This document shows positions 1 through 64,000 of a stretch of 64,000 nt of DNA, piece after piece. Source of the stretch: Mizuhopecten yessoensis (Eukaryota). Position 1 is the stretch's first letter. Every line of letters begins with the position of its first letter. The notes beneath the pieces were generated by a model. It was not told where the DNA came from, ran no database searches, and saw only the letters and a list, made by a program, of their open reading frames with translations. Location of the stretch: NCBI RefSeq assembly GCF_002113885.1, contig NW_018405306.1, positions 128,161 through 192,160 of the forward strand, given 5' to 3'. The position numbers were made by a program, and so were the translations under genes.

Positions 1-998
1 AACTCTGAACAGACAATACTATTGTAATAGAATACTCTCAACACAGATAGTATCTCATGAAAAGATGTTTTCGTTATATCTTCTTGAATTGGCTAGAAAC
101 TGTGTGATTTCATTGAAAATAGGAAAAAGATAAAAATCCATGAAATTGTTTGATAAAAGTAATTCACCAGACTGATAAAGGTCACACGATGCCAAATGGT
201 GTCAATTCTGAATACTTTTCAAATTTGTTGGGACATTTGTATGCCAAGATTAAGGTCAACATCTGAATTAGTCTAGAGGTTCACACTGTCTAAATGTCTA
301 TATATCAGATAATCATTAAGACTGGTCAGAAGATTAAAACCCACAGCCAGAAAAACCTGTAACAGACACATTCTCAACAGTCATTCAAACTCTTAATTGT
401 GTGCGTGTGACATTACCTTTCTTGGAAAAGAAATAACAATATTTGAACAATGTGTTACTTCCTCAGAAAATATTTGTTATCAAATAGATTACCTGCATAT
501 CTTAGGTTCTTATATATCACCTGATTAGTCTAACATCCAGGCCAACAAGTGGTTAATAAATTAAAGTGGTTAATATATGTTGAAATAACTTGTTTCAAAA
601 TTGTTGTAAAATAATTAAAATTTATATCTATAAGTCAAAAGACTTTTTCATGTGCATTTTCTCTAAGATATTAAAACTTTCAATAAATTTGTAAAACTTG
701 CATCTCTAACTTTAAAATATAATGGAGTGCAATGTAAATTGTACAACATTTTTTAATTTTCTATTTTCAAACTTCCCAGCATTCAATGAAAACCATAATT
801 TAGTCTGTAATACATGCACAAAGTAAATTGAGAAAGCATATACTGTATATACCAGAAATTAAATAGTTCTACAGTTCAGCAACCCAAGGCCGAAGGAAAA
901 CATTAATTCAGAGGATTATCAGGGGTAACATTCAATACTATAATTTTACATTGAAACCATTGGGTTTTGCAGAACTATATTGGACATTAAAGACATAC

Positions 999-1115
999 AT
1001 TAAAGTCTGCAGTGGTCAGTATATGTCGGCCATCGGGACTCCATCGGACATCACAAAGTCCTGCTGACCCTTCATCTACTTTACAATTCCACTCAGGCTG
1101 TTCAAGTGACCAGAC
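999..1115 (-). CDS. WRAP73: WRAP73 coding exon 4 ([39 protein letters not shown]); the gene continues beyond the left edge
   Basis: tttaag acceptor, gtatgt donor, 39 codons with a WD40-type WSPDG motif. Resembles human [39 protein letters not shown]. Confidence 0.95.
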
Positions 1116-3662
1116 CTTAAAGTAAACAAGAAAAGCACTTCAGCTTAATCTGAGACGAATTCTAAAATTCAAAAGATCAACATTCAAATTATAAAAGTCA
1201 ACACAATCAATCTGTTGATTAGATTTCAAAAATTAATAGAAAAGATATGAAAATTATTAAATAACAAACATTTTCTTTGATATCAAAATATAGTTGACCA
1301 ATTCAAAAACTCAATGAAAATTAAAAACAAAAGAAGAGTTTCATATATAAGCATCTAATGTTCCTTTTAGGCAGTTTAATTGATTGATTTTTTTTTACAT
1401 TTAGAGGTTTCTGTACAACTTACATGTCCTATATCATTAATAAAATAAAGGTTTGATTTTTAACATAAATGAAACAATTCACAAATTTCACAGCATAAAA
1501 AAAAATATTTTAACTTTGTCCTATAAAAAATTAACACAGCTCACATCACATATATATTTTTTGTATCCCAATGTAATAATTTCAATGGTACAATAAAATT
1601 TGTGAGCACTAATCCTGATTAATATAAATATCCCTCATTTACTGTTTCATTCTTACACCTTATCTGGGAGAAACACTTAATTGCTACACATGTACATAGC
1701 GTTGAATTCCAATTACACAATACCGGAATTAATTTTGGTACCTTGCATCAAGGGCAGGGCTAATCTCCTTATCTCCTTAATATCTCATCTTTTGTCAATT
1801 TGTTCTGTATTGAAATATCAGGTGAGTATTGTCACCTGTCAGCAGGTGACAGGTAAGTCACAGGTACCTTACCTGGGAATACAATAGGGCCAGTATTGTC
1901 CCTAATCAGGTGTACAAGATGGTTGAGGGGTGTTAACCTACATCAAAGTAAGAGTAGGTAGTCCTGCATAACAGGGGGTCATTAAGCCTTGTTTACTACC
2001 TACCTAGGTAGTTTAACCCAGGTAAGACAAAATGATAGAGTGATTAGGACTACTACCTGAGCAGATTTACCTGTAATCAGATGTGTGAGACTCAGGTGAT
2101 CAAGAAAGGTAACACAAAATGAAAAGTTTGTAATCTGTTACAGATTATATCTATGGAAGTATGATAATGATTGGTGGTGGGGGACAGGGAAAACAAGGTT
2201 ACATCAAACACGGACCTGGGGACAGGGGGTCCTACATCAGACAGAGTCAGAGATTGGTGGTCACACCTAATTACAGTCTTATCAGTAGATCACAACAACA
2301 AGTGAAATTACAGGTGATTTATTTTCACAAAAAAATAACAATTTTAAAACATATTTATATTTTTTTTCCAACTCTTTAATTTCCACAAAGGCTTGTGCCT
2401 TGTCATTTTAGGAAAATATTCTACACCAAAAGCATATTTTGGGAGAAACAAAGCAGTTTTTGATTTTAGGAAAATCTGCAGACATTTTTCTTTAAAGTAT
2501 TCACTGATATTGTCTAATGGATATAAAATCTTACTTGAAATGTGTTGCTAATAGTATAAAGCTATCATATGTTGGCTGTATAAAGCTATCATATGTTGGC
2601 TGTTGTTACATTAAAGATGTGTTACGTAAGGTATGGATTTCTCTTTTACAAATCAGAAATTACAAAACAATTTTCCTTTTATGATATTTAATGTTAACTT
2701 TCGACAATCCATTAAAAAAATGCAAAAAATTTAAGAAGGATCTCTCATGTACGACTTGATAACTTCAGTTTGTCCTAAGCCAGCTCAAAATTACAGACTT
2801 TTCCTTGCAAGATAATTCTTTAGAGGAAGCAAGTTTTCTGTTGACAGAACTTAAAGCTAAATCTAGGGCAAATTAAAATATGAAATAGCTGTACAGTGTT
2901 ATCATCTCTATGGTGAAGGCCATATTCTAAACAAGAATTAAGCAGCATACCAACACATTAAATTTGTCACTAGGCAACTCAATCCTCTCTGTAGATTATC
3001 TGTGTATAGTAAGGAGGTCAACCAGTAATCATTTCACTGCAAATTTACCAGTATAAACTCAGATAAAGTGGTTTGGTGAGAGCTGAGGCCATATGTGGTG
3101 TGGGAATAAGAGGTTTGGTGGGAGCAAATCAAAATCGGCTGATTTCCAATATATCAAAAGTTTGACTTCTTCGTGATGAAATACATTTAATTTAATCCAT
3201 CATGTTATTTCCACATCAATCAGTGAATATTCAATACACAATGCAAATGCAACAATACTTTTCTATTATTCGAAAAATATCACAAAATACATTCTGTACC
3301 TCTAATTTCAAAAATTTCTCCAAAAAATTCAGTCTTGCACCTCCTATTCTTTCATCTCATCTCATAACATAATATCTCATTCTATTATTTTTTTTTTATA
3401 CATTTGTCATATATGTCAAGTATAGGAAAATCAAATACGCTAAAAGGGTGGAGGCAAGGCAAATATTCCGACCAAAAATGGCAAATAAAAATTTCTGATA
3501 AAAGTTCCCATAGAAAACCTAGACTGCATACACAGAGGACACATTCTACATGTGGTATAGCAGTCTATACTACTCAACTTAGCTATCCAGGGCACCATTA
3601 AATGGCTGAATTAAAATAGTGATGACATAATTATTTATATATTCTTGGATTTTGAAACCTAC

Positions 3663-3719
3663 CTGCACAATTCCTCTCTTGTACAACCCACAAAGGATGA
3701 ACTGGGAATCTGCTGACCA
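3663..3719 (-). CDS. WRAP73: WRAP73 coding exon 3 (WSADSQFILCGLYKRGIVQ)
   Basis: ttgtag acceptor, gtaggt donor, phase 0-0. Resembles human WSADSLFILCAMYKRGLVQ. Confidence 0.95.
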
Positions 3720-4152
3720 CTACAAATATGGGGGAAAATGTTTTCATCATCATCATCAACAACAACAGCAGCAGCTCAGGTCAAAAATACAATACTCTAG
3801 CTCATAATCCTATTTGATAAGAAGTACCGGCTGCAAATTGTCAATATTCATTGAAAATCTTATTATCGAACATCACCAGAAAGGAAGAAGTGAAATTGTC
3901 ATTTCTGATACCACTTTGTGAGCATTCCTATCCAAGAACATGCAATATCACACTTAGCTCTGCATTGTACAAAGCTTTAATTTATAAAATATATTTTTTC
4001 TTCCATGTTTTTATTTTTTCATTTGTCAATCAGATGAAATGTTTATACTTTAGTGACGTTTGATCTCTATTAAAAACGACATTTTATGTTATGTCTTTAC
4101 ATTTCCAGCGACTCAAATCTATACTAATTCTCGAAATGTCAGCACCTATTAC

Positions 4153-4248
4153 CTCTATAACTTGTATAGTGTCCAAACAGCTGAAGAGATTCTGTATCTG
4201 AAACGTCTCCACATCCCGCACGATCAACCGAAACTCTGTCACAGACGC
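4153..4248 (-). CDS. WRAP73: WRAP73 coding exon 2 (ASVTEFRLIVRDVETFQIQNLFSCLDTIQVIE)
   Basis: tttcag acceptor, gtaata donor, phase 0-0, lies inside ORF 4084..4341. Resembles human [32 protein letters not shown]. Confidence 0.95.
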
Positions 4249-7200
4249 CTGAAACATCCAACATATAAACCTATTAGACTCAACCAAAGTAATAGCAAAA
4301 GTGTGATCAATATAATTTGCCAAATTTCGAAAACAACTCATTGCATTGTCAATCTACAAACTTTTTATCATTAACAATAACATCAGAACATTTAACAATA
4401 ATCTTCTATATACTGTAGCACCAGGAGGGCACTAGAACTTCAGTCAGCTTTTCGTAGAAACTGCTTATATTTCAAACTATCTTTGAACGATATCAAGATA
4501 GGACAATAGAAATATACAATTTAAAAAAAAGCCTGTACAATTTTGACAAGGTGTGTCTTGTTAATCAAGTTTTGAAATTTTATTTTTTTTTACCAAAATC
4601 TATTGCAATATATATGGTAATTTGGATTACTTTATTACAGAACATGAGATTTGTTTTGAGACAATGTTTTGAAATTTCCTGTTTTCTTTATAATTAATTC
4701 ATTTGAGTTTCATATTATAAATTTAAATAGAACTTTTCAGAAAAAATGAACATATACTTGACTGATTTACTTGAAAATCAGATTAAAAATCCATATTTTG
4801 ATCCTTTAAATTTATTTAATAAACATGTAGATGAAGCAACATGTCTAAACAGATGAATAAAATAACATAACACATGTAGATCAAATTTTGTCAACATTCT
4901 CTTGTTCAATAAAAATCATAAACCTTGATATTTTGCTAAAAGACATTCTAACTTGTTTTTCAATTATCTTCAAATTAAACTTTAAAATGAAACTTTATAG
5001 GCAGCAAAATTAAATTTTTAGGCTTTGCTTAAAGTTTTTTTTGTCTTGTTAAGAAATTGTTGATTTTTAGACACATGCATTCAAAGGTGATATAATTCAT
5101 ATACATAATATGTAAAAAGGTTCAGTTGTTGGCGATACCCAATGTCAGTGTGAAGCATTTCAAGTTACATCACCGTCATGATAGCACCTGATCTTACTAT
5201 GTGTTGCATTCAAAATTGTAATTACACACAGCTTCAACCTGTTATGTTAGTCTGGAGACGTACCGAGCTATATGATAATTTTATGCTAATAACTTGCAGT
5301 ATGTAAATCGTAAATATAGCGACATCAGAGGAAAGCACTTCAAAATCTTGCAGCCCTAATCATTGCAATAATGTCTACAGTTTTGATATCATATTTCTTT
5401 TTGATTGTTTGGAAGTTCTTTTTTACATATATAGAATAAATCACATCCTTCAAAATTACGATAATCAAATTAAAATTAGGTTGTTGTTTTTTCATGTTAA
5501 AATGTTTTTTTTGCTCTTTTGTATTACCATCATCGTCTTCTAGATATGCAGAGAATATTTTTCTCTTTGGCGTGTTAAATGAAGAGGAATCTACAAAGAC
5601 GGTTTTAAGTCCCTTAAAGACTAATATTACTAGCATGGTTAACAAAGCTTGATTTACCTAATCTATAATTCATACCTTGTGCAGTATTTACATTTTTTCA
5701 AATACTATACAGTTGATGTGCATTGTTTGATTGAAATGTTTGGACAGTAGCATATGGTGTATCAGATCTTATAATATACGATTACTTATTACATTCATTC
5801 AACTCTCTCAGTATAAATGTTAACAGTAAACAGTTACACTATTTTTCATTTTTACACTTTTTCATTTAGTGTTTTTTATACTGCTACCGTTTGTAAGCGA
5901 AGCAAACGTTTGGTGGTACAGTATAAAGGCAATATATATGTTTATCATATGGCAGGAGACAAATTGGGAAATTTAAGAAAATATACAATTAAAGGTACTT
6001 ATAACATTCATCCGACTCTTTCAGTTAAGATTTTAGACATTTCACCTCTCTTCTATTTTCCTTTTTTACATTTTTTTCATGAAGAGTTTGTTATACTGCC
6101 ACTATCTGCCAAGAGAAAATTTGGCAATATTAAGGTGTTTTGCACTGTTTGGCAGGACACATAACTTTAAGGGAACTTGAAATAAGAAAACTGAGGCACG
6201 AAGTGTTGGCAGTAAGACAATGGTAAATGGAACAAGGGCATTAATATTTACTAAATTTTCTAATCTCATAAATTTCATTGATTATAGATTAAATTAAAAT
6301 CCAACTACATTAATTAGCTAATAAGTGCCACAAATTTAAATTCAATTGGATTGATAATTGACATGAAAGATTAGCAATTGACATTAATCTTAGTTCATAT
6401 TTAGTCTTTCATATGGTCTGTCAGAAAAGAAGGTTTCTGTATAAGGCATAAACTTTCTGACAACATAGAAAGAAAAAAAACAGGCACTTTTCCTTCAACT
6501 GTTTGAAATCACAAATCGTCAAGAATGTATAACTGTCACTAAATTCCATGTAGTTTATGACATCCATTTTAAAAACATAACATTCAAAGAGTAACACTTA
6601 GTTTTTGTTCAAGTAATGGCCTCTTTATATACATAAACATCAATTTATAAAAATCTTTCCCAATTTATCCCCTTTCGCTTTGGTAATAGGCTTAAATATG
6701 TATGCAAGTTGAACTTAGGTAAACACATGCATTGTGAAAGTTGCAGAGAAGTGAGTTTTACAGATTTAATCTACTTACAATAGATTTACCTAGTTTACTC
6801 TGACATGCCTTACACAGTATTACATCTAAATAGCTCCAATGTAATGGATTACGTCATAAGCCCTTGTTGTTTTCAGAGCACTAATGTATTTATTAAATAT
6901 TATCATTAATTTTTTGTCTACATAAAATTCTACCTATTGGAGAATGTTAAGAAAAACATGTACCTGAAAAGGTGTTTCCCTAAAGTTTGACATCGACCTT
7001 GTTATTTTGTGGTATTATTACATAATGTAGGCATTTCACCCCAACAGTTCATGGGAGGTATTTTATTGACAAATACTTATGATATATGTTGAATGGCTTT
7101 TGTTTTTCTAAGATATTACATGAGGGTATATCTCTTTTTTTTACACATGTAATAAAAGTTTTTTCAGACATAGAACACCATAATATTCACAACCTTAACA

Positions 7201-8688
7201 CCTACTTAGTTACGCAATGCCATGAAGCATTTTCACAGCAATGTGATGTATTAATCACAACACCATGCTCATTGGATTTTATACTGAAAAAATGTCCATC
7301 AATTTATAGCACTATAACAATCCCTAAAAATCTTTATGGCATGTAGATAAATTCTTTAATAAAATATGAACATAACAGTTCGTAGGGTTTTGCATTTATT
7401 TTAATGTGTATAGTTGCAAGAAGGGAGGCAAATCTTAAACAGCAGTTCTATGTCAATAAAGCAAAATAAATCAGTGACTTTCCTCAATACTGGAATATGA
7501 ACTATCTAGCATTAAAGGTCGAGGAAAGTTAGTGAAATGACGGACACATTTTAAATCATATCTATTGCTTATTTTATGCTCAGAATTCAAACTTTATGAG
7601 CACACATTAAACATATATGCCCGGTGCATGATTATTTATACAATTGACACTTTTTACATTTATCTACTACAAAAAAAAATCAATTTTATTTATTTCATCA
7701 ACAATTTAACATAAAGGTTGGTTCATCAAGTTGTTATACCACTTATAATTTGAATTTTTTTTTAACATGACAACAAACCTTTTTTAAGACAAATCAGCTA
7801 GACCACGATAAAATTTCCATTCTGTACCATCGCAATCGTCCAACATCAAAAAATGGTCTAGTCTAATATCATTTCATTGACATAAATTTATCGACCGACA
7901 AAATGTAGTTTCAAATTCAATATTCTATTTAACATACAACTGTAAAAGTTTCACTTCACCTAATGTTTTTAAAATAACATGAAAGTACTAGCCTTTTTGG
8001 AAGTGATGTAGTCAGTTATAAAATTGGTTCTACATAAAAATATATGACAAAATATTCAATTTTTGCCTTTTTTGATAGTTCCTAACAAGAATTATGTGAT
8101 CACTGATATTCACTCATTTTTTTATTTTAATTCACTTATCATTACCTCCAGCTGAATAACTAATCTAGGTACAGTTTTTTCAACACCACATATGTAGGTA
8201 GCTACTAACTTGATCTGAGACATGATGACAGATGTACAAGTTATTGTTAATGGCTTTGTAAACAAAATATAGGGCCATGGATGTGTTGATAGAATGTTAA
8301 TAGAACAGTTTGGAGAATATCAAACTGGCATTAAAATGTCATTAAAACCCTAACTGTTACAATACAATAACTGGTCCACATCAATAGCGGAAACTGCAGA
8401 ACTTCACTTTAATAAAAACAACTTTTATTACAATGTGTGATGCACCAATAGGTATATATAACAAGGTTACAACTACTGTAGGCCTACTTTACAGTTAAAC
8501 AGTATATATATAATCTAAGGCGTATATGATTTTAATGGTAAGAAAGGCATATGTACTGATGATAACCACTAAAATCTACATATTATTACACGAAAATACA
8601 TTAGTTTGACAGTATCATGAATTGTCATGATACATCTTAAAAGAAAACTACCTCAGTCTACTAAGAATCTAGTGACATGTTTCCTTAC

Positions 8689-8757
8689 CAAGTATTTCCC
8701 ATCGGGCGAAAACTTGCAGAGTTGATTGGTTTGTCGAAACAGCTCAGAAAAATTCAT
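8689..8757 (-). CDS. WRAP73: WRAP73/WDR8 coding exon 1 ([23 protein letters not shown])
   Basis: ATG at 8757 on the - strand, 23 codons, donor TTG|gtaagg. Matches the recalled human WRAP73 N-terminus [23 protein letters not shown]. Confidence 0.95.
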
Positions 8758-9190
8758 CTTCTCCTAACTCAGCTAACATGTATACTAAATCGAGAATTGA
8801 ACAAGCCAACAGACTAAGCAACGAGTAAAGACACAATATACATTTTAAATGTCAAATAGCAAGTGTCAACATGCGGATACCGCCATTTTGAATTCAGCGC
8901 CAAAACAATCGCCGCATGCCTGTTATTTCTTACTAAATATGCATTTTAAAATTGTTTAAAACTGCAGACCCGGCTATTTTCTTCTGTCAAACAAATGTCA
9001 AATTGTTGTTTGGGTCGCAAACCTGTCAGGCGTGTCGTAAACAATAGATTGTTTGCAATGTTTTCATAAGTGAACCAACTCCTAGTAGGGGTGCCCCTTT
9101 CAACGCACCGGTGGCTCGCTGATTGGTCAGTTAATCAACAGAGCCCTGGATTAGGTTATAAAGCAGCTTCTATGGCCGGTTAGAGCCATC
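8758..9190. promoter_or_regulatory. Shared bidirectional promoter between WRAP73 (-) and the p53-family gene (+)
   Basis: YY1-type motif CCGCCATTTT at 8880-8889 (AAAATGGCGG on the WRAP73 strand), inverted CCAAT (GATTGG 9121-9126), TATAAAG at 9157-9163 facing +, and locally raised CpG content. Confidence 0.7.
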
Positions 9191-9230
9191 GACCACCACT
9201 GTCATTTCGTCTATGGATATAACCCTACTG
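9187..9230 (+). other. p53/p63/p73: Probable 5' leader exon of the TA isoforms of the p53-family gene
   Basis: Begins about 25-30 nt after the TATA box (start inferred) and ends at donor CTG|gtaatg (9231). Contains an upstream ATG at 9213. Confidence 0.5.
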
Positions 9231-10841
9231 GTAATGTTTTAGTTTTTTCATTAACAGTTTATCTTTAATTGTAAACTAACATCAGCAGCGAAGAAATATG
9301 TTGTGACGTGTTTTCCCGCGAACAGTGTTCACCGCCATTGATATTTTGTACCACGTGGTATGCAATGGAGTCTCTTTGAAGTAAGAGGTAGGCTAGTTTG
9401 TGTACATGGGATGTTATAGACGTATCTATATGTGTTTTGGGGCCAACAAATTTCATGCTTCTTCAACGAAGTAACACCTCAACTCATCATCATCGTAAGT
9501 AACTTATTCTAAATATTTTATCGTGTACAGATATGATAAATTCCAAGTAAACTGTCACAACTTCACACGGGACACGCATGGTATCCCGAGAAATGTCAAT
9601 GGCGGATGGGTTTTCAGAATTTGTATGTCGGTCGTTCATAATTTACGACTCTTATATCCATGTTCACCTTTAATTTGAAATGCATCTGACATTCTGGAAA
9701 TTGTTGGGAAAGGACACATGTAATCGGGAAAACATAAGTTGATTGACTATGTGCTAACTGTTGGATTTTATTTTGTAAACAAAGACTCTTCGGATGTTTG
9801 ACGGAGATATCTTTACCGTTAGCAATTCGTTATCAAATGTATAACGAAGGTTTGTGCTTACTCTATTAATTTAGTTTTATTCATATCATATTCTTGATTT
9901 GAATTTGCATGAATGGATTCATTGACGTAATTGCAAGTTGCATCATATTTATTTTTGCACACTTGTTTATTTTTTGGGTAATTTCCTTCAATGTATTTTT
10001 CTGCTCGAGTTTTATCAATTTACAGTAACTATAAATCATTTATTTTCGCCGTTATATATTTTTAACAAGCATTTTCAATACGGTCTTTTGAATAAATATG
10101 TGTATAAATTAATATTTTAATTAATTGGTAATAAGATAATAAAAAAACACAAAAAAATAAATAAAGTAAGGTGATGATTGAAGATGATATTTTTATAAAA
10201 ATCATTTAAATAGATAAATGTGTATCAGTTAAACCAGTATGTTATAACATGGTTACACAAATGGCTATAATTTGAGGTAGATTTGATCACTTGTATCAGT
10301 TATATTTTACCCTTTGACTTGCTTTGTGGGAATTTAGGGCTAGCCTTTAAAGTTCGGTAATCAGTTGACACTAGAGCCCTTGTGTCAATTTCAATACCTG
10401 TTGGGTATTTTTAAGTCAGTTTCTATGCCTATGTAAAGTAGAAACTAAATCCAGTCATGCATGACATAGCAGTTATTGGTAGCTAGGTCAGGTTTCTTTA
10501 ACAAATTCTGAGTATCAACAATGACATCACCGGGGCAACGTGATATACACACCGTACAAAGAAAATTGAATTCAATAGATATATATTGAGTGTAGGAAAT
10601 TCTGAATATCAACGGCAACACCAGAAAACCAATATTTGGATAAGACTTTTATTGAAGCCTTGGAGGTTCACCAGGAAAATGTAAAAAATTCCATGGATAG
10701 AGGTACTACCATTTCTAGATTTGTGCCATAACTAGAAGATGAAATACTGGATTAAAAGTAAAATTCAAATGGAAGTTAGCTAGTATGTGATGAATTTCTT
10801 TCTTTTGCAGATTCAGTAAATTCATTCATCGTCACCCTGTC

Positions 10842-10960
10842 ATGTCCCAGCTGTCTACTGCTAGTACAACAACTACTAACGGTACACCCTCTGGCCCACC
10901 AATGTCTCAAGAAACATTTGAATACCTGTGGAACACACTAGGAGAAGTCACAGAAAATGG
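10842..10960 (+). CDS. p53/p63/p73: TA exon: transactivation domain ([40 protein letters not shown])
   Basis: Acceptor ttgcag ends at 10810, ATG at 10842, donor gtaagt at 10961. Has the SQETF motif and the MDM2-binding FxxxWxxL. Confidence 0.95.
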
Positions 10961-13900
10961 GTAAGTCTTCTTTAATTTTTCTACCTTTTCCTGAAAAATG
11001 AATTCATATTGATCAATCAATATCATAGATTAAGAAAAAGGACTAATAAATGAACTCCTCGGAATGCTTTTAAAATCACTAATAAGGCCAATTTAAAAAA
11101 ATCTTGTGTTTCCACTAATTCTACCTACCCTAGAATTTTGTACCCTTAAGTTTTTAATGGCATTAAGTGATAAGCAATGTTAAAATCAGGACTCCTGCTC
11201 TATAGAAACAGTAAAAATATGTTTAAAAAACTTTTAAAAATACCTACCTCCTATATATTGTTTCTCTGAGGATGATAGCGGAAACACAAGTAAAAAATGT
11301 TTTGGTCTAATTACTGATCTGGCATAATAAGTCTCAAAACAAATTATTTAAATTTGATTTCAGTGGATATACTCAGATTGCGAGCAGGGAATTAGATTAC
11401 GAATATGCAGAACCGGTGGGTGATGAGACAAGTTTACAGATTGAGAGATTCCAAATTCGAGGCCAAAATGACTCCATATCTGATCTGGTAAGTGCTTTAT
11501 TAAGATTTTTCATTAATAGCAAGTAGTGCCATTTTAGTCTTTAATTTGTCTTTTATCAATTAATCATTGCGTAATTTATGTGTTTTTACAGTTATATTGA
11601 GCAATTTTGCTGATTTTTGTTCTTGTCTATCTAGCTTATTGACACCCAAACAAAATTGTTTTGATAAACTGTGTGAAGCGTGAGCGACTTTGTGACTTCA
11701 TGGTGTGTACACTCCAAAAAGACTACCACTCAGTGCCTAGTCTTGACCACATAGCTGACACACGTCCATTACAAATGTGTTTACCACACATCAGTGTGTT
11801 TTACCTTTAAACATAGGTAACCCCTAATGTTCACCTGTAGCACAACTGCAGACCCACCAAGGGCTTTGTTCTGGGTGTGACCAGGGTCACACAGATAGGT
11901 GAGGAATATGGGGATCCTAAATTTACTTTGAGGGATACAAACATCTTGACAGAATGTTTGATTATCATTAAACAGGCCAGATAGAAAAGGAAAACAAACA
12001 CAGGTCTGGCCTGCTTTTAAATTTTCAGTGTGTACTGTACGCCTGTACACAGCCCCACACACCATTACAAGTCTACAGCCACAACACCATGTGGTTGAGC
12101 TAAAAATAAACACAGGTAGCGTCTCTTCTGGTTGTCAAGGCAACCTGGTGAAGCTTTACTCATTAAAAGCTCTGACATTTGAGCCAGGTTTTCCCAAGGC
12201 CAGTAGGCATTCAGATATAGATTTTCCAGCCTCTGTAGCCACATATAATTATTGGACCAGGCTTTTCCCTTTGTGTAGTATGTAGCCTCGTAACAGAAGT
12301 CATTAACATAATAAATTCTCAGTGAACCCAGTGGTGTGTACCTATATTGTAGATTGAACAGCGCCTGATCTGGTACTTACCTGTACATGTCAGGACAGGT
12401 AGATAATTACGTACCTTAGCAAGACTGGACATGCCACATATATGTAGATATTTCAGTAACTTTAAAGCAGATATTTAGTCTCGAAATGCATCAGTGAGAC
12501 CATTGGATTGAACAGTTATATCTGTGATATATATTTATGTTAGAATTTTTCCTGTGATATTACATACACTCCGTCCAAAATGATTAAGTTTGAGAGAACT
12601 GGATTCACCACATACAGGGTAAGTGATTAGGTGTCGAGTTTATTAGTAACTCGGACCACATGGTGTTGTTAGTAATGTACTTAATTAGAAATTCTCAATA
12701 ATTTTCTTACGACAAAAAAGGGGGGGGGGGGTCAGAATGGGTGTTTATTGGGGGATTTCTTCATTAAATTGAAGTCATTAAGAAATATTAGGGTTAACAT
12801 AGAAATATATCTTTGATCATCCGTATAAACAGATAAATTATGTTTCAAATTTTTTATGTGTTTGAATTAAGAAAGAATTGTTGAAAATTGACATTGATTA
12901 TTGTTTGGTCATTTAACTTTATATTCTATTAATTTTAATCATTATTGAAACATCTCAATCATTCATTATCAATGAAATATTTGTGTACAAAGGTCAAGCC
13001 AGGTGTGTATGCTAATTATATCACTAGCTGCAGACTGTTGCTGGTGAGATCTGCTAAAAATACATCGGTTGATCAATAAATATTGATAGATTTTTCATAA
13101 GAAGCTTTATGAATAGAGGGAAAAGTACAATTTTTTTGTGTTCAACAAAAGCAATTCAGACATAATTTCGAAATTAATTCTCTAAAATATTATTGGAAAT
13201 GTGTTTTCAAACATTTAAAATGTTATTGTTGATTATTTACACTCAGTTTTAAAATACATCTTTTGTTTTGTATCGTTTTAAGTCTTCCTATACAGTACTT
13301 ATCTATTCTTTCATAATTTTATTTTGTGAATATATTGACAAAAACAATAAAGAAAATTTTGTTAAAATAGCGATGTGTGTCCCACTGAAGGTATGAGTGG
13401 GTAGACTTGTACTCAAAATGTCAGGTTGTTCTTATCTGTAATGATATTCATAGACACAAGTAGGTCTAACATGATTACTTCATACCTATCGGCTGGTCAT
13501 ATATATCTACCACACTGACCTACATTATTGATTTATTATCTTACACTACTTATCTCCTTATTAACTGTTGTGAAGCAGAGCCTAATATGTACTGGTTTAT
13601 ACTGAGTTTACCTACCACATGATATAATAAAACTTCTATTTTTTTGAAAAATTTGTTCATAAATTTATTTCTTCTCCAGAAATATTAAGTAATAATACTG
13701 ACATTTTAGTACAAGTGTTAAATATACTCTCAAATTAAAATCAAAATTAAAAGCATCAATAATTTACTACCAGAATATCTAACAAGCGAAGTGTACACAC
13801 AGGAACATGATGGTAAAGATACATAACAAGCAAGGCATAATTGATCGTGAATTAAAATTAAATCAATTTGACAATCTCATGTTTTGATAGGTGTATTCAA

Positions 13901-16900
13901 ATTTATTAAATGTAAGAAAGGTAAAACATATCCATGTTCCCACTCAGTTTTTAATTATGTGGTTGACTTGAAAAAAATAGCTAGTTAACATTCACCTGCT
14001 TTAATGTTGATCTATACCTAAACATATTTTTTTGAGGGAAATTGCTGTTTCAAAGTTGAAGAACAGCAGGCTGTTTTTGCTGGCAACCAGCTTTTAATGA
14101 AAACACTCATGTTACCTTTAAGGGGATATACTTTGTAAAAAGTTAAATTTATCAGATGTTTCATTTTGATGTCGTTGCAGCTTAACCCTATCATCGCTAA
14201 CACAACATCGGCCAGTTCTATGAGCCCAGACTCCCAAACCAACATCATCGGCAGCTCAGCATCCAGCCCATACAATGATGTAAGTATCTGTGTTAGTTTG
14301 TGTCAGTTTTCGTAGAACAGTGCATGTAATGACTTAGTAATGCTTTCACCATGAATAGGTACATATAATGTAGATATTTCTTCACAATCATATTCACAAT
14401 TAGATTCGGATTATGTATACTTAAATATTTCAAACATGTTTTTGGAATATTTCATGCTTAGTGACAATTTATTTCATACTATTGACATTAAATTCACTGT
14501 AAACTTGAAATCTTCAAGATTTAAGTTGTTAATTTGGTTTTTTTATTGACTTGGAATTTCATTGTTTTTTTTCTAAGTTTAGTTGTGTTTGTGCTCACTG
14601 TTTGATGTTGTTGTAATGTGGATGTGTTAATTTCAGACCATCACATCCCCGTCCCCATATTCACCTCACACGGGAATGCAGTCCCCCATTCCATCAGTAC
14701 CATCAAAGTAAGTCAATCTCCTCCTCACAATTCAATATTTTCATCAGTAAAGGGCATTTCGTTATTGTAATTTCCATCGTTTTCATCAATTTCCATTGTT
14801 TTCATCAATTTGAAGTCAAAGTGTGAATGAAAATTTTGTTTATTTCATTAAAAATTTGTCTTCACTTTTGTATTTGAACCTGTACTTCAAAAAAAAAATG
14901 TTTAGGTTTCTTGTCAATATCATTTATTTTAAGGATATCTTAAAAATAATAATTCAACAAAATAAAACAATATCATCATACATCAAGATACTTGTTTAAA
15001 ATTTTCTTTTAAAAATAAAATTGTAAAAGAAATGTATGTATTTATTTTATTGACTTATTGATAATAGCCGGGTGGGGATAGGCAATTTGCATGTGGCTTT
15101 ACTGTGGTGAACTTTGTAGAAATATTGGAACAAGTTATCATGACACAAGACATTGTTGTAGTATTGCTCCAAAATAGATTATGTACGTAACACAATGGCG
15201 TGTTTGATAGCCTTGGGGTGCTCTACAGCATTGGCCATTGTACGTGTTCCAACTTGAAAGCCCAATTTAAATCTCCCCAGAATATTGATGTTATCAGAAA
15301 AGTCATAAGGTAAACAAGCCGGGTCCCACAGGCTAAACCTGTACAACGACTAAACAGCATTGTAGGTTTCCATTAGACAGGTACATTAATTAATAGTTCA
15401 AGGTAGCGATCAAAAACTTCTCTTCAATTATTAATAACAGAGAATCATTTCAAAATGAGCACATGTGTAAAATGTATCAACCTGTGTGTACAGTAAAGTT
15501 TGAAATTCCCCTTTTTGCTAAAAATGGACTCTTCTGGCTTAGTAGTTAAGTGTTGACACAAAGGCCAGTGTATACTATAGTGTACCTGAATTTGATATGA
15601 AGGAGGGGAGGCACTATTGACTCACTCTGGTATTGATCTCCCTATGAAAGAACTAGTTTTTTCCCCCATTTATGCTAGTTCCTGGCTAATGAACACGAAC
15701 AAAAGTGAGGGATTGTCCTATTGGGACTGGTACCGTTAAATAACCGTAATCTAGGTCAACGACTCAGGAAATATTTTATGCTAGGCAGAATGCCTTTGTG
15801 TGACAAACACCAGCACATACTCCATTAGAACCACGCTTGGAGATTAAATATCCTGTATACATACAGGGCTGTGAATTCAAAATGGCCAGACAAAAATCTA
15901 TACCATAAGAGCGTTGTTCGTCAGGCTTGATCGACTTCTGTAATGGAATCAAAAACAACCATTCCAATGCATACGAGATATTTTCAATTACCACATTAAC
16001 ACATAGATTGTTTTATCTGGCAACTAAAAGAACAGGAAATGGGGATTTTTTTTCTTTATTCAGTTAACAGTGATATCTTAATTTTACCTCCTGTAGTATT
16101 CAGGGAAAGTCTATCATATTTCTTACAACACCACGAAGGAAAATATGATATTCCTACAACTCTCTGCAAGGCTTTCCACACAGATTTTCAATTCCGATTC
16201 TGTTCTTGTCTTTACAGCACAGACTATGCTGGAGAGCATGGTTTCGAGATATCATTTTCACAGCCATCGAAAGAAACAAAATCCACTACCTGGACAGTAA
16301 GTATACATACCACTAGTACAATAATTATCACATAGCAAGGCTGTTATGCATGTGGGAATTGAATTTACACCTGTTGTGTAAGAATCAGTTGTCACACCAG
16401 CCAAGACAGGTTAATTGGTCCAAAATACACTTGTACGTCTGATAATAATAATATTTACATATTCTAGGGTACTGTGTTTCATTCTCCTTTATTCAGCAAT
16501 GGAAACAAGTGCATTTTTGTCATAAATACATTGTACATATAAACCAGGAACTATGTAGTGGTACAATGCATTAAATGATAAACTGGTAATATTTCGTTAA
16601 CCTAAATATTACTTGACAGTTGACATTGAAGGCATCACAAATTTCACACATGGTTTATCACATGAATTAATTAACCAAATCAAGTTAATTACATTAACGG
16701 GCGTCACAGTTGTACAAGCACGCAAGAGGGCAGGCAATTAGAATAGCTTCTGACTACCAAGCTATCTTTGGATCACAAATAGCTGTTATAGTAATAATGT
16801 ATGAAGGTTCAGTTTTAAAATGAAGTGAAGTGTCATAAAAGTTTCGCCCTTTCACTTCTATCCTTATGAAAGTTGGTTGTTGTCAAGCTGCAAATTACAC

Positions 16901-19900
16901 AAGATTGAAGAAAGACTCTGTAGTAAGTGTTAAACTGTTGGAATTAGCTGGGAATATAATCGCTTAAAATTTCAGTATTTTAAAAGTTCCTTTATTTTTT
17001 ACTTGCAGTACTCAGAGGTGCTTAAAAAATTGTACGTACGAATGGCTACAACATGTCCTGTGAGATTCAAGTGTTTACGAAACCCTCCTCCTGGCTGTGT
17101 TATTCGTGCCATGCCCATCTTCATGAAACCTGAACATGTTCAGGAGACTGTCAAAAGATGTCCTAATCACGCAACTTCAAAGGAACACAACGAAAGTAAG
17201 TACCAGTTGATCAGTTTCAAATTAACCGAATAAAATTTCAATTTTCAATATTGATTTCTGTCATTTAAATTACCAATGTAGTGAGAAGTGTTTGAGGAAG
17301 TGCCTGGTTCTGTTACAGAAATTAATGAAAAAATTATTGGCAAATTTTGATCACTGAATCGGTAAAGAATATTTGTTTCCCGAGGCGAAAAATGGCATGA
17401 CCTTACTTTTCCTGATTAGCTTCTGTGTGTTATCAAAAGACTGAATATGTCAAAATGTTTGCAAAACAGTCAGGGGTGTACGAATAATTAATTGATAGTG
17501 CTGCTGATTGTTTTCAGCATGATGTTCTGCTGTACAAAGGCCACCTGTTATAGTTATTGATCAATAAGCCATTAGGGTAATGAATGTTGTTCATTAATGA
17601 ATAATGACTATTTGTCAGAGCTTATTGACACGTGTTTCTACTATTATCAACAAAGTTGTAAATATAATTAGTCCCAACGAAATAGAAATTAAAATTGAAA
17701 ATATGCAATAGTCTGCTTTTAGACTTAGTTATTGATTTTTTTCTCACAAATTTCGGAATTTAAATTTAATTATTGACTTTATTTCTTCAGATCATCCTGC
17801 ACCTACTCATCTTGTCCGTTGTGAACACAAACTTGCCAAGTATACAGAGGATGGCTATACTAGCCGACAGAGTGTACTCATTCCCCACGAACATCCCCAA
17901 GGTAATGGTCTAGTTCTCAAAAGTGACATTCATTCACATATTTTGTCACAAACAAACAAAACCAGTTTAGAATAGAAATGATTGTATTTCAACAGTGCAA
18001 AAAATTAAAATGAAATGACAATTCCATTTTCTACTATATTTTTTTGAAGGCAAATATTTACAATTGCAAATTTTGCTTTGAATTCTTGAAATACTCATTA
18101 GACTAATATTAATATGGTTTTTTCTACAGCTGGTTCAGAATGGGTGACAAACCTTTTCCAGTTCATGTGTCTTGGTTCCTGTGTTGGTGGTCCCAACAGG
18201 CGACCAATCCAGATTGTCTTCACATTAGAACGAGAGTAAGTAATTCATATCTTAACAGAGGGTAACTATTCCGGGGGGGGGGGGGATTTCATTTATATAA
18301 TTTTCCAAGAGATGTAAAATGGAAAATTTGTCAATTTTATTATCTTTAAATGTTTCTCTTACTCTAAACATTGAACAGAAGAAGAAGAAAAGGGAAAATA
18401 GTTTTAAGATGAAACAACCAAAAAAATATGACTAGCTGGCCGATGCCTTAACTCATTCATCCCTACATATTTAAATTGGACTTGCCCAGTCTTTGATTTG
18501 GTAAGGTCCGAATGTGACTTTAGAGGTGAAAGGGTTAATGATTTAACAATGCAGTTATTATAAATAACAGTTTATGAAAAGAAACTTCAAAAGACCTGTG
18601 AAATAATGAGTTGAACATTTTAAAGTGTGCATATTAATTTTCATGTTTGGAAGAAAGCAATTATAATGGTGGTGTCAACTTTTGTTGTAGTAACCAGGTG
18701 CTAGGCCGTAGAGCCGTTGAGGTGAGGATCTGTGCATGTCCTGGCCGTGACAGAAAGGCGGACGAAAAAGCTGCTCTTCCTCCTTCCAAGCAATCTCCAA
18801 AGAAAGTCAACGGTAAGTTGGGATTCATATTAAGTTTAAAATGGAACGTGTTTGTAATTCAACATTAATTGAAGAAAACATTAATGGTTCGTATTAAAGT
18901 GAAAGACTTGCAATTCTTCTTCTTTAAATCTTGTAAAATGGATTTGTGAATTTTATTTTCATGGATTTGTGAATTGTGATTTCACTTTCTTTTGAAGGTT
19001 TCGGAAAGGTAACCATGGGAACAGAAATCACATCCATCGGCCCTGGAGGCAAAAAGAGGAAGATTGATGGAGAGGAAGCATTCACTCTTACGGTAAGATT
19101 TTTGAACACTTGCCCCAAAATTCAGAATGATGTGAATAATGAACATTTTGTCATAACAAGTGTAGACAGTGTTTCTTTAGGCCTGTATGATTAAATAGTA
19201 CAGTATGTTATATGCCGTTTTAAAAACGTCTCAAAAAAACAAAACAAACGTATAAATAGTTTCTTTGTAACAGGCCTCCTAATGTTTGAAAGGACATCAC
19301 GATCATGTTCTGATGATTGGTTGTTTCAGGTGCGAGGACGCGAGAACTACGAGATCCTGTGTAAGCTAAGGGACTCCCTTGAGCTGTCATCTATGGTTCC
19401 ACAAAACCAGGTGGAGTCGTACAAACAGAAGCAAGTGGAGATAAACAGACAGTAAGTACATGTCACTGTGTCTATCATTGTACTGTGTAGTGGTGTAGTG
19501 ATATAGTCTTGATGTCATCAATATCTGTGTAGTCGTAGCATTCATATACTCCAGTCATATTGCCATTTCCAAATCCTTATCCGTCAGAATTAACAGCCAA
19601 AAAAATCAACTTGGCCAAAGCAAACCATGCTTTTAAAATGTTGGAAAATGAGTAAAAGTTCAAAGAAAAATCTTCCTAACGAAATTTTGTGAATTGTACA
19701 ACAAAAGTAAACAGCAACTTTCATTTATGGGAGTGTTAGGTCAATCAAAATAACCTACTGTTTCTTTTTTAAATAAAAATGTAACTTTATTTCCATTATT
19801 TAACTGTTTAAAAAATTGTGGGTAATAACAATTTTGGGGAAAATTTCACTTTAAATTATCAGTGGCAGAATAAAGATTTGGAATACATGGCAATAGGACA

Positions 19901-22900
19901 CATTTTATCATCAGTGAATAAAAACCTGCTGGAAAAGTTAAGGTGGGTGGCAGGTGCAAATTGAGGACTGGAGAGCCACTTCTGCTGGAAATCGGAGAGT
20001 CAGTAAAGGGGAGATAACTCAAGGCAACACAGCCAACTCTACACACTGCACTAGAAATATATAATAAAAGTTTAGGAACTACACCATTGAGTCGAATAGC
20101 ATAAGAATAACAGAATCTGCTGTATTCAATTTTAAGAATGAGAGAGGTATGATGCACTTTGATTTGTTTTAAAAGAACAATTGATTGAGATGAATGGCGT
20201 GTGTGAGAGAGAAACTTGCTTGTGAACTAATCACACCCTCAGCTTGTTAGGTGATGTATAACCATGATTTGACCATTCCATCTGTCTGGTGGGATCGTGG
20301 TACACATGCATTTCAGGTCTTTTAAAGTTGTGGATTACCTTTTTACAGGCCTTCTATTCAAGTCTCAGACTTTGAGCCCAATCATAGTGACTTTTTCGCG
20401 AAGCTGGAACCATCAGAAGTGTCCTTTCCCTCACTTTTCACCGGCAGCCACCTGAACTACAAACAGCAGTTCAATTTCTCAAGAAATGAATACATAGTCC
20501 CTGAAGTGTAGTAGACTCATCCATTTAGTGTGACTTTTAATGAACAAAAAAAAAAGAGAAATGTCGTAACGACAGATCAAAAACTGAATAGAGCTAAACG
20601 GCTAAACTTGTGCCTGCTCATTTCAGGTGGCTGTCGATGATTCTGGCTCGGGAAAGTAAAAGCAAGATGATGAAAAAATCCAAACGCCCACTAGCAAAAC
20701 CTGGCAAAGTGATCAAACCTAAGACATAGACTAATAAGACGTTGAAAAGCCAGTAATATCATGGGGCTTTGATATTCCACCAAGCTACAGAAAGAGACAG
20801 TTCAAGGATATTGACATCATCTACTCTGACCTGGTGAAAGAGCCGTGGATATCCAACGAACAGTCTCGAGCTGATATTCCTGATGTCCGTGTCACATGTT
20901 CAGCACATCGCCTATCTCTGCTTGGACATGCCAGGGTAGATACAAGTGCTTGCCGAATTTCTTCCTTGGACAGCCGATCCATTCTCTGAAGTGTTTGAGA
21001 TAGATCAGGAACCGCACCATTGTCCTAATTGCGTGGATGAGATCCAGACACTGTCATTGGCCTGAAATCTCTTTGATGAAGGGGTGTCACCACTGCTCTT
21101 ACCATCATGGAGGGACTCAATACAAGGGCATCAAAAATGCCAATAATTCCCAATGTGTTCATAAACATTTTATATTCAACGATCTTCATTTAAACACATA
21201 TTCCATTGAATAGTACAAATAATGATTTGTGTACATATATTCATTATAATGAATCCATTTTGCATGAAACATCTGATCATTTTTTTTTTTTGGAAATAGG
21301 ATCTTTATTTTAAAGTGTCACTTTGTGTTCTTTTGTTTGGATTTTATTTATTGTTTTGTTTTGAAACATAAGTTATATGTTAAATCTGAACTTTGAAAAA
21401 AATCATACAAAGTTCTAATGCAGCATAAAAGTTTGCATTTTAAAACAAAAATCATTATTTGACTAAATTTGAAACTGTATTTTTAATTATTTTTTATCCG
21501 TCCATTTGATTAGTTATACCATGACTCTGGTAGTTATTTTTTAGAATTAATTGTTTGTTCAAAATCTCCTGTTGAAAAGATTTTAAAGAAGACAAGGAAT
21601 CTCTTTTTATCACAAAGAAGGTTTTGTATCATTTGTATTCTATATATAGCTTATTAATTTATGTATATTTTTGCATTAAAGAAAGAATAAGTGCTTCTTA
21701 CTTCAATCTGGAAATGATGAGAAATTATCATTTTTAGTTTCTTTTTCAAAGCCGTGCTGATAATTTAAAAATATGTATATAAATATTGATATTTAATTTT
21801 ATTTATATTGTACATAGTACAGTTTTGTTTCTGTAATTCTATCGTGTGAATTAACTCATATGAACAATTATATTGGAAACTGGGTTTTATACACAGTTTC
21901 TTTATATTTATTTATACTCTGTACATTCTCAAATAAAATAGTAGTGTATATTTGTTGTTAGTTGTTCTCATTCAAGTTATCAGATCAAGATTCAACCCAT
22001 GACTACTCTTTGGACCTCCCTCATTAGGAGGGAGACTCCCTCATTTTGACCAAAATTCACCAATCTCCCTCGAAACTCCACATTCAAGTCTCAACTTGCA
22101 CAAACTGAAAATCTACATCCTGTGGTCAAATGATCTCCTAGTTATTGCCCGGTGTGTGTAATTACAACAGATGTGTCTGAATCAAATGAATAACTTTTTC
22201 GAGCTATTTTGATACATAAAAAGGGAAAGATAAATTGAGCAAAGCAGTTTAAGTTGGATTTCATGCACTTTCTCCCACATTGGAAATATGGAAAAATGAG
22301 GGATATATCCCTCATTGGAGGTGTCAGGGGTTGACACCTATGTCTTTGGTACATGCTGTTTATCAAGGAAAATTTTCACCCAACGGTACTTAAAGCCTTC
22401 ATGGTGTAGTCATGATGAAATTTGATCTGGCAAAAGTTAAGATGTGACAAACAGCTTTGTATTCATAACACTGTGTCTGGTATATATCGAAGCTCTTGCC
22501 ACTTTCAAATCTTTGTTTAGCTTGCAATTTTCTTAAGGTCTTAAAAATGTGTGCATTGTTATTTTGAATGCATACACCTGTTAAGTTCGCATTTGATATT
22601 TTCAAAATATGATGACAAAATATTTAGAATAATGAAAAACAACACTCCGCTTACCATGATTTGAATAGCTTGCCATAGAGTTACAGTTCACTAGACACGA
22701 ATAGGAAATGTCTATCAGAATGGTTTGAATTCACTTAAATCTCAAATATTTGTTAATTTCTTAGATAAAATATTTTGATATTTAAATTTTATGATGCATG
22801 AAAAATGCAGGATTTCAACTTTGTCTCTTTTGTCGGTATACTGACCATTTGATTTGACCGCACCAAGTTGTTGTGATCTATACAGATAGAACTTTTGTTC

Positions 22901-25900
22901 TTATCCAACATACATTTTATAAGGGAACTAAATAATTATAGTTTGAAATGTTATACTTTTCAAGATTTCCTGTTTTCAAAACTGAAAGAAAGACGACAAA
23001 ACATTTTGAAAAGTATAACATTTAAAATCAAATTCTTTCTAGTTCTCTTTGAAAGAAGATTACAAAACAAAACAGATGTGGATCATTCCAACTACTCAAT
23101 AGGACTCTTAAAGAAGATTTTCAACTAAATCGACTTTGTAAATTCCAAAGAAAATGATATGAATTAACAATCAGGATCAAGATTTAGGTACACACACACA
23201 CAAAGTCCTGGATTATCAAAAGGGTGTTTACCCAATTTTCTGAAACTAATTTCAAAAAGTTGTTTTAAATTAAACATGTCCGAACTTGATGTATTTAAAT
23301 CAACTACCCAGTTAATTTTTTGTCTCTTTATCAATTCAGAAAAATGTAAAGTCACTCATTACCTTTTAAAAAAATCAACAAGTCTCAACTTGATTTTAAA
23401 AATAATCCGCTTCTAATATTACCCATTAAAAGCACTTTAAAAATTCTCTGAAGTGATTTTTCTGGTTGACTAGCTAGAATATTAGGAGGAGACATAGATA
23501 AACACTAAAATTAATATATTACTCAAATGTTCAAGGATTTTAAAATTATCTTATGTCTTATTTAAACAGCTATTAGTGTGATTGTTCAGGAATTTTTGTT
23601 ATCTAAAATAATATGATTTATGCAAATTTATATTGCAACAATAAGTAATAAAAACTTGACAAAGGAAAATTTTGTTTAGGATCTGCCTACATAATCTGCT
23701 GCTGTAATAGTTGATAAAATATCATTGAGTAAAGTTGATATACCTTAAAGGTGTCCAGAGGCACTTACATGTGGTAAAGGGCTAATATTGGACATGTCAA
23801 AAAAAAAATCTTGTATATTTTACACAAAAGTAATATTGATACAAAGATCACTTTGTAAAGGGGTTAATGATGGTAAGCTAAAGACAAAAAGAACCCATAA
23901 ATATGTGTGCTAATGTAAAGTTTGAAAAAAATCCATTAAATGATGAGTTTTAAGACTTTGTTAACTCGTTCACCCCTAAAGTCACATCTGAACCTTACCA
24001 AATCAACGACTAGGCAAGTCCAGTTTAGATATGTAGGGGTGCATGAGTAATGCTTACCAGAATTTTAATATCTATATGCATCTGTTTAAAATTTCCAAAT
24101 TATTGTAAAATTGCACCTTTGATGACAGTAATATTAAAACCCTTAACAAATATTATCAAGTCCTTAAACATTATTTTCAAAACAACATCCAACAACTTGT
24201 CAAAATTCTGAAAAGGAAAGTTCAGGAGAAGGAAATTTCTTCAAAAAACGGTGTTACAGGGAAAATTGTAAGCATATCGGAAAAGCTGGAAAGAATAAAA
24301 AAAATCTGCAAAAAATAGACCTTCAGAAAAACAATGTGTTGTGAAAAAATAAAACTTTTTTATTGCAAAACAGAAATTAACTGAATTAAGTATTTATAAA
24401 TTCCATCCGTGGATGCACATCATATTAAAAAATTAAATTGTCTGATCAAACAATGTCAGCAGAACCCCAAAAAATCATTATTATCAGTAATGTCTATAGA
24501 GTTTTACATCTGCCAAATACAGAAATGACTAACAGACATGCACACATTTCTAGCACAACATTGTGATCCGAACTCCGACTTTCCAGATATCTTGTCAATT
24601 TTATCACTGTATCTTATTCACATAAAGTTCGAAAAAACAAACCGAAAAAAGTCGGATTAGGTCGTCTTTTTAGAATTCCAACATCAACCTGGGTTCGAGC
24701 AGCACATTTTTGTGTGTAAAATATGTTCCAAAAGAGCATATGTATGATTTTGCTTCTCTTATAAAGACACAAAATGATTTGCGAGTATCAAACATAAATT
24801 ACAGTCTGTGGTTGGAAATGGCTAAACATCAGTTTAAAGATTAAACAACCAGGTGGACAACATTAAAAACTATAGAAAGTGTGTTTTCTGACCTTGTCTA
24901 ATCTGACTTCCCAAGGTGTCGGGTACGACAGGTTTTATTGTGTCAGATGAACACAACTGATACCAGTAGACTTAAATAACCTAAATATCAGACGCCTACA
25001 GTAAGTAGAGATAGACTTCAAAACATATGTTAACAACATACAGTCCCAGTAACTACCAAAAGGCCTAATCTGTAATCCTCAATATTTTTTCAGACCATCC
25101 GCCACACATCTTGTGTCCATCCCAAGTCGAGAAGGTACCCCTGTAACGACCCAGACGACCATGCCCTTCGGTACCGAGTCCACAGTGCAAGTAACAAGCT
25201 CCCAGAATGGTCATCCAGCCGTCACGGTCCAACAGGTTCTGTCCGCCCCTGTCGACAATCTCAGTCCCTCGGCCATCAAGGAGGAGCTTAGCTCAACACT
25301 CAATGGGTGTGCCATTGACAATTCCATCAAGAGGTTAGTTCGAAGTTTTCCTCCTGCCACAATGATGTGGAACAAGATTGTGGGCTACTTTGTCATGAGT
25401 CAATGTTTCAATGCAGAATGGGGGAGGGGGGGGAGACGTAGACTAATTTGTTCAATTACATCGCTGAATATAACATGATGCTGACTATATTGACTCTGAT
25501 TTTCGACACGTTCGGTCATTCCAACGTCTGCTGAATCCCCAAATAAATTGCTCGTTTTAATCTTGTGTGACTGGTTATGTTAACCACTGCTCATCTGAAC
25601 TATTGATATACATTTTGTATATATATATCTCCTCTTTGGTTTAGAAAATCGGCTATAATACAACATTGAAAATGCAAAACAAAGTTTTGTTATTAAATAT
25701 TTAAAAACAAAAACTTTGCACAATTTTTCTGGTAAATGTTAAATTGACACATTATCTTTGTTTAAACATAAGAAAATATAACATTTGTTTTGCTTACAGT
25801 TGGTTAGCGAGTCTTGGTCTGTCGGCATATATTGATAACTTCCACCAGTTGAACCTCAGCACTATGCAGCAGCTGGAAGATTTCACTATCGAGGTAAGCC

Positions 25901-27298
25901 TTCCTTTGCTTGACAGGAATTCTTCAGGCAGCAGTCGTACTCAGAGTCATACACTAAATGCTAAGTTTGTTTTGAACAGAAACAGTAACTGAAAATATAT
26001 TTTGTTCCTTGTCTGCCAATCCAATAAATTCAACTGTCAGAAAATATCTAGAAATTTCACTAAAGAGCACTCAAATTCTACCGCGGCAGTCAGAGGGACA
26101 GGTCATATGTTTTCAATTATTAATTCGGCACAATTGTGGCTTACTAAGTTGTTTTCAGCGGTTTAGAGTCGAGATACCGGTCATTTGCACTCTTTGCTCG
26201 ACAAAGGAAACAGAGATCTTCGAAAGGTCACAAAATAAGTTTTCAATAACAGTTTTTGTTCAAAACAAACTTAGCATTTATTATTCATTCCAAACTAATG
26301 AATCTTATGCCGAATAGTCATACACTCATTTCTAGGGCCATTAAATGAACCCATTTTCTGTATACTAGAGGCACTCTGTTTCCAAAATTTGTCAAGCCAA
26401 ATTGCAAAAGATATTTTCTTATCACGGCTTTCTATCTTTTCTAATACTCAAGTAATTCCATAAACAATAAGAGGTAAGTCGTTTGAAAATGTACAATTTT
26501 TCCAAATTTTCCCAATTATTTTTCATAATTTGAACCCTCTTCTGAAATCTGTTGCACTTGTAACCCCTAGGCATAATGATGCCATCAGTATTGGAGAAGC
26601 TCCCTGGACTTGACAAGAAAGAATGTTAATTTCCTCAACGACGTGCAGGTCATATATACTGGACACTTAATGTAATGTTGAGTGTTTACAGTTGAAATAC
26701 AAAAAGCAGGTTTCGATAGATCTAAAAAATACTAGGTACATGTTTTATTACTCAAGGAGTTTTTTGCAACCATTACATGTTCTGTTCCCTAACTGAACTT
26801 TTACTGATGCTACAATCAATGAGGAAAGTTTGCTACGTACAGCAGCTAAAACTATATTGATTTTGTTATAAGGTCTTTTTGATATCATCGTGTTAGGAGA
26901 AAAAATCCTGATACTTAGGACTGTTTTGTATGAAACCATGAAGGGATGGTAAAATGAAAATTAGAAACTAAATGTGACCGTTATCATTACAGGACCTTCA
27001 GAAAATGAAGATCGGCACAAGTCACCGAAACAAGATCTGGAAAGCATTGGTAGAGCAGCGAAACCAGTCGGTGATTCTGTCCGAGTCGGCCAGCCTCCAA
27101 CACGAAATCTCGACTGCATCAACAATGAGTATGTCATCCCAGAGCAGCATCACTCCCACCTCCAACTACTGCCCCGGCTACTACGAGGTCACCCGGTACA
27201 CATTCAAACATACCATCTCTTACACGGCCAAGGCCGGCGACAAGGATTCCAGTAGTCCATCGACAAAGCGACAGAAACGGGAAGATGAATGTGTCTAG
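10842..27298 (+). CDS. p53/p63/p73: p53/p63/p73-family transcription factor, TAp63/73-like SAM isoform, 14 coding exons, 624 aa: join(10842-10960,11364-11487,14181-14279,14637-14707,16218-16296,17009-17195,17791-17901,18130-18235,18691-18812,18998-19092,19330-19451,25094-25333,25800-25893,26993-27298)
   Basis: All introns are GT-AG with compatible phases (1875 nt in total). Contains [14 protein letters not shown] motifs [20 protein letters not shown] and [12 protein letters not shown], the oligomerisation domain, a SAM domain and a TID-like YTFKHTIS. Confidence 0.96.
11083..11310. mobile_element. MITE-like insertion in the intron after the TA exon
   Basis: Imperfect terminal inverted repeats taaggccaa...cttgtgtttcc and ggaaacacaag...ttggtctaa. 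Confidence 0.55.
11364..11487 (+). CDS. p53/p63/p73: TA-specific exon ([41 protein letters not shown])
   Basis: tttcag acceptor, gtaagt donor, phase 2-0, open reading frame. Confidence 0.92.
12380..12579 (+). promoter_or_regulatory. Internal (P2) promoter for the DeltaN isoforms
   Basis: p53-RE-like TAGCAAGACT-GGACATGCCA at 12417-12436, inverted CCAAT (ATTGG 12502-12506) and TATA-like TATATATTTA at 12528-12537, directly upstream of the DeltaN exon. Confidence 0.65.
12580..12618 (+). CDS. p53/p63/p73: DeltaN alternative first coding exon ([13 protein letters not shown])
   Basis: AAAATG context, 13 codons, strong donor AGG|gtaagt. Phase 0 matches the exon at 14181. Position corresponds to vertebrate exon 3' and resembles the short DeltaN leader I recall for mussels. 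DeltaN-SAM product is 556 aa. Confidence 0.85.
14181..14279 (+). CDS. p53/p63/p73: Common exon ([33 protein letters not shown])
   Basis: ttgcag acceptor, gtaagt donor, phase 0-0. SSPY motif as in p63/p73. Confidence 0.93.
14637..14707 (+). CDS. p53/p63/p73: Common exon, proline-rich ([23 protein letters not shown])
   Basis: tttcag acceptor, gtaagt donor, phase 0-2. Leads into the conserved PSNTDY. Confidence 0.93.
16218..16296 (+). CDS. p53/p63/p73: DBD exon ([27 protein letters not shown])
   Basis: ttacag acceptor, gtaagt donor, phase 2-0. Contains the L1-loop lysine (KSTTWT). Confidence 0.96.
17009..17195 (+). CDS. p53/p63/p73: DBD exon ([20 protein letters not shown]...[15 protein letters not shown])
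   Basis: ttgcag acceptor, gtaagt donor, phase 0-1. Zinc ligands in RCPNH. Confidence 0.97.
17791..17901 (+). CDS. p53/p63/p73: DBD exon ([37 protein letters not shown])
   Basis: cttcag acceptor, gtaatg donor, phase 1-1. Confidence 0.96.
18130..18235 (+). CDS. p53/p63/p73: DBD exon ([35 protein letters not shown])
   Basis: ctacag acceptor, gtaagt donor, phase 1-2. Zinc cysteines and the R248-equivalent are present. Confidence 0.97.
18448..18538. mobile_element. About 90-bp TTAA-flanked MITE (piggyBac-like)
   Basis: ttaactcattcatccct...agaggtgaaagggttaa; related copies occur elsewhere in the window. Confidence 0.7.
18691..18812 (+). CDS. p53/p63/p73: DBD C-terminal exon ([41 protein letters not shown])
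   Basis: ttgtag acceptor, gtaagt donor, phase 2-1. R273- and R280-equivalents are present. Confidence 0.97.
18998..19092 (+). CDS. p53/p63/p73: NLS/linker exon ([32 protein letters not shown])
   Basis: ttttgaag acceptor, gtaaga donor, phase 1-0. KKRK NLS and start of the oligomerisation domain. Confidence 0.92.
19330..19451 (+). CDS. p53/p63/p73: Oligomerisation-domain exon ([40 protein letters not shown])
   Basis: tttcag acceptor, gtaagt donor, phase 0-2. Includes the p63/p73-type second helix. Confidence 0.96.
20349..20511 (+). CDS. p53/p63/p73: Candidate additional terminal exon ([54 protein letters not shown])
   Basis: Strong acceptor ccttttttacag. The phase-2 frame is open for 53 codons and ends in TAG TAG; GC content is exon-like. 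Confidence 0.45.
20627..20729 (+). CDS. p53/p63/p73: p53-like terminal exon with a basic tail ([34 protein letters not shown]); TA product 445 aa
   Basis: ctcatttcag acceptor, phase 2 matches the exon ending at 19451. Lys-rich tail resembles the C-terminus of SAM-less bivalve p53 proteins. Confidence 0.88.
21920..21970 (+). terminator. Probable poly(A) site of the SAM-less isoforms
   Basis: TGTA (21920), AATAAA (21932-21937) and a GT-rich downstream element after about 1.2 kb of UTR-like sequence. Confidence 0.6.
23961..24050. mobile_element. About 90-bp TTAA-flanked MITE, inverted relative to the copy at 18448
   Basis: Reverse-complement similarity to 18448-18538 along its length. Confidence 0.7.
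25094..25333 (+). CDS. p53/p63/p73: p63/73-isoform linker exon ([15 protein letters not shown]...[21 protein letters not shown])
   Basis: tttttcag acceptor, gttagt donor, phase 2-2. Confidence 0.92.
25800..25893 (+). CDS. p53/p63/p73: SAM-domain exon ([32 protein letters not shown])
   Basis: ttacag acceptor, gtaagc donor, phase 2-0. SAM signature WLxxLGLxxYxxxF. Confidence 0.95.
26993..27298 (+). CDS. p53/p63/p73: Last exon: SAM end and TID/HOMO-like region ([19 protein letters not shown]...[15 protein letters not shown]...KREDECV*)
   Basis: ttacag acceptor, phase 0, in frame with ORF 27005..27298. RYTFKHTIS resembles the p63/p73 TID RFTLRQTIS. Confidence 0.95.
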   Translation, partial: DLQKMKIGTSHRNKIWKALVEQRNQSVILSESASLQHEISTASTMSMSSQSSITPTSNYCPGYYEVTRYTFKHTISYTAKAGDKDSSSPSTKRQKREDECV

Positions 27299-30200
27299 AA
27301 CGATTGACAGAGGACAGGGTGCAAGTGAGAGAGGGAGAGAGAGATCTTTATACAGTGCTTACCTATGCACAAAAGTGTTCTTATATATAGAATTGACTCA
27401 AAACACAGTTCAACTTGAAGGTGTTTTGCCTAGCAAGTGTGAATCAAGGTTGATGTGCGTTAGGCCGTTAGTTTGGCAAGGGTGGCAATCAACGATGTGA
27501 ATATTTTTTGTATGTTTTTTACTGGGGTTATGAAATATCCCGAAAATCAATTGAAATGTTTTAAGGTAAATATTGACATTTATGTCTAACTTGATGATTT
27601 GTTGTATAAGAGTTGTCATTGCTTACCATGTCGCACGGTGGTACAGTTTCTTGCTGAAAAACAAGGAGTATGAATTCATCATTCTTGACTCTGTTACATT
27701 AAGTTTCATCTTGATAATTATTATTGTAAAAGTCGTTTTTTCATTTGGTTATAATTATTCGTAATTGTTTGCAGAAACATTTTTTTCACGGAAAATACAA
27801 TCCACAAAAAAATTATAGCAAATGATCTAACCCTTACTATATATAGCACTTTGTACTACGAAAACAAGATGTAAAGTGTGTAAAAAATAGATCCTGTGAG
27901 ACTTATCATTTTAGCAAATCTGTAAAAATCATGGATGGCTAAAGACAGTTAACAAAAAAATATGTGTATGTCTTAAAGAGTTCCAAATTATTACTCCCAA
28001 ATAACACACACAAAATAAATTTGTATTTCTGCAAATATTTTAACAAACACTTTAATGGAAAAAATAACTGAACACATAATTAAGATGAAACTCAATGCAA
28101 CAGATTCTTTATGTACTTTGTGTTTAAATGCAATATATACCTTAAAATATGTTCATGATGATCGTGTTGGTAATAATACTAGGGGGAAAATGATAGTGTA
28201 AAAATATTGATATGACAAGTGTTCAGGGGAAATAACTGTGTTCAAGCCACAACAAATTCTCATTTCATACATAATGTAGCAAACTTCAAAGTTGTAGTTG
28301 AAAGCCATGACACCTCCTTAGTGTAATCATTATTATTATTTTGGTCTCTGTACTTTCTCTTGTTTCATAGGGGGGATAACTTCGACTCTACATTGTTGAA
28401 AATTGAAATTATTTCAAATATATATATACTATAGTAGAAAAGCTCTGAGGTGCATGTGCTGTTCGTTTTGAAGTGTCATACAGCATCAAGAAAATCTGTG
28501 TTCAGTAGAAAGAAAACATTCCGTTTTATTTTTATACCAAGTTGTTTTCCATATTAATGTTGTGTTGTTTTTGGTGGAACATTTTGCTGTTACTTTGGCA
28601 GAATATTTGTTGGTAATCGTGTCTCTATCCGAGATCGATCTTGGATACATTTTGTACAGTGCTTGTGGACAGGGTTCCATCCTCTGGGCCTTTGTGCTAG
28701 GGCTTTGTTTTTGTTGTACATATGTAAAATCTTAGCTTTTTTGTTGGTAGTTGAGAGAACAATGTTGATTCTTATGTGTGTGGTTTTCCCTATCTTACAC
28801 AAGTGTTTTATTTCACCTGAAGATGTTTATTTAAAGATTATACCAAGTGGAAGATTTAACCATGTGGAGCCATTTGTTTAATAAAACTACAGTTGACATG
28901 TCACTGTAGAAAAATACTGTATAGGGTTATTGCCATGATGCAGATATGTAACTCTGCAACTGTATTACAGTGAAATGTGGGTCAAAGGCAACAGCAGGTT
29001 CTTTTATACATAATGTAGAAAAAGATGTATTTAAAAAACTTAATTTGCTGTTGAAAAGATCAGAAAAAGGCATAAATGCTAGAGGAAGTAATGGGAAACC
29101 TATGGGAAATAACACAAATTGTTTCCAGTAGGAAATAGCAAAGATACGAGTGATAATGAAAAATGGACTGTTTTACAAATGGCTCCCATAGACAGTACAT
29201 ATATAAAATATATATGTCTTGACGTGTTCATTCTAATTTATGTTTTTATATTTATGCAAGTTGCAATGTCCTATAAAATAGATTGAAGTGTTTCAGATTT
29301 TATTATTGGTTTATGTGAAGTGCATGTTTTTATACGGAGCGTATAGTTGTAATTCTATTAAGCTTTCCGTTACAGCTGTTGTAGAAAGTTTTCAACTATT
29401 TTTGGGCACAAATCTTGTTAAAAGATTTTATACGATTTGTTTTTAATGATTGTTGTTCCTCCGTCCACATTTAACTCTTTCCACCCCTACAAACCACAAT
29501 ATCTAGGACTCAAATCCATAATGGTAGAGTCCACCTTTGGTTTTTAGGGTTGGTAGGTTAAATTAATTTTTGTTGAATATCGAGTGAGAGGAAACATCAT
29601 ATTTGAAATTATATATATATACAAATGTATATCGATTCATAGATAACATTTTGTTCATTTCTAACTCATTATAAATCACATATGACTTGCAATAATCCGT
29701 TATCATTTTTTTAAAGTTTTATATGATAAGTATGCTGGTCTTACATCAATCTTAACCTTCCGCTTGTTCCTAACCAAGTATTTCTGTTATATAAAGTGTA
29801 TAATTGATACAATACCATTTATTTTGGCCTCAGTTTTTTTCATCCCTAAACAATAAACACATGCTACAGCTTTATTGCTCAACTTTACAATTTTCGAACT
29901 CAGCAATTATTCAAGTTCAAGAAGATATATGTCTAATGTTTATTTTTACATCTTCTCTCAATTAGAAGACAGCAAAATATTTATCATCATCATTGGGAAA
30001 TCTTTTGAATACTTGTTGAAGAAATTCAAAAACTTTTCTTAAACCTTATAATGTTCATTTAAATTGACAATAACTTGCAAATCAAGTATTTCTGTATTGT
30101 AGTTGTCATAATATTCATCTTTGGTGCAGCAAACATAACGTTTCGAACTAGCCTCGCCCATATCGGATCGCTCATTCTCATTAATTAAGTTAAACACTGC

Positions 30201-30830
30201 CAAACAGTAACTAAAGGTCTGTCAAAAAACATCAGGAGACTCATTCTCAGAAAATGCTTTTATTTTGAATTTTTACATAAAAAATTATCTGGTTTATAAT
30301 CAAATTTCTTTTTTTCTTTTTTAAATAATTATTTTGTATGAGTGAGAACGTGTATAATTAACTGAATAAAGAATCAATCCAATTTATTTCTGGTACAATT
30401 GTACATGATTTGTTCAAATCTTCCTTAAAAAAAAGGATATATTTTTTTGGTGCCAATCAACTCTCTTATTGCCTTGAATAAATACTGATTGAATTATAAC
30501 ACAAACTTAAATTTGAATTATTTCAAAATTAAATCTCTGGTATAATGCATGAAGTAAGACTTGTTAATGACAAAGAAACTACAATGGTTGCCATGGTTAT
30601 TTAAAGTTTAGTTTTAGTCATTGTCTTATTCCTGTATTTGAAAAACAAATGTGGTTCGATGCAATTTTTATATCAAAAGCTTTTAAGTAGATTTTGTCTT
30701 CACAAACATGTTAAGAACAAATAACTTTAAAAATTGATTTGTTTTGTTTGGAAATGGAATTGTTAAAATACATTTAATATGAACAAATGAAAATAAATAC
30801 AATTACAATGTAATATATGTTTTGTGCTAT
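27299..30830 (+). other. Long AU-rich 3' UTR of the SAM isoforms with several candidate poly(A) signals
   Basis: AATAAA at 28014, 28880, 29852, 30365 and 30792; the last is followed by GT-rich sequence. The true end is unknown. Confidence 0.45.
29471..29561. mobile_element. Diverged TTAA-flanked MITE in the putative 3' UTR
   Basis: ttaactctttccacccct...tagggttggtaggttaa, same length class as the other copies. Confidence 0.55.
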
Positions 30831-31949
30831 TTCCTCCTGTAGTTTAAGAACTTGTGGCCTGACTAGAGGTCTAACCACTTGTACATCCTTACCACAGCAC
30901 TTTCTGTCATGGCCACTAAACCTGAAACCTGCGAAATAAGCGAATCCTTGGTTAGAAAAAGGCTTTTTCTGTAACCATTTCCAGAGTTTGACCTTTAGAT
31001 CTAAGACTTACAGGTGCCTTACTCCAAGACTGACATTTACCTACAACCACTTTGACTGGTGAACCCTTTAACTCCTCCCGAGGGTCCAGGTTTTAAACCT
31101 GGAAAGGACTGATTTCGGGGCGTCTTCCTCAACCTCTGAGCAGATTTTTACTAAGTTTGCCTTGTTGTATACTTGGGACTGTCTAATCAAACTTTGTATA
31201 ATGGAATGGTTTAGATCCCATTCTACAACCTTCTACACAACTGCTGAGCATGAAGAAGCACTTCAATCAGAATTGAACCAGAGGTCTAGCCCAATCTCCC
31301 TGGGCCATAACATGGAAAAAGCTGAGATACCTACCCAATAGTAAAACGTCCATGCAGTTTCTGGACACGAAGAGATTATATGCTACAAACCGCTAAGTAT
31401 ATATGGTAGCTTATAGAAAGAGTGTCTCCCTTCACATTAAACAAACAGCTGGATCAGATCTTATTTTGTGTACAGAGACCTATATATCATGTAATATACA
31501 GGTCTGTAAGTAAATTTCATGGGGAAAGACCACTTTCACGTAACTTGTAAGAAATCAATTTGGATAGTAGTGATATTCAGATAACCGATCTACTAGGAAT
31601 TGCGAGGTTATCCATGAGAATTTCATAGTAATGTGTGACCTTAATTACAACCCTAAGGATGAGAGTAAATGTCAACCATTGAAAGATCTTTGTGATAATT
31701 TTGATCTGGAATATAATCAAAGGTGATACGTGTTTCCTCAAAAATAGAAAGTCATCACAGATTGACGTAGTTTTAAGTAACGATCGTAAGCTATTTCCAT
31801 CACACGTGGGGTCAGTGATTTTCATAATATCATTGCCTTTCAGCTTCATGGAGAAGTACCACGTAAAGCGACCCAATGGACACCGTACAAAAGTTTTAAA
31901 TCTTTATATATTGATAGTTTTAAGTATGATTTACACACTTCAGAAGTAG

Positions 31950-34900
31950 AATTTAGTAGAGATAACATTGAACCCGATGTAAATACAAATGTACTGTATT
32001 TGAAAAGTTCCATGACACATTTACAGGTATTATTAACAAAACATATACCAGTAAAGCGGATAAAAGTGTATCAACAACTGAAAACAGCTATTTTTAAGAA
32101 ACGTGAGTTACATGACAAATATTTATCATGTAAAACAACTGCCAATTGGGGATACTATCGGAAACAAAGAAGTCTTTGTATTAGTATGAGAAGAAAGTCA
32201 ATAAATTAATATTTCCTTGAACGATGGGCTGGAGGACCAAAATCTAAAGATTTTCGGCCTACCATTAAGCGTAATATTGTTTTATGTGAACATGATGCAT
32301 TAGTGTGTGACCAAAAGAGAGTTAGTGAGACTTTTAATGATTTATTTTTTCAACGTAGCTAAAAACATAGGTATTAACAGCATTGAGGTAGATAAATACC
32401 ACCGCAGTATTCAGACTAGTCAAGATCATATTACAACAGTAGAAAACCTTTTAATTTACACCAGTTGATGAGAATTTTGTCAGCAAATGCAATGCATTGG
32501 TAACCTAAGTGTGAGAAAAGCCACAGCTAGGAATAGACGGAGTTTCAGCCACGTTTGTAAAGCTTGTACGTCAAGAGATTCTTAAACCTTTAACATCTAT
32601 TTGGGAATTATTCTCTTTTAAACTATATTTTTCCAGACAGAATGAAAATAGCACAAGTAGTTCCATTGCATAAGAAAAACAGTACTCTTGAAACAGATAA
32701 TTATCGTCAAGTCAGTGTGCTACCAGTATTGTCAAAAATATTTGAAAGAGCTATTCATTGTCAGTTAGTTGAATTTGTTAACTACCATTTTAATGATTAC
32801 TTATCAGCTTTTAGATCAGATATGGGTGTCAAACAGTTCTGTTGAAAGTTATAGGGGACTGGAAGAAGGCATTAGATGAAAATAAATACACAGGGACTAT
32901 TTTAATGGTTTGTCAAAAGCATTTGATTGTGTTCCGCATGACTTGCTTTTATTGAAACTTAAGACATATGGGTTAGCGGACAATGCAGTAAATCTTATAC
33001 AGAGTTATCTTAGTGATAGAAAACTGTGAAAATGAATGATTTTTGTAGTGGGTTTTTAGATTTGTACAAAGATGTGCCCCAGAGATCAATTCTCGGGCCG
33101 GTAATTTTTAACATATTTTTGAATATCTTTTACTTCGTCTCAAATTGTGAACTGTATAACTACGCAGACGACAACACACTGCCACATGCGAGTCCAAATA
33201 TTACGGATGTGAAACATTTTCTAGAAACAAATAGTTCTTATTTAGTTCATTGGTTTTCAGATAATCAAGTACAGACAAACCCAGATAAATGCCAGGCTAT
33301 ATGTATTGGAAAGAAAACAAATTCTGCAAATTTGACTTTTAATATTGAAGGAACAGAAATTCAGCCAGAGGATTGTGTAAAATTATTAGCTAAGTGTAAA
33401 AATAGATTACCAGCTAAAAGTTAAGCAACATATATCTAATATTTGTCAAAAAGCATCTCGTCAGTTAAATGTCTTAAAGAGAATTGGATCATATCTTAAT
33501 AGACTAGGCAGACTTACTGTATATCATACTTTTATTATGTCAAATTTTAATTACTGCCCATTGGCTTGGCATTTTTGCGGCAAAGTGGAAACAAAGAAAA
33601 CTTGAAAGATCGACCATGACAGTTCTTATGAATCACTTCTGTTGCAGTCAAAGATGCCAAGCCTGAAACTAAGGAGGATGAGAATTTTATCTTTAGATAC
33701 TTTTAAAATTATACATAAAGAAACTCCTGTTTATCTTCATGATCTCATTACAATGAAAAATAACTTACTGATACCACAAGTGAGAACTACAAGTTTCGGT
33801 CTTAATTGTTTTTGTTTTAGTGCAGCAAAGTTATGGAACTCCCTTCCCGACTCATTTAGAAAAAAAAATCTTTTTTTTTTAATACAAATCCCAGTTGGGA
33901 AGGGGAGTCCTGCAATTGTAGTGCTTGTTCTTGATCTGTGTTAAAATTACTATGCAGCTTTTTAGGTATATTTCCAGCTCAGTGCTTATTGGACACTGCC
34001 TAAGTGCTTATTGGACACTGTAGGCTTAGTGCTTATTGGACACTGCCTTAGTGCTTATTGGACACTGTAGCCTTAATGCTTATTGGACACTGACTTAGTG
34101 GTTATTGGACACTGTAGGCTTAGTGCCTATTGGACACTGACTTAGTGCTTATTAGACACTGTAGACTTAGTGCTTATTGGACACTGACTTAGGGCTTATT
34201 GGACACTGACTTAGTGCTTATTAGACACTGTAGACTTAGTGCTTATTGGACACTGAATTAGTGCTTATTAGACACTGCCTTAGTGCTTATTGGACACTGA
34301 CTTAGTGCTTATTGGACACTGCCTTAGTGCTTATTAGACAGTGCCTTAGTGCTTACTGGACACTGACTTAGTGCTTATTGGACACTGACTTAGTGCTTAT
34401 TGGACACTGTAGACTTAATGCTTATTGGACACTGACTTAGTGCTTATTGGACACTGAAGACTTAGTGCTTATTGGACACTGCCTTAGTGCTTATTGGACA
34501 CTGACTGAGTGCTTATTGGACACTGACTTAGTGCTTATATTGGACACTGCCTTAGTGCTTATTAGACAGTGCCTTAGTGCTTACTGGACACTGACTTAGT
34601 GCTTATTGGACACTGTAGAATTAATGCTTATTGGACACTGACTTAGTGCTTATTTGACGCTGTAGGCTTAGTGCTTATTGGACACTGACTTAGTGCATAT
34701 TAGACACTGCCTTAGTGCTTATTAGACACTGCCTTAGTGCTTATTGGACACTGTAGGCTTAGTGCTTACTGGACACTGTCTTAGTGCTTATTGGACACTG
34801 CCTCAGTTCTTATTGGACACTGTAGACTTAATGCTTATTAGACACTGACTTAGTGCTTATTGGACACTGTATACTTAATGCTTATTGGACACTGACTGAG

Positions 34901-37659
34901 TGCTTATTGGACACTGACTTAGTGCTTATTGGAAACTGACTTAGTGCTTATTAGACACTGTAGACTTAGTGCTTATTGGACACTGCCTTAGTGCTTATTG
35001 GCCACTGACTTAGTGCTTATTGGACACTGTAGGCTTAGTGCTTACTGGACACTGTCTTAGTGCTTATTGGACACTGCCTTAGTGCTTATTGGACACTGAC
35101 TTAGTGCTTAATGGACACTGACTTAGTGCTTATTGTACACTGTAGACTTAATGCTTATTGGACACTGCCTTTTTTAGTGCTTATTGGACACTGCCTTAGT
35201 GCTTATTGGACACTGCAGACTTAATGCTTATTGGACACTGTAGACTTAATGCTTATTGGACACTACCTTAGTGCTTATTGGACACTGCCTTAGTGCTTAT
35301 TGGCCACTGACTTAGTGCTTATTGGACACTGTAGGCTTAGTGCTTATTGGACACTGTCTTAGTGCTTATTGGACACTGCCTTAGTGCTTATTGGCCACTG
35401 ACTTAGTGCTTATTGGACACTGTAGGCTTAGTGCTTATTGGACACTGACTTAGTGCTTAATGGACACTGACTTAGTGCGTATTGGACACTGTAGACGTAA
35501 TGCTTATTGGACACTGACTTAGTGCTTATTGGAAACTGACTTAGTGCTTATTAGACACTGTAGACTTAGTGCTTATTGGACACTGCCTTAGTGCTTATTG
35601 GCCACTGACTTAGTGCTTATTGGACACTGTAGGCTTAGTGCTTACTGGACACTGTCTTAGTGCTTATTGGACACTGTAGACTTAATTCTTATTGGACACT
35701 GACTTAGTGCTTATTGGACACTGCCTTAGTGCTTATTGGCCACTGACTTAGTGCTTATTGGACACTGTAGGCTTAGTGCTTATTGGACACTTACTTAGTG
35801 CTTATTAGACACTGCCTTAGTGCTTATTAGACACTGCCTTAATGCTTATTGGACACTGTAGACTTAGTGCTTATTGGACACTGCCTTAGTGCTTATTGGA
35901 CACTGCAGACTTAATGCTTATTGGACACTGTAGACTTAATGCTTAGTGGACACTGCCTTTTTTAGTGCTTATTGGACACTGCCTTAGTGCTTATTGGCCA
36001 CTGACTTAGTGCTTATTGGACACTGTAGGCTTAGTGCTTACTGGACACTGTCTTAGTGCTTATTGGACACTGTAGACTTAATGCTTATGGGACACTGACT
36101 TAGTGCTTATTGGACACTGACTAAGTGCTTAATGGACACTGACTTAGTGCTTATTAGACACTGCCTTAGTGGTTATTAGACACTGCCTTAGTGCTTATTG
36201 GACACTGTAGACTTAATTCTTATTGGACACTGACTTAGTGCTTATTGGACGCTGACTTAGTGCTTATTGGTCACTGTAGGCTTAGTGCTTATTGGACACT
36301 GACTTAGTGCATATTAGACACTGCCTTAGTGCTTATTAGACACTGCCTTAATGCTTATTGGACACTGTAGACTTTGTGCTTATTGGACACTGACTTAGTG
36401 CTTATTTGACACTGTAGGCTTAGTGCTTATTGGACACTTACTTAGTGCTTATTAGACACTGCCTTAGTGCTTATTAGACACTGCCTTAGTGCTTATTGGA
36501 CACTGTAGGCTTAGTGCTTATTGGACACTGTCTTAGTGCTTATTGGACACTGTAGACTTAATGCGTATTGGACACTGACTTAGTGCTTATTGGACACTGA
36601 CTTAGTGCTTATTTGACACTGTAGGCTTAGTGCTTATTGGACACTGACTTAGTGCCTATTGGACACTGACTTAGTGTTTGTTGGCCACTGACTTTGTGTT
36701 TAATGAACACTAACTTAGTGCTTATTGGACCCTGACTTAGTGCTTATTTGACGCTGTAGGCTTAGTGCTTATTGGACACTAACTTAGTGCTTAATGGACA
36801 CTGACTTAGTCCTTATTGGCCACTTACTTAGTGATTATTGGCCACTGACTTAGTGTTTAATGGACACTGACTTAGTGTTTGTTGGCCACTGACTTTGTGT
36901 TTAATGAACACTAACTTAGTGCTTATTGGACCCTGACTTAGTCCTTATTGGCCACTTACTTAGTGATTATTGGCCACTGACTTAGTGCTTAATGGACCCT
37001 GACTTAGTGCTTATTTGACGCTGTAGGCTTAGTGCTTATTGGACACTTACTTAGTGCTTATTGGACACTAACTTAGTGCTTAATGGACACTGGTTTAGTG
37101 CTTATTGGACACTTACTTAGTGCTTATTAGACACTGCCTTAGTGGTTATTAGACACTGCCTTAGTGGTTATTAGACACTGCCTTAGTGCTTATTGGACAC
37201 TTACTTAGTGCTTATTAGACACTGACTTAGTGCTTATTAGACACTGGAGGCTTAATGCTTATTGGACACTGCCTTAGTGCTTTTTGGCCACTGACTTAGT
37301 GCTTATTGGTCACTGTAGGCTTAGTGCTTTGCTTTTACATTATCCTTATTTATCTTAGTGCTTTCTTATGAATTTCAGTTGTCTCTTATTTAGCATGTTG
37401 AGTATAGCTGATGTGTTGGCATGAACTACTAGCGGTATATGTCATGTCATGTCTTAGTACTGTGGTGTCTCTTTCTGTGTTATAAATTAGTCTAGATTGC
37501 ATGTTTTGTGTAGATTTTAGAATATAGATGTAGTTGTATAACATTGTACGTAGCTTACTATACTATTGTGATATCCATGTCTAGTCGGTAAATAGCTCTT
37601 TAGAGATAATGTTATTTGTTACAACTTGTCCGACTCTAAATAAATATTATTTGATTTGA
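31950..37659 (+). mobile_element. 5'-truncated, frameshifted CR1/L2-group LINE, including a 3' UTR that carries a minisatellite
   Basis: RT motifs VVPLHKK, NYRQVSVLPVLSKIFE, LSKAFD (about 32910), PQRSILGP, YADD (33161) and C-terminal LWNSLP, broken by stops and frameshifts. The 3' end has a stem-loop, AATAAA at 37639 and an (ATTTG) tail. Confidence 0.88.
33981..37329. repeat. Minisatellite of 22/25-bp units TTAGTGCTTATTGGACACTG+(AC|CC|TAGAC|TAGGC), roughly 145 copies
   Basis: Directly visible tandem array; copy number estimated from length divided by mean unit size. Confidence 0.98.
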
Positions 37660-37664
37660 AAAGC

Positions 37665-38303
37665 CTGAGTACCCGGATCGAACAATCCTCGGGGAGGCTC
37701 AGTAAAACTTGTCTAAACCAATCGAACAATCGCCGAGACCCAATTAAACCTGTATACACTGAACAAACAACCGCCGGGGAGATCCAGTCAAACCTGGTTA
37801 CACCGATTGAACAACCGCCAGAGAGATCCAGTAAAACCTGTCTAAAACGAACGACCAACCGCCGGGATATCAATTTAATCCTGTATACACTGAACGAACA
37901 TCCGCCGGGGTGATCCAATTAAACCTGGCTAAATCGATCGAACAATCGCCGGGGTGATCCAGTTAAGCCTGCTTACACCGAACATTCAATTGCTAGGGAG
38001 ACTCAATTAAAACCTGTATATGATGAACGAACATCCACTGGGGAGAGCCAGTTAAACCTGGCTAGAGCGATCGAACAACCGCCGGGGTGATCCAGTTAAG
38101 CTTACACCGAACGAACAATCGGTGAGATCCAGTTAAACCTGTCTAAACCGACGGAACAATCGGCGAGATCCAGTTAAACTGTTCTAAACCGATCGAACAA
38201 CCGCCGGGGTGATCCAGTTAAGTATGCTTACACCAAACAAACAATCGGCGAGAAAAAGTTAAACCTGTCTAAAGCGATAGAACAACTGCCAGGGATCCAA
38301 TTG
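37665..38303. repeat. Diverged tandem repeat with a 40-44-bp unit (GAACAACCGCCGGGGTGATCCAGTTAAACCTGTCTAAACCGATC-like), about 15 copies
   Basis: Recurring gaacaa(c/t)cgcc and ccagttaaacct motifs. Confidence 0.9.
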
Positions 38304-39155
38304 AAAATTTTACAATTCACTATTTTCTAGAAATACATGTAGGTTACACACTGGATTAAAACAAGCACTACATATGGATGACCTAAAGGGCATGTCACTG
38401 ACCAGTTCACATGTAAACAGGCAGACAGTGAACCTATAGGTACTTGGCAAACCAAATTAGTGTTTATAAAGGGCAGTATACCATCACTAATCGCGTTTTG
38501 TCATTTTTCTATAAAGCGCTTTCAATGCGTGTAAACGTTGCTCTTCTCCATTTCAACTGCTGAATTTCCTAAAATGTATGGTTGGTTAGACTGGGATTTT
38601 TGTTAGTATTACTATTTGAATTTAGTGGGCGGTACAAGTATTGGTATGACGTCACACAACCATACCTGGTGTTGCGTAACTAAGTTATATCATGATACTG
38701 TAAACTGAACGATTGTGGTCGTTGACGTGTATATAGATATATATTTTTTATTCTTTGTTGTCTGTTTCCGGTTTGACCTGCTGCAGACGACCAGTTCCCG
38801 GTACGTTGTGGATCTCATTTGATACATTGTTTACAAACAATACAATCCGTTACCGTTGTCATTCAAGCAATAAACTGCTTCCAGCTGGCATTTATAAACA
38901 ACATGAATGCCAACGGAACAAAGTCAAATTAAATATGAAGTGCACATAATTTCTGTGAATGCCAACATGCCAAATGAAAGCATTTCGTTGCTTATATTTA
39001 CCATTTTCTGGGATTTTCTAATCTCATAGAAAATTTAATTAATAGTTTAAATTAGTGTATGCAGACTAGATGTCATAAGTTTGTTCAACAAAAGAACATA
39101 TATCTGTCCAGGAAGGGTAAGTCACGGGTATCCAACGTAACGATGATGTCATCAA

Positions 39156-39700
39156 AATAATAATAATAATAATAATAATATACAGCATTTATATAGCGCC
39201 CTATATAATTTGTAAAATTACTCTAAGGCGCTTTGCAACATATGGATAAAAGTAATAGTTATAATTGTGAAAACAAACAACAAAGGCTTGCAATCACTTT
39301 CATACATTTAACAAGCAATGTGCACATAATTGAACAAATAAAAGGGTGGTATTTACATGACGTCTTTGCAAAGATTCTAAAATGCAGACGTGAAGAGGGG
39401 AGTTTGTATGTCCCTCTTGAACTTGGCCAGGGCATTTGACTTCCTAATAGCAGATGGTAAGCTATTCCACAACGTAGCCGAAAACCTCCCAAAGCATCTG
39501 TTTCTGTAGGTCACAGTACAAGATTTTGGGACACACAACAAAGATTCTGACTCCGACCGCAGTGATCTTGACGGCTGATACAGGGTAACAAGCTCCTGTA
39601 GGTACTGAGGAGCTGTTCGATTCAGTGCCTTGTATGTGTATACCAGAATTTTGTACTGCGACCAAAATAATGATGAGGAGTCGGATACTTAGATTCATAT
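39156..39700 (-). mobile_element. 3' fragment of an L2-type LINE with a (TTA)n tail
   Basis: The minus strand reads ...LWNSLPSAIRKS...KFK. 3' end aagcgccttagag...gggcgctatataaatgctgtata followed by (tta)n. Confidence 0.75.
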
Positions 39701-40066
39701 CTGATATGAATGCCCTTTTGATCTGGAAGGTTTATAAACTTACAATGTCATAATATGGTCAATATGAACATTTGGGTATATTAAGGGTATTTTCTCCACT
39801 GATGTAAAAACACTACACAAACTACAAATATCCATTTGCCGTCTAACCCTAGGCACCGCGAGTAGTCGGCGTTTAATGCAGAAAAATATACATGCTACAT
39901 ACAAGCACAATTGACAAAGATGTGTCACCACAATTACACTCGTAAACAAAACTCGCCATCTGTTATTCAAAAACATCCTTCCCCATCTTAAACCAAAAAC
40001 CCTGCCGCCCAGGAAAAACCGGTGCTGCCCCCGGAAACCTGTGTCCTATTGCCAGGCGCGGATTTA

Positions 40067-40355
40067 NNNNNNNNNNNNNNNNNNNNNNNNNNNNNNNNNN
40101 NNNNNNNNNNNNNNNNNNNNNNNNNNNNNNNNNNNNNNNNNNNNNNNNNNNNNNNNNNNNNNNNNNNNNNNNNNNNNNNNNNNNNNNNNNNNNNNNNNNN
40201 NNNNNNNNNNNNNNNNNNNNNNNNNNNNNNNNNNNNNNNNNNNNNNNNNNNNNNNNNNNNNNNNNNNNNNNNNNNNNNNNNNNNNNNNNNNNNNNNNNNN
40301 NNNNNNNNNNNNNNNNNNNNNNNNNNNNNNNNNNNNNNNNNNNNNNNNNNNNNNN
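40067..40355. other. Assembly gap (N run)
   Basis: Run of N bases. Confidence 1.
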
Positions 40356-40789
40356 TTTTTTTCGGCTGACAATATTATGTATAATCGACTAAACATATCC
40401 ATTCAATTATTTTGGTATTATATATATTGTTGGAACTGTTTAACTATCTTGTATGTACAACATAATATCTCATTGTGGTACTTATAGCTTACCATCGTGT
40501 ACGTACAAGAAAATATCTTCACACAGCATACTATTGTGTACGTAGTAATAAGTTGTACGTACCAGAATGAGATGATATGCTGTTCTTACAAGTATGATAA
40601 TTTTAAATTAAATTTAAAGGTGACGCGTATGTGCCTCCTAAGTTGTACCATTTTAACCATATAGCTTAGCAAATGTACCACCGTTGGTAATATGCACTCC
40701 CTTTCATGAATTAATCAGCGTGGACATTTCAGATATATCATTGTCTACACTAATGAATTAGTCAACAATTATAAAACGCGAGACTATAT

Positions 40790-40901
40790 CAGGGGCGGGT
40801 CCAGGTGAGGGCGTAATGGGCGTAATGGGCGTACGCACACCGTTGACTATTGAGAAAAAATTATCGGCCCCCCCTTTTAGGAAATTCTGGATCCGCCCCT
40901 G
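40790..40901. mobile_element. Short MITE with CAGGGGCGG(A/G)TCCAG terminal inverted repeats
   Basis: caggggcgggtccag ... ctggatccgcccctg. Confidence 0.7.
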
Positions 40902-41540
40902 ATTGCCGACATGCAATAATAGAGGCGGGAGAACTACTACAGCCCATTGCAGGATGGTCTAGGAGTAACGCTGGACCTGCGTTTATTTTCACATGTATTT
41001 ATCAATTATGTCTGTCAATACAAAAAATACAAAAAAAATTACGAAACCTTTACAACCTTCTCTCTATTTTTCGAGACAAAATCAAATAAAATGAATTCAC
41101 CAAAACTGTGAACCCCAATACCACCGTATTAAAAATGCAAAGTACTGCCTAGCTGCATATATCTACCTCCCTGACTAAAGAATGCCTTTACCCAGAACAT
41201 ACCACGTGACCACGCGATAGCGCCCGTGCGCCATGTTCTTACCTTTTATCTACTACCGAAACGCGGGAATATTTGATTCCCCGCACGTCTAACTGTCACA
41301 AATTGTACCTACGCATTGAAAACTATTTTACTGACATGACTATATAGCTTATGAATTCGTTTAAAAAGAAATCCATACCTTGCAGAACTTGTATCTAAAA
41401 AATGAAATAAAAAACATACAATCAAAAGAAAGCAATGTTCGTTATCTTCAAAATTAGAGATTCAAACTCTAAACTTCAGATTGTTGAACTATCGTTCTAA
41501 CCGACTGAGGTAGGGAAGACCTGGTCTGCATTTCCTGGTC

Positions 41541-41636
41541 GGTGGTCGGGTGACGCTGTGGATAGCGCATTTGCCTTTCACCAAGGCGTCCGAGGTTCGA
41601 TTCCCCTATCGGACGTGAACATGTATGGGGTTACCT
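41541..41636 (+). mobile_element. Truncated tRNA-derived SINE head
   Basis: A-box-like TGACGCTGTGG and B-box GGTTCGATTCC at about 41595; no complete cloverleaf. Confidence 0.6.
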
Positions 41637-44600
41637 TCCAGATGCACGTTCGCTCATCCTGGAATCATGATTTGGCGTCGCCATCTTGAAACAGTAATCA
41701 TGGATTAAATGTCATCCCCTTCATCATCTTGAATCTCCATAACGTGACTTAATTTGTGTAACTTGACGTCATGGCGCTCTGCTCTCAAATATATGTAAAA
41801 TGACTTCTGTCCTAAAATCCTAGAGTTTAGCTTTTTAAAATCAATTCACTAACGCCTTCCGTTTTCTAAACTCTGTAATGCAACTCTATGTCGCATTATA
41901 TAAATGATGCCATGTTTTTATTATTTTAAACATTTGGATTTTTAAATTTACGTGACGTCATGCATTATTAAAATGTATGGTGGTTTTTTCCATTACACGA
42001 CTCGTAGAGCACCGGAAGATAACATGATATGCCGCACTTCCCTGGCAATCGATACGGAAATCCGCCCTGAATTACTGCAGATATTGTTCTCATTACTAGT
42101 AACCATTTCCATCCTACAATGTGTCAATGTCCAAGATGGCGTCGGGATCTGCTCCGAAGCGGCAAGGATCAAAATATGCAGGTATTTGAAGTAACTGATG
42201 CATTTACAATTGTCAGTGATTGTTTTGTTTATCAAATGTTGACCGAACTATAAGATAAAAGCCATTTAAGTTCCTTATTCTAACGTTTTGGTCAAACTCT
42301 AGGCTCCGTTCACGTTAACCAGTAGTTAATGAAAAATTAAAATTGATGCCACTAAAAAGTAAGAGTTTTCAAAATAGAATAAACTCTCAAATCATATTGA
42401 TCTTATCTATCTCAATAATATATAGCAATGGAATGATATCAGAGCCTTTGAATTATATTGTATTCATATTTCATATTTTTCCTAACCACTGCATGGTTTA
42501 CTCTTACCAACCTTCTTCTTGATACGAGTCATACTCATTTTAAGTGTAATTGACTCAGCGCAGCTCGAGACGATATAACGCCTCCAATTAAAACAGGGTA
42601 TATGAGAAATCAGAAGCTAAATCTTAAGTTAGAACTATGTACATGGGGATTAATAAGTGCTTTTTTAGATTTGGTGTTACTGGGGCCAGGGGATGGTACT
42701 CCAAAGGTGTTACCTTGACTACTTGTTCTGATAATTTGTTGCATTCCCCTGGTGGATCCTGGGAAGACTTTGAGTGGTACAAGATGTTCTTCTTTACTCT
42801 ATCCTGACCTTTGAGCATCCGGGGTCAGTTGTTATCCGTTGGTAATTCACAAAACCTGTCATTATACGAGTCACGAAATGTAAAAGAAAAATATCCGTGT
42901 CTTTTTATATGTCTTCGCGGTTTTGTTACTTGCGTATCGGAATTGGCTGTGATTGGATGGTCAACTTCTGTTTTATAGGATTTACTTAATACGACGGTAT
43001 AAATGTTGGCCTACGACGACGGAATTTGACGTCACGTTGTTTTAAATTTATCATAAGTTAACATGCTGCAGCAGTTTCGGAGAATTTTCAGCAGTGTTGT
43101 CTCATATATATATATAAATCTCTTGGCAAAGATGGCGAATTATAGGTTAAACTTGTGTGTCTTTCCGTTAATTTTGAGCAGTTATCATGAGCGACAGTGC
43201 ACAATTTCTTCTAGACAATATTTTTGTTTATTCGTCCTTGCATCCTTCCACTCGTTTGCCGGGCTCGTAACGCCTAGAACAGCTTACATTGTAACGTCAC
43301 CTAAATGCTTTTTCTTCTTATGACGTCTCATGTTATGCGAGGCGGAATGAGAAGCGTCAAAATGACTGATCTAGTTCTTTATGAACCCAGCTTTTTCATA
43401 AAATAACACTCTCTATATATATCACTGCACTCCTCCACGGTGATCAATTACAAAAATATATAAAAATAAGAAATCAAATAAAAGCAAGAGTCTAAATCGA
43501 TAATTTTGCTGGTGTTCTAAAACACATTTGCACACGGCTTTAGCGTTTTTGCTACTGGTAACACCTACCATACGACATACGTATTGGATACAGACATACT
43601 AATATAACCCACATATATAGTACATACAATTCAATCAGAATCCGTATATATAGCGCTTTAAGGTTTTAAGGAGACAGTAACATGTGATGATAAATGACCA
43701 CCGCCAGGGGGCGTAATTTCTCATAAAAATGATGTCATGTATACACATTGCGATTTCTACGGATAGACAATGGCGCTGTCTTTACTGATTAAAGCTGCAG
43801 TTGTTTGTATATTCAATATAACTCATGAGGAACAAAAACAGGAGTGTATATCACAAAGTTAAAATATGTATCAAACGGTATGACATTTTATTTTGTTATC
43901 AAAATTGAATGTTTCATAAATGTACTGATTTATTCCGTGTTTTAAAATGTGAACTTGATATATACCTTTCGAGAAACCAATAACATTCTCTCCAGTATAG
44001 ACATTGGTTACCTTTACCAGATTTTATTCATATCCCTACAAAAAACATTTATACAATGATGTATTGCACGACCAAAAAACCCCTAAAACGTCATACCTTC
44101 AATGACGTCACAATATTGACAATGCCTACGCTAGGCTGTGCTCTCTGATTGGTCAATTAATTCGTAATAGTAAAACAAATATCAACTTAATTCTCACTGT
44201 AAAACTTTTACATATATTACATTGGTCAAAATGTAATACTCATATCCAGGGGGCGTAGCTAACCCTTGTTCGGAGTGGATTCATTTAGGAGCAGGTCTAG
44301 GACAGGGCATTGGTAGGGGGGAATGCTTTTTGTACGTTTTACTGCTTAAACAATTGGTGGGCCAACAGAAGTGATTCATATAAGTTGAAATGACCTGTTC
44401 CATAATTGTTGTAAAATAAATATAGGTTATTTTTTTTATTACGCGTATACCCTCCTTTGTCCCTTGCTACGGTTAAACGTGTAACACGTACCTGGCTATG
44501 GTTCCCATTGTATTTTTAAATACGTAAACCATGTATTAATTATTTTCAAACACATGTGAACCATACGCAATGTAAATGGTACACACTTTTACATACGTTC

Positions 44601-47474
44601 ACACGCAGTACACATTTAATGTTAATTAAGTTACCTTAATATGTGTAAACCAGATGTGTGTGTCTGATAAATATGCACACGTGCAACTAACAGCACCTAT
44701 TATGTATAATATTCCGTATTGTTCTTACCTGAAACGCATATCTGTCATGGATCGTGTTAGATATTCATGCTAAGGACATTCTGTCATTACTCACACGTTC
44801 ATTTACCTGTCTATTGGCCAAACCCGTAAGACGTAATATATATATGTGACCAAGCCTTGGGGCTTCCATACTTGGAACTTACCTGTGGATCTATACCGTT
44901 ATTTCTTACCTTTATACAGTTTCGTAAAAGTTTTGTGTGGATTGTAAGAAAACACTTTAAGGTAAGTTTTGATTGTTACGTGCATTATTCAGTTTTTTCA
45001 AAACTTGTGCCTGACAAATATGGTAGTACCACGTGTTCAAAGTGCCACACGGTCACCATCAGCCAGTAGGTACTTCGACAGTTCGTGCGCGTTACCTTAT
45101 AACGCCTACACTAGCCCACAAAACTTCATACTGCATAATCCGTAATGTGCTGATGTGTTTTGTAACGCCTTCATAATATGTCAAGATTGTCGACTTACCT
45201 TGCTTCATTATATATAATGAAACATATTTCACTGGCGTTAATTCTTTAATTCTTTCTTATTCGGTACGTTCCTCAACGGAATTAGATTATCTAAGTCTGT
45301 GGTTCATCTACCCAACCACAATTAGAGAATGGAATGCCCTACCACATACCACCGACAGTGCTATTAGTCTTAATGTTTCAAGACTCACCTACATGAGACA
45401 AACTAGACCACTATACAGGATTTTATAACTTGTGTAGCGCAATACACTTTTTTTCTTCTTTAAATAACTTTAATTTCACCAAAACAAATGTTTCAGTTGA
45501 TAGAAGAGGGGATGGGGGATGGGGGTCACTTAGACATGCCACGTTTGTCTTAATTATCCCGCTGAAGTTAAAAAACAACCTTTTAAAATTAATCTTCGTG
45601 AAGAGTTGTTAAAGAGCTCTGCAGATAATCAAAATGGCGACATATTAACGTTATTAACACTGAAATCTACATGCTATATAACACATGATGAAGAATATGG
45701 CTGATGTGGCTTTATACGTCTCTTGGCTAATTTGACACAAGTGTTTTCAAAATAAAGTTTTTAATTTTGTAAGTTGGTAAAAAAGAGATTTATGGTATTT
45801 GTTATACCCACGAAAATACTGTATGAGAAAATATATGGGTCACATATGCTTACTAAAAGACCCATACACAGCTATATTCTCCTGTCAAAAATCTCGTTTT
45901 GACATACATTGAACAATTACGTCAGCTCTAAAGAATTTATTGAAATTGAACATCAATGTTTCATTCCCAAACAAATTGCAAGCTTCTTTGTTTACCTACA
46001 TGTATGTAAGTATACGGTTTCTCTTCAGCCGAATAAGTTTGCCCTTCAAGCACTCAGCTGGAGACAGGTTGACAGCTAACTGTCTGATGCTGGTATTAGC
46101 GGTCTCTGTGGGACACAGCAGACAGATTTCATCTACACGACACGTTTTCTACAGACACACGACAGCTATCGACACATAGTTACGACACAATGCACTAAAA
46201 TATGAGAACAAACTACAGTATACATACATATACAACTAAACCAAGTAATGCCCACGGCCTGTGATCGCCGAGGGCCAGACAATTGTCCAAAATTACATTA
46301 GCTACATCATACATTCACACACCTGTGTTAATAGCAATGGATTATATTGATGTACACTATACGTGTCAGCGTAGTCTCTTTAGTAGAGCATCACGGGATT
46401 ATCAGAGTCCGTGGCAGCATGTCGCAACCCTATGTAAGAATAAAGAGAACTTCTGATTAAATCATATCCTACATTCTCTAAAGTGATACGTAGTGAATGT
46501 AGGATATGATTTTAATCAGATTGGTGAATATATCTATCAAGTTGAAAAAACCCGTCATGGCCATTTTGTTGTCTTTTGCTATTGACTCTCTATGAAAGTG
46601 CAATTATGTGTAGTATCTTAATTACTTCAGTCACGGAATATCATATTACTATCCAGAGACATATAAAGTCAGTAGTATATATGCGTCTCTGCAGAGACGT
46701 ATTGGCTTTATACGTCTCTGGTCTCTGTACTATCTTAGTCCACGGACTTAGATATCTAATCTAATTCCGTGCTAAGTCCTTGCTTCAGTATTGTTGACTG
46801 GTAACACAATTAATTGCTTCTTTTCGTTTTTATTTCGAAAATTGCAAGTATCTATTTTACGAAATTTAGTACTTTGTCGGATAAACATCACTCCTCATAT
46901 AAAATCGGACTTTAGCAAGACTACTAGTCAACATAAAACGTGGCCTTTGATTTTAAATAAGTGAATTTCGTGAATAAAATTATGAATTGTGTTTTACTGC
47001 AATAATACGAATAAGAATAGAATGCTAATTACATTACGGCATAATCTTCAGTCTGCTGAAGCAGGTCAATTAAGCGTAATTGGTAGAGTTGAAACTTTCG
47101 TCCCTATGGTAACAAACCACGAAGATTTAGCGACTGGCTGGTTAGCTTAATTAATTTTCAAAATAATGTTTTCGGTATGTTTTATAATTTCTATTGAATC
47201 ATCAACAAAAAGTCCTGTATTTATTATAATTATATCTATCTATATACACTTATTCATAGCTATGATGTTAAAAATTATCTTTAAGAGGGAGAGTTTAGCT
47301 AATGTAAGCTGACTAATAGTAGGCTTTCGTCGATCGCTCACAACCTGTCACAATGTCAAAAAATGAAAGCAGACCCTCGTTGTGCATATACACCTGTTTA
47401 CCGTCTCTAATGAATGCAATATCACAAATACCATATTGTTTGTACATAAGAACTTTGTAATTTATTTGTTTCAG

Positions 47475-47521
47475 TTGCTAGCAGACGAAGTCTAGCAGAA
47501 CACTCATTCTTTTACGAGAAG
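47475..47521 (+). other. Candidate non-coding exon of an unidentified + strand gene
   Basis: tttgtttcag acceptor and AAG|gtaaga donor. A possible promoter lies upstream (AAAATGGCGA at 45631). Confidence 0.35.
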
Positions 47522-47591
47522 GTAAGAAAACTGGTTCGACATGGGCCTATCAAAATGATCGTTACATTTTACCGACAGATGGCGTACCAAC

Positions 47592-47630
47592 ATGGCTGAA
47601 AAAGAAGACTTGGGTTATGAACAAACACTG
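47592..47630 (+). CDS. Candidate first coding exon of an unidentified gene (MAEKEDLGYEQTL)
   Basis: Good Kozak context AACATGG and donor CTG|gtaaag. Product not recognised. Confidence 0.35.
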
Positions 47631-47884
47631 GTAAAGTTGATTTTTTCTTTTACCAAACGTTATTTTAGTTTCTAATATAAATTGACTCATTTATCTAAAC
47701 AAACAGTCATATTTAGAGTAATTTAATCATACAATTATGGGATGTAACCTAATAATAAACTATTGAGAGTAAAAACATCGTCTGGTCTATGTCCTGTTGA
47801 CAACATTACTATACTGTACTGTACAGTATAGTATAGGCATAGCTTGTTGAACCCTACTGTGTAGTAGGCTAGTATTGGATATGG

Positions 47885-48490
47885 ATCTATTAAATACCTA
47901 GGATTCAACATCACCAATGACCGACACTGGGGAAAACACATAGATGAGATATGCAACAAATCTTATAAGACATTAGGATTATTGAAAAGAAATCTTTCGT
48001 CATAATTATAATATTTATTCAGGTAAAAGGCAAATAATACACTTCTATCACATTTTGCAGATTGGACAAAAATATATATATAATATCACAGAATGAGATC
48101 TTCTTAAATAAGTTATTTATGCCATAAGATTAGAAGTCAGTCAGGTGTTAAAAACTGGATTGGATTAGATTAATTTAGGCCATGTCCGCTTGAAGTTAAA
48201 CTCCAGGCATATAAAGGACTCATACGACCTGTCCTCGAATATGCGAGCACTGCCTGGGACCCACACCAAATATATCTCCAAGATCAGCTGGAAAATGTAC
48301 AGAAAAGAGCGGCAAGGTTCATACCATCAAATTACAATTACGGCCCAGGTAGTATGATAGCAATTTTAGACCAGCTGCAACTACCATCCCTAAAAGATCT
48401 TCAAACTCAAAACAGACTTCTACAAAGGCATACACGGTCAAGCCAACTTACCATCTAATCAATTGAAAGAACCATCTAGGACGACCAAGA
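47885..48490 (+). mobile_element. CR1-type LINE RT C-terminal fragment, split by an insertion of about 180 bp
   Basis: IKYLGFNITND...LGLLKRNLSS (to 48002) resumes at 48183 as CPLEVKLQAYKGLIRPVLEYASTAWDPHQ...LENVQKRAARFI. Confidence 0.85.
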
Positions 48491-48675
48491 ACATGTACTT
48501 GACGCACGTGCGGTGTAATAATATCCTTGGATGTGTCACCGTATACCTATCAAGATCAAGATCAAGATCTAATTGAACAGGATAACCCGTTAGTGTATGA
48601 AATACGAGGAGAGAGGAATCAACAGCTATGTATCATACTGACCTATCAAAATAGTATATACTCAGCAATGTTATG

Positions 48676-48997
48676 ATAATAATAATAATAATAATAATCT
48701 TTATTTAACGTCGTGTACAATCGTCAACAACAAACATAAGCTCTGTAGAGCTTTTATTATGCCGCCGCTAAAAAGGGAACAAATGTTTTTTTAGTGGTGG
48801 AGGAAAACCCACGGAGGGAAAACCACCGTGCCATGGTAGGGGTAACAACTAACCCTATCAGACATCACTCTCTTTTTTTTCCACCACCGCTGGGGATCGA
48901 ACCGAAACTCTTGGGAGAGCGAGTGGTCTGAACCTCATGCTTGATAGCACACAGTAGTACAATGACTGTGCGCGTTAGCGATCACGGCTACCGAGGC
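48676..48997 (-). mobile_element. tRNA-derived SINE with a CR1-like 3' tail and (TTA)n end
   Basis: B-box GGTTCGATCCCC (48892-48903, minus), A-box-like 5' end, central GGTTTTCCTCC motif, and a tail similar to the LINE end at 37583-37650. Confidence 0.7.
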
Positions 48998-49205
48998 ACC
49001 CTGATGGACACTAGATTGGTTCCGATTTAGAAACAGCCAAGTGTTACAATGTCCGCAACCTTTCTAGCAGTAACAGCCAGTATTACGCAATTAAAAAATG
49101 ATTGCCTATTAAAAATCCCATATTACTTAAACTTTTAAAATGAAATAGGTTTATGATCGCTGGAATAACACACCCTGCACAGAGTTAATTCCTGTCCAGG
49201 AAGAA

Positions 49206-49236
<31 letters not shown>
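49206..49236. repeat. (GAT)10 microsatellite
   Basis: Directly visible. Confidence 0.95.
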
Positions 49237-49237
<1 letters not shown>

Positions 49238-52200
49238 GGTGGGTGGGCAGCTAGGCATCCCATCTCCCTACTCCAACAGTGTTTGAGGTTTACACTAGGA
49301 GCTACTTTTGACGGGCGTTGTGTAACAGTCGGCAAAATCATATCTGATAGAAAAAAGGCTGACCAGTAGCCTATTCTAATGTTACAGGAGTACCGATCCC
49401 CCAAAATATTCCCATTTTGAACTCCCTACACTGGAACTTCCTCTTTTCATTGTTTTCAAAACACATAGAAACACTTGCAAATCAGACATTGGCAATATCA
49501 CATCTCTCATCTAGATCATAGATGTCATCTGCATAGGGATAATGAAGTTACCAAAACCAATCTGCCGTTCATATAAGGATTTTTTGGACCTCTATCTTTG
49601 GGGACAGCAATAAAAGTTACATATTTTATTGATCTGTTGGAATAGAGAATACTAAAAAATGCCTCAAGAATCTAGAAGACGAGTTGGATATCTTCGGTTT
49701 CATATCAGTGGCTGTATGGACTCAAAAAGAATTGTTAGCATTAATCATTGGTGTTTGCTTTCTTCAGAAAGTGATGTAAAGTAAACAGGTTACGGGACAC
49801 ATCTGAATACTTGTTTTTGGACAATTTGGTGTTATTGAATTGTTATGCATGTTTAACTATTTTTCACACAAAAAAAATCTTGGCAAAATTCCTTTCAGTA
49901 TAGATGAAGGGATTTAACCTATTTTTGTATGGAATGTCCTTGGATCAAGAGAAATAAATGTTGTATAAATGAATGAAGAGTGGGTCACAAGATATCAATA
50001 AAGGTTTACTGGGTTGTCTTTAAAGTGAGTATGTATTAAGTATGAGTGAAAAGGTTTTGACTTAGTTTGGTGTGGTGCATCTCTGGATCAGGGTATTCAT
50101 TTTTTTGTGAATCAAGTTGGTGGTCTGACTGGTCTCCCTTGGGGAAGATTTGGGGTCCCAATAAGGAAACTTCTGATAAATAAACATTAAACATATATGC
50201 ATGTCAACCTCTGGACCATCCTCAGAGGGATTTGTTCCTCAATCTCTCAGCAAACTCTGAAAGGGGGGTATATATATGCATGTGAAACTTTATGCAGCAT
50301 TTCTTTAGTTCATTTTTGTGGTGAACCCTTGTTTTATCGAATGAATCATTCGAAATCCAATTTCATTTTGATATTTTCATTCACATGAACTGCCACATTC
50401 CTGAAGTACAATCACTCAAATATTAGTGATACTCATTAGTTTAATTATCTTATTCACTCGACCAATAAGTCCAAAGGTCAGAAACTGATTTTCACACCTC
50501 AGTGAGGTATTATAAATTGTTATTTGTAGTATTATTTGTTTTAAAAAGTTGTCATTGTCCTGTTAGAAGAACTATTGTCTCCTATGAGGGACAAATCTGG
50601 TCAGAATGTTAAAATAGGCGGACCAGATTCACTGGGTCCTATGCCATCAGAGGGATCAAGTAAATATTTGGGTTCAGAGGGACAGTCCCTTTCAAAGAGA
50701 GATCGTTGACATGTACTCAATTTAAAACTATTGAAAGACTAGGTTAACAAACTTTACCCTGAACCTCATTAGGAAATCTGGCACTGTTCATTTTAACACA
50801 GTAAATAAAAGTAACATAATATGTTGTGAAATCATTCATGCATTACAGTCCTTGTATAAATGTATGTGTATACATTCGTTGACAATGATACGTTTCGGCC
50901 TGCAGGGATACAAGGTTATTAATGTGTGTACATGTACAGCCAGTATAACAGGTTTATTAGTTAAAATCAATTAGTGAAGTGCAGAAACCAAGGTTATACT
51001 AGACTGGTATAGATAGTGGCCTAGTTCAGGTTTATCTGGTGTGACACAAATCCAATTTGCTGTGAGGATATATTTATAATGGCTACAGCAACATCTGTTG
51101 TGAATTTTCTTCTAAAGGTCCATGAGGTGTAATGTCTTTTTATTTGGCATTTAGGTTGCTGGGATGAACAGTGATGAACTAGATGACAATGACCCACTAT
51201 TAAGGTCACTGTTTTTAAAAACCTGTATGTTGAAATCTCATACTACTCGATAGTGAGGCGGACGTAATACCAATCAAACAAACAAACAGGAAAATATTCA
51301 AGTAGCCCAGATGAAATGTGGTAGTTGACTTGCCAAGGCGTTATAAAGCATTGAGCCGGAGCCCCAGAAAATTGTCAAGCATTCCCCAGTAAACACAATT
51401 TCTGCTTTCTAGCATGAAATTTCAACAAAAATATTATATTATTAATTTTTGGAGTGAATACTAATATTGGAAAAAAAATCAAGCAATCTGTATATCCATT
51501 CAGCCCAGACAGATTCTAGGCAGCCAGGATACCGTTTCAGATTAACCCTTATTAACTTTAAACATATTATATATACAACATGTACATGTGCAATTCATGC
51601 ATAATGTACATATATATCTCGTAAGATAAATTAAGATGTCACAGCCATGCATCATAAATGTCAAAAATAAAACCATTATTCTTACATTCTGATATTATTT
51701 GAAAATATGTAACACTGTTTACGCTCATTTTGCATGGGGTGCATGTTGACTTAAATTTGATAGCACAGTTCTAGTGTAGTGTCTGTCATCAACAACTCGG
51801 GCTTTGAAGAGCTTCTTCTTGTGAACTGAACGATCTAGGGTCGTAATTTGGCCAGTAGCTACTAGGGATGGAGGGCTTTAATATGTTTCCTCAAATAAAT
51901 GACTTTGACCTTCTTTCAAGGTCACAGTGGTTAAATAAGATAAAAGACTTCAAATAACATCATTCAAAATATCCTGAGGTACAGATGAAGAGCTGATTGA
52001 TATTTTAGCATGCTATGAAGACCAACCATGTAGAAATGTCCTGCCCAGTGAAATAATATGTACCAGTAGCCATTCATTTTGCACAGATTGTCACATGTGT
52101 ATCATGTGGTGTTGATACAGTGTATTTATAATTGATATTCCGTCATCTTTAAGACAATCATTCATTAAACATCTGAAAGGTCTAGACTATAAATGTATCG

Positions 52201-52487
52201 CTGTCAAAATGGAGGTCTCTTCAGTGCACATTCATTCATCAAATATTTTATGTGCAAATCAAACGAGTGAAATATCCCGAGTGAAATATCCCAGCTCGTT
52301 ATCGTGAACCTTTGAACAAATTTGAAATGTGATATGTCAACACACTTCATTCATCAAAGTGATAGAAAACAAATGGAAACCTGTAATGTCAGCCAAAATC
52401 AAACAACAGATTGTACATTGTGACGCCTTTATAGTTACAGTGTTCAAGGGTAATAGTAATAGCTGAATAATTCACTGTTTGTGGTTT

Positions 52488-52715
52488 TTGCTTTGGTTTG
52501 TTTGTTTTTTTACGTCCTATTAACAGCTATGGTCATTTAAGGATGGCCAGGTTTTGGTGGTTGAGAAAACCAGAGTGCCTGAAAAAACTTCAGACCTGTG
52601 GCCAGTACTTGGCAACTGCCCAACCTAGGCGTCAAACCCGCGACCAGGATGTGGGGGGGGGGGCTTAGTAATCAAAGATGGTCAGACGCCTCAACCACTT
52701 CTCCAAAGTGACTCC
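52488..52715 (-). mobile_element. tRNA-derived SINE with a V-domain-like core
   Basis: Reverse complement of the family at 61040-61500 (cctggc..ccttaaatgaccatagctgttaataggacg, AAAC-rich tail). Confidence 0.75.
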
Positions 52716-52967
52716 ACTGTATGTGGTCTCTCCTCAGTAGAGAGAGAATGTGGTTAAAAAAATACATTTTTTCAGTAATAAATTTGTAACTGTTTAGTAT
52801 CCATATTCAGTACCTATTCCCATAGCCAGCAGAGACTGGAATATCACAAATCCTCCTCAGACTAAGGTACTTGTCTATAGTATCATCCCTGAATTAATAT
52901 GTATGTCTAGTTCAGTTTCATGAAAATTCCTGTAGGTGAGTTTCCAATGTTGACCTATGATAACTAC

Positions 52968-53125
52968 CTGGGTTCAAAGTCTACATGGAACAGTCACCAG
53001 GTACTGGCTGCCACAGGTTGGTGATTTTTCTTCAGGCACTCGAGTTATGCGCTACCACAAAAATCTGGCACATCCTTAAATGACCATAACTGTTAAATAA
53101 ATTTAAAACACAAACAAACTAAACC
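52968..53125 (+). mobile_element. Partial copy of the same SINE family
   Basis: ccaggtactgg...tggcacatccttaaatgaccataactgtta followed by an AAAC tail. Confidence 0.7.
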
Positions 53126-54574
53126 AATCTAATGGTATAAAATCATAAGATACAGTATCCTTGTGGTGTTCATGTAAGTTTAAAAAAAACACATTTCCAA
53201 GTACTTGCTGTTTTTCTTAAAGTCCTTCAGGTTACTGAAGAAATGCAAGAGAAACAGAAATTATACTCAAATCAGATTTGTTTGTTTGAATATCTGGTAT
53301 TCATAATGGGTGTACTTTATGTATAACATGTAGGTCTTGAGGACATTTACACGTATACTAACGACAGTACAATCTGATATAGGCTCTAGGGTATATCCAA
53401 TCAAACGTAGGAAAATAAGCATGGAAGGTTGTACCAGTGTGAACAATATCATTGGTCAACATTTCTGGTCAAGACATTTGATAATAAACTTACACAAAAA
53501 GACAAGACAAGAAGTTAGAATGAATTAGTTACCATTCAACTCCAGTGATACTTCAAAAAGTCCCTTTAGATAAATCATAATAATGATATTATTTGTAACA
53601 AATGTGTGCAATTTACCTGATGTATAATTATCATAATTACCATATGTAGCTTTCTCTGTACTAAATTTGGCTCTTAAATTTACTGTTCCAAAAAGATTTC
53701 CACATATACATGTAATCGAATGAAAAATGTAGTTAAATTGAGATACAGACCTGACGTTGTATTCACAAATTAATTAATAAATAATTTCATGTCTTAAACT
53801 CCAGTATTATTGTACAAATCATTAAAAAAAATATACATCAGAAGAAAATTATTTCTGGCCACTCTATAGGAGATTTTAACAGTGGCAAGATTCTGTCTGT
53901 CGATCAGGGTGGGTGGGTTAGGGTTTATAATGCCTACTGTAGTCATAAAGTTACATAGGTATGGGGAGATTGTGTACAGTATGAGAGTACTTGTATTATT
54001 GTACATATTAGGTTAACAATGACTATACCATTGATACCCTAATAGCAGTGCTTCTAGTCTTATTTTTTCATGTGATTAAAAAAGAAAGAAAATCTGAAAA
54101 AAAGGATCTCAATTTTTTTCTTATGCATGTATTTGAATCTTAACAGGGACATTGAAATATAAGTCCAATCAAAAGTCAAATTAAATGCTATTCTCCGCTT
54201 TATTCCAATTTGCATATGGATCTGATTTCTGAGATAAAAAAAAATTGAGAAACCCTCATCATTATTGGCCTGGACTTTTTCTGTTAACGTTTGTAGTATT
54301 AAAACTTCTTATGTGAAATGACTGGATTATGTTGGAAGGTATGCCAGGGCTATTATTTTTACAAATAAGTCTTTTTTATCTTCATCTATTATTCAGATGA
54401 CAATGAAATTCTATAAGATAAACAATTATGTTCATGTCTTTAAGATGATATTTAGGAAGTAATCTAAAGAACGACAGAAAACTGTGAATAAGGAATAAAC
54501 ACTAAACAACAGGTAAAACTGATTGACATGTTGGTTTTTATGGACACACACCGACACATAGCCAGTACATCAAT

Positions 54575-55235
54575 GACGTTTTACCAACTAACATCAGAGG
54601 CCTTTTCCCAGTTAATCCATCCACATAAAGCCATGTATGCTGAATTCCTTTGGCGGTCTTTCTATAAACTCCTTGGTTTCTGGACTGATTACCCTTTCAG
54701 CTACATTCATCACGTTTTACACGTTGATTACCAATGGGTTTTTGATGATCTCTCTTGATTTCTGGGCCATATCGTCAAAGTTAAAGGTCAAGGTCATACA
54801 TACTAGGACTCTGTTCCTGAACTTGATATGAAAAATTTTCAAAGCAGGATGTTGAAACTTCACAGGATGACTCTAGTGATCTCTATTGATTTTGTGTTAG
54901 AAGGTCAAAGGTCAGTTTCTGACCTTGAAATTTACAGAGTGGCCACCCTTTTGGTGAGAAGGATTCCTATTTGTTTAAGGGTCAAAATATCAAAGGTCAA
55001 TGTAATAGGCTATTGTGAAAAAATTCTTTACTCTATTAAACTTAAATTGCACTTCACAAGATGATTTCAAATGAAATGAGGCTAGGAGATCAATTGATAT
55101 TGAGATTAAAAAGCCAAAGGTCAAGGCCATAGTGACAAGATTAAAGTTTGCTTGATATTCAAAGTAGTTATTCAATTTTTTTGTGTTTGGAGAGCCAGCA
55201 AAGGGCATTAACTGAGCAAGGTTTTGCCGTTGACA
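54575..55235. mobile_element. Degraded Helentron-associated (HINE-like) element
   Basis: ATCC microsatellite remnant, repeated aaggtcaaggtca cores and a gggcatt...cttgt terminus. Confidence 0.45.
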
Positions 55236-55280
55236 TGTAACTTGTATTTCTAAACATTTTCTTCAGATTGGTAAGTATGG

Positions 55281-55349
55281 ATTATGAAAAGTTCTTTTTA
55301 CACAACCAATTAAAATTTTATTGGTTGTGTAAAAAGAACTTTTCATAAT
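55281..55349. repeat. Perfect 30-bp inverted repeat with a 9-nt spacer
   Basis: 55281-55310 is the exact reverse complement of 55320-55349. Confidence 0.97.
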
Positions 55350-55711
55350 GTAATTTCTTGTTTTTGCGTATCCAAATATTCAATTAATAGGATATATATG
55401 GTATTATATATAATAGGATATATTATGGTATTTATATAGAACAGTCATAAATGGAGAACATTTACCTACAATTGACTTAGTGACCACTGTTCTCTGTGGC
55501 CCGGCCGGTAGTTATTGTAAGGAGAAATATAAGAGATGCTTAATATACATAGTGGTAGTTTCTTGGAATTAAGTAGGATAGCAAAAGCTGGAAACGGTGA
55601 AAATCCTCCTGCTAAAGCTGCCAATGTTCCCACAGAATACTCTCACAGCCAAACTGTAAGTGATAGAGCTTTTGTTTTGTGCATGTATACAGTCAAACGG
55701 AGTCATATGTA

Positions 55712-55860
55712 GGCAAGGTAGTCTAGTGGTAGGACGCTGGGCTCGTGCCCGAAGGTTCTCAGGTTCGAATCCTGTCATGACAACTGTATTGTATTCTTGA
55801 ATAAGATACTTAATTGCGCTTGTCGAGACTACTTCAGGGTGTCCAGCTTCAGACACTCGG
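55712..55860 (+). mobile_element. tRNA-derived SINE with a CORE-like domain
   Basis: A-box TAGTCTAGTGG, B-box GGTTCGAATCC (55762), then gtattcttgaataagatacttaa, which resembles the CORE consensus. Confidence 0.65.
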
Positions 55861-57176
55861 AGATTAAAATATTGAAAGGAGGGTCATTTCATTATCCTAC
55901 CCTCAGATCTACTGTAAATGGGCTTGCTTCAGGTGTGTCCAATTTCATATTTAGAGTATTGGTACTAATCCTTTAGCAGACTTCGATTTAAGAATCTGCT
56001 TGTTTGAACTATATTTTCATGATAATATTTTTAAATTTTCATAAGTCCTGAAATTCCACATTTATATAATTAGAAACAATGTCAACACCTTCATCTTGCA
56101 CATTACCAATGTTAAATTGCTATCAAGAAATGGTTAATGCACAGTATCTAAAAGGAAGATGAACACCTTGGCAATTGAAGTAATGCTAAGTCTGAAAAAA
56201 TCCTTAAGCTATAGCTTGCAAATTGCTTTATCATTTATATGCTTAGAAGAACAATCAAGAAAACAGCTCTGAATTTGAATTCTTCACGATTAAACCTTAT
56301 GCGTAAACAGCAGTTGTTCATTTTGCCTACACGTCTGAGTACTGTTTGAATGTCAGTCATGGATTGTTATAGTAACGTTTTGAATATGTTATAAATTTGA
56401 AATCCTCTATGAACCTTGGTTAATTGGTCCTTTTTTGGTGGGGTACGGGGCAGGGTTTTTGTGCAATTTCACATTTTAAACTTTACTAATTGCCAAACAG
56501 GTCTTTAATTATGGAGGCTAGGAGTAAATCTAGTTCTTTTCCTACTATTTAATTATCATAGCATGAAGTCCTACACTAAGTCTCTTTACCCTGCCATGAC
56601 CTATACTCTGTAGCTGCTAACAATTAGCCTATTCTTTGTCGAAATACAGGTGAATAATCTCATTGAAACAAAGGTGTGTTGTTTACAGGTCATGTATTGG
56701 CTGAAGAGGATTAAGAAAATAATTTTTAGAAGTTCAAACTCCTGCACATCTGAGAAACAACAAATTATCTATCCTTATGAAATTTGATGTCATTAATCAA
56801 AGCATAACCAAGTGTATATTATGAAATCTGTTGTACCTGTGTGATGTCCTCCCTCGTTAACCACACTTAGCACTTTTATTAAGGCGTACCTGGTACACCT
56901 ACATTTGATACCTGTACTGTATAATAAGGCCGAGATAATCTATTAAGTTGAATAGGTACGTACCGTATTTACCTGTTATTGGCCCCGGCCTTGTGTCATA
57001 AAAGCTTTTGGACTTTTAAGAACATTTTCCATGCTGAAGATATTTGGGTAAGGCTAGATATCTTTTCAAATGTCACATAAAATTGTGAAATATTTATTTA
57101 TAAGGTTTGTATATGCACATGCCTTGAAAAATCCCTAAAAACATTGAGTTGGCCTTGAAAAGGCCCTAAATAAAAT

Positions 57177-57910
57177 AAACAAGAGGCCCATGGGCCTTAA
57201 CGGTCACCTGATATATTTATACAGAGAGTTGATTTAGTTTTTAACATGAACAGAAATATTATTCAAAGTGACAAAAAACAATAAAACCCCCTTACTCAAT
57301 ATCTAGCATACGGATTTCAGACTAAAAAGGATTTGAAACTAGCACCTCAGATTCTTAACAAGGAAAATGAAGAAATTTTAGCACACTGACTCCTTTGAGC
57401 CCCACGCTACATCCCTTGGGGGTAGGGCTGGCTCAAAATTTTCAAAGTATCAAACTGTCAATGCAAGGTTATAATTCCAATCAAGTTATTAACATGTAAT
57501 ATTCAAAGTATCATTTGCCATTATAACCCATAATAAGTTTTGCCCCCCCCCCTCCTTCCCCAGGGGGTAAACGTGAGACCCTAGGGTCATAAACCTTAAG
57601 ACCCTTCCATCTATGAAGAGTATTTGATTCTACCATATCTGGGTCTTGAGAAGAAAATTTTTGAAATTTTAGTCAATTCAACCCTTTTTGGCCCCGCTCC
57701 TCAGGCCCCTGGGGGCTTGGGACTAAACCGGCCACTATTTTTGTTGACCTTTGTCCATGGAAGGTCCCTGCAAAATTTCATTGAAATTGGTTCAGGGGTT
57801 TTGGAGCAGAAGTCGAAAATGTAAATTGTTTACGGACGCATGACGGACGACGACGGACAAAAGGCGATCGCAATAGGACACTTGAGACTTTGTCTCAGGT
57901 GACCTAAAAA
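57177..57910. mobile_element. Helentron-associated non-autonomous element (HINE/pearl-like), nested in an older MITE (about 57101-58966)
   Basis: Starts aacaagaggcccatgggcc, has the subterminal inverted pair ggtcacctga/tcaggtgacc, a GACG microsatellite, terminal hairpin tgagactttgtctca and A-rich junctions. Confidence 0.75.
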
Positions 57911-58670
57911 TCTTGAAAGGTCAAAATGACCCTTGAATATGATAAATGATCATTTAACTATGATTGTTCAGGGGTTTTGGAGAAGAAGTCGAAAATGTAA
58001 ATTGTTTACGGACGCATGACGGACGACGACGGACAAAAGGCGATCGCAATAGGGCACTTGAGACTTTGTCTCAGGTGACCTAAAAATCTTGAAAGGTCAA
58101 AATGACCCTTGAATATGATAAATGATCATTTAACTATGATTGTTCAGGGGTTTTGGAGAAGAAGTCGAAAATGTAAATTGTTTACGGACGCATGACGGAC
58201 GACGACGGACAAAAGGCGATCGCAATAGGACACTTGAGACTTTGTCTCAGGTGACCTAAAAATCTTGAAAGGTCAAAATGACCCTTGAATATGATAAATG
58301 ATCATTTAACTATGATTGTTCAGGGGTTTTGGAGAAGAAGTCGAAAATGTAAATTGTTTACGGACGCATGACGGACGACGACGGACAAAAGGCGATCGCA
58401 ATAGGTCACTTGAGACTTTGTCTCAGGTGACCTAAAAATCTTGAAAGGTCAAAATGACCCTTGAATATGATAAATGATCATTTAACTATGATTGTTCAGG
58501 GGTTTTGGAGAAGAAGTCGAAAATGTAAATTGTTTACGGACGCATGACGGACGACGACGGACAAAAGGCGATCGCAATAGGTCACTTGAGACTTTGTCTC
58601 AGGTGACCTAAAAATCTTGAAAGGTCAAAATGACCCTTGAATATGATAAATGATCATTTAACTATGATTG
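57791..58670. repeat. 5 x 176-bp near-identical tandem repeat (element end plus flank)
   Basis: Units start at 57791, 57967, 58143, 58319 and 58495. Confidence 0.97.
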
Positions 58671-59250
58671 TTTACTAATTTTGGTGGTTTTGTGGTGTTG
58701 TACTCATGAAAAACCAATGCAGAAAATACAAGAAAATGAAATATTTGTTACAAGTCAGTTTCTGTATTTTTGGGTACCGACCAGTGTTAGATTTGGGGTT
58801 GTTAGGTGTTTATGTGGTGAGACATCGAGGCATCCAAATAGCGGTATCTGAATTTGCAAATTTGCAAATAGCAGGAGATTTTAGCCTTAATTAGACTGAA
58901 AATTAGGTTCTTAAAGGGCCCTAAAAAGCTTTGAATTTCATAGTAAAAATCCTTTACGAACTTTGATGTATTGTTAATTTGTTAAAGTATTTAATTGCAA
59001 TGGTATACTTGTACTGAGCAAGATAAGAGAAATAACAAAATGTCTGTAATGGAGTATGAACCCTTCCACAGATCTTGTGATGTGTTATATTTTCACATAG
59101 TCAGTATGTTTTGTACTTCTGAAATCTATATACTTTATATATCTATAATCTACTATAGTCTAAGTATGTATTAATTAACTTAAAAGAGTAAAAGAACAGT
59201 AGAAAAGTGAAGTATAAAACATTTGAGAGGAATACTAAAGTTTAAGGTTG

Positions 59251-59341
59251 TTAACACATTCATCCCTGAAATTTCATAATGAACTGTTCCAGTCTTTGAA
59301 TTGGAAGAGTTCAAATGTGTCTTCAGGGGTGAATGAGTTAA
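59251..59341. mobile_element. About 90-bp TTAA-flanked MITE
   Basis: ttaacacattcatccctga...tcaggggtgaatgagttaa. Confidence 0.7.
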
Positions 59342-61039
59342 CAGGTAAAAAAAAGTTTTCAAACTAGAGAACTTTCATGATATTTACACCCTACACGTGA
59401 ACCTACAAACTCAAAAGCCACACTTCATGCCCAAAAGCTCCAGAAAGGTAACCCTACATAGCCAACAGTCTTGTTTAAAGTCAAACAACATGCCTAACAG
59501 TTTAAAATTTCATGTTCTACATGGTTGAAACTTGTATTGTTTTCGTGTAATCTCAGAAATAAATGTGAATCAAAGCTGTATAAAATATCTCCCATTCAAT
59601 ACAGAAAAGATATACATCTTCGTATTATTTACGAATTTATTTTTTACCTGGTAAACCTGCCTTCAGATGCATTTAATGCAGTCAATCATTATTCATAGTT
59701 ATAACCCGAGAATGTCGTGGATGTCTGCACCCATACATTATTTTACCTGTTAACGAGATAATGGAGGTCGACCTGTCCCTCGGGGCTTAGGTGTTCCCAG
59801 TGTAATTACATGTTATTATACCTGGGAAATGTTCATGTGTTGAAATTAATAGCTAAATCCGAAATGTGTAGACGTTTACAAACGTAAAAGATCATTCGGC
59901 TGAAAAGTATTGGAGCAGTAACCTCAGAGACTTAATAACATAACAAATACGCGGAGTGGGAGATCCAAAACAAATGTTTAATTCAAGTCAACCAATTATT
60001 CAGCCTACAAAAATCAGACCAGTTATGATCTTTTAGATACAGAACCTCATACAAAAAATATGAAAAAACATTAAATGGAGATCAAATCTTGATGATTTTT
60101 TTAGGTCTTGCATCATACCAGAAGTTTAAACGAATTTACTATGCTTTTCAGAAAATGATGTTCTTCGTAACAAACTAGAAAATGTCTGTAAGACATGAAT
60201 GCCCCCATCACCATATGAAATTAGTTTCAGTGTTCGATGTTTGACGGTACGGGATGGACATGGACAACACTATATTAAGTTTAATCAGGGAGTTAATAAT
60301 AATACTCTATTTTTAGAGGGTACGACTCATTAAGCTAACAATAAAGGCTAATCTCCCATGAGATCCTCTTTTAGAAGGTACACAAGCATAGATGAACATT
60401 TTATGACTGTAGTAACTGTTATTCTGCAACAAACCTTGGAGATGGGGGTTGGCAACTCATAATCTCTGAATCAAAGTTAGGGAATGGGCTTATTACAGAC
60501 ACAACGAGAATACATTTCTGTTGAACTGCAATTTACATGGGTGGGGGCTTATCACCAGGCATGGTCTTATTGCTGGATAAACATGGTGAGCAAAGTATTT
60601 ACATGTATCACATCATACAGGAAGTAATAAAAACAAAAGTTCTTTCTTAACAATAGGAAGTCATAAAATTTACAGGTACATATAACTATATGCACCAAGT
60701 TCACTCAGATAAAAATCAAAGGAATATATATACAAGTTTATGTGCATCATACAGGAAATTGCAAGTACAATCACCTCGGATCGGAAGAGGTTAACTATAC
60801 ACAGTAAGATAGGAATTCTTGACAAATCATCTTACATCATCAATGACTGTACATAAAATAACTACACTTACAATTGATCTGATCAATATATCACGATATA
60901 TCAGAGGTTTCGTGAAGGATTGTTCGTTATTGCATATTTCAAGTTCTACATATTTAATATAAACAGTTTTTGGACACATTAAAGTGCTCTAAACTACAAA
61001 AATTAAAGTGACTAGTGAGAATTTGATTGACTGTGATTA

Positions 61040-61500
61040 AAGTGGAAGATTGGTTAAACATCTACAATCCCCAGCCCTCCACCACTGGGTTGCAGGTTTG
61101 AGGCCTTCACATATGGGGCAGTCGCCAGGTACTGGAGGTAGGTCGGTGGATATTCTCTGGGAACTACAGCTCTCCTCCACCACCAAAGCCTGGCACGTCC
61201 TTAAATGATAATAATAATAATATACATTATTTGATACAGCGCCCTATCTAACAAACATAAGCCACTCTAAAGCACTTTGCAGTACATAGATATACAATTA
61301 ATTCAATTAGCATATATACATTAATCAAAACAATTTTGAGGAATTCACAGGAGTTGCCTTCGCAGGCGCTAACTACTAGTCCTATGCCACCTGGCTAATA
61401 TTTCCCTATGTTTGTATGCCTGCGTGTGTGCTGGAGATGTTATGTGTAAAATGACCATAGTTGTTAATAGGACGCAATACACAAACAAACCAGACCAAAC
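61040..61500 (+). mobile_element. V-domain-like SINE interrupted by an L2-tailed insertion (61209-61448, minus strand)
   Basis: The SINE 3' motif ccttaaatga|ccatagttgttaataggacg is split, and AAATGA is duplicated at 61203 and 61449. Confidence 0.75.
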
Positions 61501-62070
61501 ATGGTGGAAATGGTTATGGCTGGTCATGCATGATCAACATGTTTAAATTTCTGGATAGGCAGATGCATGGTGAAGTGGTCAAGGCCACAGGTGAAGAGAT
61601 GGCAAACCCAAGCACCGTTCCATTTTGTCTGTTTGACTGATAAAGTACATGACTTGTTTCAAAATGGTTATAAAATATATTATAGCAATACATTTCTTAA
61701 TGTTTGAATCTGAAATTACCATGGTTGACCTTCAATTGGGCCTTAATGTTCAAAGTGTGGCTAGCTTAAATTAATGATAACAAATTAAATCTTCAAATTG
61801 CAATTTTGGGAGAAATACATCAAAAAAAATGAAAATGAAGTGTGTTTTTCATTTTCTTTTGTACAGTTGATCATTTTGTATCCATAGACATCATGTTTAA
61901 CTCTTTAACAGATCAAATTAATTATTTTTGAATATGTACATAATGAAATATTTGTTTTCACATGTTCTTAAAGCTAACCAGGCTTTGATCATTAAAATTG
62001 GTAGACCTTGATTTGGTCTTTATAACTGTAGTTGACTACGATCAATTGCTGTGATTGACCATAATCACTC

Positions 62071-62160
62071 TGACCTATTCACCCCTAAAGTCACATTTGA
62101 TCTCTTCCAATTCAAAGGTTGGAATAGTTCCTTATGTAATTTCAGGGGTGAATGCATTAA
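62071..62160. mobile_element. About 90-bp TTAA-flanked MITE
   Basis: attcacccctaaagtcacatt...caggggtgaatgcattaa. Confidence 0.65.
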
Positions 62161-62669
62161 CAGAAATATAACACCATGAAAAATCATGATCGAAAACCAT
62201 AATAAAAATCATGGACATATGATTTCCACTTGGTCATTTATATCTTATTTTAATTGTGGGTCAAGAGAGGTTGACAGGTTATACCAGGGCGGAGCAAAAG
62301 TGAATTAAGACTTAGGTTTGAACTCTGTAAGGGCCAGTAGGTACACATCAATGCTGACAGGTCTGTAGCCCGCGGCAAATGCACAAGAAAAATGTTTGTA
62401 GACAGCTGATGTGTAACTATATTCATATAACAAGAAATAAAACTGTAAGTATGAATGTATACATACTTGTCTGTTATGGTCTACATGACCTGTTTAACAC
62501 TTGGGCTTCATGTGTTGTGACCCCAGGAAAGGATATATATATAGGTGTCAGGTAACTGTTTATGAGGGTCATGTCATGACTTTCAATCACCTTTTGCTTA
62601 GAAAAACTGTAAAATTAGACACGGTTCCCTACCCTAGTCTGATAAACATGTATATAAAACAAGCTACAT

Positions 62670-63760
62670 CAGATTTAGAGACCTTTCCCAGACATCCTCT
62701 CTAGTTTGATGTATCTGACCAGATATAGAGACATCCTCTCTAGTTTGATGTATCAGACCAGATATAGAGACAAAGTCTGATGTATCAGACAAAATTTAGA
62801 GACTTCCTTCTTTAGTCTAATGTATCAGAAAAAAATAGAGACTTCCTACTGTAGTCTGATGTATCAGACCAGATAAGCAGACCAGATATAGAGAAATCCT
62901 CTCTAGTCTGATGTATGTCAGACCAGATATAGAGACATCCCCTCTAGTCTGATGTATCTGGCCAGATATAGAGACATCATCTCTAGTCTGATGTATGTGA
63001 GACCAGATATAGAGACAGCCTCTCTAGTCTGATGTATCTGGCCAGATATAGAGACATCCTCTCTATTCTGATTATCAGACCAGATATAGAGACTTCCTCT
63101 CTAGTCTGATGTATATCAGACCAGGTATAGAGACATCCTCTCTATTCTGATTATCAGACCAGATATAGAGAAATCCTCTCTAGTCTGATTATCAGACCAG
63201 ATATAGAGGCATCCTCTCTAGTCTGATGTATCTGGCCAGATATAGAGACATCCCCTCTAGTCTGATGTATCTGGCCAGATATAGAGACATCATCTCTAGT
63301 CTGATGTATCAGACGAGATATAGAGACATCCTCTCTAGGCTGATGTATCAGACCAGACATAGAGACATCCTCTCTATTCTGATTATCAGACCAGATATAG
63401 AGACTTCCTCTCTAGTCTGATGTTTCAGACCAGATATAGAGGCATCCTCTCTAGTCTGATGTATATCAGACCAGGTATAGAGACATCCTCTCTATTCTGA
63501 TTATCAGACCAGATATAGAGGCATCCTCTCTAGTCTGATTTATATCAGACCAGATATAAAGACTTCCTCTCTAGTCTGATGTATCAGACCAGATATAGAG
63601 ACATCCTCTCTAGTCTGATTATCAGACCAGATATAGAGACATCCTCTATAGTCTGAGGTATCAGTCAAATTTAGAGTCACGTTTTATCTACCTTGGTCTG
63701 ATATCAGAGAGAATTTAGAGAATCCTTACCATAGTCTGATATAGTCAGACAAGATTTAGA
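62670..63760. repeat. Minisatellite with a unit of about 39 bp (AGACATCCTCTCTAGTCTGATGTATCAGACCAGATATAG), about 27 copies, degenerate at both edges
   Basis: Directly visible; internal hairpin GTCTGAT-GT-ATCAGAC. Confidence 0.96.
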
Positions 63761-64000
63761 GATTACTATCCTTTTAATCTATTAGACAAGATCTAAATAC
63801 TTCTTTCCCTGCAATAGCCTGATAGGACCAGATTTTTCCCTATTGTTTTACTAATTTGTAATATTAAGCATTTTATGACTGATACTTTTGTTCCTAGAAA
63901 ATAAATGCTGAGTTTGTTCATGACAAAAGTCCCTCAATATGACAAGTTCAAGTATAAGAGGTTTCTTTGGATGATGAGATGTATAAAGTATTCAGGATTT

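Follow-up and report, generated by a model that had tools for sequence, protein, structure and literature searches.

A divergent, interleaved WRAP73/p53-family gene pair in the scallop Mizuhopecten yessoensis probably dates back to the bilaterian ancestor

WRAP73 (also named WDR8) stands for "WD repeat containing, antisense to TP73". WRAP53/TCAB1 belongs to a different WD40 family from WRAP73. In fish, the gene order at the TP73 locus is prdm16-tprg1l-wrap73-tp73 (PMC7014666), and both the human and the yeast WRAP73 proteins show centrosome/satellite localisation and bind SSX2IP (Msd1) (PMC4442821). TP53 and WRAP53 are referred to as a natural antisense pair (Mahmoudi et al. 2009, as cited in PMC4442821). 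Deeply conserved divergent gene pairs in general are already well known; they include conserved ancestral microsyntenic pairs (CAMPs; Irimia et al. 2012), such as the bidirectional pair HSPE1-HSPD1 (PMC3514665). We found no published report of a WRAP73/p53-family pair outside vertebrates, and published microsynteny tables may list it.

Here we analysed 64,000 nucleotides of the Mizuhopecten yessoensis genome (the window; Table 1). The minus-strand gene is confirmed by sequence comparison as the single-copy orthologue of WRAP73. Translation is stop-free in all four of its exons in the window, with canonical AG acceptors and GT donors, and salmon WRAP73 (P0114) aligns to them collinearly in tblastn (residues 1-23 with 78% identity, 22-55, 56-75 with 75%, and 74-114 with 68%), as anticipated by the original prediction of four spliced exons encoding the WRAP73 N-terminus. 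RNA reads break off at 8688 and run on into the reverse-complemented start of exon 2 (three runs and one contig), and RNA depth over 8601-9200 is present in all runs. The gene extends beyond the window (~65 kb, ~14 exons). The 449 aa of Argopecten WRAP73 (P0237) are covered end to end, with 93-95% identity in exons 2-4, and the salmon, crab, plant and Argopecten proteins align exon by exon from residue 1 to ~449. The identity of the peptide is further supported by phmmer hits of exon 4, which are position-matched (residues 75-112 of ~440-470 aa proteins) and named WRAP73, and by the salmon query, which returns this single locus in the genome. In all of 12 further animals, too, WRAP73 begins with the exon 1 peptide (MNFSE, MNFSD or MNFAE). 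In Pfam searches, single exons give a weak WD40 match below the cut-off (E 0.0094) and full-length orthologues match many beta-propeller families.

Table 1. Features of the divergent WRAP73/p53-family locus (window coordinates)
Feature	Position	Strand or orientation	Remarks
WRAP73 coding exon 4	999..1115	-	residues 75-113; 68% identity to salmon, 93% to Argopecten
Conserved non-coding block, WRAP73 intron 3	1602..2294		79% identity to Argopecten over 720 nt
WRAP73 coding exon 3	3663..3719	-	residues 56-74; 75% identity to salmon, 95% to Argopecten
WRAP73 coding exon 2	4153..4248	-	residues 24-55; tblastn and RNA reads joining exon 1
WRAP73 exon 1, coding part	8689..8757	-	ATG 8757-8755, 23 codons; 5'UTR runs on to higher coordinates
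Divergent promoter / 5'UTR interval	8758..9230		from WRAP73 ATG to first p53 donor
YY1-like site	8881-8889	WRAP73 orientation	motif scan
Inverted CCAAT box	9122-9126	p53 orientation	motif scan
TATAAA	9157-9162	p53 orientation	motif scan
Proximal first exon(s), p53-family gene	9187..9494	+	alternative donors 9230 and 9494; inferred start ~9187
p53-family exon 2	10811..10960	+	ATG 10842; P53_TAD E 9.7e-10; both borders defined by RNA (joints, loose ends)
P53_TAD (PF08563)	10887-10946	+	profile match within exon 2
p53-family exon 3 start	11364..11393	+	exact match to loose-end consensus beyond 10960
P53 DNA-binding domain exons	17006-17206, 18120-18236, 18689-18772	+	PF00870, above curated cut-off
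p53 tetramerisation-motif exon	19321..19410	+	PF07710, E 1.8e-9
SAM domain, two exon halves	25798-25893, 26981-27046	+	SAM_1/SAM_2 profile positions 10-41, 39-61

The plus-strand gene is confirmed as the only p53/p63/p73 gene of the genome, with the transactivation (TAD), DNA-binding, tetramerisation and SAM domains in order; a genome-wide profile search found no second locus for the transactivation motif, the DNA-binding domain or the tetramer motif. Each SAM half alone scores just under the cut-off, and the two are consecutive on the profile, which gives a C-terminus of the p63/p73 type. Orthologues from Argopecten, Haliotis, Owenia and Lingula likewise carry SAM_1/SAM_2. RNA joins exon 2 to both proximal donors with GT..AG borders, from 9229/9230 to 10811 (37 reads and one contig) and from 9494 to 10811 (55 reads, three runs), and its end falls at 10960, as previously proposed. 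In run X22, depth is 0.7 at 9001-9200 and 18.6 at 9201-9400; low coverage left of ~9200 in the run with the most p53 reads fits a start just downstream of the TATA-like box, where it had been predicted.

Gapless RNA coverage of 8689-9229 (from unstranded libraries, in which either transcript may account for 9000-9230), including one contig that spans 8688-9229 and then joins p53 exon 2, shows that the proximal starts of the two genes abut or overlap inside ~470 bp (8758-9230). The head-to-head starts proposed from the sequence are thus placed within this interval by RNA. It occurs once in the genome, GC content peaks at 0.44 in 9000-9249 (0.27-0.30 in the flanks), and the start region, 79.6% identical to Argopecten over 987 nt, is the top non-coding block of the region. 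In amphioxus and starfish, whose WRAP73 neighbours differ, a YY1-like site likewise precedes the WRAP73 ATG, which suggests that WRAP73 has an autonomous core promoter. Over three raw-read runs, the depth of p53 exon 2 relative to WRAP73 exon 1 ranges from ~1:1 to ~50:1; depth is a poor measure of expression, and this variation argues against strict co-regulation of the two genes.

A third 5' exon of the p53-family gene, a new observation, lies ~18.7 kb left of the window (contig 109315-109484), 27.4 kb into WRAP73 in a 26-kb intron. It is spliced to 10811 in RNA (one contig of one run; sequence match at L007:1293-1322) and codes for a 56-aa N-terminal extension in frame with the downstream ATG. 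Through this distal exon, the two transcription units overlap in antisense over ~27.6 kb. In Argopecten, the annotated p53 CDS begins with a sequence that is 91% identical to it in protein and lies 20.3 kb inside WRAP73. The Haliotis p53-family CDS begins 20.8 kb inside WRAP73, with a similar ..NPxCR motif ending at the equivalent splice position. The distal exon is kept in Argopecten and probably in Haliotis. Most intronic DNA is without alignment to Argopecten; the conserved block in WRAP73 intron 3, which has no second copy in the genome, is a candidate regulatory element. The suggestion that enhancers are embedded in WRAP73 introns is in part borne out by this block and by the nested p53 coding exon with its promoter, while the enhancer role itself stays at the level of a candidate.

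The 5'-5' pair was also found, with no gene between, in Argopecten, Haliotis, Owenia, Lingula and Gasterosteus (stickleback), where p53 exons were located in the WRAP73 flanks by separate tblastn. It is thus present in Mollusca (three species including M. yessoensis), Annelida, Brachiopoda and Vertebrata, with constant orientation. The distance between the two ATGs is 250 bp in Owenia and 526 bp in Lingula, and the stickleback TP73-type CDS begins 1.2 kb inside WRAP73. Within 10 kb of WRAP73, no p53-family partner was detected in Branchiostoma (EGF/ZP gene there), Acanthaster and Glandiceps (MRPL51 head-to-head instead), Nematostella (SPC12) or Trichoplax (XRN1). The catshark and the lobster, without a called gene in the 10-kb flank, give no information; the informative species are spiralians, a teleost, a cephalochordate, ambulacrarians, a cnidarian and a placozoan. 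The predicted linkage in other invertebrates therefore holds for the four spiralians named above and fails, at this distance, in amphioxus, the starfish Acanthaster, the acorn worm Glandiceps, Nematostella and Trichoplax. Haliotis and stickleback share a further neighbour, a homologous hSac2/TPRG1L-like gene placed tail-to-tail with WRAP73 (six collinear exon matches); in the scallops it is not adjacent to WRAP73.

We consider it probable that a divergent, interleaved WRAP73/p53-family pair already existed in the bilaterian ancestor and has been held together by the interleaved p53-family promoters. On synteny, the most likely reading is that the pair was present before protostomes and deuterostomes split. 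The proposal that the pair predates this split is supported by its distribution, with the qualification that it is not universal: as it was not seen within 10 kb in five sampled lineages, several break-ups must be assumed. The pair would have been broken independently in cephalochordates and ambulacrarians, and be absent or lost in cnidarians and placozoans. The vertebrate TP73 locus would keep the ancestral context, as originally suggested, and the TPRG1L-like neighbour common to Haliotis and stickleback favours this. As for retention, WRAP73 would be interspersed with promoters, first exons and, probably, enhancers that belong to the p53-family gene, so that a breakpoint separating the two genes would damage one of them. 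Such a bystander or regulatory-block constraint would act on top of a compact bidirectional promoter, and would need no tight co-expression of the genes.

That the arrangement is an assembly or annotation artefact, or involves a WD40 gene other than WRAP73, is refuted: nothing was found in its favour beyond the weak per-exon Pfam match, while RNA reads and a contig bridge the interval, an independent Argopecten assembly has an equal arrangement with 80% DNA identity across the junction, and the similarity to named WRAP73 proteins is collinear over their full length. It is also very improbable that the adjacency arose separately in spiralians and vertebrates, by convergence or chance. A plain parsimony count does favour this (two gains, against one gain and at least two losses for an ancestral pair), given that the 10-kb flanks of WRAP73 showed no p53-family partner in the sampled non-vertebrate deuterostomes, cnidarian and placozoan. 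However, spiralians and vertebrates agree in the two genes, in their 5'-5' orientation and in their overlap, and the TPRG1L-like neighbour has equal position and orientation in Haliotis and stickleback, a double chance that is negligible. We roughly estimate the chance of one named gene becoming another's divergent neighbour at ~1 in 10,000-40,000 per lineage, which makes two independent origins together with a common third neighbour very unlikely.

The remaining alternatives accept an ancestral pair and differ on why it lasted. WRAP73 works at centrosomes and cilia, and vertebrate p73 drives multiciliogenesis. One shared, co-regulating bidirectional promoter (active, for example, in ciliated or germ cells) may have kept the genes together rather than interleaved p53 DNA; we regard this as possible, although distinctly less probable than interleaving. 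The start interval, which has continuous RNA and is conserved between the two scallops better than any other non-coding block of the region, fits such a promoter, as do the short ATG distances in Owenia and Lingula, since a 5'-5' spacing below 1 kb marks the bidirectional promoters of conserved pairs (PMC3514665). However, the relative depth of the two genes varies ~40-fold over the three RNA runs, and a TATA-like box on the p53 side with a neighbour-independent YY1-like site on the WRAP73 side suggests two core promoters. Unlikelier still is neutral survival in slowly rearranging genomes, free of selective constraint. The scallop, Owenia and Lingula lineages appear to retain much ancient gene order, and the five sampled lineages without the pair within 10 kb fit neutral survival; yet the vertebrate pair came through two genome duplications along with its third neighbour, and the p53 coding exon nested in WRAP73 is a concrete reason for breakpoints to be harmful.

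These results anchor the p53 family by genomic position beyond the vertebrates: the single spiralian gene lies in today's TP73 context (WRAP73 and, in the abalone Haliotis, also the TPRG1L-like gene), which supports a p63/p73-like ancestral locus. Where protein trees fail, linkage to WRAP73 may serve as a synteny marker, for instance in the lamprey, whose p53-family flanking genes were found to be uninformative (PMC4743058). The nested p53-family promoters and coding exon offer a concrete explanation for the lasting WRAP73-TP73 linkage and suggest a testable regulatory coupling. A much bolder scenario, which we regard as a long shot, is a unit more than 550 million years old in which a WRAP73-nested distal promoter drives a p63/p73-type isoform with an extended N-terminus; the ancestral p73-like factor and a centrosome/ciliogenesis gene would be coupled by a shared promoter hub or by antisense transcription across WRAP73, foreshadowing what p73 does in the multiciliated cells of vertebrates.

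Among the closest known systems is vertebrate TP73-WRAP73, with orthologous genes, 5'-5' orientation and overlapping 5' ends. The scallop differs in that the partner is a single unduplicated p53/p63/p73 gene and in its distal coding exon 27 kb deep in a WRAP73 intron; of the fish tprg1l-wrap73-tp73 order, the TPRG1L-like gene is next to WRAP73 in Haliotis and not in scallops. TP53-WRAP53 likewise pairs a p53-family gene head-to-head with an antisense WD40-repeat gene, but this partner is of another WD40 family than WRAP73 and the likeness is one of transcription-unit overlap only. As in CAMPs, unrelated genes are adjacent from spiralians to vertebrates, 5'-5' and with very short spacing; in contrast to pairs such as HSPE1-HSPD1, an alternative promoter and a coding exon are here nested in the partner gene. 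This recalls the genomic regulatory block, or bystander, model, in which regulatory DNA of a developmental transcription factor within a housekeeping-type neighbour locks both together, whereas the scallop locus presents a single nested promoter/exon and a single conserved block in an intron.

The four minus-strand exons proposed for WRAP73 (WDR8) have stop-free translations of 23, 32, 19 and 39 residues, are flanked by AG acceptors and GT donors, and begin with an ATG in exon 1, in line with the original prediction of four spliced exons. Each exon was searched singly, as its own query. Pfam gave only a weak WD40 match to the single exons, which is not diagnostic. When exon 4 (39 aa) was run in phmmer against 1.84 billion proteins, long multi-WD40 proteins, with scores summed over many repeats, headed the list. 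For the identity of exon 4 we used only single-stretch, position-matched phmmer matches. These fall at residues 75-112 of proteins of ~440-470 aa, the expected place of the exon because 74 residues precede it, and the position-matched proteins bear the name WRAP73 in salmon, porcelain crabs, Schistosoma and conifers. In tblastn searches with named WRAP73 proteins, exons 1-4 are collinear (residues 1-23, 22-55, 56-75 and 74-114) and the remainder of the gene was found left of the window. The Argopecten WRAP73 protein (P0237) is matched over 449/449 residues in ~14 exons, spanning ~65 kb of the contig (136,917 down to 71,621), and the exons in the window show 81-100% protein identity to the bay scallop Argopecten irradians. 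No second WRAP73 locus was found with salmon WRAP73 as query in the whole genome (987.6 Mb, 82,659 contigs). Judged by its sequence, the minus-strand gene is the WRAP73/WDR8 orthologue, present in single copy; the position-matched named proteins, the collinear matches and the sole locus all bear out the identity first proposed for it.

From Trichoplax to fish, the exon 1 peptide of WRAP73 hardly varies. The DNA of this exon (window 8684-8760) is 80-86% identical over ~75-80 nt among scallop, abalone, Lingula and stickleback (loci L014, L016 and L024 of the other species), which is unusually high for such distances. A tandem array of ~30 copies of an 89-bp unit lies inside WRAP73, left of the window (L011:4979-7875, contig 73139-76035). 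Its unit is derived from a WRAP73 coding exon (residues ~351-375) plus the splice donor, and many copies keep an open frame and are 60-80% identical to the Argopecten exon.

From the sole DNA-binding and tetramerisation loci, the transactivation motif and the two SAM half-domains, the plus-strand gene is identified, on predicted domains, as the animal's only p53-family gene, with a p63/p73-type architecture.

Features of the scallop locus (window coordinates; L007 is a locus left of the window on the same contig) and genes neighbouring WRAP73 in other species (L018 and L019 are the starfish and acorn worm loci)
Species	Feature	Position	Strand	Remark
Mizuhopecten yessoensis	WRAP73 coding exons 1-4	8757-8689, 4248-4153, 3719-3663, 1115-999	-	
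Mizuhopecten yessoensis	Distal p53 exon	L007:1155-1324 = contig 109,315-109,484		ATG start, 56 residues, ends at GT donor
Mizuhopecten yessoensis	Transactivation motif	10887-10946	+	
Mizuhopecten yessoensis	P53 DNA-binding domain	17006-18772	+	Sole match in whole genome
Mizuhopecten yessoensis	Tetramerisation motif	19321-19410	+	Sole match in whole genome
Mizuhopecten yessoensis	SAM half-domains, two consecutive	25798-25893 and 26981-27046	+	
Argopecten (bivalve)	Upstream of WRAP73			Divergent p53-family gene (P53, tetramer, SAM)
Haliotis (gastropod)	Upstream of WRAP73			Divergent p53-family gene
Owenia (annelid)	Upstream of WRAP73			Divergent p53-family gene, ATG-ATG 250 bp
Lingula (brachiopod)	Upstream of WRAP73			Divergent p53-family gene, ATG-ATG 526 bp
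Gasterosteus (teleost)	Upstream of WRAP73			Divergent p73-type gene, 1.2 kb overlap; vertebrate control
Branchiostoma (cephalochordate)	Upstream of WRAP73			EGF/ZP gene
Acanthaster (starfish)	Head-to-head with WRAP73	L018 8556-9595		MRPL51
Glandiceps (acorn worm)	Head-to-head with WRAP73	L019 8371-9775		MRPL51
Nematostella (cnidarian)	Upstream of WRAP73			SPC12
Trichoplax (placozoan)	Upstream of WRAP73			XRN1
Scyliorhinus (catshark)	10-kb flank			No called gene; uninformative
Homarus (lobster)	10-kb flank			No called gene; uninformative

RNA data were collected for window 5001-11000 from three raw-read runs and one contig run, all from unstranded libraries. Reads that stop at 8688 go on with the reverse complement of the start of WRAP73 exon 2, which confirms the exon 1-exon 2 splice. 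Coverage extends from 8689 to ~9200, so the WRAP73 5'UTR comprises several hundred bases. The p53-family gene is spliced to its exon 2 from two donors, both with GT..AG borders: 9230>10811 (37 reads and one contig) and 9494>10811 (55 reads in three runs). The proportions of the two donors vary between runs (~1:17 in run X21, ~1:1 in run X22), suggesting that tissues differ in which first exon or start site they use. In the run richest in p53 reads, depth rises from 0.7 in 9001-9200 to 18.6 in 9201-9400. A p53-family start near 9187 fits this step; a TATAAA (9157-9162) lies ~25 bp upstream of that position and an inverted CCAAT box 60 bp upstream, and the jump around 9200 is consistent with the TATA-driven start put forward in the original prediction. 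One 2.2-kb contig comprises WRAP73 mRNA, unbroken sequence from 8688 to 9229, and then p53 exon 2, and therefore the two transcript populations abut or overlap; in these unstranded libraries, the reads over 9000-9230 may come from the transcripts of either gene.

The interval between the genes (8758-9230) is single copy in the genome and a local GC maximum (0.44 versus 0.27-0.30). Among non-coding blocks shared by the two scallops it is both the longest and the best conserved (79.6% over 987 nt against Argopecten). Misassembly of the junction was considered and rejected on the RNA reads and contig and the Argopecten alignment. The RNA shows fixed differences from the assembly at 9207 (T>G) and 8970 (C>T), and run X22 carries a 1-nt insertion after 9314 in 9/15 reads; probably they reflect polymorphism within the promoter/5'UTR interval.

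The p53-family gene also reaches into WRAP73. An RNA contig joins 10811 to sequence that is missing from the window and located at L007:1293-1322, within a distal p53 exon whose reading frame agrees with that of the downstream ATG in exon 2; in this scallop the splice is seen in one contig from one run. The distal exon lies 27.4 kb inside WRAP73, in a 26-kb intron flanked by the exons that encode residues 171-201 and 200-251. The annotated p53 CDS of Argopecten starts at the homologous exon (91% protein identity), 20.3 kb inside WRAP73. The Haliotis p53-family coding start is 20.8 kb inside WRAP73, with a similar ..NPxCR ending at the same splice position. In molluscs, therefore, both genes overlap antisense across tens of kilobases, beyond mere adjacency. 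WRAP73 intron 3 contains a single-copy conserved block (window 1602-2294) that matches Argopecten with 79% identity over 720 nt and is a candidate enhancer or unannotated exon; most other intronic DNA gives no alignment to Argopecten.

We examined 12 WRAP73 orthologues with 10-kb flanks each: those of two molluscs, an annelid, a brachiopod, two vertebrates, a cephalochordate, two ambulacrarians, one cnidarian, a placozoan and, as the one ecdysozoan, the uninformative lobster. The expected microsynteny held in part: within these flanks, the divergent pair is present in Argopecten, Haliotis, Owenia, Lingula and Gasterosteus and absent in Branchiostoma, Acanthaster, Glandiceps, Nematostella and Trichoplax. 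In tblastn searches with the scallop p53 exons, DNA-binding, tetramerisation or transactivation exons were matched in the Argopecten, Haliotis, Owenia and Lingula flanks, and the WRAP73 10-kb flanks of the remaining species gave no match. The divergent WRAP73-MRPL51 pair of starfish and acorn worm, which DNAJC11 adjoins in starfish, looks specific to ambulacrarians.

On the other side of WRAP73, both Haliotis and stickleback carry a tail-to-tail hSac2-domain gene, with six exon matches in collinear order between the two. The fish gene is tprg1l; the gene order there is prdm16-tprg1l-wrap73-tp73 (PMC7014666). The stickleback locus goes on with a PRDM gene, as in the published order. In the scallop the hSac2/TPRG1L-like gene lies on a different scaffold from WRAP73, and in Argopecten a RING-finger gene is the neighbour instead, so scallops have not kept the block of three genes. 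The Lingula neighbour gene is CCDC50. In the human genome TPRG1 lies beside TP63 and CCDC50 likewise maps to 3q28, an arrangement that would fit a duplicated ancestral block.

By a rough estimate, the chance of one named gene becoming the divergent neighbour of another is ~10^-4 or less per lineage, and the odds are lower still given a third neighbour common in the same orientation. Over half a billion years, neighbouring genes usually become separated. For these reasons we take the pair to be an inheritance from the protostome-deuterostome ancestor, in line with the proposal that it predates that split. Spiralians and the vertebrate TP73 locus would have retained it; in cephalochordates and ambulacrarians it would have been broken. 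The further suggestion that TP73 keeps the ancestral context agrees with the gene shared behind WRAP73 by Haliotis and stickleback.

As to why the genes stay together, a shared bidirectional promoter is a serious rival to interleaving. However, the relative RNA depth of WRAP73 and the p53-family gene varies widely among runs, and a YY1-like element ahead of the WRAP73 start codon is retained in species where WRAP73 has other neighbours. For these two reasons we favour interleaving over strict co-regulation: a p53 promoter and coding exon nested inside WRAP73, plus the conserved intronic block, would hold the genes together.

The full-text literature searched contains no report of WRAP73-p53-family linkage outside vertebrates, and the supplementary tables of PMC3514665 may list it. 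A study of the lamprey p53 family found the flanking genes uninformative (PMC4743058). The phenomenon of conserved divergent pairs is already well described: Irimia et al. 2012 (PMC3514665) count conserved ancestral microsyntenic pairs in the hundreds, with 5'-5' pairs <1 kb apart over-represented.

What the first reader, a model, noticed from the sequence alone, without database searches (positions are those of the whole stretch)
12380..12624. Internal DeltaN promoter with a p53-type response element: candidate autoregulatory feedback loop
Seen: zero-spacer element TAGCAAGACT-GGACATGCCA (12417-12436; 17/20 match to RRRCWWGYYY x2, both CWWG cores intact) and a weaker half-site GTACATGTCA (12383). 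These are followed by an inverted CCAAT, a TATA-like box and a 13-codon exon in phase with the core. Established: the vertebrate DeltaNp73 promoter is induced by p53/TAp73 through such an element, and DeltaN proteins act as dominant negatives. Inference: the TA-to-DeltaN negative feedback loop also exists in this mollusc, by ancestry or convergence.
Basis: partly seen in the sequence, partly recalled or inferred. Interest (0 to 1): 0.7.

Follow-up and report, generated by a model that had tools for sequence, protein, structure and literature searches.

The report
Self-binding motifs in scallop p63 promoter
A scallop p53-family gene makes a shortened protein from an internal first exon, and two p53-type DNA motifs just upstream recur at the same place in two other molluscs, so the gene likely switches on its own brake, as human p73 does.

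Summary
The exon is real and already known. RNA reads join 12618 to 14181 (44 and 57 reads in two runs). Its peptide [13 protein letters not shown] starts annotated DeltaN p63/p73 isoforms in bivalves, with close variants in gastropods and a chiton. The 17/20 zero-spacer p53-type element (12417-12436) is present, and the 'weaker half-site' is half of a second full site (12383-12402, 15/20). Reads begin near 12490-12505, so the CCAAT and TATA-like motifs are transcribed. A TTTAAA plus TCAGT pair fits the read edge and puts the element about 60-75 bp upstream of the start. Alone the element is modest (about 1 expected per 64 kb). However, 2 of 2 other mollusc DeltaN loci found, whose flanks do not align with the scallop's, carry the same tandem pair at matching distances. 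Each has a site of at least 17/20 (shuffle P 0.003 and 0.004; the two loci are related to each other). So it is probably a conserved site bound by the gene's own products. Binding, induction by TA and dominant-negative action are untested, and p63-like self-activation by DeltaN is a serious rival. I found no report of the element.

The parts
12383..12402 (+). Distal p53-family-type full site, 15/20, no spacer, cores CATG and CAGG
   Evidence: counterparts at -219 (L001, 18/20) and -230 (L002, 15/20) from the DeltaN ATG, scallop -197
12417..12436 (+). Proximal p53-family-type full site, 17/20, no spacer, cores CAAG and CATG; about -76 to -57 from the inferred start
   Evidence: counterparts at -166 (L001, 15/20) and -174 (L002, 17/20), scallop -163; 9 of 14 core-to-core positions invariant in all three
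12461..12466 (+). TTTAAA, candidate TATA-like box 32 bp before the inferred start (inferred)
   Evidence: L002 has TTTAAA 23 bp after its proximal site (scallop 25 bp), L001 has none
12491..12495 (+). TCAGT, initiator-like motif; candidate start at A12493 (inferred)
   Evidence: motif; coincides with the read edge at 12489-12505 and the pile of 5 read starts at 12502
12493..12579 (+).
   Evidence: read depth; motifs; organism-B contig differs at 1 of 115 positions over 12504-12618
12580..12618 (+). Coding part of the DeltaN first exon, [13 protein letters not shown]
   Evidence: identical start of RefSeq XP_021350070.1 (P0095) and of 18 other bivalve proteins
12619..12624 (+). Splice donor GTAAGT
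   Evidence: joint to 14181; depth falls to 0 after 12624
14181..14279 (+). First shared exon (acceptor for both TA and DeltaN)
   Evidence: joints 11487>14181 and 12618>14181
10811..11487 (+). TA-specific exons 10811-10960 and 11364-11487 (transactivation region skipped by DeltaN)
   Evidence: joints; tblastn

Best explanation
This is the expressed internal DeltaN first exon of a scallop p63/p73-type gene, preceded by a conserved tandem pair of p53-type elements that the gene's own proteins likely bind, so that active TA forms would switch on DeltaN and DeltaN would then likely damp TA. Shown: the exon is spliced to the shared core, and no splice joint enters it from upstream. Its transcripts begin mostly near 12490-12505. 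The DeltaN protein lacks the TA exons but keeps the DNA-binding, oligomerisation and SAM domains. Two zero-spacer sites lie just upstream, here and in two other molluscs. Inferred: the start at about 12493; binding by the scallop protein (its DNA-binding domain is 77% identical to an annelid one that binds the p53 consensus); activation by TA tetramers (most plausibly the short gamma form after stress); and inhibition of TA by DeltaN through site competition or mixed tetramers.
For: Exon use. These six are the only sites of at least 15/20 in 6270 bp scanned. Shuffle P for a site of at least 17/20 within 300 bp of the ATG: L001 0.0027, L002 0.0040; for two sites of at least 15/20: 0.001 each. 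The scallop pair is the only pair within 60 bp among 12 such sites in 64 kb. Blastn finds no significant flank match (E<0.1) between scallop and either locus, and 6-7 of 12 codons differ silently, so the motif outlasted neutral decay. All C and G core positions are kept while W and flank positions vary. The strong site is distal in L001 and proximal in L002 and scallop, as expected for binding-site turnover. DNA-contact motifs are intact against p63 (residue roles recalled). The Alvinella domain, 154/200 identical, binds the p53/p63 consensus in EMSA (PMC8901663 section 9). Precedent: TAp73 and p53 induce DeltaNp73 through an element in P2, and p53 induces Delta133p53 (reviews PMC8227208, PMC3191818, passages). 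The locus is single-copy, not a repeat.
Against: No binding, reporter or induction data. L001 and L002 share a 119-bp block at 72% identity, so they count as about one independent test; their taxa are unidentified and n is 2. TA and DeltaN share one DNA-binding domain, so the motif cannot tell which isoform acts or with what sign. Vertebrate DeltaNp63 activates its own expression and is repressed by p53-inducing stress, and one review says the negative loop was not described for p63. DeltaN junction reads are 32-54% of the TA plus DeltaN total in two runs of unknown treatment, which also fits constitutive expression. Two more sites of at least 17/20 lie in an intron (23272, 23376), so such matches occur without known function. 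All raw-read support comes from one study (P10), from unstranded libraries, not CAGE.
Confidence: 0.55

Rival explanations
1. The sites are real p53-family elements but are occupied mainly by DeltaN itself, which maintains (p63-like positive loop) or represses its own expression; TA plays little part.
For: Same sequence evidence. The gene is closest to p63 among human paralogue structures and is named p63 by curators. p63 positively feeds back on its own proximal promoter. DeltaN is abundant. The nearly invariant 13-residue peptide in bivalves, gastropods and a chiton suggests DeltaN has a function of its own beyond truncation.
Against: Two of three vertebrate paralogues use the TA-to-DeltaN direction. 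A zero-spacer site next to the start is the classic activating arrangement (established knowledge). No transactivation by molluscan DeltaN is known to me.
Confidence: 0.27
2. The conserved block is bound by another factor (for example NF-Y or an E-box repressor), or the scallop match is chance, and the resemblance to a p53 element is incidental.
For: About 1 site of at least 17/20 is expected per 64 kb. CCAAT/ATTGG motifs lie near or inside the sites in L001 and L002. CAGGTA/TACCTG motifs overlap or abut the scallop distal site. Position 8 of the first half-site is a non-consensus A in all three proximal sites.
Against: Tandem sites with exact 10-bp core spacing lie at matching distance in 3 of 3 loci and nowhere else in 6270 bp. 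E-box motifs are not found in L001 or L002 within 1400 bp of the ATG. CCAAT is not upstream of the start in the scallop.
Confidence: 0.18

Closest known systems
Molluscan DeltaNp63/p73 isoform (Mytilus AAZ05996/ABI23724; Lottia, Crassostrea and Biomphalaria TPA DeltaNp63 entries; Mizuhopecten XP_021350070.1)
   Same: Same exon position and same or nearly the same 13-residue start; the isoform paper is cited in PMC10564563 (reference line only).
   Different: I found no description of its promoter elements or start site in the papers I could search.
Human TP73 P2 (DeltaNp73) promoter with its p53/p73 response element
   Same: Internal promoter in the intron after the TA exons, short unique N-terminus, element close to the start (review passages). 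A WRAP73-like gene lies head-to-head here, as at vertebrate TP73 (recalled). I recall the human element at -76 to -57, the same offsets as inferred here; unverified, as the paper was not held.
   Different: Binding and induction are shown in human, not here. The mollusc has two tandem sites and one gene serving p53, p63 and p73 roles. No sequence homology of the promoters was tested or is expected.
Vertebrate TP63 DeltaN promoter
   Same: Same gene architecture with SAM domain and gamma exon; the promoter is bound by family members.
   Different: Regulation there is positive by p63 and negative by p53, with intronic enhancers C38/C40.
TP53 P2 / Delta133p53, and arthropod DeltaNp53 (shrimp, Drosophila)
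   Same: Internal promoter giving a TAD-less isoform; p53-induced in human; present in shrimp (PMC5374463 passages).
   Different: Different intron in TP53; the term 'response element' occurs 0 times in the shrimp paper.

Membership tests
DeltaN isoform of a p63/p73-type gene | Alternative exon between the TA exons and the shared core, spliced in frame | tested here: met
   joint 12618>14181 in 2 of 4 runs; loose ends matching 14181 in 3 of 4 runs
DeltaN isoform of a p63/p73-type gene | Lacks the transactivation exons, keeps DNA-binding, oligomerisation and SAM domains | tested here: met
   tblastn map of P0095 against TA proteins; Pfam of DeltaN representative P0005 lacks PF08563
DeltaN isoform of a p63/p73-type gene | Own promoter (first exon with a capped start) | tested here: inconclusive
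   sharp read edge at 12490-12505 and no joint entering the exon, but no CAGE, and low coverage extends upstream past 12200
p53-family response element | Two RRRCWWGYYY decamers, short or no spacer, intact cores (consensus recalled and given in the finding) | tested here: met
   17/20, spacer 0, both cores; second site 15/20 with one CAGG core
p53-family response element | Conservation beyond neutral flanks | tested here: met
   2 of 2 other loci; the two are related to each other and their taxa are unidentified
p53-family response element | Cognate protein able to read the consensus | tested here: inconclusive
   contact motifs intact; 77% identity to a domain that binds the consensus; the scallop protein itself is untested
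p53-family response element | Bound in vivo and needed for regulation | not testable with these tools
   needs ChIP, EMSA, reporter
TP73-type negative feedback loop | TA induces DeltaN through the element | not testable with these tools
   run treatments unknown; no perturbation data
TP73-type negative feedback loop | DeltaN inhibits TA (dominant negative) | not testable with these tools
   shared DNA-binding and oligomerisation domains make it possible; not assayed
   both lie at or inside the read-covered 5' region

The most novel reading that the evidence does not exclude
The TA-to-DeltaN feedback circuit is ancestral to bilaterians: the single pre-duplication p53-family gene, head-to-head with WRAP73, already had an internal promoter wired to its own product, kept as a tandem element across bivalves and as the P2 element of vertebrate TP73.
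Probability: 0.3. Interest if true: 0.65.

Novelty: new member of a known kind. Interest (0 to 1): 0.45.

Why it matters
Autoregulation of p53-family internal promoters is documented in vertebrates. A conserved element in molluscs, which have one family gene, would date the circuit before the vertebrate gene duplications or show convergence. It is a small, directly testable target (two 20-mers and a located start). It may also bear on isoform balance in bivalve stress responses and transmissible neoplasia, where this gene is studied.

Tried and rejected
No relative genomes are held. The records behind L001 and L002 are not held, so their taxa stay unknown. Pattern scans of genome contigs and viral contigs gave 0 loci. 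One search used an antisense frame by mistake and found nothing. An MDM2 positive control failed: PF02201 found only a BAF60-like exon (identification recalled). The AlphaFold model of the DeltaN protein says nothing about the peptide (pLDDT 33 over residues 1-10). Rfam: 0 matches in 11488-14200. (bacterial promoter scan) was irrelevant. Run X1 laid no contig (no evidence either way). X23 and X24 were too shallow. E-box (CAGGTR) enrichment was rejected as a shared feature: 3 in 700 bp in scallop against 0.9 expected, 0 in L001 and L002. A repeat origin was rejected: 1 match in G000. Papers not held: PMID 17242983, PMC2890203, PMC133713, PMC2926756, PMC2916963, PMC2869528. The '-76 to -57' figure was not found in two reviews. 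Earlier scan findings: none. No supplements were read.

Full report
Gene and organism. The window holds a p63/p73-type gene. Its exons match Mizuhopecten yessoensis RefSeq proteins best (98-100% on most exon blocks; lower values on blocks that run past exon ends) and other scallops less well. The region is single-copy in G000. TA exons lie at 10811-10960 and 11364-11487, with two upstream first exons ending at 9230 and 9494. The shared core starts at 14181.

Observation. All motifs are at the stated coordinates. The 'weaker half-site' is followed directly by GGACAGGTAG, giving a second full site of 15/20. Alone, the 17/20 site is modest: 3 such sites lie in the window against 1.0 expected from 200 shuffles. 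Local shuffles give P 0.003-0.004 for 300 bp and 0.03 for 1 kb, after the fact.

The exon is used. Of 4 raw-read runs laid on 9000-15300, two show the joint 12618>14181 (X20 44 reads from 29 starts, X22 57 from 39; TA joint 38 and 119). Two shallow runs show none (TA joint 4 and 1). X21 adds 63 reads whose loose ends match 14181. A contig from a second organism (X19, RNA by guess, another study) carries the same splice with 1 difference in 115 bases. X1 laid nothing. X20-X22 are one study. No joint enters the exon from upstream, so it behaves as a first exon.

The start lies further upstream than proposed. Relative depth in X21/X22 is 0.16/0.08 at 12472, 0.29/0.24 at 12489, 0.50/0.54 at 12506 and 0.76/0.90 at 12557 (ratios). 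Five molecules begin at 12502 in X20. The ATTGG and the TATA-like run are therefore in the 5' UTR of most transcripts. TTTAAA (12461) and TCAGT (12491-12495), 32 bp apart, fit the edge; I infer a start near 12493. This places the sites at -76 to -57 and -110 to -91. This is RNA-seq, not CAGE. A minor downstream start is possible, and low coverage runs upstream past 12200.

The isoform is known. Among 225 stored proteins, 40 carry the motif. Nineteen, all bivalve, begin with exactly [13 protein letters not shown]. Gastropods have V, M or L at position 4, and a chiton has MMKF. None of 13 Octopus cluster members has it. Several are named Delta-N p63/p73 or DeltaNp63 by depositors. The 2007 isoform paper was seen only as a reference line.

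Conservation test. One metagenome scan with a degenerate exon pattern gave 2 loci, L001 and L002; three other scans gave 0. Both encode the bivalve-type peptide and the donor, differ from the scallop at 7 and 6 of 12 codons, all silent, and show no flank match to it at E<0.1. Both carry two zero-spacer sites: L001 18/20 at -219 and 15/20 at -166; L002 15/20 at -230 and 17/20 at -174; scallop 15/20 at -197 and 17/20 at -163 (from the ATG). These six are all the sites of at least 15/20 in 6270 bp. In 20,000 shuffles of each 300 bp, a site of at least 17/20 arose at 0.0027 (L001) and 0.0040 (L002), and two sites at 0.001 each. MAFFT aligns the proximal sites, and 9 of 14 core-to-core positions are invariant. 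Caveats: L001 and L002 share a 119-bp block at 72%, so they are not independent, and their taxa are unknown.

Can the protein read it? The DNA-binding domain aligns to p63 with the contact motifs intact (roles recalled). It is 154/200 identical to the Alvinella domain, which binds the p53/p63 consensus in EMSA with lower affinity than human p53 (PMC8901663, section 9 read in full).

Mechanism. Most likely the sites are bound by the gene's own products (about 0.8). The sign is open. TP73 and TP53 use TA-induced DeltaN as a brake (passages of PMC8227208, PMC3191818, PMC3195385), whereas p63 feeds back positively and PMC3191818 says the negative loop was not described for it. I put negative feedback at 0.55, DeltaN self-regulation at 0.27, and another factor or chance at 0.18. 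Ancestry versus convergence is undecided. The WRAP73-like neighbour and the exon position resemble TP73 (recalled). But nemertean and annelid DeltaN-like starts have unrelated peptides, and lamprey p63 showed no DeltaN form (PMC4743058 passages).

Novelty. Ten literature searches (listings seen) and passages of ten papers gave no report of a p53-type element in a molluscan DeltaN promoter. The main molluscan p63 papers were not held, and no supplements were read, so prior mention cannot be excluded. Verdict: known isoform, corrected promoter anatomy, and a probably real, apparently unreported conserved autoregulatory element of a known kind. Interest 0.45.

Noticed in passing
window 8689-8757 (-), further exons toward position 1: A WRAP73-like WD40 gene lies head-to-head with the p63/p73 gene, about 450 bp from the first TA exon (best single-stretch PDB hit WRAP73-like; a Plakobranchus p63 gene model is named wrap73-like). 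Vertebrate TP73 has the same neighbour (recalled); one search listed no paper on this synteny in invertebrates.
   Followed up: partly
window 23272-23291, 23376-23395, 22082-22101: Three more zero-spacer p53-type sites (18, 17 and 16 of 20) in the intron after the gamma exon, two of them 104 bp apart; possible intronic autoregulatory enhancer or chance; conservation untested.
   Followed up: partly
window 11532-12470: Low read coverage upstream of the main DeltaN start, none in 12625-14063: an upstream minor start or a TA-derived transcript running into the exon, like vertebrate DeltaN'p73.
   Followed up: no
window 12523 and 12553; L002 at -95 and -73: TGTGATAT/GTGATAT twice in the 5' UTR of scallop and L002; a Mytilus coruscus gene model (P0115) reads CDI at a similar place. 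Possible conserved RNA or downstream-promoter motif. The UTR is 99% identical in organism B, whereas 12200-12254 is 91%.
   Followed up: partly
window 12537-12557: Six-codon upstream ORF in the DeltaN 5' UTR; the one organism-B difference (12551) keeps it open; no such ATG is seen in the L002 UTR.
   Followed up: partly
window 12580-12618 and 11430-11460: The nearly invariant DeltaN peptide begins like the TA exon-3 strand LQIERFQI that it replaces; it may mimic an autoinhibitory strand (speculation; the fold model was uninformative).
   Followed up: partly
P0183, P0185, P0189, P0205: Venerid clams, Dreissena and Littorina have a second DeltaN-type first exon with a different peptide joined at the same acceptor.
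   Followed up: no
window 9230 and 9494: Two alternative non-coding first exons for TA are both used; a 15/20 p53-type site lies at 8857 in the bidirectional promoter region.
   Followed up: no
window 32594-33944: Broken reading frames resembling a LINE reverse transcriptase (by eye).
   Followed up: no
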